From: a virus | Direction: 5' to 3' (one strand) | DNA length: 24,552 bases | UHGV virus genome: UHGV-1720524 | In this document: positions 1 through 24,552 of the stretch, piece by piece | How the letters are laid out: each line of letters opens with the position of its first letter | Numbering within the stretch: the first letter of the stretch is position 1 | Notes under the pieces: generated by a model | The model's input: the letters and a program-made list of their open reading frames with translations, nothing else | What the model was told of the DNA's origin: nothing | The model's database searches: none | Program-made: the position numbers and the translations under genes

Positions 1-74
1 CCAGACGGGAAACTGAAAATGTGTTCACAGGTTGCTCCGGGCTATGAAATAGAAAAATGAATCCGTTGAAGCCT
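1..74. other. Host chromosomal flank (bacterial B arm of the lambda attachment site)
   Basis: Sequence ...CCGTTGAAGCCTGC immediately left of the core matches my recollection of the E. coli attB left arm; identity from memory only. Confidence 0.6.
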
Positions 75-162
75 GCTTTTTTATACTAAGTTGGCATTAT
101 AAAAAAGCATTGCTTATCAATTTGTTGCAACGAACAGGTCACTATCAGTCAAAATAAAATCA
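60..162. other. attL: attL (B-O-P') prophage/host junction: 15-bp core GCTTTTTTATACTAA at 75-89 followed by the lambda P' arm
   Basis: Core sequence seen directly at 75-89; downstream GTTGGCATTATAAAAAAGCATTGCTTATCAATTTGTTGCAACGAACAGGTCACTATCAGTCAAAATAAAATCATTATTTG matches the lambda P' arm (Int arm-type and IHF sites) as I recall it, and abuts the int stop. Confidence 0.85.
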
Positions 163-1233
163 TTATTTGATTTCAATTTTGTCCCACTCCCTGCCTCTGT
201 CATCACGATACTGTGATGCCATGGTGTCCGACTTATGCCCGAGAAGATGTTGAGCAAACTTATCGCTTATCTGCTTCTCATAGAGTCTTGCAGACAAACT
301 GCGCAACTCGTGAAAGGTAGGCGGATCCCCTTCGAAGGAAAGACCTGATGCTTTTCGTGCGCGCATAAAATACCTTGATACTGTGCCGGATGAAAGCGGT
401 TCACGACGAGTAGATGCAATTATGGTTTCTCCGCCAAGAATCTCTTTGCATTTATCAAGTGTTTCCTTCATTGATATCCCGAGAGCATCAACATGCAATG
501 TTGTTGGGATGGCAATTTTTACGCCTGTTTTGCTTTGCTCGACATAAAGATATCCATCTACGATATCAGACCACTTCATTTCGCATAAATCACCAACTCG
601 TTGCCCGGTAACAACAGCCAGTTCCATTGCAAGTCTGAGCCAACATGGTGATGATTCTGCTGCTTGATAAATTTTCAGGTATTCGTCAGCCGTAAGTCTT
701 GATCTCCTTACCTCTGATTTTGCTGCGCGAGTGGCAGCGACAGGGTTTGTTGTTATATGGCCTTCAGCTATTGCCTCTCGGAATGCATCGCTCAGTGTTG
801 ATCTGATTAACTTGGCTGACGCCGCCTTGCCCTCGTCTATGTATCCATTGAGCATTGCCGCAATTTCTTTTGTGGTGATGTCTTCAAGTGGAGCATCAGG
901 CAGACCCCTCCTTATTGCTTTAATTTTGCTCATGTAATTTATGAGTGTCTTCTGCTTGATTCCTCTGCTGGCCAGGATTTTTTCGTAGCGATCAAGCCAT
1001 GAATGTAACGTAACGGAATTATCACTGTTGATTCTCGCTGTCAGAGGCTTGTGTTTGTGTCCTGAAAATAACTCAATGTTGGCCTGTATAGCTTCAGTGA
1101 TTGCGATTCGCCTGTCTCTGCCTAATCCAAACTCTTTACCCGTCCTTGGGTCCCTGTAGCAGTAATATCCATTGTTTCTTATATAAAGGTTAGGGGGTAA
1201 ATCCCGGCGCTCATGACTTCGCCTTCTTCCCAT
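163..1233 (-). CDS. int: Tyrosine site-specific integrase, lambda Int (356 aa)
   Basis: ORF translation MGRRRSHERRDLPPNLYIRNNGYYCYRDPRTGKEF...DKIEIK matches lambda Int essentially along its length from memory; sits directly next to attL. Confidence 0.97.
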   Translation of the reverse strand: MGRRRSHERRDLPPNLYIRNNGYYCYRDPRTGKEFGLGRDRRIAITEAIQANIELFSGHKHKPLTARINSDNSVTLHSWLDRYEKILASRGIKQKTLINYMSKIKAIRRGLPDAPLEDITTKEIAAMLNGYIDEGKAASAKLIRSTLSDAFREAIAEGHITTNPVAATRAAKSEVRRSRLTADEYLKIYQAAESSPCWLRLAMELAVVTGQRVGDLCEMKWSDIVDGYLYVEQSKTGVKIAIPTTLHVDALGISMKETLDKCKEILGGETIIASTRREPLSSGTVSRYFMRARKASGLSFEGDPPTFHELRSLSARLYEKQISDKFAQHLLGHKSDTMASQYRDDRGREWDKIEIK

Positions 1234-1429
1234 TTCTGATCCTCTTCAAAAGGCTACCTGTTACTGGTCGATTTAAGTCAACCTTTACCGCTGATTCGTG
1301 GAACAGATACTCTCTTCCATCCTTAACCGGAGGAGGGAATATCCTGCACTCGCGTACCCATCGACGAACTGTTTCAAGGCTTCTTGGGCGTCGCTGGCGT
1401 GCGTTCCACTCCTGAAGTGTCAAGTACAT
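1211..1429 (-). CDS. xis: Excisionase, lambda Xis (72 aa)
   Basis: MYLTLQEWNARQRRPRSLETVRRWVRECRIFPPPVKDGREYLFHESAVKVDLNRPVTGSLLKRIRNGKKAKS matches lambda Xis; 3' end overlaps the int start as in lambda. Confidence 0.95.
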   Translation of the reverse strand: MYLTLQEWNARQRRPRSLETVRRWVRECRIFPPPVKDGREYLFHESAVKVDLNRPVTGSLLKRIRNGKKAKS

Positions 1430-1454
1430 CGCAAAGTCTCCGCAATTACACGCA

Positions 1455-1476
1455 AGAAAAAACCGCCATCAGGCGG
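1455..1476 (-). terminator. Intrinsic terminator upstream of xis (position of lambda tL3)
   Basis: On the minus strand GCCGCC-TGAT-GGCGG hairpin followed by TTTTTTCTTGCG; overlaps the stop of the small upstream ORF. Confidence 0.5.
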
Positions 1477-1636
1477 CTTGGTGTTCTTTCAGTTCTTCAA
1501 TTCGAATATTGGTTATGTCTGCATGTGCTATCTGCGCCCATATCATCCAGTGGTCGTAGCAGTCGTTGATGTTCTCCGCTTCGATAACTCTGTTGAATGG
1601 CTCTCCATTCCATTCTCCTGTGACTCGGAAGTGCAT
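1469..1636 (-). CDS. Small hypothetical protein (55 aa), lambda orf55-like
   Basis: Hand translation of the minus strand: MHFRVTGEWNGEPFNRVIEAENINDCYDHWMIWAQIAHADITNIRIEELKEHQAA; below the ORF-track length cutoff; position between xis and the ea8.5-like gene mirrors lambda. Confidence 0.45.
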   Translation of the reverse strand: MHFRVTGEWNGEPFNRVIEAENINDCYDHWMIWAQIAHADITNIRIEELKEHQAA

Positions 1637-1724
1637 TTATCATCTCCATAAAACAAAACCCGCCGTAGCGAGTTCAGATAAAATAAATCCCCGCGAGTGC
1701 GAGGATAGTTACTTGTTCATATTA

Positions 1725-2024
1725 TTAATCGTCAATGTATTTTGAGCATTGTGGGCAATCATCGATCCCACAATACGATTCATATGCATCCTTTATTGCG
1801 TCGCGGGCTTCAGTAAGAGTATTGAATAAGTTGCAGCTATTATCTTTTTGATATAGGTAAGTTCCTAATTTATAAGCAGAAGAAGCATCATTTCCGCTGT
1901 CTAAAATTACATCGTTATGGATTCTGCACCTTGCAAGAACTCCTGATCCCATAAGGGTCTGCATAGCCCATTGCTCTTGATCTTCACACAAATCATGAAT
2001 GCTCATTTCAACACCTCTCTTCAC
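1725..2024 (-). CDS. Ea8.5-family protein (Cys-rich, C-terminal CPxCxKxIDD motif); true start may be the internal Met (MSIHDL, ~2006)
   Basis: ORF with SGVL and C-terminal CPQCSKYIDD resembling lambda Ea8.5 as recalled; AT-rich gene with AT-rich upstream region. Confidence 0.55.
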   Translation of the reverse strand: MKRGVEMSIHDLCEDQEQWAMQTLMGSGVLARCRIHNDVILDSGNDASSAYKLGTYLYQKDNSCNLFNTLTEARDAIKDAYESYCGIDDCPQCSKYIDD

Positions 2025-2120
2025 GTTTCACACACGTTAAGATTAACAGTGTTTTTACATGCTTTGGGAGATTTATTTTATAAAAACTCTTTTAATACAA
2101 ATAGATATAATAGTTCACTA

Positions 2121-2918
2121 TTATAGCTCCTTTAATCGAGGCGGTTCTGGTAGAGGCATCCAGTGGGTTACACCGCCAATTGGCTCATCGTCGTCGTACT
2201 CCAATGCGGCTATATAGAACCCGTCACGACGAGAATAAGAAATCCCGGACATTACAATGCCATCCGAAACAACAATAATGTCACCCGTTTCTTTCGGCAT
2301 TCGCTCACTACAGCTTATCCAACCATCCGGAGTCACCGGAAGCGAGAACGGCAGCACATCTCTGTGAACAAGTTTTTGCTGTGACAGGTTATCCAGAACT
2401 TTCTGTACTGCTGCATCACCGAATACACCAAGCGCATCTGCCATAACTCCTACAACCTGATAAGCCTCAGCGCATACCGTGGATAAACCATCCGGAATTA
2501 CCGGAGAGTTGCCGGGTTCTTTAATGTGCAAGCGAGGCTCACCATCTTTTGGTTCAGGCCACTGGCGCTCCATGTTGATCTTCAATTTATCTTCCATAGC
2601 AGCGGTAATTTCAGCATCGCTGATGCCAGCACGGCGCTGTGCATCCCACAACAGGAAATGCATATCAGCCCACTCGCTGAGATCGTCTGGTTCGGCTGCG
2701 GCTTCCAGAGCCTCTTTTGAGAGGTGTTTCAGTGGACCAATGGGGCCAACGCAGCCAAATGTGGAGTCAGACCATTTGGCATGCTCGTGGCGAATCAGTT
2801 CGCGTTCCAGTGATGCCAGTGCAATTCGTGCCAGTTCCATTTGTTCGCCACGAGTAAGCCCGTTTTCAAGCGGATTTTTAATGAACAATTCAATACGTTC
2901 TTTGGTAATAGTGGTCAT
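2121..2918 (-). CDS. DUF551-family prophage protein (265 aa)
   Basis: C-terminal DGWISCSERMPKE...THWMPLPEPP resembles DUF551; shares the NSPVIPDG motif and N-terminal pattern with the ORF at 12912-13718. Confidence 0.5.
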   Translation of the reverse strand: MTTITKERIELFIKNPLENGLTRGEQMELARIALASLERELIRHEHAKWSDSTFGCVGPIGPLKHLSKEALEAAAEPDDLSEWADMHFLLWDAQRRAGISDAEITAAMEDKLKINMERQWPEPKDGEPRLHIKEPGNSPVIPDGLSTVCAEAYQVVGVMADALGVFGDAAVQKVLDNLSQQKLVHRDVLPFSLPVTPDGWISCSERMPKETGDIIVVSDGIVMSGISYSRRDGFYIAALEYDDDEPIGGVTHWMPLPEPPRLKEL

Positions 2919-2928
2919 TTGTTAGTCC

Positions 2929-3684
2929 TTAAACTGCTAGTTGCAATTGCATTTCAAAGCGGTCGCGTTGTTCACAATACGCAAGAGAACCAGGGCTATT
3001 GTGTGCCTCAATCCGTTCTACCATTAATGCTGCGCGTGTCTCTTTACTTGCAGGTGCATAAGCCCCAGACCAGGCTTTATCAATACCGATGTTTCGAGCG
3101 ACGTTCGTACTATCTGCGCTGGCTAAGGGTAATTTTGTGAATATCAGCGGATTTAACATGCGCAATCCATGTAGTTTCGTAACCGGCTGACCATGCCCAT
3201 CAACAATGTGACGAATCAGGTCTTTCATTCTGGCTACCGCAAGAGTTGGGCGCTTTACGTCATAGTCGCCACAACTACCGATAGCCACTCGCGGAAACTC
3301 ATTGCACAAATGAATAAATCGCGCGTCACTTTCATTCATGTGCCACACTGGAACGCCAGCTAGTTTTCCGTGAGGCCACTCATTCAGAAGCGCATCATTT
3401 TCCTCCTCTCCGCCATCAATAATATCCGGGATAATGGCAAAATCGAATCCTGGGTGATTCTTCCAGCGAGCAACAAACTCGTAGTAATCGCTCCAGTCGA
3501 TTTTGTTTTTGCCAGCTGCTTTCCAGGCGGTGAATGCACCGTTGTCCAGCGCGAACGACTGACAGTATTCAGCCGCGAGATTGATCTGGCCTGAATGCGC
3601 AAAACTGATAAACGCATGTCGCCCTTTCCATGCTCTCATTGCGCACGTATCAGGAGTAATAGGCCCACCGTGGTAGTGAATCAT
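2929..3684 (-). CDS. Candidate TGT-fold / DpdA-like DNA transglycosylase (about 251 aa from the Met at 3684)
   Basis: Motifs spaced like those of tRNA-guanine transglycosylase: FALDNGAFTAW (cf. LTDSGGFQ), RVAIGSCGD (cf. YAVGGLAVGE), KLHGLRMLNP (cf. RYLMGVGKPED), LASADSTNVA (cf. GIDMFDCV). Start placed at MIHYHGG because of the GGAGAG Shine-Dalgarno and stop/start coupling with the upstream gene. Assignment is tentative. Confidence 0.4.
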   Translation of the reverse strand: MIHYHGGPITPDTCAMRAWKGRHAFISFAHSGQINLAAEYCQSFALDNGAFTAWKAAGKNKIDWSDYYEFVARWKNHPGFDFAIIPDIIDGGEEENDALLNEWPHGKLAGVPVWHMNESDARFIHLCNEFPRVAIGSCGDYDVKRPTLAVARMKDLIRHIVDGHGQPVTKLHGLRMLNPLIFTKLPLASADSTNVARNIGIDKAWSGAYAPASKETRAALMVERIEAHNSPGSLAYCEQRDRFEMQLQLAV

Positions 3685-3685
3685 C

Positions 3686-4093
3686 TCACTCTCCTTTGAT
3701 GCGAATGCCAGTAGCGCGGATTGCATCGATGACTTCAGAAACTTTGTATGCCATTACCGTTTGGTAATCATCGTGAAAATCTGTTCGATGAAGCATGCTG
3801 CTACGTTCCGGGAGCAGTATTTCCCGCGCTTCCAGTTCTGCAATGCGCTTTTTTGCTGCTTCCAGTTCATCCAGTAATTCCAGCACGGTAGCCGGATTAG
3901 CCTTGGCAACAAAATCCCGGACTGGCTTACAATCAATCTCCGCAATGGGTTGATACGATGTGTAGCCATGCTGTCTTGTATAACTACCGTGACGAATAAC
4001 GAAAAAATCACCATTTATTTTTTTAGCCTGCCACTTATCTTCACCGGCTTTCTCTGCCGCTTCACGCAGTGCCTGAGAGTTAATTTCGCTCAC
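3686..4093 (-). CDS. Ea22-like protein (135 aa)
   Basis: Contains ANPATVLELLDELEAAKKRIAELE, a motif shared with the ORF at 12502-12915 and with lambda Ea22-type proteins as recalled. Confidence 0.55.
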   Translation of the reverse strand: MSEINSQALREAAEKAGEDKWQAKKINGDFFVIRHGSYTRQHGYTSYQPIAEIDCKPVRDFVAKANPATVLELLDELEAAKKRIAELEAREILLPERSSMLHRTDFHDDYQTVMAYKVSEVIDAIRATGIRIKGE

Positions 4094-4311
4094 TTCGAAC
4101 CTCTCTGTTTACTGATAAGCTCCAGATCCTCCTGGCAACTTGCACAAGTCCGACAACCCTGAACGACCAGGCGTCTTCGTTCATCTATCGGATCGCCACA
4201 CTCACAACAATGAGTGGCAGATACAGTCTGGTAGTTCAGACGACACATTTTTATTGCTGTGTTGCGCTGTAATTCTTCAATTTCTGATGCTGAATCAATG
4301 ATGTCTGCCAT
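4090..4311 (-). CDS. TraR/DksA-type C4 zinc-finger protein (73 aa)
   Basis: CCECGDPIDERRR...CRTCASCQ: four-Cys motif with the spacing typical of phage TraR/DksA-family proteins; 4-nt overlap with the upstream gene. Confidence 0.6.
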   Translation of the reverse strand: MADIIDSASEIEELQRNTAIKMCRLNYQTVSATHCCECGDPIDERRRLVVQGCRTCASCQEDLELISKQRGSK

Positions 4312-4409
4312 CTTCCATTAATCCCTGAATTGTTGGTTAATACGCTTGAGGGTGAATGCGAATAATAAAAAAGGAGCCTGTAGCTCCCTGATGATTTTGC
4401 TTTTCATGT

Positions 4410-4625
4410 TCATCGTTCCTTAAAGACGCCGTTTAACATGCCGATTGCCAGGCTTAAATGAGTCGGTGTGAATCCCATCAGCGTTACCGTTTCGCGGTGC
4501 TTCTTCAGTACGCTACGGCAAATGTCATCGACGTTTTTATCCGGAAACTGCTGTCTGGCTTTTTTGATTTCAGAATTAGCCTGACGGGCAATGCTGCGAA
4601 GGGCGTTTTCCTGCTGAGGTGTCAT
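4410..4625 (-). CDS. Hypothetical protein (71 aa from MTPQQENALRS; track start at 4691 is an alternative)
   Basis: ORF in the early-left operon; ATGA overlap with an upstream mini-ORF suggests the 4625 start. Confidence 0.4.
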   Translation of the reverse strand: MTPQQENALRSIARQANSEIKKARQQFPDKNVDDICRSVLKKHRETVTLMGFTPTHLSLAIGMLNGVFKER

Positions 4626-4705
4626 TGAACAAGTCCCATGTCGGCAAGCATAAGCACACAGAATATGAAGCCCGCTGCCAGAAAAATGCATTCAGTGGTT
4701 GTCAT
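4622..4705 (-). CDS. Candidate small hydrophobic peptide (27 aa, [27 protein letters not shown])
   Basis: Hand-translated mini-ORF whose ATG overlaps the stop of the 117-aa gene and whose TGA overlaps the next ATG (two ATGA couplings); single predicted transmembrane helix. Confidence 0.25.
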   Translation of the reverse strand: MTTTECIFLAAGFIFCVLMLADMGLVQ

Positions 4706-5055
4706 ACCTGGTCTCTCTCATCTGCTTCTGCTTTCGCCACCATCATTTCCAGCTTTTGTGAAAGGGATGCGGCTAACGTGTGAAATTCTTCGTCTGTTTC
4801 TACTGGTATTGGCACAAACCTGACTCCAATTTGAGCGAGGCTATGTGCCATCTCGATACTCGTTCTTAACTCAACGGGAGATGCTTTGTGCATACAGCCC
4901 CCCCATTTATTATTTATCTCCTCAGCCAGCCGCTGTGCTTTCAGGGGATTTCGGATTACAGAAAGGCCGGGAAATACCCAGCCTCGCTTTGTAACGGAGT
5001 AGACGAAAGTGATTGCGCCTACCCGGATATTATCGTGAGGATGCGTCATCGCCAT
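4702..5055 (-). CDS. Hypothetical protein (117 aa) immediately downstream of exo
   Basis: ORF in the position lambda uses for orf60a/orf63; no family recognised. Confidence 0.45.
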
Positions 5056-5726
5056 TGCTCCCCAAATACAAAACCAATTTCAGCCAGTGCCTCGTCCATT
5101 TTTTCGATGAACTCCGGCACCATCTCGTCAAAACTCGCCATGTACTTTTCATTCCGCTCAATCACGACATAATGCAGGCCTTCACGCTTCATGCGCGGGT
5201 CATAGTTGGCAAAGTACCAGGCATCTTTTCGCGTCACCCACATGCTGTACTGCACCTGGGCCATGTAAGCCGATTTTATTGCCTCGAAACCACCGAGCCG
5301 GAATTTCATGAAATCCCGGGAGGTAAACGGGCATTTCAGTTCAAGGCCGTTGCCGTCACTGCATAAACCATCGGGAGAGCAGGCGGTGCGCATATTTTCG
5401 TCGCGATAGATGATCGGGGATTCAGTAATATTCACGCCGGAAGTGAATTCAAACAGGGTTCTGGCGTCGTTCTCGTACTGTTTTCCCCAGGCCAGCGCCT
5501 TAGCATTAACTTCCGGAGCCACACCGGTGCAAACCTCAGCCAGCAGGGTGTGGAAGTAGGACATTTTCATGTCAGGCCACTTCTTTCCTGAGCGGGGCTT
5601 TGCTATCACGTTGTGAACTTCTGAAGCGGTGATGACGCCGAGCCGTAATTTGTGCCATGCATCATCCCCCTGTTCGACAGCTCTCACGTCGATCCCGGTA
5701 CGCTGCAGGATAATGTCCGGTGTCAT
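5046..5726 (-). CDS. exo: Lambda exonuclease (Red-alpha), 226 aa
   Basis: [40 protein letters not shown]...FVFGEQWR matches lambda Exo from memory. Confidence 0.95.
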
Positions 5727-6508
5727 GCTGCCACCTTCTGCTCAGTGGCTTTCTGTTTCAGGAATCCAAGAGCTTTCACTGCTTCGGCCTGTGTCAGTTC
5801 TGACGATGCGCGAATGTCGCGGCGAAATATCTGGGAACAGAGCGGCAATAAGTCGTCATCCCATGTTTTATCCAGGGCGATCAGCAGAGTGTTAATCTCC
5901 TGCATGGTTTCATCGTTAACCGGAGTGATGTCGCGTTCTGGCTGACGTTCTGCAGTGTATGCAGTATTTTCGACAATGCGCTCGGCTTCATCCTTGTCAT
6001 AGATACCAGCAAATCCGAAGGCCAGACGGGCACACTGAATCATGGCTTTATGCCGTAACATCCGTTTGGGATGCGACTGCCACGGCCCCGTGATTTCTCT
6101 GCCTTCGCGAGTTTTGAATGGTTCGCGGCGGCATTCATCCATCCATTCGGTAACGCAGATCGGATGATTACGGTCCTTGCGGTAAATCCGGCATGTACAT
6201 GATTCATTGTCCTGCTCAAAGTCCATGCCATCAAACTGCTGGTTTTCATTGATGATGCGGGACCAGCCATCAACGCCCACCACCGGAACGATGCCGTTCT
6301 GCTTATCAGGGAAGGCGTAAATTTCTTTCGTCCACGGATTAAGGCCGTACTGGTTGGCGACGATCAACAATGCGATGAACTGCGCATCGCTGGCATCACC
6401 TTTAAATGCCGTCTGACGAAGAGTGGTGATCAGTTCCTGTGGGTCGACAGAATCCATGCCGACACGTTCAGCCAGCTTCCCAGCCAGCGTTGCGAGTGCA
6501 GTACTCAT
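5723..6508 (-). CDS. bet: Single-strand annealing protein Bet (Red-beta), 261 aa
   Basis: [66 protein letters not shown]... matches lambda Bet; overlaps the exo start as in lambda. Confidence 0.95.
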
Positions 6509-6513
6509 TCGTT

Positions 6514-6810
6514 TTATACCTCTGAATCAATATCAACCTGATGGTGAGCAATGGTTTCAACCATGTACCGGATGTGTTCCGCCATGCGCTCCTGAAACTC
6601 AACATCGTCATCAAATGCACGGGTAATGGCTTTTTTGCTGGCCCCGTGGCGTTGCAAATGATCGATGCATAGCGATTCAAACAGGTGCTGGGGCAGGCCT
6701 TTTTCCATGTCGTCTGCCAGTTCTGCCTCTTTCTCTTCATGGGCGATCTGCTGGTAGTGACGCGCCCAGCTCTGAGCCTCAAGACGATCCTGAATGTAAT
6801 AAGCGTTCAT
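6514..6810 (-). CDS. gam: RecBCD inhibitor Gam (98-aa GamS form)
   Basis: [60 protein letters not shown]... matches lambda Gam. Confidence 0.93.
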
Positions 6811-6885
6811 GGCTGAACTCCTGAAAATGGCTGTGAAAATATCGCCCGCGAAATGCCAGGCTGATTAGGTAAACAGGAAAGGGGA

Positions 6886-7176
6886 TTAGTGATTCAGACC
6901 GTTGCCGCGCCCGTCGAGAAAAACTTCCACGAGCAAGTCACGGGTATAAGTGCGCTCGATGCCGCGATGCAGATAAAGCCGTCCGCGTAAATTAGCTGAT
7001 GCAGTCCAGGTACCATCTTTGTGTTTGACCAGCATTCCTGGCATGACCGCACCGCGATTAACGGTCTGCGTTCCGTAATGTTGATGAACCATAAAAACTC
7101 CTGCCCGTAAGCTGGGCTGCTGAACATATAAAGACTTCTGCGCGTATTCAGGCGGTGGATGGCCGCCGGTTGTCAT
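6886..7176 (-). CDS. Hypothetical basic protein (96 aa), first gene downstream of pL (kil/cIII/N position); an internal start at MVHQ (7125) with a GGAG Shine-Dalgarno is also possible
   Basis: Longest ORF in the 6811-7200 gap; a 77-aa ORF in another frame (6894-7127) overlaps it, so the true coding frame is uncertain. Confidence 0.35.
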   Translation of the reverse strand: MTTGGHPPPEYAQKSLYVQQPSLRAGVFMVHQHYGTQTVNRGAVMPGMLVKHKDGTWTASANLRGRLYLHRGIERTYTRDLLVEVFLDGRGNGLNH

Positions 7177-7369
7177 AACTAAGCCGCCTCGTTGAAGCGA
7201 CTAAGGTATGAAATGTTGAGTTGATTTCAGCTGGTCACACCGACGTTCACGCGTCCGTTTCATCCCTCGCACTACCCGAAGCCTGCTGAAATTCAAGCTG
7301 CGGATCTAAGCGGTCATCGCAACGGTGAAACAGGTGGTTACCGTATCGTTGTGTCGTTGCGATGAATTT

Positions 7370-7436
7370 ATTTAAAACTATAGTTGTTTTATCGTCAACA
7401 ACAAAAGTTGTTTTATCGGTTGTTTTAAATATAACT
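7370..7436 (-). promoter_or_regulatory. pL promoter with OL operator repeats
   Basis: On the minus strand GTTGTTGACGATAAAACAACTATAGTTTTAAAT (-35 TTGACG, 17-nt spacer, -10 TTAAAT) is nearly identical to the pR module at 9168-9200; surrounded by AACAAC-N4-GTTGTT dyads. Confidence 0.6.
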
Positions 7437-7536
7437 GGTTGTATTTAGGATGGATTTATTTTGTGACTTGCATCGCATAGCGATAACTGAAGTGAGGTCG
7501 TGGTGGTTTTTTGAACGGTGTGTGATGAGGGGAGGG

Positions 7537-7569
7537 CAAAATAAAACCCGGCACGGTGGCCGGGTTTAG
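7537..7569 (-). terminator. Intrinsic terminator ending the immunity-region transcript (tIMM-like)
   Basis: On the minus strand CCCGGC-CACCGT-GCCGGG stem-loop followed by TTTTATTTT, about 75 bp past the stop of the 147-aa gene. Confidence 0.65.
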
Positions 7570-7641
7570 ATGATTGGTTAAGAGCGAGGGTAATGGGGAA
7601 TGAAAAATCGCTTTACCTAATGCAAGGGTGCGAGCATTTTC

Positions 7642-8085
7642 TTAAGCACTAAAGAAAAAGTACATTGATAGCTTATAAAGTCCTGTTCCTGCAGCGATGA
7701 TTGCTGGAACACCAAGCAATACCGCAAGCTTTGCGTCTGAAATCTTTCTATCGACAGCATCACTTGATGGCTTGTTTGTTAAGGATTCTTTTATAGAGTC
7801 CAGACGTGCAAGAATAGTTATCATATTTTTGTCGATAGCTTTAACGTCTGTTTTAAGTTCATCAACGTCTCGTTTGATATGAGCAACATCGGACTCCAGT
7901 TTTGCAACTTTTTCAGGCATGTTATCACTCCCAGACCCACTGCTACCACTTGATTGTAGCATGTCCCATCTTTTTCCAGATATACCTGCTAGCTGGGAAG
8001 ACGCACTGGAGTGCAAACAAAATGATTTTGCCGCCTTTGCAATTTTATCATTTAGGTTTGGAGCTTCGTAATAATCGTGTTTCAT
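7642..8085 (-). CDS. Coiled-coil protein with C-terminal transmembrane helix (147 aa; XhlA-like architecture), distal gene of the repressor-linked moron
   Basis: Long ORF in very AT-rich DNA; heptad-like KLESDVAHIKRDVDELKTDVKAIDKNMITILARLDSIKESL followed by hydrophobic LAVLLGVPAIIAAGTGLYKL; occupies the rexB-equivalent position. Confidence 0.55.
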   Translation of the reverse strand: MKHDYYEAPNLNDKIAKAAKSFCLHSSASSQLAGISGKRWDMLQSSGSSGSGSDNMPEKVAKLESDVAHIKRDVDELKTDVKAIDKNMITILARLDSIKESLTNKPSSDAVDRKISDAKLAVLLGVPAIIAAGTGLYKLSMYFFFSA

Positions 8086-8097
8086 AATTAATTACGA

Positions 8098-8361
8098 TTA
8101 GTTTGTTTTAGCTTTGTCATGCTGGTCGCGAATGAAGTCAGCCAATTTAAGCATCAATTCTTCGGGCATTCTAATGGTTGCAATGTTGTACTTTATGTTC
8201 TCAACATCGTCACTTTCATCAACAGGCCATTCAGTTACATTATGAAAAAAAGAAATTGAACCTAGGCGCTGAGAGCCGTCACCAAACGAAGAGTAGCCAA
8301 ACGCGTCGGCGTATGCATCGACACAGTTATTTGATTTTTTAACAAGTGTTTTATTACTCAT
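8098..8361 (-). CDS. Small protein (87 aa) with C-terminal ribbon-helix-helix-like segment, proximal gene of the repressor-linked moron
   Basis: ORF with GGAAAGG Shine-Dalgarno, 82 bp downstream of the repressor stop; YNIATIRMPEELMLKLADFIRDQ resembles a beta-strand/helix RHH motif; AT-rich. Confidence 0.5.
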   Translation of the reverse strand: MSNKTLVKKSNNCVDAYADAFGYSSFGDGSQRLGSISFFHNVTEWPVDESDDVENIKYNIATIRMPEELMLKLADFIRDQHDKAKTN

Positions 8362-8443
8362 TTTTTGCCTTTCCCGTAATGTTATTTTTTATAAGGTATT
8401 TTCTTCAGCGTATTACCCAAAAGCCTCATCAACACGCGGCTGA

Positions 8444-9133
8444 TTATCCGTGTTTTCTGTACGTCTGCGGCATGCTCCCAATAACCTTACCGAATATGAA
8501 TACCCGGTTCATCTCGTCTTTCTCGATCGGGTCCCACGGTGAGTAGCTCTTGTTATCAGAGATAACCAGTAGCTTATCCTTCATCATTTGCAGGCGCTTT
8601 ACATGGGCGGTGTCGTCATACAGAAACGCATAGATGCCATCACCGTCGAAAGATTTAACAGTGATATCAACGAACAGCAGGTCACCTGGTTCGATCGTCC
8701 CTGACATGCTGTCACCTCGCACGTTAATGATGCGGATATTTTCCGCCTTCCTGCCATCGAACATGTGACGAGCATCGTCAAACGAGTACTCAACCGAGCG
8801 TAGAACTTCTACAAACTCACGGTTGATTACACCTGGCCCGGCACTGACTTCTATATCAAGAACGTCAATTTTGAAGTATTTGGAATGGCTGACAGTTGAT
8901 TGTATTGGTTGCACTGTACTGTCTGACATATTTCCAACGCCAGAAGATAACCATTCTGCGCGTACACCCAAAGCGTTCGCGATCTCCACGATTTTAGTTG
9001 TTTGGTTAGCTTTCCCTGTTTCGATTTTCTGAATAGCAGCCTGGCTAACCCCGACCAAATCCCCAAGCGCCTTTTGTGTAAGGCCTCGCGCTAATCTGGC
9101 TTCTTTAAGTCTTTCTGAGAGTGTTGTTTTCAT
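8444..9133 (-). CDS. CI-type prophage repressor (N-terminal HTH, C-terminal LexA/S24-like autopeptidase domain), 229 aa
   Basis: N-terminal LTQKALGDLVGVSQAAIQKIETGK (HTH_XRE-like); C-terminal NVRGDSMSGTIEPGDLLFVD...VKRL matches the S24 Ser/Lys dyad context; divergent from a Cro-like gene across an operator region. Confidence 0.85.
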   Translation of the reverse strand: MKTTLSERLKEARLARGLTQKALGDLVGVSQAAIQKIETGKANQTTKIVEIANALGVRAEWLSSGVGNMSDSTVQPIQSTVSHSKYFKIDVLDIEVSAGPGVINREFVEVLRSVEYSFDDARHMFDGRKAENIRIINVRGDSMSGTIEPGDLLFVDITVKSFDGDGIYAFLYDDTAHVKRLQMMKDKLLVISDNKSYSPWDPIEKDEMNRVFIFGKVIGSMPQTYRKHG

Positions 9134-9139
9134 AGATCA

Positions 9140-9210
9140 AATGTACAACCAAGGTTTTATTTCATCAAACGAAAATGGTTGTTGACTAAAAACAACCATA
9201 GTTTTAATCT
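9140..9210 (+). promoter_or_regulatory. OR operators with pR (and divergent pRM) region
   Basis: TTGACT at 9172-9177, 17-nt spacer, TAATCT at 9195-9200; 9-bp inverted repeat ATGGTTGTT / AACAACCAT overlapping the promoter; sits between the divergent repressor and cro-like genes. Confidence 0.6.
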
Positions 9211-9237
9211 TGATTCGGATTAACCACGGAGGTTGTT

Positions 9238-9468
9238 ATGAACCCAGCAATCAAAACAGCGATCAATATCGTTGGTTCACAAAAGAAACTAGGCGATGCC
9301 TGCGAAGTTTCACAGCAGGCCGTCTATAAGTGGCTTCACAACAAAGCAAAGGTATCCCCTGAACATGTCGGCAGCATTGTTACGGCTACTGGTGGAGTTG
9401 TGAAGGCATACCAGATTCGCCCGGATCTTCCGAAGTTGTTTCCACACACCGAAAAGAACGCAGCTTAA
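9238..9468 (+). CDS. Cro-like HTH regulator of the YdaS family (76 aa)
   Basis: VGSQKKLGDACEVSQQAVYKWLHNK...IRPDL resembles Rac YdaS / Cro-type HTH proteins as recalled; GGAGG Shine-Dalgarno; first gene after pR. Confidence 0.7.
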   Translation: MNPAIKTAINIVGSQKKLGDACEVSQQAVYKWLHNKAKVSPEHVGSIVTATGGVVKAYQIRPDLPKLFPHTEKNAA

Positions 9469-9490
9469 ATTTCCATTTCACGCTCTTTAA

Positions 9491-9499
9491 CAATAAGCA
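9491..9499 (+). promoter_or_regulatory. boxA-like element (CGCTCTTTA) in the nutR position
   Basis: 9-mer matching the lambdoid boxA consensus CGCTCTT(T)A, located between cro and the cII-position gene; no obvious boxB hairpin nearby. Confidence 0.35.
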
Positions 9500-9537
9500 A
9501 TCAACTTAACAGTCAATTCAAACTAAAGGAGTCAATT

Positions 9538-10077
9538 ATGCAACCACTTACATACCAACAGACTAGCGGATTTATTCCGACTGCGGTGATAAATCGTTCT
9601 CAAACAAAACAAGCTCCAGGCCACGAAAAAATCCGTGATGCCGTCCGCGCCTGGTCGGCTGTAGATAATCAGGATGTCGTTGCCGCACTCATTGTGAATG
9701 AGTATCGGGAGCAGGGCGACGGCACCATCGATTTCCCTGATGATGTCAGCCGTGCACGCCAGAAGCTGTTCCGCTTCCTCGATAACAAATTCGATTCTGA
9801 AAAATACCGAAATAACGTGCGTGAACTGACCCCGGCAATTCTGGCGGTACTACCGCTGGAATATCGCGGTTACCTGGTTGAGCAGGATAGCTTCATGACT
9901 CGGTTGGCTGAAATGGAAAAGGAACTCAGTGAGGCAAAACAGGCTGTCATTCTCAACGCACCACGCCACCAGAAACTGAAGGAAATGAGTGAAGGTATTG
10001 TGTCGATGTTTCGTGTGGACCCGGATCTGGCTGGTCCATTAATGGCGATGGTGACCACCATGCTGGGGGCAATATGA
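9538..10077 (+). CDS. YdaT-like protein in the cII position (179 aa)
   Basis: LTPAILAVLPLEYRGYL and surrounding region resemble Rac YdaT (LIPAILAILPRELRHRL) as recalled; good Shine-Dalgarno (AAGGAG). Confidence 0.55.
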   Translation: MQPLTYQQTSGFIPTAVINRSQTKQAPGHEKIRDAVRAWSAVDNQDVVAALIVNEYREQGDGTIDFPDDVSRARQKLFRFLDNKFDSEKYRNNVRELTPAILAVLPLEYRGYLVEQDSFMTRLAEMEKELSEAKQAVILNAPRHQKLKEMSEGIVSMFRVDPDLAGPLMAMVTTMLGAI

Positions 10078-10163
10078 CAGGTCCAGAAATGGCGAAAGTC
10101 GGTCTGCGGGAACAGAACCGACTTTCAGGTGCAAATCGTAACACACTCATTGCGGGAGGAATT

Positions 10164-11093
10164 ATGGCAAACACTGCTGAGATATTCAATTTTCCAGTGC
10201 CGGATGCGGCACAAAAGGAGCCGCGCGTGGCAGATCTCGATGATGGTTATACGCGCATTGCAAATGAGTTGCTGGAAGCTGTGATGCTGGCCGGATTAAC
10301 ACAGCACCAGCTTCTGGTCTTCCTGGCTGTCATGCGCAAAACATATGGCTTTAATAAAAAACTGGATTGGGTGAGCAACGAGCAACTTTCCGAGTTGACC
10401 GGGATATTGCCGCACAAGTGTTCTGCTGCAAAAAGTGTTCTGGTAAAGCGTGGGATTTTTATTCAGAGCGGGCGGAATATCGGCATTAATAATGTGGTCA
10501 GTGAATGGTCAACATTACCCGAATCAGGTAAGAAAAATAAAGTTTACCTGAAAGAGGTAAATTTACCTGAATCAGGTAAGAAAAGTTTACCCAAATCAGG
10601 TAAAGGCACTTACCCGAATCAGGTAAACACAAAAGACAAACTAACAAAAGACAATATAAAACCTTATTCGTCCGAGAATTCTGGCGAATACTCTGACCAG
10701 CCAGAAAACGACCTTCCTGTGGTGAAACCGGATGCTGCGATTCAGAGCGGCAGCAAGTGGGGGACAGCAGAAGACCTGACCGCCGCAGAGTGGATGTTTG
10801 ACATGGTGAAGACCATCGCGCCATCAGCCAGAAAACCGAATTTTGCAGGGTGGGCTAACGATATCCGCCTGATGCGTGAGCGTGACGGGCGTAACCACCG
10901 CGATATGTGTGTACTGTTCCGCTGGGCATGCCAGGACAACTTCTGGTCCGGTAACGTGCTGAGTCCGGCCAAACTCCGCGACAAGTGGACCCAGCTCGAA
11001 ATCAACCGAAACAAGCAACAGGCTGGCGTGACAGCCGGCAAACCAAAACTCGACCTGACGAACACTGACTGGATTTACGGGGTGGATTTATGA
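10164..11093 (+). CDS. O: Replication initiator O (lambda O-like; start taken at MANTAEIFNF with GGGAGGA Shine-Dalgarno)
   Basis: N-terminal VADLDDGY.R..N.LLEA...L...Q..V.LA..RKTYG.NK....I...QLSE.T resembles lambda O; ori-type iterons lie inside the gene as in lambda. Confidence 0.85.
   Translation: MANTAEIFNFPVPDAAQKEPRVADLDDGYTRIANELLEAVMLAGLTQHQLLVFLAVMRKTYGFNKKLDWVSNEQLSELTGILPHKCSAAKSVLVKRGIFIQSGRNIGINNVVSEWSTLPESGKKNKVYLKEVNLPESGKKSLPKSGKGTYPNQVNTKDKLTKDNIKPYSSENSGEYSDQPENDLPVVKPDAAIQSGSKWGTAEDLTAAEWMFDMVKTIAPSARKPNFAGWANDIRLMRERDGRNHRDMCVLFRWACQDNFWSGNVLSPAKLRDKWTQLEINRNKQQAGVTAGKPKLDLTNTDWIYGVDL
10516..10628. repeat. Replication origin iterons (4 direct repeats of ~18 bp, consensus TTACCCGAATCAGGTAAG) within O, followed by an A-rich tract
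   Basis: Direct repeats at about 10516-10533, 10562-10580, 10586-10605 and 10610-10628, plus a partial inverted copy at 10541-10562; A-rich stretch 10625-10665. Confidence 0.8.
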
Positions 11094-11791
11094 AAAACAT
11101 CGCCGCACAGATGGTTAACTTTGACCGTGAGCAGATGCGCCGGATCGCCAACAATATGCTGGAACAGTACGACGAAAAGCCGCAGGTACAGCAGGTAGCG
11201 CAGATCATCAACGGTGTGTTCAGCCAGTTACTGGCAACTTTCCCTGCGAGCCTGGCTAACCGGGATCAGAACGAACTGAACGAAATCCGCCGCCAGTGGG
11301 TTCTGGCTTTCCGGGAAAACGGGATCACCACAATGGAACAGGTTAACGCAGGAATGCGCGTAGCCCGTCGGCAGAATCGACCATTCCTGCCATCACCCGG
11401 GCAGTTTGTTGCATGGTGCCGGGAAGAAGCATCCGTTATCGCCGGACTGCCAAACGTCAGCGAGCTGGTTGATATGGTTTACGAGTATTGCCGGAAGCGA
11501 GGCCTGTATCCGGATGCGGAGTCTTATCCGTGGAAATCAAACGCGCACTACTGGCTGGTTACCAACCTGTATCAGAACATGCGGGCCAATGCGTTGACTG
11601 ACGCGGAATTACGGCGCAAGGCTGCCGATGAACTGTCCTGTATGACCGCACGAATTAACCGTGGTGAGGCTATACCTGAACCAGTAAAACAACTTCCTGT
11701 CATGGGCGGTAGACCACTTAACCGGGCTCAGGCTCTGGCGAAGATCGCAGAAATCAAAGCTAAGTTCGGACTGAAAGGAGCCAGTGTATGA
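11090..11791 (+). CDS. P: Replication protein P (DnaB helicase loader), 233 aa
   Basis: MKNIAAQMVNFDREQMRRIANNMLEQYDEKPQVQQVAQIINGVFSQLLATFP... matches lambda P almost residue for residue from memory. Confidence 0.95.
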   Translation: MKNIAAQMVNFDREQMRRIANNMLEQYDEKPQVQQVAQIINGVFSQLLATFPASLANRDQNELNEIRRQWVLAFRENGITTMEQVNAGMRVARRQNRPFLPSPGQFVAWCREEASVIAGLPNVSELVDMVYEYCRKRGLYPDAESYPWKSNAHYWLVTNLYQNMRANALTDAELRRKAADELSCMTARINRGEAIPEPVKQLPVMGGRPLNRAQALAKIAEIKAKFGLKGASV

Positions 11792-12081
11792 CAGGCAAAG
11801 AGGCAATTCTTCACTACCTGAAAACGCACCGGACTTTCTGCGCGCCGGATGTAGCTGCGGCAACAGGCGCAACAGTAACCAGCATAAATCAGGCTGCGGC
11901 TAAAATGGCGCGGGCAGGAATCTTGGTCATTGATGGTAAGGTCTGGCGAACGGTGTATTACAGATTCGCTACCAGGGAAGAACGGGAAGGAAAGGTGAGC
12001 ACTAACCTGATTTTTAAGGAGTGTCGCCAGAGTGCCGCGATGAAGCGGGTGTTGATGGTTTGGGGGAGGGTAGGGGTATGA
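11788..12081 (+). CDS. ren: Ren (97 aa)
   Basis: MTGKEAILHYLKTHRTFCAPDVAAATGATVTSINQAAAKMARAGILVIDGKVWRTVYYRFATREEREGKV... matches lambda Ren. Confidence 0.9.
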   Translation: MTGKEAILHYLKTHRTFCAPDVAAATGATVTSINQAAAKMARAGILVIDGKVWRTVYYRFATREEREGKVSTNLIFKECRQSAAMKRVLMVWGRVGV

Positions 12082-12278
12082 GCATGATGGATTTCGCAGA
12101 AACTAAAAAGGCTATCGACGCCATCACAACCGACTGGTCTATCCGAGGACCGTATCACGAAGACGACGGGAAATATTACGCCTTGCTTCGTGGAGAGTGG
12201 GTTGGTGGCGGGTATATCGGAAAACGGAAAGCCCTTGATGCCATTCTCGAAAAGTTAATCCAGGAGGCCGCCCAATGA
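12078..12278 (+). CDS. Hypothetical protein (66 aa from MSMMDFAETKK)
   Basis: ORF with ATGA overlap to the ren stop and a G-rich Shine-Dalgarno; the track ORF 12021-12278 is an N-terminally extended version. Confidence 0.5.
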   Translation: MSMMDFAETKKAIDAITTDWSIRGPYHEDDGKYYALLRGEWVGGGYIGKRKALDAILEKLIQEAAQ

Positions 12279-12505
12279 GCAACATCGACAAACCAATGAC
12301 AAACCGTGAACTGGTGGATGCCGCCATTGAATTGGCCGGAGAGTTTTATGCGATGCAGGGCTATTCGCATCGTCCTGGCTTCAAGTATTGGCAATCTCCG
12401 CACCCGCATGAGCGCCTGTGCTTTGAAATGGCTTGCGTGGCATTCGAAACCATTCGCGGCTCAGATGTAATGGACGCCGTATCTGAGTTGGAGGATGAAG
12501 AATGA
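12275..12505 (+). CDS. Hypothetical protein (76 aa), starts MSNIDK
   Basis: Translationally coupled ORF; first 19 nt (ATGAGCAACATCGACAAAC) identical to the start of the next gene. Confidence 0.5.
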   Translation: MSNIDKPMTNRELVDAAIELAGEFYAMQGYSHRPGFKYWQSPHPHERLCFEMACVAFETIRGSDVMDAVSELEDEE

Positions 12506-12915
12506 GCAACATCGACAAACGCGCATTACGTGAAATCGCTGAGGCAGCAGTTGGTGCGCATGAGCGCCTTAGTGTTATGCCGCCTGATGACATTTTCGAT
12601 ATCTCACTGGCAGAAGGAACTCAGCTTGATGCAGATATCACTGCCTTGAACGCGCTGAACTCCGCAGCCAACCCAGCCACAGTGCTGGCGCTGCTGGATG
12701 AGCTGGAAGCCAAAGACCAGAGGATTGCTGTGCTGACCGAATCGCTCAAGCAGACGGTTTCAGGATACAAATCCTGCCTGCGTACCGGACATGAGCGCAT
12801 TCTTGACCTTGGCGGTGACTGTGACGCGCCAGAAGTGATGATTGCAGGCAATCCTGACATTCAGCAGGCGCAGAAGCTGATCGCCGCCGCATCCGGTAAA
12901 GGAGAGGCATCATGA
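12502..12915 (+). CDS. Ea22-like protein (137 aa), paralog of 3686-4093
   Basis: Shares ANPATVLALLDELEAKDQRIA with the minus-strand Ea22-like ORF. Confidence 0.55.
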   Translation: MSNIDKRALREIAEAAVGAHERLSVMPPDDIFDISLAEGTQLDADITALNALNSAANPATVLALLDELEAKDQRIAVLTESLKQTVSGYKSCLRTGHERILDLGGDCDAPEVMIAGNPDIQQAQKLIAAASGKGEAS

Positions 12916-13718
12916 GCACTATTACCAAACAATGGCTGCAGCAGAAAATTGCCGACATGGAAGCAGCCAGAGATGAAATCCCGTTCGGTCTGGACGAAGG
13001 CGACAGCAACACGCTGGCGGCACTGCGTATCGCGCTGGCATCGCTCGAAGCGGAGCCTGCCATTCACCGGTGGCGTCGTGTGACCTCTGAGCCATACGGC
13101 CCCTATCCTTGGCATTATGGTGATTTTATCGGCTTCTCAAAGCCCGTTGATGGGATTGAGGATGAGTATTTTTACTCCGCCCCGCCAGAGCCAGCCAATG
13201 CCGAAACCGTAGCCTGGCTGTGGTCACACAGGAAACACCCGAGCGAAGTCACGCTTGTTCGCCCTGAAGATGATGAGAGAGCGGAGGGTGCTCACTGGTC
13301 TGGCTGGAGTTGTCAGGCGCTTTATGCAGCACCGCCAGTTCCGGTATCTGTGCCCACATTCGAGAAATGGTGTGAGTTGACTGAGCAGAAACCTGTCGGA
13401 TGGGTGCGTGATGCTATGAAAGAAGCGTATGACGGATGCCGCGACGCCATGCTTCAGGGTGCCGAAAAAGCCGAGTCGCCCACCACCATGCAGACCGCGC
13501 CAGCCCTAGATTCTTCGCCAAAAATTTCCGAGTCGCCCGTCAGCAACTCTCCGGTGATTCCGGATGGTTGGGTGCTGGTTCCTAAGGAGCCAACTCCAGA
13601 AATGCGTGAGGCGTACCATCAGGCGCAGGAAGAGTGTGAAGATGGCGGTAGATTATGGAGCCCAGACCACCAATGGAAGGCCATGATCGCAGCAGCACCG
13701 CAGCAGGAGGCGAAGTGA
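12912..13718 (+). CDS. DUF551-like protein (268 aa), paralog of 2121-2918
   Basis: Shares N-terminal M(S/T)TITK, ALRIALASLE and NSPVIPDGW motifs with 2121-2918; the DNA encoding NSPVIPDG is nearly identical between the copies. Confidence 0.5.
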   Translation: MSTITKQWLQQKIADMEAARDEIPFGLDEGDSNTLAALRIALASLEAEPAIHRWRRVTSEPYGPYPWHYGDFIGFSKPVDGIEDEYFYSAPPEPANAETVAWLWSHRKHPSEVTLVRPEDDERAEGAHWSGWSCQALYAAPPVPVSVPTFEKWCELTEQKPVGWVRDAMKEAYDGCRDAMLQGAEKAESPTTMQTAPALDSSPKISESPVSNSPVIPDGWVLVPKEPTPEMREAYHQAQEECEDGGRLWSPDHQWKAMIAAAPQQEAK

Positions 13719-13742
13719 TTATGTCGTGACAGCATAATTGCG

Positions 13743-13964
13743 ATGTCAACGATAAGCAGAGGTTTGAAAATGAAATCACAATCACCAGTGCAGCATGAAG
13801 TTAACATCGACGGCAAAGAGTATGTTGTCACAGTAGTCCAAACCGGCAAGTCAACGTGGAGGGCATGGGGAGATTCCTGGGGGCGCCATATAGTCGAAAC
13901 AGGTTCTAGCGAACATAGCGCGCTTTCTCATTGGAAAGCAAAAGCTTTAGTTATGAATGGGTAG
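13743..13964 (+). CDS. Hypothetical protein (73 aa; may start at MKSQSP, 13770)
   Basis: ORF followed by a hairpin plus T-run. Confidence 0.4.
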   Translation: MSTISRGLKMKSQSPVQHEVNIDGKEYVVTVVQTGKSTWRAWGDSWGRHIVETGSSEHSALSHWKAKALVMNG

Positions 13965-13987
13965 CGCGGAAACTTTGAAGGTATAAT

Positions 13988-14013
13988 CCCCTCAAATAAT
14001 CGAGGGGGTTTTT
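13988..14013 (+). terminator. Hairpin plus T-run directly upstream of the moron ATG (terminator and/or Shine-Dalgarno-sequestering structure)
   Basis: CCCCTC-AAATAATC-GAGGGG followed by GTTTTT and then ATG at 14014; the 3' arm GAGGGGG is also the only Shine-Dalgarno for that gene; TATAAT at 13982-13987 sits just upstream. Confidence 0.45.
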
Positions 14014-14523
14014 ATGTCTGGTTGGGATAACGGTATAGATGCAGTTTCTGCGATTGCAGCTATCGCATCTGCGGTAGCAACTTATTTAGCATGGCGATCC
14101 TCAGAAGCTAGCAGGGCCACATCCGAAAAAGCTTTGCAGTTGCAAGGAAAGCAGTATTTGTACGAGACATTAAAAGCTTGCGCTGAGAGAGCGAATTCAT
14201 ACTCAAAAGGAAAGAAAGGGGCTGACTGGAGCTTTCATGACGCAGCCAATATTGTTCGATGTTTGAACATGGCAATGGGGAGCATAATAAATTACTCAGA
14301 TACCAACAATCAGGATGCAATGAAAGGTCTGAAGCAATTCTTTATTAGCCAATTAAACATGGAGCTTTTTGAAGAGCTCAACTATGAGGTTGGGCCTGAT
14401 GCCTTCTTTCACGGAGAGGAGCTAACCAGCATGACGAGCGATATTTACTCGCAGTGGTTAAACATTATTTCATTCTTTAACCTCATGATTGTCACAGATG
14501 ATGACCTCGCCGATGAAACATAG
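14014..14523 (+). CDS. Membrane-anchored protein of unknown function (169 aa), nin-region moron
   Basis: N-terminal hydrophobic helix IDAVSAIAAIASAVATYLAW; lower GC than flanking phage genes; bracketed by the hairpin upstream and a ~190-bp non-coding gap downstream. Confidence 0.55.
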   Translation: MSGWDNGIDAVSAIAAIASAVATYLAWRSSEASRATSEKALQLQGKQYLYETLKACAERANSYSKGKKGADWSFHDAANIVRCLNMAMGSIINYSDTNNQDAMKGLKQFFISQLNMELFEELNYEVGPDAFFHGEELTSMTSDIYSQWLNIISFFNLMIVTDDDLADET

Positions 14524-14710
14524 CTTGATTGATTTTCCATAATCAACCCGCCATAATCATGTCATCGGAGCCTGAACAACTCCGGTGACTTCTGCGCTAA
14601 ACGGGGACGTTTATGCGCACATACAATCCAAACTCACTTCTCCCGTCACAGATGCAGAAATGCACCTGCGATTTTTTGTATTCTGCGTTTTACCTCTACG
14701 GAGGTGAAGC

Positions 14711-15166
14711 GTGAACCTCCCACAAGACGGCATCAAACTACATCGCGGCAACTTCACCGCTATCGGCCAGCAGATCCAGCCTTATCTGGAGGACGGAAAA
14801 TGCTTTCGCATGGTGCTTAAACCGTGGCGTGAGAAACGCAGTCTTTCCCAGAATGCACTCAGCCACATGTGGTACAGCGAAATCAGTGAATACCTCATCA
14901 GCAGGGGTAAAACGTTCGCCACTCCAGCTTGGGTAAAAGATGCTCTCAAACACACATATCTCGGTTATGAAACCAAAGACCTGGTTGATGTCGTAACCGG
15001 TGATATCACCACTATCCAGTCGTTACGCCATACCTCCGACCTTGATACCGGAGAGATGTATGTCTTCCTGTGTAAGGTTGAAGCCTGGGCGATGAATATT
15101 GGCTGCCACCTGACTATTCCGCAGAGCTGCGAGTTCCAGCTGCTGCGTGATAAGCAGGAGGCGTAA
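14711..15166 (+). CDS. ninB: NinB-family recombination protein (GTG start), 151 aa
   Basis: [21 protein letters not shown] resembles the NinB RSLDQN...W motif as recalled; position upstream of ninE/rusA/Q. Confidence 0.65.
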
Positions 15167-15336
15167 TGGCTACACCGCTTATTCGTGTCATGAACGGACA
15201 CATCTACAAAGTACCAAATCGTCGTAAGCGTAAGCCTGAGCTGAAACCATCCGAAATACCAACACTGCTCGGATATACCGCCAGCCTGGTTGATAAAAAA
15301 TGGTTGCGACTGGCAGCTAGGAGGAATCATGGCTGA
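15166..15336 (+). CDS. ninE: NinE-like small basic protein (56 aa)
   Basis: Hand translation [56 protein letters not shown]; stop/start overlaps on both sides; below the track cutoff. Confidence 0.5.
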   Translation: MATPLIRVMNGHIYKVPNRRKRKPELKPSEIPTLLGYTASLVDKKWLRLAARRNHG

Positions 15337-15619
15337 TTTGAGAAAAGCAGCGCGTGGTCGGGAATGCCAGGTAAGAATCCCTGGCGTATGTAATGGCAAT
15401 CCTGAAACGTCTGTACTGGCACATATCCGGCTGGCTGGATTGTGCGGTACCGGTATCAAACCGCCAGACCTGATTGCCACCATTGCATGTTCTGCCTGTC
15501 ACGACGAGATCGACCGTCGCACGCATTTTGTTGACGCTGGATATGCAAAAGAATGCGCGCTGGAAGGTATGGCGAGAACGCAGGTTATCTGGCTGAAAGA
15601 GGGGGTAATTAAGGCGTGA
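15330..15619 (+). CDS. ybcO: DUF1364 / YbcO-like Cys-rich protein (96 aa from [11 protein letters not shown])
   Basis: [30 protein letters not shown]...[11 protein letters not shown] resembles DLP12 YbcO as recalled; AGGAGG Shine-Dalgarno before the MADL start. Confidence 0.6.
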
Positions 15620-15978
15620 ATACCTACAATATCACATTACCCTGGCCGCCGAGCAATAATCGCTATTACCGCCATAATCGCGGGCGCACGCACATCAGCG
15701 CAGAGGGGCAGGCATACCGCGAAAACGTCGCCCGAATCATTAAAAACGCAATGCTGGATATCGGCCTGGCTATGCCTGTGAAAATCCGCATTGAGTGTCA
15801 CATGCCGGATCGCCGTCGCCGTGACCTGGATAATCTACAAAAGGCCGCTTTTGACGCACTCACCAAAGCAGGTTTCTGGCTGGATGATGCTCAGGTCGTT
15901 GATTACCGCGTTGTGAAGATGCCGGTTGTCAAAGGTGGAAAGCTGGAACTGACCATCACTGAACAGGGAGATGAATGA
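15616..15978 (+). CDS. rusA: Holliday junction resolvase RusA (120 aa)
   Basis: [91 protein letters not shown]... matches RusA from memory. Confidence 0.92.
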
Positions 15979-16115
15979 TGTTTGAGTTTTATATGGCAGA
16001 ACTTCTTCGCCACCGCTGGATGCGCCTGCGCTTATATCGTTTCCCCGGTTCTGTTTTGACCGATTACCGAATACTGAAGAATTACGCCAAAACACTGACA
16101 GGAGCAGGAGTATGA
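15975..16115 (+). CDS. ylcG: YlcG-like small protein (about 46 aa)
   Basis: Hand translation [46 protein letters not shown]; ATGA overlap with the rusA stop; below the track cutoff. Confidence 0.5.
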
Positions 16116-16200
16116 AGTCAGAGATAACAATCAACTAATACTGTTTTGTTGATTTTTGCTTGTAATTGGCGTTCTGGTCTGAGTTTTGTGGAGTAAGTTG

Positions 16201-16584
16201 ATGCGTGATATTCAGATGGTTCTTGAGCGTTGGGGAGCGTGGGCGGCTAATAATCATGAAGATGTGACCTGGTCGTCCATTGCCGCCGGTTTTAAGGGAT
16301 TAATTCCTTCAAAAGTAAAATCTCGCCCACAATGTTGTGACGATGACGCGATGATCATTTGCGGGTGCATGGCCCGTCTGAAAAAGAACAACAGCGATTT
16401 GCACGATTTATTAGTAGATTATTATGTAGTCGGTATGACATTCATGTCACTGGCAGGTAAGCATTGCTGCTCTGATGGTTATATCGGGAAAAGGTTACAA
16501 AAGGCTGAGGGCATAATTGAAGGGATGTTAATGGCATTAGATATCCGGTTAGAGATGGATATCGTTGTTAATAACTCTAATTAA
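16201..16584 (+). CDS. quuD: Late-gene antiterminator Q (QuuD/phage 82 type), 127 aa from [11 protein letters not shown]
   Basis: [71 protein letters not shown]... matches DLP12 QuuD as recalled; the track ORF starts 15 nt earlier. Confidence 0.85.
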
Positions 16585-16606
16585 TACGCCAATTATTTAC
16601 TAAAAG

Positions 16607-16772
16607 TTATTAAAAATGGGGCGTTGAAACGCCCCCAAAAATAAAGGGTAATATATAACAGAAGGTTTGTATAGTTAGAAGCAAGGTTGTGCTTCTAAAG
16701 GAAGTGGCTTGAGGGAGCCACTTATATGTTGGGGAGGCAAAGCCTCCCACAACATATCTTTTAGTAATCAAA
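16607..16772 (-). ncRNA. ipeX: Candidate IpeX-like small RNA / structured 3' UTR of the porin gene (four consecutive stem-loops ending in an intrinsic terminator)
   Basis: On the minus strand after the porin stop: hairpins at 16724-16757 (ATATGTTGGGGAGGC/GCCTCCCACAACATAT), 16704-16721, 16677-16696, then GGGGCG-TTGAAA-CGCCCC (16618-16635) followed by a U-run. In DLP12 the IpeX sRNA is reported at the 3' end of nmpC; that recollection was not verified here. Confidence 0.35.
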
Positions 16773-17855
16773 TTAGAACTGGTAAACCATACCTACAGCA
16801 ACGATATCATCGGTAGCAACGCCAGATGCTTTCGTGAAATCGCTCTTATCAATCAGGTTGATTTTGTAGTCAACAAAAGTGGACATATTTTTGTTGAAGT
16901 AATAGGTTGCACCTACATCAACATATTCAACCAGGTCCTGATCACCCCAAACACCCAAGTCTTTTCCTTTAGAATGCAGGTAAGCAACGGATGGACGCAG
17001 GCCGAAGTCGAACTGATATTGTGCAACAGCTTCGAAGTTTTGTGCTTTGTTGGCAATATGGTTATTACCAAAAACAGTCATGTTCTGGGTTTCAGAATAG
17101 GTGGTGGCCAGATAGATGTTGTTCGCATCATATTTCAGACCAGCTGCCCATACTTCAGCATTTTGACCAGAAGCATTCAGACCGTTGTTACCGTAGATAA
17201 CCTGATTATTAGTGCGATCAGATTTAGCATAGGTTGCACCCACGCCGAATCCTTCATACTCATAAGTAGTTGAGAAACCGAAACCATCGCCATTAGCTTC
17301 AGTTACTTCATTTCGGTCATTTTTGCCCTGATACTGAGCTGCAAAGTTCAGGCCATCAACCAGACCAAAGAAGTCGTTGTTACGATAAGTTGCAACACCT
17401 GTGGTGCGACCAGTCATGAATACATCTGTTTGGGTCCAGGTATCGCCACCGAATTCTGGCAGAACGTCAGTCCACGCACCGATGTCGTATGCTACACCGT
17501 AGTTACGGCCGTAATCGATTGAGCCGTAGTCACCGAATTTCAGGCCTGCAAATGCAAGACGGGTTTTGTCTTTGGAGGAACCTTGAGATTCAGCGCGGTT
17601 GCCTTTGAATTCATATTCCCACTGACCGAAACCAGTCAGTTGATCGTTGATTTGGGTTTCACCTTTGAAGCCAAGACGGGCATAAGTAGTATCACCATCA
17701 TCTGCATCATTAGAGGAGAAGTAGTGCTTAGCATTAACTTTCCCGTACAGATCCAGCTTGTTACTGTCTTTATTATAAATTTCAGCTGCCTGAGCAGACA
17801 TCGCCATCAGTACTGATGCAGCTACAGCAGAAATTGCCACTGTTAATTTTTTCAT
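16773..17855 (-). CDS. nmpC: Outer-membrane general porin (OmpC/OmpF family; phage-borne NmpC/Lc type), 360 aa, apparently intact
   Basis: Signal peptide [30 protein letters not shown]...LDLYGK start, and C-terminal ...VAVGMVYQF typical of enterobacterial porins; located between Q and the holin on the opposite strand as in DLP12/PA-2. Confidence 0.9.
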
Positions 17856-18427
17856 CGTGAGCCCTTTTTTTTGAACTATTATTAAAAAATGATGTCACTG
17901 CGCGATAAATATTCATCTAATCAATATGATTATTTCAAGATGTAAGTTTTGGTTTCTCGTTTGATTTGTGAAGTAGATCTCTATTTTTATCTGAACTTTT
18001 TCTATCGAATCCTATTCATGGCTCTTGGCTGAATAAAAATAAATCTATTAGCCAATTTATATTAACGGTTGTTATTTATAAGTGCTCTATGATTTGAAGG
18101 TTCAATTTAAATCGGCTAAAAATAACACTGGGAATTATTTGTTGGTTATTTGTTGAGATTTGCTTATGTATTTGTGGTGGTGTTTTCAATACTCGGTAGC
18201 ATTCTCGCAAATATCATTTAGTGGTTTACGTACGTAAAAAATTGGTTATGCTGTTAAGAGTGGTTACTTCGTCACACAGCTTAAACCCGCCGTCGAGTGG
18301 GTTTTTCCATTTTTTGAGTCTCGATATTAGCTGATAACCCAATACCTGAGTTATTCACTGACTCCGAGTCTGTTACGTTTCGTAGTATTCCCTCAATTTA
18401 CACCCGCTTTGTCTGCGAGGTGGGGTT
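17856..18427. promoter_or_regulatory. Long AT-rich intergenic region upstream of the porin gene and of the holin (porin promoter/regulatory region; late transcripts must cross it)
   Basis: About 570 bp non-coding and strongly AT-rich; contains a hairpin with T-run at about 18282-18312 on the plus strand. Confidence 0.4.
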
Positions 18428-18643
18428 ATGAAATCCATGGATAAGTTAACAACGGGTGTCGCCTATGGCACCTCAGCAGGTAGTGCCGGTTACTGGTTTT
18501 TACAGCTGCTCGATAAAGTCACGCCCTCACAGTGGGCAGCAATAGGTGTGCTGGGTAGCCTGGTATTTGGCCTGCTGACGTACCTGACAAACCTTTATTT
18601 CAAGATTAAAGAAGATAAGCGCAAGGCTGCGAGAGGTGAATAA
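18428..18643 (+). CDS. S: Class II holin, S21 family (71 aa, dual-start motif MKSMDK)
   Basis: [71 protein letters not shown] matches phage 21 S / EssD as recalled. Confidence 0.9.
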
Positions 18644-19140
18644 TGCCTCCATCATTACGAAAAGCCGTTGCTGCTGCTATTGGTGGCGGAGCAATTGCTA
18701 TAGCATCAGTGTTAATCACTGGCCCAAGTGGTAACGATGGTCTGGAAGGTGTCAGCTACATACCATACAAAGATATTGTTGGTGTATGGACTGTATGTCA
18801 CGGGCATACAGGAAAAGACATCATGCTCGGTAAAACGTATACCAAAGCAGAATGCAAAGCCCTCCTGAATAAAGACCTTGCCACGGTCGCCAGACAAATT
18901 AACCCGTACATAAAAGTTGATATACCGGAAACAACGCGCGGCGCTCTTTACTTGTTCGTTTACAACGTGGGCGCTGGCAATTTCAGAACATCGACGCTTC
19001 TTCGCAAAATAAACCAGGGCGATATCAAAGGCGCATGTGATCAGCTACGTCGCTGGACATATGCTGGCGGTAAGCAATGGAAAGGTCTCATGACTCGTCG
19101 TGAGATTGAGCGTGAAATCTGTTTGTGGGGTCAGCAATGA
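18643..19140 (+). CDS. R: SAR endolysin (phage 21 R type lysozyme), 165 aa
   Basis: N-terminal signal-anchor-release segment [20 protein letters not shown] followed by a lysozyme-like domain ([11 protein letters not shown]...); start overlaps the holin stop. Confidence 0.88.
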
Positions 19141-19601
19141 ACAGAGTAACCGCGATTATCTCCGCTCTGGTTATCTGCATCATCGTTTGCCTGTCATGGG
19201 CTGTTAATCATTACCGTGATAACGCCATCGCCTACAAAGAACAGCGCGACAAAAATGCCAGAGAACTGAAGCTGGCGAACGCGGCAATTACTGACATGCA
19301 GATGCGTCAGCGTGATGTTGCTGCGCTCGATGCAAAATACACGAAGGAGTTAGCTGATGCGAAAGCTGAAAATGATGTTCTGCGTGATGATGTTGCCGCT
19401 GGTCGTCGTCGGTTGCACATCAAAGCAGTCTGTCAGTCAGTGCGTGAAGCCACCACCGCCTCCGGCGTGGATAATGCAGCCTCCCCCCGACTGGCAGACA
19501 CCGCTGAACGGGATTATTTCACCCTCCGGGAACGACTGGTAATGATGCAGGCCCAACTTGAAGGTGCTCAGCAATACATAACCGAGCAGTGTTTAAAGTA
19601 A
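19137..19601 (+). CDS. Rz: Inner-membrane spanin Rz (154 aa from MNRVTAII)
   Basis: [80 protein letters not shown]... matches lambda Rz. Confidence 0.9.
19357..19542 (+). CDS. Rz1: Outer-membrane lipoprotein spanin Rz1, embedded in Rz in the +1 frame (61 aa)
   Basis: [53 protein letters not shown] with lipobox LVVVGC and proline-rich region, matching lambda Rz1. Confidence 0.88.
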
Positions 19602-19738
19602 AATCTTAACTACAATATGATTCATTTTGATGATTGTTTCATAAGGAACAGTGAAGTAAGATCTAAGAGGAGTTAAATTTTATACAGTATAATCATAATA
19701 TTGCAGCAAGGTGGTTATAATTGAAAGAATATTTAGAT

Positions 19739-21196
19739 ATGAATACATCTCATGTAAGAGTTGTTACTCATATGTGTGGGTTCCTGGTTTGGCTCTATAG
19801 TCTTTCAATGTTGCCACCAATGGTTGTAGCATTGTTTTATAAAGAAAAAAGCCTGTTCGTTTTCTTTATAACTTTCGTTATATTTTTTTGCATTGGTGGC
19901 GGAGCGTGGTATACAACTAAGAAATCTGGCATTCAATTACGTACCCGTGATGGGTTTATTATAATTGTAATGTTTTGGATTTTGTTTTCTGTTATTAGTG
20001 CATTCCCTTTATGGATTGACTCAGAACTTAATTTAACGTTCATTGATGCTCTGTTTGAAGGGGTTTCTGGAATAACAACAACAGGAGCAACTGTAATTGA
20101 TGATGTTAGTTCATTACCTCGGGCATATTTGTACTATCGGTCACAGTTAAATTTTATAGGTGGTTTAGGAGTTATTGTTCTGGCGGTTGCTGTATTGCCA
20201 TTATTGGGTATTGGTGGTGCAAAGCTTTATCAGTCAGAAATGCCGGGGCCATTTAAGGATGACAAACTCACTCCCCGCCTGGCCGATACGTCACGGACAC
20301 TGTGGATAACTTATTCTTTATTAGGTATTGCTTGTATTGTCTGTTATAGACTTGCAGGAATGCCTTTGTTTGATGCTATTTGTCACGGGATTTCCACAGT
20401 TTCGCTTGGTGGTTTCTCAACTCATAGCGAGAGTATCGGATATTTTAATAACTATTTGGTTGAGCTGGTGGCTGGTTCTTTTTCCCTGCTATCGGCTTTC
20501 AACTTCACTCTTTGGTATATTGTTATTAGCAGGAAAACGATAAAACCTTTAATCAGAGATATTGAACTTCGTTTCTTTCTGTTAATAGCCTTAGGGGTGA
20601 TCATTGTTACCTCTTTCCAGGTCTGGCATATAGGTATGTATGACTTGCATGGAAGTTTTATTCATTCGTTTTTTCTTGCCAGCTCCATGCTCACTGATAA
20701 TGGTTTAGCTACGCAGGATTATGCAAGTTGGCCCACGCACACGATAGTGTTTTTGCTGTTGTCAAGTTTCTTTGGGGGATGTATAGGTTCAACTTGTGGT
20801 GGAATTAAGTCACTTCGATTTCTTATACTTTTCAAACAAAGCAAACACGAGATAAATCAGCTTTCTCATCCCAGAGCGTTGTTGAGTGTAAATGTAGGAG
20901 GGAAGATAGTTACAGATCGTGTAATGAGGTCTGTATGGAGTTTCTTTTTTCTTTATACTCTCTTCACGGTGTTTTTTATACTGGTGTTAAATGGTATGGG
21001 ATATGATTTTCTTACATCATTTGCAACAGTGGCTGCATGTATTAATAATATGGGATTAGGTTTTGGGGCTACTGCATCGTCATTCGGAGTGCTTAATGAC
21101 ATTGCAAAATGTTTAATGTGCATAGCTATGATTCTTGGTCGCCTTGAAATTTATCCTGTTATTATATTGTTTTCAGGTTTTTTTTGGCGCTCCTAA
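19739..21196 (+). CDS. trkG: TrkG/TrkH-family K+ uptake membrane protein (485 aa from MNTSHVRVV), AT-rich moron
   Basis: Polytopic membrane protein matching Rac-prophage TrkG as recalled; low GC; preceded by an AT-rich region with TATAAT-like boxes. The track ORF starts at an upstream TTG. Confidence 0.88.
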   Translation: MNTSHVRVVTHMCGFLVWLYSLSMLPPMVVALFYKEKSLFVFFITFVIFFCIGGGAWYTTKKSGIQLRTRDGFIIIVMFWILFSVISAFPLWIDSELNLTFIDALFEGVSGITTTGATVIDDVSSLPRAYLYYRSQLNFIGGLGVIVLAVAVLPLLGIGGAKLYQSEMPGPFKDDKLTPRLADTSRTLWITYSLLGIACIVCYRLAGMPLFDAICHGISTVSLGGFSTHSESIGYFNNYLVELVAGSFSLLSAFNFTLWYIVISRKTIKPLIRDIELRFFLLIALGVIIVTSFQVWHIGMYDLHGSFIHSFFLASSMLTDNGLATQDYASWPTHTIVFLLLSSFFGGCIGSTCGGIKSLRFLILFKQSKHEINQLSHPRALLSVNVGGKIVTDRVMRSVWSFFFLYTLFTVFFILVLNGMGYDFLTSFATVAACINNMGLGFGATASSFGVLNDIAKCLMCIAMILGRLEIYPVIILFSGFFWRS

Positions 21197-21282
21197 TATA
21201 TGGCTGATTTATAATTGTGAGTTTAATATTATGTTGACTCACTCATTGATCCAATACCTAACTTTACCAGCAACCCCTCCGT

Positions 21283-21315
21283 CCCCAGTAGCACTGGCTG
21301 CTGGGGTGCGTTTTA
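21283..21315 (+). terminator. Intrinsic terminator downstream of trkG
   Basis: CCCCAGTAGC-ACTG-GCTGCTGGGG (one mismatch) followed by TGCGTTTTATT. Confidence 0.5.
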
Positions 21316-21333
21316 TTCATAAAGCAAGGCTGT

Positions 21334-22125
21334 ATGAGCGAGAAATTAAAGATAGTCTATCGCCCATTACAAGAATTGTCACCGTATGCGCACAACGCCA
21401 GGACGCACAGCCCTGAGCAGGTGGCACAACTGGTAGAAAGTATTAAGCAATTCGGCTGGACTAATCCGGTGCTGATTGACGAAAAGGGCGAAATTATTGC
21501 GGGTCACGGTCGTGTTATGGCGGCTGAAATGCTCAAAATGGATTCTGTTCCGGTCATTGTTCTGTCTGGCCTGACGGATGAGCAGAAAAAGGCGTACCGC
21601 CTGGCAGATAATCGCCTGCCGATGAATGCTGGCTGGGATGAAGATCTGTTGCGGATGGAGCTGTCGGACCTAATCAATGCTGATTTTGATGTCTCCCTGA
21701 CAGGCTTCATCCCGACAGAAATTGATGAACTGTTGACGGATGTTTTGCCCGGTACAGGAAATGAGGAGGAGCCGTATACGACGAAAATTGATACGCCTGT
21801 TTATGAGCCGTCGGGCGGTAAACCGGATATCAGTGAACTGTACGACGATACGAAAACTCAGGAGCTGATCAGCCGGATACGTTCGGCGTCCCTTGAGCCT
21901 GATATTGAGAAATTCCTCCTGTGTGCGGCAGAACGTCACACGGTGTTTAATTTCAGCAGAATTGCGGACTATTACGCTCACGCCCCCTCTGAAATTCAGT
22001 GTTTTTTCGAGGAGTCGGCGCTGGTGATCATTGATTATCAGCAGGCTATTGAAAATGGATTTGTCCGGATGACGCAGCGCATGGTGGAGATCATGCATGG
22101 TGGTGAGGAGGAGGAATATGCGTGA
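21334..22125 (+). CDS. ParB-like nuclease-domain protein (263 aa)
   Basis: N-terminal L.ELSPYAHNARTHS...PVLID.KGEIIAGHGRVMAA resembles the ParB/Srx N-terminal domain (GHxR motif); acidic C-terminal tail. Confidence 0.6.
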   Translation: MSEKLKIVYRPLQELSPYAHNARTHSPEQVAQLVESIKQFGWTNPVLIDEKGEIIAGHGRVMAAEMLKMDSVPVIVLSGLTDEQKKAYRLADNRLPMNAGWDEDLLRMELSDLINADFDVSLTGFIPTEIDELLTDVLPGTGNEEEPYTTKIDTPVYEPSGGKPDISELYDDTKTQELISRIRSASLEPDIEKFLLCAAERHTVFNFSRIADYYAHAPSEIQCFFEESALVIIDYQQAIENGFVRMTQRMVEIMHGGEEEEYA

Positions 22126-23050
22126 TGATTTTTGCGCCTTTATTCTGACTCACGGGCGACCGGACAAAGTTCTGACTTACCGGACGTTGCGTCGTGCTGG
22201 CTATACCGGGAAAATTTTTATCGTTGTTGATGATGAAGATAAGACACGGAATCAGTACATGGCTGAATTTGGTGAACAGGTGCTGGTGTTTTCCAAAGCC
22301 GATATCGCCAGTCGTTTTGACGAAGCCGATAATTTCTGTGACCGCCGCTCAATTTTTTACGCCCGTAATGCCTGTTTCGACCTGGCAAAACTGGTCGGGT
22401 GTAAATACTTCATTCAGCTCGATGATGATTATCACGAGTTCCAGTTTCGGGTGGATCGCAACTATGACCAGGCCTATTTTCCGATAAGGAAACTGGATGC
22501 GATCCTTTCTGAAATGCTGGCGTACTACGAATCAATACCTGCTCTTTCCATCGCTATGTCGCAGGGCGGGGATTTTCTTGGTGACAATGGCGGCCATGCT
22601 TCGTGGGTGAAACGCAAGGCAATGAACAGCTTTATCTGTTCGGTTGATCGACCGTTCTCATTCATGGGGCGCATTAACGAGGATGTGAATACGTACACGA
22701 ATCTCGGTCGCTGTGGTGAATTGTTTATGACGATCGGTGCTGTCCAGTTAGGGCAGAAACAGACGCAGAAAAACAGCGGCGGAATGACCGAGCTGTATCT
22801 GGATTCCGGAACCTACGTTAAAAGTTTTTACTCCGTCATGTATGCGCCGTCGTGCGTAAAAATCTCACTGATGGGTGCCAGCCATAAACGCATTCACCAT
22901 CAGGTCACCTGGAACAACGCTGCAGTAAAAATCCTTCACGAAAAATACAGGAAGAAGACACCCTGCATATCAATGGGGATGACAAATGATTCCGTATTCG
23001 AAAGTCGAGTCTCTGGCAGCGTGCCGGATGACTGCACAACAAATCGCTGA
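22118..23050 (+). CDS. Protein of unknown function with Rossmann-like N-terminus and DxD-type motif (FIQLDDDYHEF); possible GT-A-like transferase (310 aa from MRDDF)
   Basis: Beta-alpha-beta pattern FCAFILTHGRPDKVLTYRTLRRAGYTGKIFIVVDDED and later DDD motif; GAGGAGGAGG Shine-Dalgarno before the MRDDF start; overlaps the ParB-like stop by 8 nt. Family assignment is speculative. Confidence 0.45.
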   Translation: MRDDFCAFILTHGRPDKVLTYRTLRRAGYTGKIFIVVDDEDKTRNQYMAEFGEQVLVFSKADIASRFDEADNFCDRRSIFYARNACFDLAKLVGCKYFIQLDDDYHEFQFRVDRNYDQAYFPIRKLDAILSEMLAYYESIPALSIAMSQGGDFLGDNGGHASWVKRKAMNSFICSVDRPFSFMGRINEDVNTYTNLGRCGELFMTIGAVQLGQKQTQKNSGGMTELYLDSGTYVKSFYSVMYAPSCVKISLMGASHKRIHHQVTWNNAAVKILHEKYRKKTPCISMGMTNDSVFESRVSGSVPDDCTTNR

Positions 23051-23237
23051 CGTTCTGGATGTTGATCTGAACCGACTGAAAGAAAATCGGGAAGCAATGA
23101 CAGATTTTTATGCGGCCATCCGTAAGGGCAGAGCGAAAGGTGAAGCCGAGTTACGAGCGGCATTGTTTAAGCTTGCCAGAAAAGGGGATGCCTTTGCTCT
23201 GCGCGAACTACTCAGGGTGGATAAAAATCAGGACTAA
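22986..23237 (+). CDS. Small helical protein upstream of terminase (83 aa; alternative start MTAQQIADVL at 23027)
   Basis: ORF ending 4 nt before the TerS start; function not recognised. Confidence 0.4.
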   Translation: MIPYSKVESLAACRMTAQQIADVLDVDLNRLKENREAMTDFYAAIRKGRAKGEAELRAALFKLARKGDAFALRELLRVDKNQD

Positions 23238-23240
23238 CTG

Positions 23241-24335
23241 ATGAGCAGACCGGACTGGGGGGCGTTGCAGCAGGAGTATATTGCTGAATACACCCGCTCC
23301 GGTATATCTCCGGTGGCATGGTGTGAAGCAAGGGGACTGAATTACGCAACAGCCCGTCGTTACATCAAAAAAACTCCGAAAAATGCGCAGACAGAAATGT
23401 GCAAAACTGCGCAAAAAAGTGCGCAGAAAAAATCTGCGCAGACTGCACAAAAGCGGAACGAAAAATCTCAGGAAAAAAAGCCAGTATTCGATGCGGGCCT
23501 GAATGAGGGCGACGCGGAGGAATTTTCGTTCTGTCCCGATGAATTCGGCATTTCTGACCAGCAGGCTAAGTTTGCGATGCTTGTTGCTCAGGGTAAAAAG
23601 CCGACAGAGGCGTACCGACTAGCCGGTTATGAGGGGCAAGGTGCGACAGCTAACAGCAACGCCAGTCGTATGCTTAGAAATGCCAGGGTTTTTCGCGCTA
23701 TCAGCTACTTCCGCAATCAGTACCAGAAACGCTATACCGCAGACCTGGATTTACTAGTGAGTCAGTTGATGGCTATTGTCCTGGCCGACCCCAATCAGCT
23801 TGCACAATTTCGCCGTGTTAACTGCCGTTATTGCTGGGGCGAGAATCATCTCTACCAGTGGCGCGATATAGCAGAATTCGACAAGGCAGCGGCGCAGGCT
23901 TCCAGAGATGGCAAACCCGAACCGGAATATGGAGGCCTCGGCTTTGTTGATAACGCCATACCCAATCCGGACTGCCCGAAGTGCTGCGGTGAGGGAACGG
24001 GACAGCTTTATATGGCTGATACCACTCTGCTTGATGGGGATGCGCGGCAATTATATGCAGGGGCAAAATTCGGAAAATTCGGCGTTGAGATCCTGCTGGA
24101 GGATAAGGCTGCCGCCCGGCGTGAATTGTTGCGTTTGTTTTCTGCTGGCGGGGCTTTATGTGCAGATAAACGGCTACAGGAACTGGAAATTGAACGGCGC
24201 AGAATGGAAAACCAGAAGCTGCGCAAAGAGATCGAAACGGTGGAAGATAATGAACATCCCCAGCCTGTGGCGATCAATATTAATGTGGTTGATGCCAGAG
24301 TAAGGAGTGATGAAGATGATCTCTCCGACGCTTAA
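23241..24335 (+). CDS. Terminase small subunit (Terminase_2-like core with N-terminal extension), 364 aa
   Basis: FAMLVAQGKKPTEAYRLAGYEG...ANSNASRMLRNARVFRAISYF resembles the terminase small-subunit family signature; immediately precedes a Walker-A ORF. Confidence 0.7.
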   Translation: MSRPDWGALQQEYIAEYTRSGISPVAWCEARGLNYATARRYIKKTPKNAQTEMCKTAQKSAQKKSAQTAQKRNEKSQEKKPVFDAGLNEGDAEEFSFCPDEFGISDQQAKFAMLVAQGKKPTEAYRLAGYEGQGATANSNASRMLRNARVFRAISYFRNQYQKRYTADLDLLVSQLMAIVLADPNQLAQFRRVNCRYCWGENHLYQWRDIAEFDKAAAQASRDGKPEPEYGGLGFVDNAIPNPDCPKCCGEGTGQLYMADTTLLDGDARQLYAGAKFGKFGVEILLEDKAAARRELLRLFSAGGALCADKRLQELEIERRRMENQKLRKEIETVEDNEHPQPVAININVVDARVRSDEDDLSDA

Positions 24336-24468
24336 TGTGCCTCAGGCGCGATTTCTTTCAATGCCCCATAAATTTAAAGCCTATATTGCTGGTTTTGGCT
24401 CGGGCAAAACATGGGTTGGGTGTGGCGGCATATGCAAGGGGATTTGGGAGCATCCAGGTATAAATCAG
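24316..24468 (+). pseudogene. Terminase large subunit, N-terminal fragment only (Walker A GFGSGKT), interrupted by IS1
   Basis: Hand translation MISPTLNVPQARFLSMPHKFKAYIAGFGSGKTWVGCGGICKGIWEHPGINQG then stop; the reading frame runs straight into the IS1 terminal inverted repeat at 24469. Confidence 0.7.
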
Positions 24469-24552
24469 GGGTAGTGACTCCAACTTACTGATAGTGCTTT
24501 ATGTTCAGATAATGCCCGATGACCTTGTCATGCAGCTCCACCGATTTTGAGA
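24469..24552 (-). mobile_element. IS1: IS1 end (terminal inverted repeat plus 3' end of insB), element continues beyond the window
   Basis: GGTAGTGACTCCAACTTACTGATAGTGCTTTATGTTCAGATAATGCCCGATGACCTTGTCATGCAGCTCCACCGATTTTGAGA matches the IS1 terminus as recalled (a few mismatches to the copy I remember). Confidence 0.85.

Follow-up and report, generated by a model that had tools for sequence, protein, structure and literature searches.

The closest relatives of the gene analysed here are the stand-alone, or singleton, DpdA proteins of gamma-proteobacterial phages such as SPN3UB, BTP1, SfI, HK106, 7-11 and MED16 (gp38), none of which carries preQ0 genes. Singleton DpdAs form group 3 of Hutinet et al. 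(2019) and the 'DpdA/TGT_1' cluster (PMC8306585). Supplementary Data 1 of Hutinet et al. (PMC6884629) lists as DpdA the proteins of SPN3UB (YP_007011024), BTP1, SfI, HK106, SEN1 and 7-11; in the same study, singleton DpdAs cluster by host clade and their functional divergence is posed as a question. The homologous DpdA1 of the Queuovirinae (9g, YP_009032326; CAjan; Bas24; iggy) has 317 aa in 9g, where it is extended at both the N- and the C-terminus. When E. coli expresses it alone, the 9g enzyme places preQ0 in plasmid DNA (PMC6884629).

Bacterial DpdA, as in Salmonella Montevideo (PDB 7UI4), is larger: its 413 aa include four insertions and a site for structural zinc, and it needs the ParB-like ATPase DpdB (PMC10164549). 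It belongs to a defence island that also has restriction components, and there DpdC turns dPreQ0 into dADG. Mutation of Asp95 and Asp256 abolishes its guanine exchange (PMC10164549). In the tRNA-guanine transglycosylases (Tgt and ArcTGT; Pfam PF01702), which give the TGT superfamily its name, the zinc site of Tgt consists of Cys302, Cys304, Cys307 and a downstream His. Cap10 of type IV CBASS (PDB 9NTN), a bacterial defence component, is partnered with a QueC-like Cap9 and with a CD-NTase whose Gly-rich N-terminus bears a deazaguanine; Cap10 His226 pairs with the nucleophile Asp248 (10.1101/2025.04.06.647259).

Here, we describe a 251-aa protein encoded in a 24,552-nucleotide stretch of the virus genome UHGV-1720524 (the window). 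We judge it probable that this protein is a stand-alone phage DpdA, i.e. a minimal (β/α)8-barrel member of the TGT superfamily, acting on DNA.

Results

The gene and its place in the prophage

The window corresponds to a lambdoid prophage that is integrated beside ybhC, in the lambda attachment region. The original prediction had proposed an open reading frame of about 251 codons in the early-left operon, and both parts of that proposal are correct: the reading frame is a real gene on the minus strand with its own AGGAG (Table 1), and it lies in the leftward early operon, between int/xis and exo/bet/gam and on the same strand as these, below the cI-type repressor gene. The encoded protein begins with MIHYHGGPITP, and a MIH[YF]HGG start is common to 23/23 aligned homologues. 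RefSeq has the same 756-nt CDS (WP_000582229.1, 'hypothetical protein'). The AGGAG lies in the last codons of Ead/Ea22, the gene just upstream, the TGA of which occupies 3688-3686. A longer reading frame from an ATG at 3726 was rejected, as it would overlap that gene.

The genes around it are tightly packed. In the order of transcription, the minus-strand block consists of a gene for a TraR/DksA zinc-finger protein, the Ead/Ea22 gene, the dpdA-type gene and a PF04447-DUF551 fusion gene. Within the upstream part (3686..4311), stop and start codons overlap or are 1 nt apart, and the PF04447-DUF551 gene begins 10 nt past the stop codon of the dpdA-type gene. Terminator-like hairpins bracket the block, and a consensus scan of the minus strand from 1200 to 9400 gave no sigma-70-like promoter, an arrangement that fits antitermination-dependent delayed-early expression. 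The block would thus be transcribed from the leftward early promoter.

No gene for DpdB, DpdC or any of DpdD-K is adjacent, the neighbours being those named above, and the sole ParB_N protein of the window is encoded 17.6 kb away, paired with a glycosyltransferase. The genes of the window that are annotated or were scanned with Pfam include no folE, queC, queD or queE.

Table 1 Features of the dpdA-type locus, in window coordinates
Feature	Position	Strand	Remarks
CDS, 251-aa DpdA-family (TGT-superfamily) transglycosylase homologue	2929..3684	minus	
AGGAG ribosome-binding site	3691..3695	minus	6 nt 5' of ATG, read directly from sequence
TraR/DksA zinc-finger protein, upstream	4090-4311	minus	Pfam PF01258
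Ead/Ea22-like protein, upstream	3686-4093	minus	Pfam PF13935
dATP/dGTP pyrophosphohydrolase domain (PF04447) fused to DUF551, downstream	2121..2918	minus	Pfam 1.1e-41 and 7.3e-14
Terminator-like hairpin, upstream of block	4371..4389	minus	Consensus scan
Second terminator-like hairpin	1687-1706	minus	Consensus scan; brackets block together with 4371..4389
Asp47 codon (LDNGAF)	3544..3546	minus	Predicted general acid/base; invariant; aligned to 9g LDSGAFS; end of strand 43-47
Asp87 codon (IIPDII)	3424..3426	minus	Candidate base-recognition Asp; at least 90% conserved; just after strand 80-84
His172 codon (KLHGLRML)	3169..3171	minus	Invariant; aligned to 9g KVHGFGIT
Asp191 codon (SADST)	3112..3114	minus	Predicted nucleophile; invariant with Ser192; aligned to 9g SCDSS; in strand 189-192

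Sequence relationships and distribution

The protein is 98.4% identical to a protein of an Stx1a-converting phage and, over its full length, 92.4% identical to YP_007011024 of the Salmonella phage SPN3UB and to the corresponding protein of Salmonella phage BTP1. Identity is 67% to the SfI protein, 60-69% to proteins from temperate phages of Klebsiella and Vibrio, 39% to gp38 of Pantoea phage MED16 (E 2e-43) and 35% to 7-11 DpdA (E 8e-32). Since the SPN3UB protein was catalogued as DpdA in 2019, the assignment of the present gene to this family is correct but not new: it has been known since Hutinet et al. 2019, and our analysis adds nothing beyond it. For lambdoid phages and other temperate phages of enterobacteria, a search of the literature after 2019 gave nothing specific on DpdA.

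The family is large: in a 50%-identity library, 1527 cluster representatives match at an E-value of 1e-3 or better. Carried in prophages, the gene is present in 303/5426 complete E. coli genomes (~5.6%, a count that takes in relatives of only 60-80% nucleotide identity) and is always labelled 'hypothetical protein'; it is likewise without a name in RefSeq, Pfam and NCBIfam.

More distant relationships were examined with profiles. PHROG 887 ('queuine tRNA-ribosyltransferase') is common to the protein (E 2.6e-101), to 9g DpdA (2e-98) and to 7-11 DpdA (7e-74). With hhalign, an alignment of 70 family sequences matched 9g DpdA with 98.2% probability (E 4e-14) and an alignment of 9g-type DpdAs with 98.9% probability (E 1.5e-17). 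The matches to 9g DpdA span 152-160 columns and pair LDNGAF with LDSGAF, VAIGS with TLGG, KLHGLRM with KVHGFGI and SADST with SCDSS. The hhalign E-value of 1.5e-17, taken with the PHROG 887 match, places the resemblance far above chance. The homologous core thus shares the LD[NS]GAF, HG and [AC]DS motifs with the 9g-type enzymes, at ~21% identity to 9g DpdA over the aligned part.

Curated libraries gave a different outcome. The protein has no match in Pfam, NCBIfam or PADLOC, and 60 relatives scanned with Pfam have none either, the TGT model (PF01702) included. The absence of a TGT match had been named beforehand as a result that would count against the assignment, and formally it does. It is uninformative, as the validated 9g DpdA used as a control also has no Pfam match, and for the same reason the negatives from curated libraries do not amount to a refutation. 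HMMER searches of PDB sequences with the family profiles and the 9g-type DpdA profile yielded chance matches only, with no TGT or DpdA among them; 9g DpdA, too, has no relevant match among PDB sequences. Against the single E. coli Tgt sequence, hhalign gave nothing significant with either the family profile or the DpdA1 profile; the best local match of the latter, itself non-significant, was the LDSGAF/TDSGGF motif.

These comparisons bear on whether the substrate could be tRNA. The PHROG 887 annotation, and several GenBank records, name such proteins queuine tRNA-ribosyltransferases, and an enzyme exchanging guanine in host or phage tRNA might adjust translation as the lytic cycle proceeds. 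Fold and catalytic residues are indeed those of TGT, and such an enzyme could, as a sideline, account for the trace DNA modification of phages 7-11 and MED16 (PMC6884629, PMC8306585). The name, however, derives from homology and not from an assay, the family profile fails to align with E. coli Tgt, and the relatives that can be demonstrated are the 9g-type DpdAs, which modify DNA (PMC6884629). The protein also lacks the zinc subdomain and the C-terminal dimerisation and tRNA-binding elements of Tgt, being ~120 residues shorter (251 aa vs 375). We therefore regard a tRNA-directed enzyme as very unlikely, and DNA as the probable substrate of a singleton DpdA.

Predicted structure

A first AlphaFold2 (AF2) model, built from a shallow alignment, reached a pLDDT of 71, and Foldseek returned generic TIM barrels for it, with a TGT at rank 36. 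The model from a deeper alignment has a pLDDT of 93.5, a pTM of 0.90 and eight β-strands; a Foldseek search with it again gave generic TIM barrels only, from which TGT-type enzymes were not separated. In a direct structural comparison, the best match was Cap10; unrelated TIM barrels followed at 13.1 and below, a modest margin. Because the margin is modest and Foldseek does not separate the candidates, the structure was weighed jointly with the sequence and not alone. As the original prediction required, the predicted fold is a (β/α)8 TIM barrel, and the model appears most similar to TGT-type enzymes.

The match to Cap10 raises the possibility of a Cap10-like enzyme, which would bind or transfer a 7-deazaguanine joined to a protein or another non-DNA acceptor instead of inserting a free base into DNA; Cap10 itself handles protein-linked deazaguanine rather than DNA. 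We consider this highly improbable for the present protein. Sequence homology was shown to DpdA and not to Cap10, and the His that is shared with Cap10 is also kept in the DNA-modifying 9g DpdA (PMC6884629). The window has neither a QueC-like Cap9 nor a CD-NTase or another partner for conjugation, and sequence clustering of the neighbours in related loci showed none. Cap10 is, moreover, a component of bacterial defence, whereas the gene described here is a phage early gene.

Conserved motifs and putative catalytic residues

Four motifs, FALDNGAFTAW, RVAIGSCGD, HGLRMLNP and ADSTNV, had been proposed by eye to parallel those of TGT. All four are present in the order given, and the TGT strings quoted for comparison (LTDSGGFQ, YAVGGLAVGE, MGVGKPED and DMFDCV) all occur in E. 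coli Tgt. In an alignment of 70 relatives, with identities down to 32%, the invariant positions are D47, H172, D191 and S192, and conservation is at least 90% at D87, H115 and G136. The active sites of TIM barrels lie at the C-terminal ends of the strands. In the AF2 model, the conserved polar residues are each located at, or just past, the C-terminal end of a successive strand.

By motif and order, Asp47 is predicted to be the counterpart of the Asp in 9g LDSGAF, of Asp95 in bacterial DpdA and of the Asp in the TDSGGF motif of TGT, and Asp191 that of bacterial DpdA Asp256, TGT Asp280 and Cap10 Asp248. The match of D47 and D191 to Asp95 and Asp256 would make them counterparts of the two residues essential for guanine exchange in the bacterial enzyme. 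His172 aligns with 9g DpdA His196 and corresponds to Cap10 His226; His196 is conserved in DpdA and absent from DpdA2, and has been used as a distinguishing feature (PMC6884629). Asp87 would be the counterpart of bacterial DpdA Asp130 and TGT Asp156, although in the hhalign register the 9g Asp falls three residues after it. The equivalences proposed for D87, H115 and G136 are likewise putative.

The protein thus shares with Tgt and ArcTGT the fold, the residues of double-displacement catalysis and the order of the motifs. The original prediction that the C-terminal zinc cluster is missing was borne out: there is no Cys/His zinc cluster and no C-terminal subdomain, and the Cys residues (positions 14, 41, 127, 138 and 237) are scattered, none of them being invariant. 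The four insertions and the structural zinc site of bacterial DpdA are absent as well. Without a zinc site, the architecture of a canonical tRNA TGT or of bacterial DpdA is excluded; that of phage DpdA is not, the cluster being likewise absent from 9g DpdA. Together, the shared PHROG, the hhalign probability of 98.9% and the invariant Asp/His/Asp set support a TGT-fold protein of the DpdA family.

Neighbours across related loci

Across 80 related loci of viruses, the genes directly beside this one differ widely; Ead/Ea22, methyltransferases for DNA adenine and cytosine, and RusA are among those that occur there. No conserved partner emerged among the 80 loci, and, as judged by sequence clustering, no neighbour resembling FolE, QueC, QueD or QueE, Cap9 or a CD-NTase was seen. 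Varied neighbours without a conserved partner fit a stand-alone enzyme.

Three candidate associations were examined and rejected. Firstly, a ParB-like (DpdB-like) partner that seemed to occur in 33 loci was an artefact of single-linkage merging; direct classification found it in 1/80. Secondly, a functional tie to the downstream PF04447 gene was dismissed, the PF04447 segment being found in only 10/80 loci, mostly near-identical prophages. Thirdly, a tie to the pair of ParB_N and TAGT glycosyltransferase was not borne out: 36 phage records carrying that pair had no accession in common with the best 60 of 107 DpdA records.

Compared with the singleton phage DpdAs, the gene shows nothing essentially different. 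The proteins belong to the same family and have the same size, and the genes of these phages likewise lie in a temperate, lambdoid or P22-like context beside Ead/Ea22-type genes. Their position can vary: the SPN3UB copy lies downstream of the replication genes, whereas the E. coli copy is int-proximal, in the leftward early region, at the lambda attachment site.

Base supply and proposed mechanism

The original prediction had also assumed that the host can supply the base, and this is supported by the presence of queC in 5425/5426 E. coli genomes. The enzyme looks self-sufficient, by analogy with 9g DpdA, which acts when expressed alone in E. coli. Bacterial DpdA differs here, in that it depends on DpdB; no such partner is adjacent to the present gene, and neither DpdC nor the restriction components of the Dpd defence island accompany it.

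We propose the following mechanism. Upon prophage induction or infection, the gene would be transcribed with the delayed-early leftward operon. [quoted passage not shown] A free 7-deazaguanine of the host, either preQ0 or its amide ADG, made through folE-queD-queE-queC, would then attack the intermediate and stay in the DNA. A phage-encoded partner or precursor gene would not be required. The expected product is a sparse and probably sequence-specific dADG/dPreQ0 mark at ~0.02-0.1% of G, not bulk hypermodification; the levels measured in relatives, 0.02-0.13%, would correspond to ~5-30 sites in a 48-kb genome with ~24,000 G.

Level of DNA modification in relatives

Two relatives with a singleton DpdA have been analysed chemically and were found to carry modified DNA. 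Phage 7-11 DNA contains 50 dADG per 10^6 nt, i.e. ~0.02% of G (PMC6884629). MED16 DNA contains 354 dADG and 3 dPreQ0 per 10^6 nt, or ~0.13% of G, and is cut by the restriction enzymes tested (PMC8306585). Both phages carry proteins outside the close clade of the present one (at least 65% identity), at the 35% and 39% identity given above. A third phage with a singleton DpdA, Orion, has zero modification, and its host has no preQ0 pathway (PMC6884629).

The original prediction went further and proposed that the phage hypermodifies its DNA with a 7-deazaguanine derivative as a strategy against restriction. Hypermodification is not supported by these levels, nor is protection from restriction, MED16 DNA being unprotected. 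As to the product, a 7-deazaguanine is indeed what the relatives carry, but in the analysed homologous DpdA-only phages it is dADG and not the dPreQ0 that had been given as the example. The case for broad anti-restriction by DpdA-only phages is weak and finds no support in the MED16 data. In this respect the protein differs from the 9g type, since it comes without precursor genes and its analysed relatives modify at most 0.13% of G.

Such low levels could also mean that the enzyme serves another purpose, as a DNA glycosylase or base-exchange enzyme that removes guanine or a modified base from host or competitor DNA or inserts a base other than a 7-deazaguanine, or that the gene is a drifting accessory gene of weak activity. 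The trace modification in the relatives and the lack of restriction protection of MED16 (PMC8306585) can be read in this way, as can Orion with its singleton DpdA and unmodified DNA (PMC6884629) and the setting of the gene, an accessory region that is highly mosaic and in which the neighbours change. Against this, the catalytic residues are invariant across 70 diverse relatives, and a family of 1527 representatives points to an enzymatic function under selection. In both analysed Enterobacterales phages the modification, dADG, is a 7-deazaguanine, and no phage gene apart from dpdA was linked to it; the negative result for Orion is explained by the host's lack of a preQ0 pathway (PMC6884629). 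An enzyme of other purpose or a drifting gene is thus unlikely, although the activity may be diverged or weak, and most of the uncertainty in assigning a functional, stand-alone DpdA comes from there.

Discussion

What this analysis chiefly offers is a correct annotation for a gene still without a name in RefSeq. It flags the carrier temperate phages as possible bearers of 7-deazaguanine marks, which would be relevant to nanopore and restriction analysis of their DNA and to their sensitivity to defences that target deazaguanine-containing DNA, e.g. GrwAB or Dag glycosylases. It also bears on the question of what DpdA-only phages gain from modification at <0.2% of G.

One speculative answer is that the DpdA-only clade of temperate phages may be, in place of a bulk device against restriction, a site-specific writer of a few marks of ADG (7-amido-7-deazaguanine) per genome, perhaps using ADG rather than preQ0 as its substrate. 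The basis for this reading is that dADG was found in both analysed relatives, yet no DpdC-like amidase was identified there; we hold it to be a long shot. If true, a sparse ADG mark could act as a self-label, obstruct one particular defence system, or provide a signal for replication, packaging or gene expression. With low-level expression from the prophage, should it occur, the host chromosome could be marked as well.

A second candidate DNA-modification module

In addition to the DpdA gene, the prophage carries a second candidate DNA-modification module, consisting of a ParB_N-domain gene and a TET-associated glycosyltransferase gene. The two genes overlap, and the next gene downstream of the pair encodes the terminase small subunit. 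The window showed no TET/JBP gene. A homologue adjoins a ParB-like gene in Lactobacillus phage phi jlb1 and in Haloarcula virus HHTV-2 (GenBank annotation), further homologues are found in Nocardia phages and large Vibrio phages, and in Lactobacillus delbrueckii phages the homologue is located close to the genome start. When the 36 phage records carrying the pair were compared with the best 60 of the 107 DpdA-carrying records, no accession was common to both sets.

Features of the prophage (window coordinates) and of Salmonella phage 7-11 (L003)
Feature	Position	Strand	Identification
PF04447 (formerly DUF550) dATP/dGTP pyrophosphohydrolase domain fused to DUF551	2121-2918	-	PF04447, E 1e-41
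Ead/Ea22-like gene	3686-4093	-	PF13935; leftward operon, upstream of DpdA gene
Ead/Ea22-like gene	12502-12915	+	PF13935; region following replication genes
OmpC/OmpD-type general porin gene	16773-17855	-	PF00267, E 4e-152
TrkH/TrkG-type potassium transporter gene, full-length	19721-21196	+	PF02386, E 5e-145
ParB_N-domain protein gene	21334-22125	+	PF02195; PHROG 620
TET-associated glycosyltransferase gene	22097-23050	+	PF20691, E 8e-35; PHROG 842 'beta-glucosyl-HMC-alpha-glucosyltransferase'
Terminase small subunit gene	23241-24335		directly 3' of the pair
Salmonella phage 7-11 DpdA	L003:3986-4690		AEK81947.1; annotated start TTG, LIKALYRGGG...

Neighbours of DpdA and cassette mobility

The immediate downstream neighbour of the DpdA gene is the PF04447-DUF551 fusion gene. 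A purine-dNTP hydrolase adjoining a guanine-replacing enzyme is suggestive of a functional tie, but of the 80 related viral loci just 10, mostly near-identical prophages, have the PF04447 segment, which counts against such a tie with DpdA. On the other side, the Ead/Ea22-like gene is one of two such genes in the prophage, and Salmonella phage SPN3UB, unlike the prophage, has its DpdA gene in the type of position that follows the replication genes. Together, these two observations suggest that Ead/Ea22-flanked cassettes move between the leftward-operon and post-replication accessory regions.

Cargo genes

The porin gene is lysogenic-conversion cargo common among related lambdoid phages; it separates the Q antiterminator from the lysis genes and is encoded on the opposite strand. 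The potassium transporter gene is also cargo, with the Rz lysis gene on one side and the ParB_N/terminase region on the other.

DpdA copies in other phage records

As annotated, 7-11 DpdA does not include the family's conserved N-terminal first strand (MIHYHGGPI). Either its start is mis-annotated or the enzyme lacks the first barrel strand, and in the latter case the missing strand could be relevant to how little activity it has. Finally, a phage collection includes the 1719-bp record OR850331.1, named 'Staphylococcus phage SA 1298 Kay', which holds a 92.4%-identical copy of the enterobacterial DpdA gene; mislabelling or contamination is the most likely explanation.

Follow-up and report, generated by a model that had tools for sequence, protein, structure and literature searches.

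The stretch of DNA that we analysed, hereafter the window, comprises 24,552 nt of the virus genome UHGV-1720524, and by its map of open reading frames (ORFs) and family scans this 24.5-kb window is a lambdoid prophage (Table 1). Behind the leader of the leftward early promoter, pL, the genes follow in the order kil, gam, bet, exo. The intrinsic terminator that closes the cI-moron operon sits just upstream of pL, which confirms that the pL leader does not belong to the end of the cI transcript. A terminator scan also found strong intrinsic terminators within both early operons, at 4389-4371, 1706-1687, and 1479-1460 on the minus strand of the early-left operon and at 13985-14010 on the plus strand of the early-right operon, and some control of elongation is therefore expected. 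An attenuator alone would leave passage through these downstream intrinsic terminators unexplained.

Table 1 Genes, promoter modules, and RNA features of the window, with the basis of each assignment
Feature	Position	Strand	Basis or description
int	163-1233	minus	ORF map and family scans; xis also listed
exo	5046-5726	minus	ORF map and family scans
bet	5723-6508	minus	ORF map and family scans
gam	6514-6810	minus	ORF map and family scans
kil, 68 aa, putative FtsZ inhibitor of KilR type	6886..7092	minus	phrog_294; alignment to Rac KilR
96-aa ORF as listed	6886-7176	minus	Kil plus an in-frame extension, probably untranslated
Invariant block UUAUGACAACCGGCGGCCAUCCACCGCC	7131..7179	minus	Second hairpin GGCGG/CCGCC (7168-7152), then motif GCGCAGAAGUCUU (7143-7131)
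Element (d) hairpin	7180..7206	minus	Covariation-supported; preceded by conserved CAUACC (7211-7206)
C-rich, G-poor tract AAAUCAACUCAACAUUUCAUACC	7207..7243	minus	Unpaired in predicted folds; possible Rho entry site
G-rich leader core, lineage-specific, 88 nt	7226..7313	minus	Predicted hairpin B (7302-7267) and small hairpin GACG/CGUC
Hairpin A, 5'-terminal stem-loop of the pL transcript	7315..7364	minus	Stem AUCGCAACG/CGUUGCGAU; C/A-rich loop of about 30 nt
oL/pL module	7370..7402	minus	Dyad GTTGTT-N8-AACAAC 7383-7402; -35 TTGACG 7398-7393; inferred -10 TTAAAT 7375-7370
Intrinsic terminator, end of cI-moron operon	7544..7567	minus	Terminator scan: 9-bp stem, 6 GC pairs, U run
Two morons	7642-8085, 8098-8361	minus	Between kil and the CI-type repressor gene
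CI-type repressor	8444-9133	minus	Pfam HTH_3 and Peptidase_S24
oR/pR module	9175..9209	plus	Dyad ATGGTTGTT-N7-AACAACCAT 9175-9199; -35 TTGACT 9182-9187
cro (YdaS family)	9238-9468	plus	Pfam and PHROGs
boxA CGCUCUUUAACAA, cro-ydaT spacer	9481..9493	plus	Exact match to YGCTCTTTAACAA
CII-like gene (YdaT family)	9538-10077	plus	Pfam and PHROGs
O, P, nin region, Q (16186-16584), lysis and packaging genes	After the YdaT-family gene		

The module at the head of the leftward early operon is its operator and promoter, and it has a close counterpart at pR. When read directly from the sequence, the minus-strand pL module (GTTGTTGACGATAAAACAACTATAGTTTTAAAT, 7402 to 7370) and the plus-strand pR module (GTTGTTGACTAAAAACAACCATAGTTTTAATC, 9178-9209) are one indel and four substitutions apart, which bears out their description as near-identical in a first-pass annotation of this DNA. 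The GTTGTT/AACAAC dyads that the same annotation had placed in both modules are present and overlap the -35 element at both promoters, although its position for the pR module (9168-9200) was displaced by roughly 10 bases, as were those that it gave for boxA and the inverted repeat. Dyads of the form GTTGT-N(5-11)-ACAAC occur at only two sites in the entire window, 7383-7402 and 9178-9196, against 0.15 expected by chance, and a separate inverted-repeat search also found repeats at both operator sites; extra GTTGTT half-sites lie near pL at 7407-7412 and 7419-7424. A spacer of 17 bp from the -35 element identifies TTAAAT as the probable -10 element of pL and places +1 near A7363, and from this spacing together with the onset of homology between immunity types we infer that pL transcription starts near 7363. 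The hexamer TATAGT was rejected as the pL -10 element, since no more than 10 bp separate it from the -35 TTGACG.

The first gene behind the leader belongs to a known family. The 96-aa ORF, previously described as being of unknown family, matches phrog_294 ("Kil protein for bacterial septation inhibition") over residues 20-96 with E = 1.2e-38, and BLASTP aligned its C-terminal 68 aa, Met1 to Met1, with the KilR protein of prophage Rac at 36% identity (E = 9e-13); a Pfam search with the 96-aa ORF gave no match. Near-identical genes carry a Kil annotation in phage 4A7, the PhiR phages, and Perceval, and the RefSeq annotation of 4A7 gives kil as 68 aa, leaving out the extension of the 96-aa ORF. 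The sequence AGGAG stands 5 nt upstream of the ATG at 7092; on inspection of the sequence, the ATG at 7176 is without a Shine-Dalgarno sequence and abuts a stable conserved hairpin. These features suggest that kil probably starts at ATG 7092 and encodes 68 aa, and with this start the untranslated leader would measure about 270 nt (7363 to 7093) instead of the 186 nt given before. Inhibition of FtsZ and of cell division by Kil is taken from studies of Rac KilR (PMC5793797, PMC12482147), and the role of the window's Kil as a cell-division toxin is carried over from that protein by analogy.

Judged by its sequence, the leader is a mosaic of four parts, consisting of a 5' stem-loop (hairpin A), a G-rich core, a C-rich tract, and, as element (d), a shared hairpin followed by an invariant block. 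Element (d) is the best-supported structure of the leader on comparative grounds. Across 25 distinct variants, two-sided compensatory changes were found in 7 of the 8 scored pairs of its hairpin and 94.5% of cells were paired, whereas slid controls reached at most 55% paired and none of 500 shuffles attained the covariation score; the fold itself had z = -3.1. The downstream 23-mer of the invariant block has at least 120 exact matches in IMG/VR. Across phages the motif GCGCAGAAGUCUU occurs in all three frames relative to the AUG and is therefore conserved at the nucleotide level. Depending on the phage, element (d) stands after tL1-type terminators, putL, or a leader of the window's type, the first of these arrangements being found in phi80, HK639, HK225, and dozens of IMG/VR phages.

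At the opposite end of the leader, the 10-bp inverted repeat CATCGCAACG/CGTTGCGATG corresponds to hairpin A. This repeat had been reported within 7303-7352; it is present, but its plus-strand arms lie at 7315-7324 and 7355-7364. Most relatives have a stem of 9 bp, and the first paired base of the stem is the inferred +1 (7363). Folding of the 51-nt hairpin gave -14.7 kcal/mol (z = -3.4), with 0 of 200 shuffles as good, and the whole leader folded with z = -2.8 compared to shuffles. The repeat is conserved in relatives, a point on which the first-pass annotation had let its reading of the leader depend: the stem is retained in three immunity types, with changes that are one-sided and compatible with pairing (CG/UG 14:14, AU/GU 19:9), and in immunity type C (loci L051 and L119) 8 of the 9 stem pairs are retained while the 30-nt loop has been swapped. 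No two-sided compensatory changes in hairpin A were found among the relatives.

The core that follows hairpin A has a G content of 37-45% in composition windows, and both hairpin B and the GACG/CGUC hairpin within it are predicted structures. We compared variation in 29 homologous sequences, leaving out three divergent kil/gam alleles that had inflated the estimates. Only 9 of 73 core sites (7298-7226) were variable (12%), which is fewer than among the third-codon sites of kil and gam (49 of 166, 30%; Fisher p = 0.005) or in the kil-gam spacer (22 of 75, 29%; p = 0.015). Nucleotide diversity was only modestly lower in the core (0.032) than at third-codon sites (0.050) or in the kil-gam spacer (0.036), and between the core and this spacer it is the variable-site count alone that differs. 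The variable-site counts thus provide moderate evidence that the leader core is under constraint. Covariance analysis of the leader among relatives had a divided outcome: the element (d) hairpin was supported as described above, and the 150-nt segment upstream of it (7363-7213) contained no two-sided covariation, since its sequences are at most 7% diverged; changes within its predicted stems were one-sided and compatible with pairing. Pairing between the core and the invariant block was considered as an alternative-structure switch and rejected, 76 of 500 shuffles being as good.

The C-rich tract, with 30% C and 10% G in 40-nt windows, is the least conserved part of the leader and carries indels, including a 5-nt UCAAC duplication in three relatives. 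It may be a Rho entry site.

Searches for an antitermination protein bore out the earlier statement that no N-like ORF lies downstream of pL. No N homologue was found in PHROGs or Pfam among the early-operon ORFs, and when all ORFs of at least 35 aa were scanned for an N-terminal arginine-rich motif no plausibly placed N-like ORF was found, the matches being only out-of-frame fragments inside other genes. The first-pass annotation had named two findings that would count against its reading, a Kil-type identity of the 96-aa ORF and a bona fide N gene elsewhere in the prophage; the former was found and the latter was not.

Known antiterminator RNAs were sought in the same region. Put RNA has two stems and a conserved core, GAACGGC...GUCGG...GGAUGA...CAAU; it acts in cis to allow terminator read-through, requires the zinc-binding domain of the RNA polymerase beta' subunit, and has a related second site, putR, in the pR operon. 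We constructed a covariance model (R1) from 15 put RNAs of HK022, HK639, and IMG/VR, which contains 16 pairs, 9 of them with compensatory changes, and which scored untrained put RNAs in loci L016 and L019 at 89.6 and 86.4 bits, respectively. With filters off, the best match of this model to an HK022/HK639-type put RNA in the window had E = 0.9 (6370-6408), and no match was found in the pL leader, after cro, or in the leader-bearing loci L001, L051, and L119. The suggestion of HK022-like putL/putR sites in this phage therefore fails despite working positive controls. The "M3-like RNA" of HK639 had only chance 9-11-mers in the window. Rfam 15 gave 0 matches in the whole window at gathering thresholds, and in E-value mode over 6800-9700 only sub-threshold, chance-like ones, the best being isrJ (21 bits against a threshold of 37) on the terminator at 7543-7624.

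Neither the window nor its relatives contained a second copy of the leader (blastn-short; nhmmer --max, E > 9). Two short matches between the leader and the cro-ydaT spacer were rejected as such a copy: the 15-mer CGCAGCTTRAATTTC and the 13-mer AATCAACTYAACA both occur with immunity type A only and are absent with types B and C, which have the same leader, and we regard both as chance or type-specific. HK639 has unrelated RNAs on the left (putL-like) and on the right ("M3-like RNA"), so the missing second copy is not decisive. By these searches the prophage is without an N gene and without an HK022-type put RNA. The promoter, operator, and Kil identities are secure, and the idea of an RNA-based mechanism survives only in a form unlike that of HK022.

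A boxA-like site downstream of cro, which had been placed at 9491-9499, is instead found at 9481-9493, where CGCTCTTTAACAA matches the rrn-type consensus exactly. Positions 9482-9492, 45 nt upstream of the start codon, agree exactly with GYTCTTTAANA, the gamma-proteobacterial boxA consensus (PMC5725501). No boxB hairpin lies beside it, the flanking 86 nt being unstructured (-3.7 kcal/mol, z = +0.95), and the cro-ydaT spacer contains 25% C against 5-10% G. The site was found only with the window's immunity type. No boxA was found in the pL leader; a site with two mismatches upstream of pL, at 7574-7586, is no more than expected by chance. From its sequence context, 9481-9493 resembles a Nus-factor site of the boxA-only kind, in surroundings like those of tR1. 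It recalls the boxA-only sites of rrn leaders, suhB, and CRISPR arrays in its exact fit to the consensus within unstructured transcript, but it belongs to a phage early-right operon and is confined to one immunity type. The arrangement also resembles the N/Nus system of lambda: in each, the two early operons contain downstream terminators, cro is followed by a C-rich, tR1-like spacer with a consensus boxA, and a long structured 5' leader comes after pL (nutL and the RNase III-sensitive N leader in lambda). In contrast to lambda, the window lacks N, a boxA in the pL leader, and a boxB at the right boxA, and its first gene is kil.

The leader is widespread in E. coli prophages. It occurs in 16 sequenced phages at 95-99% identity, including Bievrevirus 4A7 and 4C10, Perceval, and the PhiR series, and in 2210 of the 5426 complete E. 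coli genomes (41%). Among the 124 IMG/VR loci that carry the downstream 23-mer, 44 have the leader segment, at 93-100% identity. No homologue below 93% identity was found by blastn of phage records, in IMG/VR, or in one genome per species; matches to a 19-mer of the leader in other species fell only in unrelated high-GC genomes and were rejected as chance. At least three different immunity regions occur next to the leader, and with two of these homology starts at the inferred +1.

Our preferred reading, which we hold with about even confidence, is that the leader acts in cis to control both the elongation of the kil operon transcript and its stability. Transcription would proceed from about 7363 through the untranslated leader of roughly 270 nt into kil, gam, bet, and exo, and the leader would gate the toxic Kil together with the recombination and excision genes behind it. 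Stem-loops at the 5' terminus stabilise transcripts, and a stem that begins at +1 fits such a role; hairpin A may thus shield the 5' end of the transcript from 5'-end-dependent decay. The conserved core and the shared hairpin element may modulate read-through. The C-rich tract, lying behind the core with its predicted structure, may serve as a Rho loading site, comparable to the silencing of kilR by Rho and NusG in Rac, where kilR expression is controlled via NusG/Rho (PMC5793797) and an sRNA, KilS, is annotated upstream of the gene. In both Rac and the window the homologous toxin, at 36% identity, follows a long non-coding region, and both have a YdaS/YdaT-type cro and cII; but the kilR upstream region and KilS share no sequence with the window leader or the shared hairpin element, and kilR, unlike kil in the window, is not next to a repressor-controlled promoter.

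It is also possible, though on balance we regard it as rather unlikely, that the 150-nt segment, and above all its G-rich core, acts in cis as a processive antiterminator RNA of a new class, which would do the job of putL in phages without N by modifying RNA polymerase as the RNA emerges, with no sequence similarity to put. The position of the segment accords with this proposal. Loci L016 and L019 are arranged as pL, putL, element (d), kil, gam, recT, compared to pL, 150-nt leader, element (d), kil, gam, bet in the window, so that putL occupies the exact place of the window's 150-nt segment in front of the same hairpin element and kil module. The two kinds of leader are also mutually exclusive, put being found in 0 of 34 leader loci versus 19 of 66 other loci and never together with the leader. 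No N is annotated in 4A7, 4C10, Perceval, or the PhiR series, which carry this leader and form plaques; both early operons contain intrinsic terminators further along, and the segment begins at +1 and has few variable sites. Like the putL/putR RNAs of HK022 and the putL-like RNAs of HK639, the leader is non-coding, GC-rich, and structured, and it stands directly after pL in a phage without N. Against this, it is without a match to the put covariance model or to the HK639 M3-like RNA, it is present in a single copy in the window and its relatives with no counterpart in the right operon, and covariation does not support the 150-nt segment; the single copy weighs less given the unrelated left and right RNAs of HK639. 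Phages of immunity type B, in which cro and the CII-like gene are separated by only about 30 nt, have no obvious right-hand site. The positional swap may, moreover, be a mere mosaic exchange at a module boundary. An antitermination role for the leader is putative. The fuller proposition that the 150-nt leader, especially the core at 7313-7226, represents a third solution to early antitermination by which RNA polymerase would come to resist the early-left terminators, with element (d) being a separate conserved RNA signal of kil modules, we consider unlikely.

The relative uniformity of the 150-nt segment would have another explanation if the segment were functionless, a young homology block that recombination at the promoter boundary had moved along with kil-gam-bet-exo. 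Copies were found in E. coli prophages only, none of them less than 93% identical, and no enterobacterial species representative had a match; nucleotide diversity is like that of the kil-gam spacer, and there is no covariation. We nevertheless find this improbable, given that variable sites are significantly scarcer in the segment than among the silent and spacer sites of the same sequences, that in two immunity types its boundary coincides exactly with +1, that the stem of hairpin A survives where the loop was replaced, and that the predicted folding is stronger than that of shuffles.

We also give little credence to the idea that the loop of hairpin A is a binding site for the sRNA GcvB, which would make the leader either a GcvB sponge, as AgvB is, or a GcvB/Hfq target. 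Most relatives carry CAACAACACAAC at +5 to +16, which is complementary to the R1 seed of GcvB (nt 72-83) over 12 nt without a mismatch; a length of 12 nt was reached by 0 of 300 dinucleotide shuffles. The motif holds the target consensus CACAAC(A) and resembles the AgvB seed AACACAACAAUAUC (PMC4104026), so that in both cases a C/A-rich complement of the R1 seed is found near the 5' end of a prophage transcript. However, the search for complementarity was post hoc, the site lies partly inside the stem and 250 nt from the kil start, and the copy in the window has an A-to-G change that leaves 7 contiguous Watson-Crick pairs. Type C relatives replace the whole loop, and repression of pL in lysogens limits a role as a sponge. 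AgvB is an sRNA of 51-60 nt encoded downstream of pR', with its own terminator and expressed in lysogens (PMC4104026), whereas the site in the window forms the hairpin loop of an mRNA leader that the repressor controls. An identity of the leader with AgvB was rejected because AgvB lies downstream of pR' and its conserved 3' part differs.

A divergent N-like antiterminator protein, encoded by the 96-aa ORF as the first-pass annotation had proposed or by a micro-ORF in the leader (MKRTRERRCDQLKSTQHFIP, ATG 7262), is very improbable: the micro-ORF does begin with an arginine-rich KRTRERR that recalls the RNA-binding motif of N, and many relatives have CAG in place of its stop so that the frame continues into kil, but the 96-aa ORF is Kil and has no arginine-rich motif, no boxB hairpin lies beside boxA, and the coding reading of the micro-ORF was rejected because its start (GTG in most relatives, with a Shine-Dalgarno sequence that abuts it), its stop (an in-frame TAG in the window), and its frame (broken by a 5-nt insertion in three relatives) are not conserved, while the silent positions of the arginine-rich part are invariant, which points to constraint at the nucleotide level.

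Early antitermination is the textbook switch of lambdoid development, and to our knowledge only two solutions to it have been described, N with its nut sites and put RNA. The phages considered here are viable, and as prophages very common in E. coli, with neither N nor put and yet with terminators in both early operons, and a non-coding leader that appears to be constrained stands exactly where N/nutL or putL normally are. If its interpretation as an antiterminator proves true, this leader would be a new antiterminator RNA present in the prophages of about 40% of the E. coli genomes sequenced. As the first gene behind the leader is a putative cell-division toxin, the leader would also be relevant to the silencing of kil in lysogens. 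Element (d), for its part, is a well-supported candidate for a new RNA motif, one that stands at the head of kil modules across the lambdoid phages.

The 3' part of the pL leader in the window, which directly precedes the KilR-type toxin gene kil, contains an element conserved among lambdoid phages, with copies in L003, L004 and L016, among other phage and prophage loci (see the table). The order of its parts is CAUACC, a covarying hairpin, an invariant block (UUAUGACAACCGGCGGCCAUCCACCGCC) and then GCGCAGAAGUCUU; the first hairpin has 11-12 bp, and its loop is of three or four nucleotides (pattern UUC-NNN-GAG or UU-UNCG-AG). Kil-containing modules begin at this element, and its upstream neighbour is variously tL1 terminators, the antiterminator RNA putL or the leader found in the window. 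The element also opens a short ORF (MTTGGHPPP...) of which the start is conserved and the tail variable. In phage HK639 and three compared loci (L026, L082 and L111) a U run follows the second hairpin, which the HK639 annotation describes as a terminator.

Features of the early region and RNAs annotated in other phages (window coordinates unless a locus is named)
Feature	Location	Strand	Remarks
Conserved lambdoid element	7131-7211	minus	
Copies of this element	L003 3990-4060; L004 2500-2570; L016 6240-6330		
Micro-ORF MKRTRERRCDQLKSTQHFIP	7203-7262	minus	arginine-rich start
GcvB R1-seed complement	7348-7359 (leader +5 to +16)	minus	
Lambda-like boxA CGCTCTTAACCAA	7574-7586	minus	2 mismatches to rrn consensus
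Two moron ORFs	7642-8361	minus	between cI and pL; 147 aa (phrog_3556; coiled-coil, C-terminal hydrophobic segment) and 87 aa (phrog_4231)
cro-ydaT spacer	9469-9537		unstructured; C 25%, G 5-10%
Strong intrinsic-terminator-like hairpins	4371-4389; 1460-1479; 1687-1706	minus	sense orientation, within early operon
Strong intrinsic-terminator-like hairpin	13985-14010	plus	sense orientation, within early operon
KilS small RNA (RefSeq annotation)	L246 (E. coli K-12 Rac prophage) 2406-2503		~175 nt upstream of kilR
"M3-like RNA" (record annotation)	L245 (phage HK639) 1011-1070		right operon, after CII-like gene

At the opposite end of the leader, within its 5' hairpin, most relatives carry CAACAACACAAC, which is perfectly complementary over 12 nt to the R1 seed of GcvB, a host sRNA; none of 300 shuffles reached this length of complementarity. 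The window's own copy differs in that one G.U replaces an A-U pair. CAACAACACAAC resembles the seed of AgvB, a prophage anti-sRNA. The micro-ORF is probably not coding: in most relatives its ATG is replaced by GTG and its stop by CAG, so that the frame continues into kil, and in three relatives a 5-nt UCAAC duplication disrupts the frame.

The lambda-like boxA comes shortly before the terminator (7567-7544) that ends the cI-moron operon, and is therefore outside the pL transcript and upstream of pL; matches at this 2-mismatch stringency are expected by chance 1.25 times per window. The spacer between cro and the CII-like ydaT carries a perfect boxA, unaccompanied by boxB. This boxA-bearing spacer is tied to the window's immunity type only, and looks like a combination of two kinds of site, a Rho-dependent one of the tR1 type and a boxA-only one for Nus factors. 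The two morons occupy the position of rexAB and would be co-expressed with the repressor; other genes are found at this position in relatives, and the cI-pL distance is variable for this reason. Among the terminator-like hairpins within the early operons, one immediately precedes xis, and another is located ahead of Q, within the nin region.

Non-coding RNAs are also annotated in HK639 and in the Rac prophage. The M3-like RNA of HK639 differs from that phage's own left putL-like RNA, and no counterpart of it was found in the window. KilS of Rac shares no sequence with the leader of the window, and its presence in Rac provides a precedent for non-coding RNAs located 5' of kil genes.

What the first reader, a model, noticed from the sequence alone, without database searches (positions are those of the whole stretch)
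7537..8443. AT-rich two-gene module in the rexA/rexB slot, co-transcribed with the repressor: candidate undescribed exclusion / abortive-infection system
Seen in sequence: two minus-strand ORFs (87 aa at 8098-8361; 147 aa at 7642-8085) lie directly downstream of the CI-type repressor and upstream of an intrinsic terminator (7537-7569), between OR/pRM and OL/pL. Their DNA is far more AT-rich than the flanking phage genes. The 147-aa protein has a coiled-coil region and one C-terminal transmembrane helix (XhlA-like architecture); the 87-aa protein ends in an RHH-like strand-helix segment. Established knowledge: lambda carries rexA/rexB in exactly this position, expressed from pRM in the lysogen, and repressor-linked slots are known hot spots for exclusion genes. 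Inference: this pair is a lysogen-expressed, membrane-acting defence or exclusion module unrelated in sequence to RexAB.
Basis: partly seen in the sequence, partly recalled or inferred. Interest (0 to 1): 0.8.

Follow-up and report, generated by a model that had tools for sequence, protein, structure and literature searches.

The report
Uncharacterised two-gene prophage cargo module
Just downstream of the repressor gene of an E. coli lambda-like prophage sit two real, conserved but uncharacterised genes, one for a small soluble protein and one for a membrane-anchored coiled-coil protein that probably comes in two lengths; their positions in many prophages point to a role in excluding other phages, but that role is untested.

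Summary
Two minus-strand genes, A (87 aa, 8098-8361) and B (147 aa, 7642-8085), follow the cI-type repressor with no terminator in between. They end at a strong intrinsic terminator, lie between operator copies, and are AT-rich (GC 0.40 against about 0.52 in the neighbouring early genes).

Both genes are under purifying selection. They belong to PHROG families of unknown function and match no Pfam, NCBIfam or PADLOC family at a significant level.

- A is not ribbon-helix-helix. The model is a beta-meander plus one helix, and the protein is acidic.
- B is a tail-anchored coiled-coil protein. In 13 of 14 relatives an in-frame start codon with a Shine-Dalgarno motif sits at the coiled-coil start, so two isoforms are likely.
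- In every locus examined, A is followed by a B-type gene. The pair sits after cI, after mnt in the P22 sieA slot (overlapping the mnt stop in several loci), or as an opposite-strand insert in tail gene clusters.
- Prophages with the identical cI protein carry other cargo in this slot, including two PADLOC defence candidates, or nothing.

The best reading is a lysogen-expressed, membrane-acting phage-exclusion module. Function is inferred from context only.

The parts
8444..9133 (-). cI-type repressor (229 aa, HTH_3 + Peptidase_S24). The module lies directly downstream on the same strand.
   Evidence: Pfam. The identical protein occurs in prophages with other cargo in the slot.
8362..8443 (-). 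82-nt cI-A spacer. It has no minus-strand terminator-like site and is nearly identical in the divergent allele L010.
8098..8361 (-). Gene A: an 87-aa soluble, acidic protein (phrog_4231, unknown function), modelled as a beta-meander plus one C-terminal helix.
7642..8085 (-). Gene B, long form: 147 aa (phrog_3556, unknown function). Its start lies 12 nt after the A stop and has no Shine-Dalgarno motif. The layout is a weakly constrained N-terminal region (1-55), a coiled coil and a C-terminal TM anchor.
7928..7932 (-). GGGAG Shine-Dalgarno-like motif 7 nt upstream of the internal in-frame ATG (codon 56).
7642..7920 (-). Gene B, predicted short form (92 aa from Met56). This is the conserved core of the family and is often the form that gene callers report in relatives.
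7774..7920 (-). Coiled-coil segment of B (residues 56-104, seven heptads).
7678..7734 (-). Hydrophobic tail-anchor (TM) segment of B (residues 118-136, 19-residue Kyte-Doolittle (KD19) hydropathy maximum 1.8). It is nearly invariant across the family.
7534..7567 (-). Intrinsic terminator that ends the cI-A-B unit (9-bp GC-rich stem plus U tract).
   Evidence: It is shared with phages that carry other cargo.
7373..7418 (.). OL-like operator copies (7373-7391 and 7400-7418), with a TTGACG-17-TTAAAT pL-like promoter read by eye on the minus strand.
   Evidence: The promoter itself is an inference; the scan did not call it.
9175..9206 (.). OR-like operator copies between cI and cro.

Best explanation
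A-B is a mobile, AT-rich accessory ('moron') operon that the prophage expresses in the lysogen together with its repressor. B is a tail-anchored inner-membrane protein. Its bulk faces the cytoplasm, it oligomerises through a seven-heptad coiled coil, and it is probably made in two isoforms: a long one (147 aa) carrying a partner-specific N-terminal region, and a short one (92 aa) from an internal start. A is a small soluble partner that most likely binds or controls the long isoform. The most likely function is exclusion of other phages. In this model an infection signal sensed through A and the B N-terminus makes the B coiled-coil/TM assembly disturb the inner membrane, giving a Rex-like abortive or exclusion outcome.

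Shown: the gene structure, selection, membrane-anchor architecture, conserved internal start signal, obligate A-B pairing, and insertion into three kinds of prophage cargo slots.

Inferred: expression in lysogens, the A-B interaction, topology, and the exclusion function and mechanism.
For: - Placement after cI with no terminator in between, then a strong terminator.
- In P22-like phages of Salmonella and Serratia, and in one of two Morganella loci (L024), the A start overlaps the stop of mnt, a lysogen-expressed repressor; in Pectobacterium it lies 2 nt after it. There A-B replaces orf59a-sieA (the SieA locus is prophage-expressed, PMC10883804).
- The pair also occurs as an opposite-strand insert in tail gene clusters of Raoultella and Klebsiella.
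- Every one of the 9 A-family loci examined has a B-type gene 0-12 nt downstream or overlapping.
- The slot is polymorphic behind an identical cI protein and holds PADLOC candidates PDC-M66 and PDC-M11 in other strains.
- Compared with the divergent allele L010, the divergent patch runs from the A start to about B codon 108, while the flanks are nearly identical and cI has dN=0.
- The B core pairs with at least five unrelated upstream partners. Matching B N-termini were seen repeatedly for two of them: 93-95 aa with 173-175 aa in 3 loci, and 119 aa with 131 aa in 2 loci.
- An internal ATG, or GTG where the residue is Val, with a GGAG/GGAGG motif 4-14 nt upstream, sits at the coiled-coil start in 13 of 14 divergent B genes. 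The long start in the window has no SD.
- The TM anchor and heptads are clear.
Against: - There is no experimental or literature evidence for any phenotype.
- Neither protein matches any PADLOC model.
- The argument for function is guilt by association.
- The B model has low confidence (pLDDT 59).
- The A-B interaction could not be modelled.
- Pairwise identities of A and of the B N-terminus do not track each other among the three closest alleles.
- Some Pantoea copies of the B core stand alone in chromosomal contexts.
- Coiled-coil tail-anchored proteins also serve non-defence roles.
Confidence: 0.45

Rival explanations
1. Superinfection exclusion by blocking genome entry. B, with A, sits in the inner membrane and interferes with the ejection or tape-measure machinery of incoming phages, as P22 SieA or HK97 gp15 do, without killing the cell.
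For: The pair occupies the sieA slot next to the ejection-protein genes in P22-like phages. It also occupies tail-cluster insert positions near tape-measure genes. B is a membrane protein. SieA is an inner-membrane entry blocker (PMC10883804).
Against: B has a single anchor at the extreme C-terminus and no signal peptide, so almost all of it, and all of A, should be cytoplasmic. Known entry blockers expose their bulk to the membrane or periplasm. There is no similarity to SieA (BLASTP E 1.7). A soluble partner and a dual-start gene are not features of known entry blockers.
Confidence: 0.2
2. A toxin-antitoxin-like or self-directed module. B is a membrane toxin or holin-like protein held in check by A or by its own short isoform. 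It serves prophage retention or tunes the prophage's own induction and lysis, an activity also reported for RexAB.
For: A small upstream gene is tightly coupled to a downstream membrane protein, with gaps of 0-12 nt or overlaps. The dual-start layout recalls holin/antiholin and SieB/Esc pairs (own knowledge). RexA/RexB are reported to assist the lysogenic-to-lytic transition (bioRxiv 10.1101/2021.04.19.439022, listed).
Against: A is acidic and has no DNA-binding fold typical of type II antitoxins. The module lies far from the lysis cassette. There is no match to known toxin families. Presence/absence polymorphism with defence candidates in the same slot fits anti-phage cargo better.
Confidence: 0.13
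3. Lysogenic conversion unrelated to phages. This would be a tail-anchored coiled-coil protein that changes host physiology (stress tolerance, ribosome or envelope association), comparable in layout to the E. coli tail-anchored proteins ElaB/YqjD/YgaM.
For: The architecture is similar: a coiled coil plus a C-terminal anchor (the comparison itself is from own knowledge). Standalone chromosomal B-core copies exist in Pantoea. The same prophage carries other host-directed cargo, a porin and a TrkH-family transporter.
Against: No DUF883 or other family match. The pair is restricted to prophage cargo slots that are classic for exclusion genes. Allelic diversity is mosaic and partners are swapped, which is more typical of conflict systems.
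Confidence: 0.12
4. The ORFs are chance or decaying reading frames without function.
For: Both are short, AT-rich and unannotated in function.
Against: dN/dS is 0.05-0.125. There are 37 A clusters and about 30 B clusters across Enterobacterales. The pairing is conserved in 9 of 9 loci. The module is present in 205 of 5426 complete E. coli genomes, mostly intact.
Confidence: 0.02

Closest known systems
Phage lambda RexA/RexB
   Same: The position is the same: directly downstream of cI, same strand, ahead of the immunity terminator, between OR and OL. It is a two-gene unit of a soluble protein plus a membrane protein. The slot serves as a home for exclusion genes.
   Different: There is no sequence relationship: no RexA or RexB Pfam hit at E<=1. 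A is 87 aa against RexA at about 279 aa. B has one C-terminal anchor plus a coiled coil, whereas RexB is a four-pass membrane protein. B appears to have two isoforms.
Phage P22 SieA (with orf59a) in the immI region
   Same: In P22-like phages the A-B pair sits in the same place as orf59a-sieA, between gene 16 and mnt and transcribed with or after mnt. Both are prophage-expressed membrane proteins.
   Different: There is no similarity. SieA is a multi-pass inner-membrane protein that acts alone.
XhlA (PF10779) and XhlA-like 'hemolysin' PHROGs
   Same: The layout is the same: an N-terminal coiled coil and a C-terminal TM segment, about 90 aa for the short form. Profile matches are weak (phrog_1193 E 1.3e-4, phrog_937 E 1.3e-3).
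   Different: It falls below the Pfam threshold (14.1 against 34.7 bits; 2 of 23 relatives at E<=0.01). It is not in a lysis cassette. It has an N-terminal extension and a dedicated upstream partner.
Dual-start membrane genes: lambda S105/S107 holin-antiholin, P22 SieB/Esc (own knowledge)
   Same: One reading frame carries two translation starts, giving a full-length and an N-terminally shortened membrane protein that could regulate each other.
   Different: The shortening here is about 55 residues and removes a whole partner-specific region. The isoforms are predicted from sequence only.
PADLOC candidates PDC-M11 and PDC-M66, and the Perceval/PhiR68_2 340-aa + multi-pass TM pair
   Same: They occupy exactly the same slot behind the identical or near-identical cI, and they are two-gene units.
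   Different: The proteins are unrelated. A-B is absent from PADLOC v2.0.0.

Membership tests
lambda RexAB | RexA-family and RexB-family proteins (Pfam models) | tested here: not met
   No RexA or RexB hit for either protein at E<=1; no PADLOC hit.
lambda RexAB | Multi-pass (four-TM) membrane component | tested here: not met
   B has a single hydrophobic segment at residues 118-136.
lambda RexAB | Located downstream of cI, co-oriented, ahead of the immunity terminator | tested here: met
lambda RexAB | Excludes specific phages (for example T4 rII) with membrane depolarisation | not testable with these tools
   Needs plating and membrane-potential assays.
XhlA (PF10779) | Score above the Pfam gathering threshold | tested here: not met
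   14.1 bits against 34.7; only 2 of 23 family members reach E<=0.01, and generic coiled-coil families score better.
XhlA (PF10779) | Coiled coil followed by a C-terminal TM segment | tested here: met
XhlA (PF10779) | Encoded in a lysis cassette with holin and endolysin | tested here: not met
   It lies in the immunity region, the mnt region or the tail cluster in all loci examined.
Ribbon-helix-helix (Arc/MetJ) proteins, for gene A | Beta-strand followed by two helices; basic DNA-binding surface; Pfam RHH hit | tested here: not met
P22 SieA | Sequence similarity to one of the SieA types | tested here: not met
   BLASTP E 1.7 against P22 SieA.
P22 SieA | Position between gene 16 and mnt in P22-like phages | tested here: met
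   Relatives of A-B in UPF_BP1, E. coli E4, Serratia, Morganella and Pectobacterium, compared with P22. This does not apply to the window itself.
Known or candidate defence systems in PADLOC v2.0.0 | Match to a PADLOC protein model | tested here: not met
   Only sub-significant coiled-coil matches for B (best E 0.0037); none for A.
Moron (Hendrix sense) | Composition differs from neighbours; present or absent among otherwise similar phages; own terminator | tested here: met
   GC 0.40 against 0.50-0.52. The slot is polymorphic behind an identical cI. Terminator.
Moron (Hendrix sense) | Own promoter | tested here: inconclusive
   No consensus promoter was called in the 82-nt spacer. The spacer is conserved. 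Read-through from the cI promoters is the simpler reading.
Type II toxin-antitoxin | Antitoxin with a DNA-binding fold plus a toxin of a known family | tested here: not met
   No HTH, RHH or AbrB fold in A; B matches no toxin family.

The most novel reading that the evidence does not exclude
A-B represents a modular family of prophage exclusion systems built around one conserved effector. The effector is a tail-anchored coiled-coil protein made as two isoforms from one frame. The long isoform carries an exchangeable N-terminal adaptor matched to one of at least five unrelated small partner proteins that act as sensors. The short isoform co-assembles with it to set the trigger threshold, in the manner of holin/antiholin or SieB/Esc. 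This would be a defence architecture not represented in current catalogues. It is spread over three different prophage cargo slots in Enterobacterales, including O26:H11 STEC.
Probability: 0.25. Interest if true: 0.75.

Novelty: new variant of a known kind. Interest (0 to 1): 0.6.

Why it matters
If the module excludes phages, it adds a compact (0.9 kb) two-gene system. It is absent from PADLOC v2.0.0, the only defence catalogue tested, and no paper describing either family was found. It is carried by about 4% of complete E. coli genomes, including O26:H11 STEC, and by P22-like and other prophages across Enterobacterales. That is relevant to phage-host range prediction and to the choice of therapeutic phages.

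It would also give a small, tractable model for two questions. One is how a single-pass coiled-coil membrane protein can act as an effector. The other is how alternative translation starts and exchangeable partner proteins diversify one effector.

Independently of function, the locus documents a clean cargo hot spot. Behind one identical repressor protein there are at least five different slot states.

Tried and rejected
- **XhlA membership of B:** rejected.
- **RexAB, SieA, orf59a homology:** none.
- **NCBIfam and PADLOC:** nothing significant.
- **PDB sequence search with the A profile:** nothing below E 0.3.
- **BFVD fold search for A:** nothing at E<=0.001; the single best match (E 0.009, TM 0.58) has no name.
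- **afdb50 fold search:** not available.
- **Homology between A and the 95-aa partner of the Enterobacter/Rahnella type:** hhalign probability 0.25%, so they are treated as unrelated.
- **Long multi-stretch hits of the B core profile (proteins of 900-1500 aa):** generic coiled-coil repeats, for example YadA stalks, not relatives.
- **A simple CAAC-N-GTTG operator pattern:** not above chance; replaced by the 19-mer.
- **Rfam:** no family in the window.
- **Literature searches** by locus tag, accession, PHROG id and topic: no description of either family.
- **Short form as the only product:** considered and rejected. The upstream frame stays open for 31-76 codons in all 14 relatives and starts within 0-17 nt of, or overlaps, the stop of the preceding gene. 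dN/dS there is 0.4-0.57.
- **A tracks the B N-terminus allele by allele:** not supported by the three closest alleles. Partner-N-terminus matching is claimed only at family level.

Full report
**1. What is in the window**

The window is a lambda-like E. coli prophage. It carries a lambda-type integrase, Ea22-like genes, exo-bet-gam-kil, a cI-type repressor, cro/YdaS, a YdaT-type gene, replication genes O and P, a porin, a TrkH-family gene and a small terminase subunit. A near-identical immunity region lies in a prophage next to tRNA-Arg and fimZ in E. coli SE11.

The two ORFs of the finding are at the stated coordinates:
- A is 8098-8361 (-), 87 aa.
- B is 7642-8085 (-), 147 aa.

Directly upstream on the same strand is a 229-aa HTH_3 + Peptidase_S24 repressor. 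The scan finds no minus-strand terminator-like site in the 82-nt spacer. It finds a 9-bp GC-rich hairpin with a U tract at 7544-7567 just after B. That hairpin folds at -15.1 kcal/mol, z -3.56.

A 19-nt palindromic operator-like sequence occurs only at 7373-7391 and 9188-9206 (0.01 expected by chance). A third related copy lies at 7400-7418.

The module has GC 0.40 (GC3 0.31 for B, 0.39 for A). The early genes to its left have GC 0.50-0.52, and cI has 0.47.

**2. The genes are real and uncharacterised**

A second E. coli allele (locus L010) sits behind a repressor of identical amino-acid sequence (dN 0, dS 0.18). It differs strongly inside the module. The dN/dS values against that allele are:
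- A: dS 1.7, dN/dS 0.08.
- B core: dN/dS 0.125.
- B residues 1-55: dN/dS 0.46.

The divergent patch runs from the A start to about B codon 108. The spacer, the B tail anchor, the 3' end and the terminator are almost identical.

A belongs to phrog_4231 and B to phrog_3556, both of unknown function. Pfam, NCBIfam and PADLOC give nothing significant. B collects only sub-threshold coiled-coil matches, including XhlA at 14.1 bits against a cut-off of 34.7. Across 23 relatives only two reach E<=0.01 for XhlA. No paper was found for either family.

**3. Anatomy of A**

With an alignment of eight relatives, AlphaFold2 gives pLDDT 78. The model has strands at 6-8, 20-26, 33-46 and 54-66, followed by one helix at 67-86.

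It is not a ribbon-helix-helix unit.

**4. Anatomy of B**

The model is of low confidence overall (pLDDT 59), but the secondary structure is clear:
- a short helix at 11-26;
- a disordered Ser/Gly-rich stretch to residue 55;
- a long helix at 56-103;
- a break at the conserved KKPS motif;
- a helix at 108-146.

Residues 56-104 form seven uninterrupted heptads with 93% hydrophobic a/d positions. The only TM-grade segment is 118-136, at the extreme C-terminus. With no signal peptide and a tail anchor, the bulk of B should face the cytoplasm. This topology is an inference.

Family alignments show that conservation is concentrated in residues 56-147. The N-terminal part is variable in sequence and length. 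An exhaustive profile search finds only about 30 clusters of small proteins with the full core. The rest are generic coiled-coil repeats.

**5. A probable second translation start in B**

The first residue of the conserved core is Met in almost every relative. In all 15 loci first examined its codon is ATG. In L010 the residue has become Val and the codon is GTG, which can still start translation.

In 13 of 14 divergent B genes, a start codon at the beginning of the coiled coil is preceded at 4-14 nt by GGAG, GGAGG, AGGAGGT or a similar motif. This includes types whose coiled coil is no longer alignable with the window's. The long-form start in the window has no such motif and lies 12 nt after the A stop. 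Gene callers often report only the short form.

The long form is nevertheless supported. The frame stays open back to a start codon that overlaps the preceding gene's stop or lies within 17 nt of it in every relative. dN/dS there is below 1.

I therefore predict two isoforms, 147 and 92 aa. This is sequence inference, not a demonstration.

**6. The pair is a unit, and it moves**

A profile search finds 37 clusters of A, all in Enterobacterales. In each of the nine A-family loci inspected, the next gene starts 0-12 nt downstream or overlaps A. In every case it has the B layout: a low-complexity N-terminus, a coiled coil and a C-terminal anchor. This holds even when the B sequence is very different.

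The contexts are of three kinds:
- **After a cI-type repressor in E. coli.** This is the window and L010.
- **Directly after mnt in P22-like phages and prophages.** Examples are Salmonella phage UPF_BP1, E. coli E4, Serratia marcescens, Morganella and Pectobacterium. The A start overlaps the mnt stop in UPF_BP1, E. coli E4, Serratia and one of the two Morganella loci (L024). In Pectobacterium it lies 2 nt after the stop, and in the other Morganella locus (L023) a 92-aa gene intervenes. In P22 itself this position holds orf59a and sieA. The SieA locus is prophage-expressed, and only a third of P22-like phages carry sieA (PMC10883804).
- **As an opposite-strand insert within tail gene clusters.** This is seen in Raoultella and two Klebsiella species.

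The overlap with mnt is the best sequence-level argument that the family is expressed in lysogens.

**7. The B core is combined with other partners**

The window-type core also occurs downstream of four other small proteins that show no similarity to A:
- a 93-95-aa family (phrog_12039) in Enterobacter, Rahnella and a metagenomic lambdoid prophage, where the order is cI, partner, B, N;
- a 119-aa zinc-ribbon-like protein (phrog_4293) in Serratia tail clusters;
- a 139-aa protein (phrog_5893) in Phaseolibacter, after a cI-like gene;
- a 147-aa protein in Klebsiella aerogenes, after cI.

For the two partner types seen in more than one locus, the same B N-terminal region recurs: 93-95 aa with 173-175-aa B in three loci, and 119 aa with 131-aa B in two loci.

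The picture is a conserved membrane module joined to exchangeable N-terminal regions and exchangeable partners. Among the three closest alleles, identity of A and of the B N-terminus do not track each other. I therefore claim this matching only at family level.

**8. The slot is a cargo hot spot**

The repressor gene is found in 2209 of 5426 complete E. coli genomes, 1520 of them with at least 80% coverage. The A-B module is in 205 genomes.

Behind the same or nearly the same repressor protein, and in front of the same kil-gam-bet genes, other strains carry:
- a HipA-family kinase plus a DUF3037 protein, matching PADLOC candidate PDC-M66;
- a 353-aa protein plus an ASCH protein, matching PDC-M11 (E 3e-133 and 7e-52);
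- nothing at all.

Phages Perceval and PhiR68_2 share the terminator. They carry a 340-aa protein plus a multi-pass membrane protein with no Pfam or PADLOC match, which is a Rex-like layout.

It supports the view that the slot collects anti-phage cargo. It is still only association.

**9. Most likely function and rivals**

Taken together, the data fit a lysogen-expressed accessory operon. Its effector is a tail-anchored coiled-coil membrane protein, and its small soluble partner and N-terminal adaptor provide specificity.

- I rate phage exclusion by action at the inner membrane (Rex-like in logic, not in ancestry) as the best single explanation, at about 0.45.
- A SieA-like entry block is the main rival, at about 0.2. 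It is weakened by the predicted cytoplasmic orientation and by the soluble partner.
- A toxin-antitoxin-like or self-directed role, and phage-unrelated lysogenic conversion, remain possible at about 0.12-0.13 each.
- Chance ORFs are excluded by selection and conservation.

**10. Novelty and score**

Neither protein belongs to a characterised family, and the pair is not in PADLOC v2.0.0. The kind of system is familiar: a prophage cargo module in an exclusion-gene slot, with a soluble component and a membrane component. I therefore rate it a new variant of a known kind.

The predicted dual-start effector and the exchangeable partners are the unusual features. They make it a well-defined experimental target. 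Because function rests on context alone, and candidate defence modules are now numerous, I score interest at 0.6.

Noticed in passing
L033 1305-2878; L034 1503-2919; L035 (empty slot, about 2387-2981): Behind the identical or near-identical cI protein and the same flanks, other E. coli strains carry different cargo. One has a HipA-family kinase + DUF3037 pair (PADLOC PDC-M66). One has a 353-aa + ASCH pair (PDC-M11). One has nothing. The slot is a clean cargo hot spot.
   Followed up: partly
L031 3573-5123 (phage Perceval); L030 3566-5021 (phage PhiR68_2): The same slot and the same terminator hold a 340-aa protein plus a 149-168-aa multi-pass membrane protein. Neither has a Pfam or PADLOC match. 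The layout is Rex-like and apparently also uncharacterised.
   Followed up: partly
window 7306-7365 (-): A strong hairpin (11-bp outer stem, -20 kcal/mol, z -3.0) without a U tract sits in the leader just downstream of the pL-like promoter. No N-like gene lies between pL and kil, and there is no Rfam match. It could be an antitermination or processing element.
   Followed up: partly
window 19721-21196 (+) and 16773-17855 (-): A TrkH-family cation transporter ORF (TTG start, 491 aa) and a general porin gene lie inside the late region of the prophage. These are further host-directed cargo.
   Followed up: no
window 3686-4093 (-) and 12502-12915 (+): Two Ead/Ea22-like paralogues lie on opposite arms of the prophage. 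Each is followed by a protein of about 265 aa with no Pfam match. The two followers are unrelated to each other.
   Followed up: partly
protein P0070 (E. coli, 134 aa): This is a fusion ORF. The first ~58 residues of A are joined in frame to the C-terminal coiled-coil/TM part of the UPF_BP1-type B. It is probably a deletion derivative of the pair.
   Followed up: no
L001 about 4470-4660 (-); L012 4957-5262; L023 4254-4484; L027 4322-4786: In the P22-like (mnt) contexts a third small gene follows B. It encodes a membrane, signal-peptide or lipoprotein-like product that differs between hosts. It may be independent cargo or a third component.
   Followed up: no
L003-L006 (Pantoea), about 5995-6297; L005 4481-4780: Standalone B-core copies lie next to an AraC-type gene in Pantoea chromosomes. 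In one genome the copy is at the edge of a prophage and is accompanied by a second, diverged coiled-coil/TM paralogue that shares the same first residues.
   Followed up: no
window 7357-7384 (+): A promoter-like site (TTGCGA-16-TATAGT) lies on the plus strand inside the OL region and points back towards the 3' end of B. The number of promoter-like sites in the region is within chance expectation.
   Followed up: no

Follow-up and report, generated by a model that had tools for sequence, protein, structure and literature searches.

ORF169, a gene for a 169-amino-acid protein in the nin region of a defective lambdoid prophage, is in our assessment reasonably likely to be an accessory cargo gene that occupies a recombination-prone slot and lies directly behind a tR2-like terminator. 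The DNA analyzed here, referred to as the window throughout, comprises the entire stretch of 24,552 nucleotides of the virus genome UHGV-1720524. Our reading draws on the anatomy of a short element in front of ORF169, on the portability of this element, on the covariation of its stem, on its behavior at the junctions between modules, and on the distribution of ORF169 among bacterial genomes.

Genomic context of ORF169

The window represents a lambdoid prophage that resides between ybhC and bioA, at the attachment site of lambda, and its sequence is 100% identical to that of E. coli strain QDFD216. An IS1 element truncates the prophage after the small terminase gene, and the prophage is defective. 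Its early-right operon starts with a cro-like gene, followed by a YdaT-like gene, O, P, a ren-like gene, several ea22-type genes and ORF268; beyond ORF268 come the ORF169 region, ylcH, ybcN (NinB-like), ninE, ybcO, rusA, ylcG and quuD, and a porin gene lies on the opposite strand downstream of quuD. Because of this gene order, the ORF169 locus can be placed in the nin region, as an earlier note written from the DNA sequence had proposed. The reading frame delimited in that note was recovered as well: it is present in the list of open reading frames and in the RefSeq annotation of strain QDFD216, in which its product is the hypothetical protein WP_000017329.1. The features of the locus are compiled in Table 1.

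Table 1. Features of the ORF169 locus and its flanks (positions in the window)
Feature	Position	Strand	Remarks
ORF64	13770..13964	+	small conserved gene, left flank
TATAAT, lone -10-like hexamer	13982..13987	+	13985-13987 within stem
Putative tR2-like terminator hairpin	13985..14010	+	9 bp, 8-nt loop
Shine-Dalgarno sequence GAGGGGG	14002..14008	+	inside hairpin 3' arm
T5 run (U-tract)	14009..14013	+	abuts ORF169 start codon
ORF169	14014..14523	+	169 aa, accessory cargo gene, phrog_1779
Promoter-like TTGATT-17-CATAAT	14529..14557	+	start of ylcH-ybcN module, right slot boundary
Inverted repeat TCATCGGAG-N9-CTCCGGTGA	14562..14588	+	phage 82 annotation: 'possible regulator-binding site'
ylcH/orf33 homologue, 33 codons	14613..14714	+	RefSeq and phage 82 annotation
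Second conserved hairpin and T6 run	14646..14677	+	within ylcH; terminator-like or attenuator-like
ybcN (NinB/Orf-like)	14711..15166	+	first gene of conserved nin block

The left neighbor of the locus is ORF64, a small gene that is absent from the PGAP/RefSeq annotation. It possesses a Shine-Dalgarno sequence (AGAGG) 8 nt before its ATG, and its length and the position of its stop codon are unchanged in relatives with 90% (locus L028) and 71% (locus L121) nucleotide identity. The distance from the ORF64 stop codon to the stem of the hairpin in front of ORF169 is 20 nt (13964 to 13985), and that to the TATAAT hexamer is 17 nt. A two-gene cassette consisting of ORF73 and ORF169 was ruled out, as ORF64 also occurs together with other cargo genes. 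With respect to antitermination, a consensus boxA follows cro (9481-9493), and the reading frames inspected between oL and kil of the window do not include an intact N gene. An antiterminator RNA of the put type, located between cro and the gene after it, was also considered and rejected; the 70-nt spacer folds no better than shuffled sequences and contains the consensus boxA instead.

A terminator-like hairpin that contains the Shine-Dalgarno sequence of ORF169

The arms of the hairpin (AATCCCCTC and GAGGGGGTT) are followed by T5 and the ATG of ORF169; five of the nine base pairs of the stem are G-C pairs, and the free energy calculated for the isolated hairpin is -13.7 to -14.2 kcal/mol. Of all terminator-like sites on the + strand of the window from pR to Q, it is the best. 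A CCCCTC-N6-10-GAGGGG arrangement occurs once in the window, versus 0.01 occurrences expected by chance. The TATAAT hexamer, the CCCCTC/GAGGGG hairpin and the T-run described in the earlier note are all present, and its statement that the 3' arm provides the only Shine-Dalgarno sequence of the gene holds: GAGGGGG is the sole purine-rich stretch 5' of the ORF169 start codon. In the predicted fold of a read-through RNA, this Shine-Dalgarno sequence is paired with a probability of >0.99 and unpaired with one of about 0.003. The call of a terminator-like site and this folding prediction make it plausible that transcripts reading through from pR would be terminated or translationally masked, as had been suggested. 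A boxB or nut site was ruled out, the loops of this hairpin and its relatives being variable and 5-10 nt long. Rfam returned nothing at the gathering threshold; the lone hit was a chance match to a miRNA (E = 0.45).

A portable element in front of unrelated genes

The sequence in front of ORF169 is one copy of a portable unit in which TATAAT is followed by a C-rich arm, a loop that varies, a G-rich arm, a U-run and ATG(TC), and which is found directly 5' of at least seven unrelated gene families. A pattern scan with TATAATCCCCTC-N6-10-GAGGGG detected it in at least 120 IMG/VR contigs, and at least 44 different loops are represented among its copies. It should be noted that two DNA scans fixed the sequences of the arms and that the copy counts are lower bounds; the covariation evidence comes only from a smaller set of loci that were retrieved by protein homology and are unbiased regarding the element. 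The cargo genes behind the unit encode homologues of the theta subunit of DNA polymerase III (pol III theta), the commonest type among the matches listed, members of the ORF169 family, a 60-aa protein (phrog_16632), phrog_3230 proteins, a signal-peptide protein (phrog_36291), a 190-aa membrane protein, and several others besides. [quoted passage not shown] The cargo gene starts with ATGTC in 50 of the 76 distinct copies listed, and these originate from four unrelated families.

Relatives of ORF169 with 50-88% protein identity (from Enterobacter, E. coli, Phytobacter and Kluyvera) are preceded by unrelated left flanks and retain TATAAT, the C-rich arm and the G-rich arm, with a different loop. 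Not all copies of the unit are built alike. Some possess a poor U-run (ATTATT in locus L005, CATTAAAGG in locus L013), and termination can therefore not be its sole selected function; one palindromic copy lies between convergent genes (locus L104). Members of the MNWEF/MNWGF subfamily and the Phytobacter homologue possess a separate Shine-Dalgarno sequence after the hairpin, so that masking of the ribosome-binding site is to be regarded as a trait of some copies, including that of the window, and not of the ORF169 family as a whole. The ORF169 locus can no longer be viewed as a self-contained unit, since at least seven unrelated gene families share its TATAAT-hairpin-T-run arrangement, which the annotation of phage HK639 labels as a terminator. 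In the literature on the protein, its PHROG, the HK639 terminators and the 'boundary sequences' of lambdoid phages, we found no description of this element.

Covariation of the stem

Stem pairs were tabulated from individual folds of the variants. Among the variants with a TATACT hexamer, the fifth position of the hexamer and its partner have jointly changed from A-U to C-G; a further double change in the stem replaces C-G by U-A, and one G-C pair has been inserted. The stem includes the last three bases of TATAAT (AAT), and these covary with the bases that they pair with. Two independent C-to-T changes in the 5' arm (loci L026 and L028) retain G·U pairs, and they do so on the + strand RNA only. 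This pattern of substitutions indicates that it is base pairing in the + strand RNA that is under selection.

Is the TATAAT hexamer part of a promoter?

The earlier note had viewed TATAAT as a working sigma-70 -10 element from which transcription would start in the loop (at about 13994). Transcripts initiated there would lack the 5' arm, would escape termination and would present a free Shine-Dalgarno sequence, those reading through from pR would be terminated or masked, and ORF169 would be an insulated moron that is expressed from the repressed prophage. Extended to the other copies of the element, the model would make the cargo genes behind them insulated morons as well. We consider this model rather unlikely, although a number of observations speak in its favor. 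TATAAT was found in 17 of the 19 start-proximal copies listed from a scan that did not require TATA (one exception is the related TAAAAT), and the hexamer or a close variant of it is present in all 15 variants of the ORF169-family set. The TAT of the hexamer is invariant in these 15 variants, though it is mostly unpaired, and its invariance is unexplained by base pairing; the loops, in contrast, vary freely. The rare hexamer variants TATACT, TAAAAT and TACAAT retain the positions that are most important for sigma-70, and variation is thus restricted to the less critical ones. The invariant TAT and the variants that spare the key sigma-70 positions fit a -10 element better than they fit a terminator. 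The first base of the loop follows the hexamer after 6-7 nt in all variants, a spacing that would suit a start site in the loop, and the Phytobacter copy reads TGaTATAAT, an extended -10 sequence. Furthermore, the homologue in PhiR26_1 and PhiR5_1 is located 3' of a strong terminator and an AT-rich spacer, and the Shine-Dalgarno sequence in the window is predicted to be more accessible in an RNA that starts at 13994 (0.17, versus 0.003 in read-through RNA).

Against the model stands the sequence around the hexamer. The window contains 12 copies of TATAAT versus 11.9 expected, i.e., the chance frequency, and a promoter scan made no call at 13982-13987 because the -35 region is poor (a 3/6 match) and the TG of an extended -10 sequence is absent. 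Among the 65 distinct copies listed, the best match to a -35 hexamer averages 2.62 of 6, no better than chance (2.42 at random control positions), and an extended -10 TG is found in none. The conserved unit begins at the hexamer, and nothing upstream of it is therefore portable. The discriminator is C-rich, the AAT of the hexamer lies in the covarying stem, and the palindromic copies hold the whole hexamer as part of it. Moreover, the commonest cargo listed, the pol III theta homologue, is a replication-type gene and not a lysogenic-conversion gene, and the depositors of the HK639 sequence annotated a terminator only. Independent transcription of ORF169, as the earlier note had it, is not supported: TATAAT is accompanied neither by a -35 region nor by an extended -10 sequence, and the gene lacks a terminator of its own. 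A weak promoter without a -35 region at the hexamer seems doubtful to us.

The promoter may also be thought of as one part of a composite 'cargo adaptor' of about 35 nt, in which a translation-gated terminator, a minimal promoter with its start in the loop, and a patch of homology would act jointly. Transcripts that start in the loop would then escape termination and masking of the Shine-Dalgarno sequence, and any cargo gene could be swapped in-frame at Met-Ser. This combination as a whole appears unlikely to us. If it were true, the adaptor would be standardized in enterobacterial lambdoid phages, and ORF169 would be one of many insulated genes expressed at a low level from the prophage. If transcription did start at the hexamer, the element would provide a compact natural insulator for synthetic biology, and it would help to predict which cargo genes of a prophage are expressed in lysogens.

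The element as a joint between modules

Homology between phages breaks exactly at the element. The loci L030 (with an ORF169 cargo gene) and L160 (with a theta cargo gene) share 93-96% identity over the 400 nt that precede the element, and their identity drops to about 33% beyond it. In locus L121, ORF64 and the element are followed by a phrog_3230 gene in place of ORF169, and members of the ORF169 family conversely occur behind unrelated left flanks. In 8 of the 10 contexts that were compared, the right-hand limit of the cargo is the ylcH module. The slot delimited in this way holds ybcL-ybcM in DLP12 of K-12, as opposed to ORF64, the element and ORF169 in the window; it contains two small genes in NZRM4165, theta in HK639, and Rha with a nearby PD-lambda-1 gene in PhiR26_1. 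A shared junction at which homology stops would explain the exchange of cargo in the nin region.

These data raise the question of whether the element serves chiefly for recombination, as a linker or 'boundary sequence' in module exchange among lambdoid phages, with a hairpin and a TATAAT hexamer that have no regulatory role. The break of homology at the element, the combination of the same left flanks with different cargo and of the same cargo with different left flanks, and the extension of the conserved unit into ATGTC all agree with such a role. A linker, however, needs sequence identity; it requires neither a stem, nor a U-run, nor a fixed distance to the start codon, and the compensatory and G·U-preserving changes reveal selection for pairing and not for identity. 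As the only role of the element, linking is thus very improbable; as an additional role, it is compatible with the terminator reading. A further reading, in which the inverted repeat would overlap a promoter and serve a regulator from phage or host as its DNA operator, is scarcely credible: the repeat forms a perfect palindrome of 11-12 bp in some copies (L005, L104) and overlaps a -10-like hexamer, but the C-to-T changes of L026 and L028 break the DNA palindrome while the G·U pairs that they preserve point to pairing of the + strand RNA, loops of 5 to 10 nt alter the spacing of the half-sites, and a U-run follows the repeat in most copies.

The downstream ylcH-ybcN module

The space between ORF169 and ybcN had been taken for a non-coding gap of about 190 bp. 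It is a conserved module instead: more than 3000 E. coli genomes, that of K-12 with DLP12 among them, share the 187 bp from 14524 to 14710, as does phage 82, and the identity is 82-94% in most of these E. coli genomes. The module contains the promoter-like site, the inverted repeat, the ylcH reading frame and the second hairpin listed in Table 1. In phage 82 (X92588), putative -35 and -10 signals have been annotated at the corresponding site, the stop codon of ylcH overlaps the GTG start codon of ybcN, and four pairs of the 14646-14677 hairpin exhibit compensatory changes across eight loci. The similarity to DLP12 and phage 82 extends well into the nin block, as positions 14529-16584 of the window correspond to their ylcH-ybcN-ninE-ybcO-rusA-ylcG-quuD block. 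No terminator-like site that could be assigned to ORF169 itself was detected between 14524 and 14645; the next such site after the gene is the hairpin inside the ylcH module, which is also present in the more than 3000 genomes without ORF169.

The ORF169 protein and its distribution

The G+C content of ORF169 is 0.42-0.45, compared with 0.51-0.58 upstream and about 0.50 downstream, in agreement with the earlier description of the gene as AT-richer than its neighbors. The deduced protein matches the phrog_1779 profile over its full length (E = 2.5e-77; residues 3-167 versus profile positions 2-169 of 169), while searches of Pfam, NCBIfam, PADLOC and the sequences of the PDB (the latter by profile search) yielded no match. 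Relatives of the protein gave nothing in Pfam and NCBIfam either. The statement that its soluble domain belongs to no recognizable family is hence correct for Pfam but does not extend to the PHROG collection. Members of this small family occur in Enterobacterales only: they form 29 clusters at 90% identity, and a profile search of 1.84 billion representative sequences retrieved 36 relatives only, all of them members of ORF169's own family.

A near-identical ORF169 cassette was found in 26 of 5426 complete E. coli genomes, and a distant allele is present in about 175 more; the flanking ylcH-ybcN module, in comparison, occurs in more than 3000. This sporadic distribution and the low G+C content of the insert bear out the view of ORF169 as an accessory gene of the nin region. 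In all contexts examined, its homologues lie 3' of the replication genes of lambdoid prophages and in the same orientation, with one exception in a CPS-53-like element of Serratia. The contexts of distant family members revealed no conserved partner gene.

The AlphaFold2 model of ORF169 (pLDDT 69) consists entirely of helices, a long one at the N terminus and a compact bundle, and residues 1-40 are modeled with low confidence (pLDDT 41-53). A single N-terminal transmembrane helix had been predicted. The N-terminal helix of the model is weakly hydrophobic (best 19-residue Kyte-Doolittle mean of 1.74, residues 8-26), and its assignment as a membrane-spanning segment is marginal in view of the unweighted Hessa sum (+4.3 kcal/mol) and the low pLDDT values. 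ORF169 is probably a small helical protein that is loosely anchored to the inner membrane. Fold searches with the model retrieved generic helical bundles only, and the remote-homology and structure searches of the soluble domain that the earlier note had proposed thus provided nothing informative. PADLOC had no match for ORF169 itself, and stray matches with E values above 0.006 were obtained for 3 of 23 relatives. A function in defense or superinfection exclusion, as envisioned before, is left unsupported by these PADLOC, Pfam, PDB and fold searches, which were negative or uninformative; ORF169 is one more uncharacterized phage accessory protein.

Comparison with known systems

The tR2 site of lambda is an intrinsic terminator between ren and ninB, is among the terminators removed by nin deletions, and is expected to make the expression of Q dependent on antitermination. 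The element of the window has the same map position, after replication and ren-type genes and before the NinB block, and it resembles tR2 in its A/T-rich lead-in, its G+C stem, its 8-nt loop ending in TAATC, and its TTTTTAT tail. It differs from tR2 in the sequence of the stem (CCCCTC/GAGGGG versus GGCCTGC/GCAGGCC), in its conserved TATAAT hexamer, and in its recurrence before many different genes. Furthermore, the start codon abuts the U-run in the window and the Shine-Dalgarno sequence lies in the 3' arm, whereas ninB of lambda begins 24 nt further downstream and possesses its own Shine-Dalgarno sequence. Termination at tR2 varies with the distance between the upstream stop codon and the stem: it is below 10% at 5 bp, ranges from 0.12 to 0.8 in a sequence-dependent manner at 17-18 bp, and is maximal (about 0.9) beyond about 27-30 bp (PMC4824070).

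The same element (TATAATCCCCTC-AAATAACC-GAGGGGGTTTTATG; HM208537.1, 41560-41586) is found in phage HK639, in which it has been annotated as 'terminator'. It occupies the same slot there: the replication genes, ren and eae lie before it, and cargo genes, a ylcH-like module and NinB come after. The cargo of HK639 differs from that of the window (a 60-aa gene, pol III theta and one unknown gene, as opposed to ORF169), and its upstream stop codon lies 2 nt from TATAAT, as compared with 17 nt in the window.

When ORF169 is compared with the morons of Juhala and Hendrix, such as gene 15 of HK97, as they are defined in PMC3594210, it shares with them the sporadic distribution, the deviant G+C content and the organization as a single small gene for a possible membrane protein. 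Unlike a moron, however, ORF169 has no demonstrable promoter or terminator of its own, lies within the early operon in the same orientation, and is flanked by signals that are shared junction elements.

Proposed function of the element and consequences for annotation

From the comparison with tR2 and the predicted folds, we infer the following course of termination, read-through, translation and expression timing at the ORF169 locus. The left boundary of the slot would be formed by the portable, tR2-like intrinsic-terminator element and the right boundary by the ylcH-ybcN module. On the + strand RNA, the element would act as a terminator hairpin that halts transcription from pR when it is not antiterminated, a role analogous to that of tR2 in lambda, and its 3' arm and U-run would supply a standard ribosome-binding region to whichever gene comes next. 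Homologous recombination within the element and within the ylcH module would swap the cargo; we propose this route in view of the near-identity of the element among many phages. Such swapping would explain why ORF169 is rare, AT-rich, and located behind different left flanks.

Most copies of the element seem to be arranged in a translation-gated manner, with the upstream stop codon 5-8 nt from the stem, so that the ribosome finishing the upstream gene would block termination and open the Shine-Dalgarno sequence. With the stop codon 20 nt from the stem, as in the window, the terminating ribosome should leave the hairpin closed; the hairpin would then form more often, terminate transcripts, and mask the Shine-Dalgarno sequence. 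Read-through transcripts produced by antitermination would consequently be the main source of ORF169, and little of it would be expected, since its Shine-Dalgarno sequence is paired and the efficiency of translation would suffer. That no intact N gene was found between oL and kil counts against this reading.

The locus thus offers a defined element of about 35 nt that is a candidate terminator and ribosome-binding site and possibly a promoter. It also has consequences for annotation: ORF64 is missed by PGAP, a conserved regulatory module occupies the supposed 'gap' before ybcN, and gene callers add a spurious 'MYNPL' extension, read from the element, to several of the cargo genes.

Copies of the element in other genomes and a gene-calling artefact

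Gene callers have added a spurious N-terminal extension ("MYNPL...") to proteins encoded by cargo genes in several records (protein P0003; positions 3929-3973 of the Kluyvera sichuanensis locus L015; about position 6950 of the IMG/VR contig 3300011723_000026, L104). This extension arises because ATG TAT AAT CCC CTC, that is, the portable tR2-like element itself, is translated; it is an annotation artefact, and one that marks copies of the element. The L104 contig carries two such copies (about 6950 and 7527-7560), one of which is located 5' of a gene whose product has a signal peptide. The second copy, a complete palindrome (TATAATCCCCTC..GAGGGGATTATA), overlaps the TAA stop codon of the gene for theta, a homologue of the pol III subunit, and faces a convergent gene; it resembles a bidirectional terminator.

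Genomic surroundings of the ORF169 homologues

In phage PhiR26_1, a PD-lambda-1 defence gene (L003, 243-1745) has the opposite orientation and lies about 1.7 kb 5' of the homologue of the cargo gene ORF169. The two genes share one inter-module region, which therefore also gathers defence cargo. In K. sichuanensis (L015, 4465-4620), no ylcH module is present 3' of the homologue; what follows it instead is a perfect palindrome resembling a LexA box (TACTGTTTATACATACAGTA), together with a umuD-like gene.

On the left flank of ORF169 in the window, both the length and the stop position of ORF64 are kept at 71% nucleotide identity in another IMG/VR contig (L121). No PHROG or Pfam family matched ORF64 when it was scanned as a 73-aa version. 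The RefSeq/PGAP annotation does not include this reading frame.

Features of the window that frame the cargo region and the prophage
Feature	Position	Strand	Remarks
Operator-like repeats, oL and oR	7372-7416 paired with 9164-9207		
Two genes at the rexAB position	7642-8361	-	between repressor gene and oL
Consensus boxA (CGCTCTTTAACAA)	9481-9493		3' of cro
ORF64	13770-13964	+	64 codons; good SD (AGAGG)
Promoter-like TTGATT-17-CATAAT and inverted repeat TCATCGGAG/CTCCGGTGA	14529-14588	+	
Hairpin, then T6 run	14646-14677	+	conserved; within 33-codon ylcH ORF (14613-14714)
trkG and truncated ynaK-like gene	about 19739-21196		3' of lysis genes; L002 annotation
IS1	24485 onward		cuts prophage after small terminase gene; L002 annotation

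The ylcH module upstream of ybcN

More than 3000 E. coli genomes keep both the promoter-like sequence and the inverted repeat of this module. Their equivalents in phage 82 are annotated as putative -35/-10 signals and as a "possible regulator-binding site", respectively, and an inverted repeat (IR4) is likewise annotated in the homologous stretch of phi80, 5' of its ybcN-like gene. Across eight loci, the hairpin within ylcH exhibits compensatory changes at four pairs. Such a small ORF, spanning a terminator-like hairpin 5' of the nin block, resembles an attenuator. The hairpin and its T6 run lie just 5' of the overlapping ybcN start.

Early control region and mosaic structure of the prophage

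The observations on early control centre on window regions 7177-7641 and 9469-9537. There is a long hairpin (ATCGCAACG...CGTTGCGAT) in the leader of pL, and the stretch from oL to the kil-like gene holds no N-like ORF. Either N may no longer be present, or the prophage may achieve antitermination by another route. Of the genes at the rexAB position, one encodes a protein of 87 aa; the product of the other is 147 aa long and has both a coiled-coil region and a hydrophobic helix at its C-terminus. The two are candidates for prophage-expressed genes. The prophage is a mosaic of DLP12-like and Rac-like parts, and the IS1 cut renders it defective.

What the first reader, a model, noticed from the sequence alone, without database searches (positions are those of the whole stretch)
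21334..23050. ParB-like nuclease-domain protein paired with a DxD-motif Rossmann-like protein just upstream of terminase
Seen in sequence: a 263-aa protein with a ParB/Srx-type N-terminal domain (GHGR motif) overlaps by 8 nt a 310-aa protein that has a Rossmann-like N-terminus and a DDD (DxD-like) motif, placed between the trkG moron and the terminase genes. Established knowledge: ParB-like nuclease domains are recurrent partners of DNA-modification enzymes (DndB, DpdB, phage methyltransferase fusions). Inference: the pair could be a DNA-modification or anti-defence module expressed with the late genes. The GT-A-like call rests on short motifs only.
Basis: partly seen in the sequence, partly recalled or inferred. 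Interest (0 to 1): 0.5.

Follow-up and report, generated by a model that had tools for sequence, protein, structure and literature searches.

The report
ParB-like partner plus DNA-type glycosyltransferase cassette
A lambdoid E. coli prophage carries an intact, translationally coupled gene pair (a ParB-like nucleotide-binding adaptor and a TET-associated-type glycosyltransferase) that recurs just upstream of the packaging genes or inside replication gene clusters of very diverse bacterial and archaeal viruses; it most likely puts a sugar on phage DNA, yet no gene for the usual hydroxymethyl-base acceptor was found.

Summary
Window 21334-22125 encodes a 263-aa ParB/Srx-fold protein, the full-length form of K-12 'ynaK'. 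It overlaps by 8 nt the 310-aa ORF 22118-23050. That ORF is a clear member of Pfam PF20691 (TAGT, TET-associated glycosyltransferase; 121 bits). It has a predicted GT-A fold and the invariant motifs R14, D102-D103-D104 and E188-D189.

The pair is not a chance neighbourhood:
- The partner lies directly upstream of TAGT in all 78 testable loci from one-genome-per-species bacteria and archaea, in 80 of 80 viral contigs, and in isolated phages of Lactobacillus, Nocardia, Porphyromonas and Haloarcula.
- The overlap is 8 or 11 nt in 61 of 78 loci.
- The constant partner element is a new helical C-terminal domain. The ParB domain is missing in variants that sit between DNA polymerase, helicase and sliding-clamp genes.
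- Full-length pairs usually sit just upstream of terminase genes of several unrelated families.
- No TET/JBP or thymidylate-synthase-like gene accompanies the pair.

Best reading: a two-component DNA glycosylation module built like the ParB-dependent thymine dioxygenases, with an unknown acceptor. I rate it a new variant of a known kind, of moderately high interest.

The parts
21283..21306 (+). Terminator-like hairpin (CCCCAGTAGCACTGGCTGCTGGGG followed by a T-rich tail). It closes the trkG moron 28 nt before the ParB-like start codon.
   Evidence: Consensus scan and sequence. Reading it as a moron terminator that Q-antiterminated late transcription passes through is inference from lambdoid biology.
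21334..22125 (+). ParB-like partner protein, 263 aa, the full-length form of K-12 'ynaK'. It has a ParB/Srx NTP-binding-type N-domain (about aa 1-100), a helix-helix segment (103-134), a disordered linker (137-155) and a helical C-terminal domain.
   Evidence: Pfam ParB_N and phrog_620. The PDB profile search hits Noc and ParB at about 1e-5. The AF2 N-domain has pLDDT about 88, and Foldseek matches Noc, ParB and KorB. Residues 10-144 match the N-terminal module of a type II methyltransferase model at 2.2e-38. Conserved positions are N21, S36, G41, G57, R60, D92 and N93.
21766..22122 (+). C-terminal 'TAGT-partner' domain of the ParB-like protein (about aa 145-263). It has no Pfam or PDB relative by sequence. 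It is the only part of the partner that is always present next to TAGT.
   Evidence: Invariant columns Y148, K151, P155, Y157, E158, R201, H202, Q222, E226, D234 and G242. Partners made of this domain alone occur in L099, L113, L117, L121, L139, L154, L156, L159 and L009. No Pfam hit at E<=0.1 and no PDB sequence hit. It is predicted helical, with low to moderate confidence.
22105..22125 (+). Translational-coupling junction. The Shine-Dalgarno-like run GAGGAGGAGGA (22105-22115) lies inside the codons of the partner's acidic tail. The TAGT start ATG is at 22118-22120 and the partner's stop TGA at 22123-22125, giving the 8-nt overlap.
   Evidence: Sequence. The same overlap of 8 nt (27 loci) or 11 nt (34 loci) is seen in 61 of 78 diverse loci, and 71 of 78 overlap by 1-20 nt.
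22118..23050 (+). TAGT-family GT-A glycosyltransferase, 310 aa. R14, D102-D103-D104-Y105, N187-E188-D189 and R258/H260/H261 are invariant. The E. coli form has a tail of about 25 aa that is not conserved and overlaps the next ORF.
   Evidence: Pfam PF20691 at 8.4e-35 and phrog_842 at 2.3e-103. Alignments. AF2 pTM 0.75. Foldseek against PDB gives GT-A enzymes. Foldseek against BFVD gives TAGT-domain phage proteins down to 9.6e-27 and a T-even-type beta-glucosyl-HMC-alpha-glucosyltransferase at 1.2e-7.
22986..23237 (+). Small ORF (83 aa; PGAP aa from 23028) with terminase-small-subunit-like similarity. It belongs to the downstream packaging module, not to the pair.
   Evidence: phrog_309 at 8.3e-23. 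PGAP CDS in L001. An 82-aa ORF sits at the same place in Yersinia loci L005 and L006.
23241..24335 (+). Terminase small subunit. The start of the terminase large subunit follows from 24307. These are context genes for the pair.
   Evidence: Pfam Terminase_2 at 3.7e-8 and phrog_51 at 1.7e-75. In L090, at 99% identity, the next gene is Terminase_6N/6C.

Best explanation
The two genes form one functional unit, a two-component DNA glycosylation module expressed with the late genes.

The 310-aa protein is the catalyst. It is a metal-dependent GT-A glycosyltransferase of the TAGT family and would use a nucleotide-sugar donor.

The 263-aa protein is its dedicated adaptor or activator. Its novel C-terminal helical domain docks the cognate glycosyltransferase. 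Its ParB/Srx-fold N-domain, the same module found fused to phage DNA methyltransferases, binds an NTP and gives the enzyme access to bases in double-stranded DNA. This parallels the ParB-like proteins that ParB-dependent phage thymine dioxygenases need on dsDNA, and the way DpdB supports DpdA.

In small and temperate phages the pair is the last thing made before terminase, so replicated concatemers would be modified just before or during packaging. In larger phages with their own replisome, a partner lacking the ParB domain sits among polymerase, helicase and clamp genes, so the enzyme would presumably act at the fork.

The result would be glycosylated phage DNA that resists host nucleases.

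Shown here: family membership, fold, motifs, obligate pairing, translational coupling, the two genomic settings, and the absence of a hydroxymethylase partner. Inferred: physical interaction of the two proteins, NTP use, DNA as acceptor, which base is modified, and the anti-defence benefit.
For: - TAGT membership and catalytic motifs. The R...DDD...ED motif set is the one defined for DNA-modifying phage GT-A enzymes and for the trypanosome base-J glucosyltransferase (bioRxiv 10.1101/2023.12.21.572611).
- GT-A fold.
- Obligate pairing: the partner lies directly upstream on the same strand in 78 of 78 testable loci from one genome per species, spanning many phyla and an archaeon. The same holds in 80 of 80 IMG/VR loci and in isolates phi jlb1, c5, HHTV-2, NTR1 and Porphyromonas phage005b, the last at only 27% TAGT identity.
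- Conserved 8- or 11-nt overlap.
- L156 carries two tandem partner-TAGT pairs, which suggests each enzyme has its own cognate partner.
- The N-module is homologous to that of ParB-methyltransferase fusions: phrog_498 at 1.2e-50 and PADLOC MTase_II at 2.2e-38.
- The NBD + helix-helix + disordered linker + CTD architecture without an HTH domain matches that described for the experimentally validated 5mYOX-activating ParBs (PMC13229309). The conserved N21, S36, G41, R60 and N93 have the spacing of the CTP-contact residues listed there.
- DNA-centred neighbourhoods: terminase large subunits of at least four families lie within two genes downstream. Variants with the C-terminal domain alone are flanked by DNA polymerase A, primase-helicase, beta-clamp or helicase genes.
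- Identity of 41-47% between E. coli, Lactobacillus, Nocardia and Haloarcula virus proteins argues for an acceptor common to all cells, which DNA is.
- Occasional extras fit glycan building: tandem TAGT paralogues, a TAGT fused to a SAM methyltransferase, and sugar-nucleotide genes nearby.
Against: - No enzyme that makes the known acceptors (5-hydroxymethyl-C or -U, 5-hydroxy-C) was found. There is none in the window. None is among the two genes on either side in 75 loci. No such gene family recurs in the clustering of all neighbourhood ORFs. No TET_JBP or thymidylate-synthase hit appears within 8-10 kb in eight contexts with precomputed Pfam. None is annotated in the complete 38-kb and 32-kb genomes of phi jlb1 and c5.
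- To my knowledge, direct enzymatic glycosylation of canonical DNA bases has no precedent.
- A eukaryotic TAGT-domain protein, GREB1, is reported from my own knowledge to glycosylate a protein, so the family is not restricted to DNA.
- No partner-TAGT fusion protein was seen, and no complex could be modelled.
- The C-terminal domain model is of low confidence.
- In the 5mYOX system, mutating the NTP-contact residues did not abolish activation, so NTP use by such ParBs is uncertain.
Confidence: 0.55

Rival explanations
1. Protein glycosylation. The TAGT enzyme glycosylates a protein, for example its own partner (whose linker carries the invariant motif P-x-Y-E-P), a packaging protein or a virion protein. 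The ParB-like protein would then be substrate or scaffold rather than a DNA loader.
For: The partner has invariant Tyr and Lys residues (Y148, K151, Y157) in an otherwise disordered linker. The Foldseek list includes protein- and peptide-modifying GT-A enzymes: glycogenin, SunS/ThuS, GalNAc-T2 and collagen galactosyltransferase. The pair lies next to packaging and head genes. No DNA acceptor-making enzyme was found. From my own knowledge, GREB1's TAGT-like domain glycosylates a protein.
Against: Terminase, portal and capsid families differ completely between loci, while TAGT stays 45-60% identical. Only the co-conserved partner could therefore be a common protein acceptor. Variants with the C-terminal domain alone lie in replisome clusters far from structural genes. 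The N-module is the one fused to DNA methyltransferases. All Foldseek PDB matches are equally distant (E about 1e-4, TM about 0.4), so they indicate the fold and not the acceptor.
Confidence: 0.15
2. Packaging or partition accessory. The ParB-like protein works with terminase, for example in pac or cos recognition, DNA-end handling, or segregation of the phage genome. The glycosyltransferase would be a separately acting moron, for example changing a cell-surface glycan for superinfection exclusion.
For: The pair is immediately upstream of the small and large terminase subunits in most loci. It is the first two genes after cos in phage c5. It abuts the large terminase gene, with no annotated small subunit, in Nocardia phage NTR1. 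Prophage GT-A enzymes such as TarP modify wall polymers (cited).
Against: Recognisable small-subunit genes are present as well in many loci. A conserved 8- or 11-nt overlap and 100% co-occurrence are not expected of independent functions. The pair also occurs in replication modules away from terminase. The partner falls below the canonical ParB model cut-off (TIGR00180, 38.5 versus 58.45 bits), and no HTH DNA-binding domain was detected. No ParA-type family turned up among the neighbouring genes. A cell-surface acceptor cannot be common to Gram-negative and Gram-positive bacteria, CPR bacteria and haloarchaea.
Confidence: 0.1
3. The enzyme acts on modified DNA that comes from elsewhere. One option is a second-step glycosylation of bases installed by another system, such as a 7-deazaguanine put in by the DpdA-like gene of this same prophage. 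Another is hypermodification of the hydroxymethylated DNA of superinfecting phages, as a prophage defence.
For: The characterised T2/T6 family member adds a second sugar to an already glucosylated base (PMC13216743). The window encodes a DpdA-like transglycosylase at 2929-3726 (phrog_887, 5.8e-102). The anti-phage idea for prophage glycosyltransferases is raised in the literature.
Against: No queuine tRNA-ribosyltransferase is annotated in phi jlb1 or c5, and no first-step glucosyltransferase family is on record within 8-10 kb in the precomputed-Pfam contexts. The gene sits in the late operon behind a terminator, so expression in the lysogen is not expected. The pair also occurs in large phages with their own replication genes. 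The DpdA-like gene is 18 kb away in a different operon.
Confidence: 0.08

Closest known systems
ParB-dependent phage thymine dioxygenases (5mYOX176/ParB176; O'Toole et al., PNAS 2026, PMC13229309)
   Same: Both have a phage ParB-like protein made of nucleotide-binding domain, short helix-helix, disordered linker and C-terminal domain, with no DNA-binding HTH. In both it is encoded next to a post-replicative DNA-base-modifying enzyme, often near terminase. In the published system the ParB is needed specifically on dsDNA and is specific for its cognate enzyme. The window protein has the same architecture and conserved NTP-contact positions.
   Different: The enzyme partner here is a glycosyltransferase, not a dioxygenase, and no 5mYOX is present. 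The published ParB-dependent subclass is linked to kinases, amidotransferases and amino-acid:DNA transferases rather than glycosyltransferases. Homology of the C-terminal domains could not be tested because no sequences were available.
T2/T6 beta-glucosyl-HMC-alpha-glucosyltransferase and 5mYOX/ThyS-linked phage GT-A enzymes (Pfam PF20691, TAGT)
   Same: Same Pfam family, GT-A fold and R...DDD...ED motifs. These are phage enzymes that glycosylate DNA.
   Different: Those enzymes need 5-hydroxymethyl- or already glucosylated cytosine made by other phage genes, which are absent here. Similarity to the T-even type is distant (12% identity, E=1.2e-7, TM about 0.55). The obligate partner protein is not a described feature of them. 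'Solitary' TAGT homologues in 288 of 753 phage genomes were noted as unexplained in PMC13216743. About 65% of GT-A contigs lack a base-modifying neighbour.
Phage ParB-domain/DNA-methyltransferase fusion proteins (phrog_498; PADLOC MTase_II; ParB-CTPase-fold survey PMC12704722)
   Same: The N-terminal roughly 140 residues are clearly homologous (1.2e-50 and 2.2e-38). Such fusions are enriched in prophages, and the ParB fold of some methyltransferase fusions binds ATP.
   Different: Here the ParB module is joined to a non-catalytic helical domain, and the catalytic partner is a separate, translationally coupled glycosyltransferase.
DpdA/DpdB of the bacterial 7-deazaguanine DNA modification system
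   Same: A ParB-like NTPase (DpdB) supports a DNA-base-exchanging enzyme (DpdA). This rests on my own knowledge of the published system and was not tested here.
   Different: The catalytic chemistry and protein families are different. The window's own DpdA-like gene is unlinked to the pair.
K-12 Rac prophage genes ynaK and ydaY
   Same: K-12 ynaK is the same gene at the same place after trkG, at 99.7% DNA identity.
   Different: In K-12, homology stops at window position 21587. K-12 ynaK (87 aa) is therefore only the 5' remnant of the ParB-like gene. The glycosyltransferase is deleted, and ydaY is unrelated sequence.

Membership tests
Pfam PF20691 TAGT (TET-associated glycosyltransferase) | Score above the curated gathering threshold of the family model | tested here: met
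   121 bits against a cut-off of 27.5, E=8.4e-35, covering model positions 4-205 of 205.
Pfam PF20691 TAGT (TET-associated glycosyltransferase) | GT-A fold with the R...DDD...ED active-site motif set | tested here: met
   AF2 pTM 0.75. All top PDB matches are GT-A enzymes. R14, D102-104 and E188-D189 are invariant in 14- and 43-sequence alignments. The residue after ED is Val rather than Tyr or Phe.
Pfam PF20691 TAGT (TET-associated glycosyltransferase) | Genomic association with a TET/JBP dioxygenase or another source of hydroxymethyl-pyrimidine | tested here: not met
   None was found in the window, among neighbours in 75 diverse loci, in eight contexts annotated over 8-10 kb on each side, or in the annotation of two complete small phage genomes.
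Pfam PF20691 TAGT (TET-associated glycosyltransferase) | Transfer of a sugar to a base in DNA | not testable with these tools
   This needs nucleoside LC-MS or an in-vitro assay.
ParB/Srx fold (Pfam PF02195 ParB_N) | Domain model above threshold and matching fold | tested here: met
   28.9 bits against a cut-off of 26.3. The PDB profile search hits Noc and ParB at 1.4e-5. Foldseek matches Noc, ParB and KorB at 7.5e-7 to 9e-6, with rmsd 3.2-3.7 over about 140 residues.
ParB/Srx fold (Pfam PF02195 ParB_N) | Conserved NTP-contact residues (box I N/Q-x-R, S...G, box II GxxR, box III [DE]N) | tested here: inconclusive
   N21, S36, G41, G57, R60 and N93 are invariant and D92 nearly so. Their spacing matches the residues listed. 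R23 and H58 vary. Binding itself was not tested.
Canonical chromosome/plasmid partition ParB (TIGR00180) | Full-length model above cut-off, with an HTH DNA-binding domain and a ParA partner | tested here: not met
   TIGR00180 scores 38.5 bits against a cut-off of 58.45, over residues 11-94 only. No HTH domain was detected by Pfam or in the model. No ParA-type family turned up among the neighbours.
ParB-activated DNA-base-modifying enzyme pairs (5mYOX/ParB type) | ParB-like protein with NBD and CTD but no DNA-binding domain, encoded beside its cognate DNA-modifying enzyme | tested here: met
   Architecture. Adjacency and coupling. The enzyme class differs: a glycosyltransferase instead of a dioxygenase.
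ParB-activated DNA-base-modifying enzyme pairs (5mYOX/ParB type) | Enzyme activity on dsDNA depends on the ParB-like partner | not testable with these tools
   This needs co-expression or reconstitution with and without the partner.

The most novel reading that the evidence does not exclude
The ParB-like partner loads a TAGT glycosyltransferase onto ordinary double-stranded DNA, and the enzyme glycosylates a canonical base or another native DNA position directly, with no pre-installed hydroxymethyl or hydroxyl handle. This would be a so-far undescribed class of DNA modification. It would be made by a portable two-gene cassette present in thousands of temperate and virulent phages of bacteria and archaea, including common E. 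coli prophages.
Probability: 0.2. Interest if true: 0.9.

Novelty: new variant of a known kind. Interest (0 to 1): 0.6.

Why it matters
Phage DNA glycosylation is currently understood as decoration of hydroxymethylated or hydroxylated pyrimidines. Recent surveys explicitly set aside, or left unexplained, the large share of phage GT-A/TAGT genes that have no such partner.

This finding defines what most of those 'solitary' enzymes of this clade really travel with: a dedicated partner protein whose constant part is a new helical domain, usually fused to the ParB module that phages also fuse to DNA methyltransferases.

It extends the newly shown principle of ParB-like activators of DNA-base-modifying enzymes from dioxygenases to glycosyltransferases. 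It also poses a sharp question, what the acceptor is, that can be answered in E. coli with two genes and a mass spectrometer.

If DNA is modified, hundreds of sequenced E. coli strains (889 of 5426 complete genomes carry the full pair) harbour prophages whose virion DNA may resist restriction or sequencing chemistries in unrecognised ways.

Tried and rejected
1. A hidden TET/JBP or hydroxymethylase in the window. The unassigned ORFs of about 265 aa were checked. ORF 2929-3726 is DpdA-like, and 12912-13718 matches only PHROGs of unknown function. Rejected.
2. K-12 ydaY as the remnant of the glycosyltransferase. Rejected: homology to K-12 ends inside the ParB-like gene, at 21587.
3. The PGAP 'pseudogene, incomplete' label on ynaK in the identical strain. 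Rejected as an annotation artefact: the ORF is intact and matches the family profile end to end.
4. Rosetta-stone fusions of partner and TAGT. None among about 170 loci.
5. Sequence relatives of the C-terminal domain in Pfam or PDB. None. The AF2 model of that domain is too uncertain for a fold assignment.
6. AFDB Foldseek search, to test similarity to the base-J glucosyltransferase. The library was unavailable.
7. Iyer et al. 2013, which defined TAGT. The paper is not held in the library. [quoted passage not shown]
8. Sequences of the 5mYOX-associated ParBs for direct comparison. No supplementary files are held.
9. A defence-system reading. PADLOC gives no hit for TAGT, and only the methyltransferase N-module hit for the partner.
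10. PDB sequence relatives of TAGT. None.
Full report
**Setting.** The window is a lambdoid E. coli prophage read from integrase to the start of the terminase large subunit. The stretch holding the finding, 21334-23050, is 100% identical to the chromosome of E. coli QDFD216, where PGAP annotates the surrounding prophage as lambda-type: exo/bet/gam, CI-like repressor, O/P-like replication genes, a QuuD antiterminator, a porin moron, lysis genes, trkG, then the two genes of the finding and terminase. The full pair is present at 80% coverage or more in 889 of 5426 complete E. coli genomes, and in ten induced-prophage records.

**Observation.**
- ORF 21334-22125 encodes 263 aa.
- The ATG at 22118 opens a 310-aa ORF that ends at 23050.
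- The partner's stop (22123-22125) lies 8 nt beyond that ATG.
- GHGR is residues 57-60 of the first protein. DDD is residues 102-104 of the second.
- trkG lies upstream and is closed by a terminator-like hairpin at 21283-21306.
- A small ORF, the terminase small subunit and the start of the large subunit lie downstream.

**What the two proteins are.** The second protein is not merely 'DxD-like'. It scores 121 bits on Pfam PF20691 (TAGT, TET-associated glycosyltransferase) against a cut-off of 27.5, and 2.3e-103 on phrog_842. Its AlphaFold2 model has pTM 0.75 and pLDDT above 90 over most of the first 150 residues. The model matches only GT-A glycosyltransferases in the PDB, and TAGT-domain phage proteins in BFVD. 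Those include a T-even-type beta-glucosyl-HMC-alpha-glucosyltransferase at E=1.2e-7. Alignments from E. coli to a haloarchaeal virus keep R14, D102-D103-D104-Y105, N187-E188-D189 and R258/H260/H261 invariant. The first three are the R...DDD...ED motif set reported for DNA-modifying phage GT-A enzymes and the trypanosome base-J glucosyltransferase.

The first protein has a ParB/Srx-fold N-domain.
- It passes the Pfam ParB_N threshold.
- A PDB profile search hits Noc and ParB at about 1e-5.
- Foldseek matches Noc, ParB and KorB with rmsd 3.2-3.7 over about 140 residues.
- It falls below the canonical ParB model cut-off, and no HTH domain was detected.
- Residues 10-144 are strongly homologous to the N-terminal module of phage ParB-methyltransferase fusions (phrog_498 at 1.2e-50; PADLOC MTase_II at 2.2e-38).
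- After a short helix-helix segment and a disordered linker comes a conserved helical C-terminal domain of about 115 residues. It has no Pfam or PDB relative.

**The pair is one unit.** A scan of one genome per species returned 80 loci, from Enterobacteriaceae, Bacteroidota, Firmicutes, Verrucomicrobiota, Planctomycetota, Acidobacteriota, candidate-phyla bacteria and an archaeon. Their TAGT proteins are 45-99% identical to the E. coli protein.
- A profile of the partner finds it directly upstream on the same strand in 78 of these loci. In the other two the contig ends at the TAGT gene.
- All 80 IMG/VR loci have the partner.
- So do the isolates Lactobacillus phages phi jlb1 and c5, Haloarcula virus HHTV-2, Nocardia phage NTR1, and a Porphyromonas phage whose TAGT is only 27% identical.
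- The stop-start overlap is 8 nt in 27 loci and 11 nt in 34 loci. In 71 of 78 it is 1-20 nt.
- In the window, a GAGGAGGAGGA run for TAGT is written in the codons of the partner's acidic tail.
- The three loci with long gaps between partner and TAGT include two (L150, L164) with an extra TAGT paralogue in between. L156 has two complete partner-TAGT pairs in tandem.

**The constant partner element is the C-terminal domain.** In eight of the GTDB loci that are not cut by a contig end, and in the 191-kb Vibrio phage pv27, the upstream gene encodes only this domain. Where their flanks were examined, these variants sit in replication modules.
- DNA polymerase A lies upstream and a beta sliding clamp downstream in L117 and L121.
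- A clamp lies downstream in L156 and L159.
- Primase-helicase and SNF2/DEAD helicase flank the pair in L113.
- Primase and exonuclease genes lie upstream and a helicase gene lies immediately downstream in pv27.

Pairs with the ParB domain are instead usually followed by terminase. Among the two downstream genes of 75 loci, large subunits of the Terminase_6, Terminase_3, GpA and TerL_ATPase families, and several small-subunit families, dominate. In phage c5 the pair is the first two genes after cos. Upstream neighbours are heterogeneous. In enterobacteria the upstream slot is a moron site, holding trkG in E. coli and an enterotoxin-like pair in Yersinia.

**The missing acceptor pathway.** Characterised TAGT-family and other phage DNA glycosyltransferases act on 5-hydroxymethyl- or 5-hydroxy-pyrimidines made by phage enzymes. 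No such enzyme travels with this pair.
- There is no TET/JBP or thymidylate-synthase-like hit in the window.
- There is none among the flanking genes of 75 loci, and no such family recurs in the clustering of all neighbourhood ORFs.
- There is none within 8-10 kb in eight contexts with precomputed Pfam.
- None is annotated in the complete genomes of phi jlb1 (38 kb) and c5 (32 kb). In phi jlb1 every unassigned ORF outside the tail region is shorter than about 120 aa, and the 1.4-kb gap upstream of the pair holds no long ORF.
- C5- and N6/N4-methyltransferases occur nearby in a minority of loci.

**Mechanism.** The best-supported reading is a two-component DNA glycosylation module. The closest experimentally grounded analogue is the ParB-dependent subclass of phage thymine dioxygenases. 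There, a ParB-like protein with the same NBD, helix-helix, linker and CTD layout and no DNA-binding domain is required, with cognate specificity, for activity on dsDNA but not on ssDNA.

This gives a simple account of the two genomic settings seen here. With the phage's own replisome genes, the C-terminal domain alone suffices, and the enzyme may work at the fork. In phages that depend on the host replisome, the ParB module is added, and the pair is expressed just before packaging. That part is inference.

The conserved N21, S36, G41, R60 and N93 correspond in spacing to the CTP-contact residues of ParB. ParB folds can bind CTP, ATP or GTP. Nucleotide use here is untested.

High conservation across hosts as different as E. 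coli, Lactobacillus and Haloarcula argues for an acceptor common to all of them. DNA fits. Cell-envelope polymers do not, and the mutually unrelated packaging and head proteins do not either.

**Rivals.** The rivals I kept are:
- glycosylation of a protein, most plausibly the partner itself;
- a packaging-accessory role for the ParB-like protein with an independent glycosyltransferase;
- action on bases modified by another system.

Their weights, and the evidence for and against each, are given in the Rival explanations section.

**Comparison with what is known, and novelty.** The TAGT family, the idea that ParB proteins accompany DNA-modification enzymes, and the occurrence of GT-A genes near ParB and terminase genes are all in the literature. 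That literature treats TAGT or GT-A genes without a 5mYOX or ThyS neighbour as unexplained, or as less likely to modify DNA. It ties ParB dependence to dioxygenases.

In the searchable literature I found no description of the following:
- the obligate, translationally coupled partner-TAGT cassette;
- its new C-terminal domain as the core partner;
- its two genomic modes;
- its independence from any hydroxymethylase.

I therefore rate it a new variant of a known kind. The interest lies in the unknown acceptor and in how easily it can be tested in E. coli.

**Limits.**
- No experiment and no complex model was possible.
- The model of the C-terminal domain is weak.
- The neighbourhood Pfam summaries list only the 25 commonest families, so a rare TET/JBP neighbour cannot be excluded.
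- The founding TAGT paper could not be read.

Noticed in passing
window 2929-3726 (-) and 2121-2918 (-): A 265-aa ORF with no Pfam or PDB hit matches phrog_887 'queuine tRNA-ribosyltransferase' at 5.8e-102. It is therefore a DpdA-like DNA transglycosylase of the kind that inserts 7-deazaguanines into phage DNA. In other phages its relatives sit beside QueD and VUT-transporter genes. The next gene encodes a dATP/dGTP pyrophosphohydrolase (PF04447) fused to DUF551. The prophage may thus carry a second, unlinked DNA-modification function in its early-left operon.
   Followed up: partly
window 21334-21587; L174 (K-12 MG1655 Rac) 3878-4481; L001 20001-20258: K-12 ynaK (87 aa) is only the 5' remnant of the ParB-like gene, because homology to the window stops at 21587. 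K-12 ydaY is unrelated to the glycosyltransferase, which is deleted in K-12. PGAP labels the intact gene in the identical strain QDFD216 as an 'incomplete' ynaK pseudogene and leaves about 530 nt unannotated, although the ORF matches the family profile end to end.
   Followed up: yes
window 19721-21306; L005 2180-3332: The slot between the lysis genes and the pair is a moron site. In E. coli it holds trkG, with low G+C (0.38-0.40) and its own terminator-like hairpin. In Yersinia the same slot holds a heat-labile-enterotoxin-like A/B pair (Enterotoxin_a/Scabin-like plus LT-IIB), which is absent from a sister Yersinia locus.
   Followed up: no
window 16773-17855 (-): A 360-aa OmpC/NmpC-type porin gene lies on the opposite strand, between the Q-like antiterminator and the lysis cassette. 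It is another moron, in a region of low G+C.
   Followed up: no
L150 3581-5275 and 5163-6161; L156 4460-6906; L117 and L164: Some loci elaborate the cassette. L150 (Hyphomonadaceae) has a TAGT fused to a class-I SAM methyltransferase domain, followed by a second TAGT. L156 has two tandem pairs of C-terminal-domain partner plus TAGT. L117 and L164 have tandem TAGT paralogues. One locus has sugar-nucleotide genes nearby (epimerase, GDP-mannose dehydratase-like, nucleotidyl transferase). All of this is suggestive of multi-step glycan building.
   Followed up: partly
window 22097-22125: In the 14-sequence alignment that spans E. coli to a haloarchaeal virus, every partner protein ends in Ala. The tail before it is acidic in most of them. 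In the window these last codons double as the Shine-Dalgarno run and the first codons of TAGT (TAT GCG TGA read as ATG CGT GA), so part of this conservation may be imposed by the overlapping gene rather than by protein function.
   Followed up: partly
L170 (Lactobacillus phage phi jlb1) 11350-12746: A 1.4-kb stretch without any long ORF lies between the late activator gene and the ParB-like gene. Short reverse-strand ORFs there read like translated structured-RNA sequence. It was not examined for tRNA or other RNA genes.
   Followed up: no
window 14711-15166 (+): This ORF corresponds to the gene PGAP names 'DNA base-flipping protein YbcN' in the identical prophage. Pfam gives a weak NinB hit at 1.8e-4. 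It is unconnected to the pair by position.
   Followed up: no

Follow-up and report, generated by a model that had tools for sequence, protein, structure and literature searches.

The prophage and its terminase genes

The window, i.e., the whole stretch of 24,552 nucleotides that was analysed, begins close to the left attachment site of a lambdoid prophage and ends shortly after the large terminase gene, terL, has run into the end of an IS1 element. The features that carry the description are the following:

75-89, plus strand: attL core GCTTTTTTATACTAA (15 bp), lambda-type, attλ between ybhC and ybhB
163-1233, minus strand: int, a tyrosine integrase of 356 aa, with the excisionase adjacent
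23241-24335, plus strand: intact small terminase gene, terS (Pfam Terminase_2, E 3.7e-8)
24316-24474, plus strand: truncated terL ORF, with ATG at 24316, 52 codons and the stop TAG at 24472-24474
24388-24411, plus strand: Walker A motif (P-loop) AGFGSGKT in the translation, TerL residues 25-32
24469-24470: junction of terL and IS1, equal to H10407 position 884371 and very probably the left breakpoint of a deletion
24470-24552, minus strand: right (IRR) end of an IS1 of the IS1X2 type, recognised by identity to IS1A and IS1X2 (83 nt, running off the window end)
24470-24492: imperfect 23-bp terminal inverted repeat, IRR, with the sequence GGTAGTGACTCCAACTTACTGAT
24485-24550, minus strand: last 21 codons and stop of insB/insAB′, from the translation

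In regard to the element as a whole, the attL core has the ybhC side before it and a lambda-like P′ arm and int after it. The same core, GCTTTTTTATACTAA, lies at 21618-21632 of sequence L001, 579 bp beyond the IS1 element, together with a B′ arm (cttgagcgaaacgggaaggt). With this core at both ends, ybhC and ybhB as flanks and an integrase gene adjacent to an excisionase gene, the element is a lambdoid prophage that occupies attλ and is oriented as lambda is. From the attL core to the attR core it measures 25.8 kb (about 26 kb), IS1 included. The gene order is attL, int/xis, exo-bet-gam, an S24-type repressor, a cro-like gene, O/P, the nin region and Q, followed by a porin gene, the holin/lysozyme/spanin genes, trkG, a ParB-like gene, a glycosyltransferase gene, terS and terL. 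An earlier note, made from the window alone, had judged the immunity, replication and lysis modules to look intact, and this impression holds: full-length Pfam matches were obtained for the repressor (HTH_3 and Peptidase_S24), the cro-like gene (YdaS/P22_Cro type) and a YdaT-domain gene, as well as for O, P, the antiterminator Q, the P21-type holin and the lysozyme, and RefSeq sets no pseudogene flag on any of these immunity, replication, Q and lysis genes.

Further decay is present within the prophage, where the DUF1317 gene carries a frameshift and the DUF550 gene is truncated. A "partial ynaK" called by PGAP was considered as an additional case and rejected, as the ORF has its full length and agrees in 262/263 positions with the corresponding protein of enterotoxigenic (ETEC) strain H10407. 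The gene is annotated as intact in strain 50EVAW, and the partial call is an annotation inconsistency.

The terS gene overlaps the start of terL by 20 nt at its 3′ end, and its protein (WP_000089447.1) is common to strain MIN9 and to H10407. The ORF at 24316-24474 translates as MISPTLNVPQARFLSMPHKFKAYIAGFGSGKTWVGCGGICKGIWEHPGINQG*, and all 52 residues recur without change (100% identity) at the N-terminus of the intact TerL of H10407, a protein of 433 aa (tblastn E 2e-30). In the intact protein, Pfam recognises Terminase_6N at residues 24-238 (E 3.6e-33) and Terminase_6C at residues 255-417; of the ATPase domain, the fragment retains no more than the initial 29 residues (24-52 of 24-238), and a Pfam search with the fragment itself (residues 1-52) gave no match. 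The Walker A assignment is based on the pattern [AG]xxxxGK[ST], which AGFGSGKT fits, and on the Pfam Terminase_6N match, at the start of which the motif is positioned; a PDB sequence search with the intact TerL as query returned nothing at E <= 0.01. The fragment keeps Walker A alone and has no C-terminal RNase H-like nuclease domain. It is what remains of a large terminase of the Terminase_6 type and no longer a functional member of the family, and RefSeq labels the same stretch in the MIN9, QDFD216 and 50EVAW genomes as "terminase, incomplete, missing C-terminus".

The IS1 end and the sequence beyond it

The earlier note had described an ORF of about 51 codons that enters an IS1 terminal inverted repeat and the 3′ end of insB, continuing to the end of the window, and the detailed comparison agrees with it on both counts. 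The number of codons read is 52, with the junction located in codon 52; this codon (GGG) spans the junction and still encodes Gly, the native gene having GGA, and the TAG stop of the terL fragment falls within IS1. The position of the junction (24469/24470) is ambiguous by one G. The segment 24470-24552 matches the IRR end of K-12 IS1A in 79/83 positions (E 4e-36) and complete 768-bp IS1X2 copies of MIN9 in 83/83, and the concern that it might be too divergent to be IS1 can thus be set aside. Its minus strand reads SKSVELHDKVIGHYLNIKHYQ* at 24485-24550, which is exactly the InsB C-terminus of K-12 IS1A. The terminal inverted repeats are those of IS1, imperfect, about 23 bp long and of the form GGT..TG..CCAACTTACTGAT, with 18/23 positions matching between IRR (GGTAGTGACTCCAACTTACTGAT) and IRL (GGTGATGCTGCCAACTTACTGAT).

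A set of 5,426 complete E. coli genomes was searched for the junction and for the window. The junction query (window 24200-24552) was fully covered in four of them, the fourth being TB354, in which a separate IS1B insertion lies 133 bp further into terL. Only three genomes of the set contain the 24.5-kb window in full, those of MIN9 (human isolate, Poland), QDFD216 (dog, China) and 50EVAW (human, Singapore). In direct comparison, the window differs from each of these by 2-3 SNPs, and base 4245 of the window differs from all three. As the window is identical to none of them, it stems from a fourth genome that is closely akin to these three. The structure past base 24552 in its own genome is deduced from these relatives, and the same arrangement is very likely to be found there.

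In all three genomes the IS1 at the junction is complete (768 bp), carries the RefSeq product name "IS1-like element IS1X2 family transposase" and is annotated with an intact transposase produced by a programmed frameshift. The A-run of the insA/insB -1 frameshift reads TTAAAAAACTC on the coding strand (gagttttttaa around 20730 of sequence L001). The MIN9 copy shows gap-free 94.1% identity to IS1A, and another IS1X2 copy of MIN9 matches it at 100%. By its length, terminal repeats, reading frames and identity, the junction element is a member of the IS1 family.

Extension past the window, as proposed in the earlier note, led to the other end of the IS1 in these three near-identical genomes, and neither of the two structures expected behind it, a target-site duplication and the remainder of terL, is present. 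The sequence directly past the IRL end is CTGGTGATAGTATAC..., and not terL, which from codon 52 on would read GGATATTTTGCGCCAACG... if IS1 had simply been inserted. In all three, the prophage right end follows for 579 bp and leads to the attR core, ybhB, bioA and bioBFCD, and the 3 kb downstream agree among the three genomes save for one base that sets MIN9 apart. The 9 bp to the left of IS1 are TAAATCAGG and the right flank in MIN9 is CTGGTGATA, the downstream sequence being the same in QDFD216 and 50EVAW. Since these 9-mers differ, there is no target-site duplication of 8-9 bp around IS1 in any of the three genomes. Likewise, a tblastn search of the interval from attL to attR found nothing that encodes TerL past residue 52, and an intact terL elsewhere in the same prophage, which would have spoken against the earlier note, is therefore absent.

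The extent of the loss can be read against the intact attλ prophage of H10407 (NC_017633.1, about 862.2-909.8 kb). The two prophages share the integration site, the int family, the TerS protein and the sequence flanking both breakpoints, whereas the 24.8-kb late region is kept in H10407 and missing from the remnant; the early region of H10407 is mosaic when set against the window, and no more than four blocks align (94-99%). Ahead of the breakpoint, 1,271 bp of the remnant correspond to H10407 883101-884371 with 100% identity, which persists up to the junction and then switches to IS1, and the 1,262 bp past IS1 correspond to 909195-910456 with 99.9% identity and in the same orientation. Accordingly, the 768 bp of IS1 stand in the place of H10407 884372-909194 (24,823 bp), with the qualification that the ancestral late region is modelled on H10407 and that the real ancestor could differ or could already have undergone partial deletion. 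In H10407, this interval comprises the remaining part of terL and 22 genes:

Packaging and head: terL codons 52-433, portal (DUF4055), minor head protein, DUF6651 protein, P22-type major capsid protein
Middle: five small ORFs between the capsid and tail genes, one of them tail terminator-like
Tail: tail tube, tape measure, L/K/I/J-type tail tip genes, Lom, tail fibre, fibre assembly protein
Other: a diguanylate cyclase (GGDEF) gene

A relocated late region was sought by megablast in the chromosome records of the three genomes, with a chimeric query in which the left and right flanks were combined with terL nt 400-700. No extra place was found for terL nt 400-700 or for the terS/terL overlap, in a test that misses copies below about 85% identity or on plasmids. 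The matching places obtained with the chimeric query (2, 3 and 4) equal the counts for the right flank alone, the three genomes ranking at the top, which indicates that the late region was lost and not moved.

Other insertion sequence events at the same locus

Several other strains carry insertion sequences in the same part of the prophage. In EM18-18-42, a different IS1X2-like copy (96.9% identical) joins terL nt 1120 to a point at the right end that is located 62 bp from the right breakpoint of MIN9. F829 carries a simple IS1A insertion, flanked by a 9-bp duplication, at a distance of 3 bp from the right breakpoint. The IS1B of TB354 is likewise a simple insertion with a duplication, located in terL, and L73 has IS3 insertions in terS and terL. 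The IS1 copies of F829, TB354 and EM18-18-42 are oriented as the junction IS1. Both ends of the deletion are therefore targets of IS1, as these independent events demonstrate. TB354 and L73 have the target genes in common with the remnant, and TB354 also the IS family and its orientation, but their insertions are accompanied by target-site duplications and the interrupted gene continues on the far side, neither of which is the case in the remnant.

The GC content is 26% in the right-hand region as compared to 46% at the terL breakpoint. IS1 prefers AT-rich targets, and the composition of the right-hand region fits this preference. The AT-rich stretch adjoining attR acts as a repeated landing site for IS1. 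This landing site and the similar deletion from terL to the right end in an unrelated strain are the only mildly unusual aspects of the locus. In each of the three strains, at least 40 places match IS1, and another deletion bordered by IS1X2 is situated only 28 kb away.

Origin of the junction and its consequences

We consider it highly probable that the window closes with the left junction of one IS1X2 copy, at a site where about 25 kb of a lambdoid prophage was deleted. In the three closest genomes there is a single IS, the distant flanks are collinear and co-oriented with those of the intact prophage and the intervening DNA is absent; a single IS between distant collinear flanks, with the duplication missing, is characteristic of a deletion that depends on an IS. 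According to this explanation, an IS1-dependent event would have taken out all of the DNA between terL codon 52 and a point 579 bp ahead of the attR core, and left one copy of IS1 between the two breakpoints. This could have happened in two ways. An IS1 residing at one breakpoint could have attacked the other site in the course of abortive or intramolecular transposition; alternatively, two directly oriented IS1 copies, one at each breakpoint, could have recombined. An intermediate with IS1 at either exact breakpoint was sought among the 5,426 complete genomes and none was found, the nearby simple insertions of F829 and TB354 involving different IS1 isoforms and different bases, so that the route with one IS1 and the route with two fit equally well. 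Precedents exist for both, as large IS1X2-associated deletions in clinical E. coli have been ascribed to abortive transposition (PMC10569738), while recombination between IS1 copies was observed in the long-term evolution experiment, in which prophage DNA is also the preferred target of IS-mediated deletions (PMC4173774). The statement of the earlier note that an IS1 insertion truncates terL after the Walker A motif is in this light correct as to the identity of the element and the position of the cut, just after Walker A, and incorrect as to a simple insertion.

The outcome would be a cryptic prophage of about 26 kb, in which the att sites, int/xis and the immunity, replication and lysis genes are intact, and which could neither cut and package DNA nor build a virion. 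The earlier note had concluded that the prophage cannot package DNA; this is correct and even understated, as every virion gene is gone too. Its description of the element as defective and domesticated is likewise appropriate in the first part, while nothing found here supports the second. Judging from the gene content, SOS induction could still bring about excision, replication and lysis, but never virions.

It has also to be considered whether the remnant could be a helper-dependent, satellite-like mobile element that excises, replicates, supplies TerS and is packaged by a phage, co-resident or superinfecting, with a compatible TerL and capsid. The functions required on the side of the element are in place (int, xis, both att cores, O, P and terS), near-identical TerL proteins are common in E. 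coli phages and prophages, and a similar deletion arose twice, in the MIN9 lineage and in EM18-18-42. There is a precedent as well, in O157 Sakai, where defective lambdoid prophages without head and packaging genes are packaged via complementation (PMC2669165). Against this stand the absence of any sign of selection or mobility, with three carriers that look clonal at the locus (2-3 SNPs), the decay of the DUF1317 and DUF550 genes, and the AT-rich IS1 hotspot (26% GC), which explains the recurrent breakpoints. Furthermore, megablast found no compatible terL in the three chromosomes, and complemented packaging would therefore need an incoming helper. We regard a satellite-like element as very improbable, and give as little credence to the broader proposal that the loss of the late region is not chance erosion but a recurrent, possibly selected, IS1-driven conversion of lambdoid prophages at attλ to capsid-less, terS-bearing elements, which could still undergo excision, replication and lysis and be mobilised by helpers with the very common compatible module of TerL and capsid. 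If that proposal were true, the two deletions from terL to the right end, in the MIN9 lineage and in EM18-18-42, would be the first hint of such a recurrent conversion.

A simple insertion of IS1 in codon 52 of terL, with a 9-bp duplication and with the rest of terL and the late region continuing behind it, would be compatible with the window alone, which ends 83 nt into IS1, and insertions of IS1 and IS3 in the same terL and terS genes do exist in TB354 and L73. For MIN9, QDFD216 and 50EVAW, which have the exact junction, this model is refuted and was rejected, since the right end, attR and ybhB lie past IS1 and both marks of a simple insertion, the 8-9 bp duplication and the continuation of terL, are missing. 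Moreover, none of the 5,426 genomes (0/5,426) combines the junction with a continuing terL, the insertion of TB354 being a separate one. It is accordingly very unlikely that the window's own genome has such a structure.

An inversion or translocation, in which the late genes were moved by recombination between two IS1 copies and terL, intact or truncated at its 5′ end, now lies elsewhere beside another IS1, would find ample substrate in the at least 40 IS1-matching places per genome. An inversion would not give flanks that are collinear and co-oriented with H10407, with the right flank running into attR and ybhB, and the chimeric query with terL nt 400-700 revealed no extra place in the three chromosomes at the sensitivity of megablast, which leaves this explanation with hardly any probability. 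An assembly artefact, in which the collapse of repeats at IS1 produced an apparent join to the prophage right end, is just as implausible: the numerous IS1 copies of these genomes are repeats of the sort that classically gives rise to misjoins, but three complete assemblies of different isolates from different countries have the same structure downstream, the independent strain EM18-18-42 shows an analogous and distinct deletion, and the small chromosomes (4.54-4.59 Mb) fit a real loss.

The IS1X2-dependent deletion that we favour has its closest counterparts in the IS1X2-linked deletions described at nfsB and at the capsule locus (PMC10569738). These share with it a single IS1 of the same isoform name at the junction, a one-sided loss of tens of kb, collinear flanks and the absence of a target-site duplication. 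The present case differs from them in that the block lost is the morphogenesis module of a prophage, and in that the event is fixed in a small lineage and not confined to a subpopulation. Likewise, the DLP12, Rac and Qin prophages of K-12 and the Sp prophages of O157 Sakai (PMC2669165) are lambdoid, have kept early, Q and lysis genes together with cargo and have lost structural genes through IS-linked damage. The kinship extends to gene names, as essD/rrrD/rzpD, quuD, trkG and the porin gene of the remnant are named in RefSeq after homologues in DLP12 and Rac. In contrast to these cryptic prophages, both att sites and int/xis are intact here at attλ, and the loss consists of one clean IS1-bordered block, so that its history can be read directly against the intact prophage of H10407.

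No description of this particular locus was found in the literature, in which the papers on QDFD216 and 50EVAW were represented by their abstracts. The locus is already annotated in RefSeq, and an IS1-bordered deletion of this kind is a well-known and ordinary form of prophage erosion in E. coli. Current understanding is left unchallenged. For annotation, the element is to be treated as a prophage that lacks all virion genes and not merely as one hit in terL. As every virion gene is missing, neither reversion nor precise excision of IS1 could restore the prophage. The locus also offers a clean, datable example of the expansion of IS1 eroding prophages.

Early region and late-operon genes

The genes of the prophage considered here are the following.
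9238-10077, plus strand: YdaS-type protein (76 aa) and YdaT-domain protein (179 aa), at the cro and cII positions
16773-17855, minus strand: OmpC/NmpC-like porin, between Q and the holin gene
19721-21196, plus strand: TrkG potassium transporter, located after the lysis genes and before the ParB-like gene
21334-22125, plus strand: ParB_N-domain protein (263 aa), in the region directly upstream of terS
22097-23050, plus strand: 317-aa TAGT protein

In regard to the early region, YdaS/YdaT proteins occupy the cro and cII positions as they do in Rac, adjacent to O/P of the lambda type and an S24 repressor that is lambda-like. Compared with the intact prophage of the ETEC strain H10407, this region is mosaic: alignable sequence is confined to four blocks, at 94-99%. 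The late operon holds two cargo genes, the porin, which lies on the strand opposite to the operon, and TrkG, and both were retained after the late-region deletion.

Upstream of terS, the ParB_N gene overlaps the gene for the 317-aa protein, which has a strong Pfam match to the TET-associated glycosyltransferase family (TAGT, E 8e-35), and the pair may represent a DNA-modification module. In MIN9 and QDFD216, RefSeq labels the ParB_N gene as a truncated pseudogene of 258 bp ("ynaK, missing C-terminus"). Decay of ynaK was rejected, since the reading frame is open across all 263 codons, its product is identical to the full-length H10407 protein at 262 of 263 positions, and the gene is annotated as intact in 50EVAW; the label is therefore an annotation inconsistency.

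A second IS1X2 copy in MIN9

Outside the window, another IS1X2 element was found left of the prophage in MIN9.
3132607-3133374 of the MIN9 record: second IS1X2 copy, some 28 kb to the left of the junction in terL

It is 100% identical to the copy at the terL junction and in direct orientation to it. A deletion junction is present here as well: relative to strain 6EVA, 2,664 bp are gone, a loss that takes ybhI completely together with a 3′ portion of ybhH and a 5′ portion of ybhJ, and no target-site duplication was present in the flanks of this copy. Between the two elements lie the remaining part of ybhJ, ybhC and the complete prophage remnant, an arrangement that resembles a composite transposon. 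The paired copies are a substrate for another deletion.

Recurrent insertions and the carrier lineage

In this prophage family, both the AT-rich right end and the terminase genes have been struck by IS elements, repeatedly and independently.
EM18-18-42: a further deletion bordered by IS1, which runs from terL to the prophage's right end
F829: simple insertion of IS1A, 3 bp away from the right breakpoint of the MIN9 lineage
TB354: IS1B inserted in terL, and an IS3-linked deletion
L73: two IS3 insertions, one in terS and one in terL

At position 4245 the window carries A, where all three otherwise matching complete genomes (MIN9, QDFD216 and 50EVAW) carry G, so the window derives from a fourth, unsampled close relative. 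The chromosomes of these three carriers are small (4.54-4.59 Mb) and each contains at least 40 IS1-matching places, which together suggests an IS1-expanded lineage that is losing genes.
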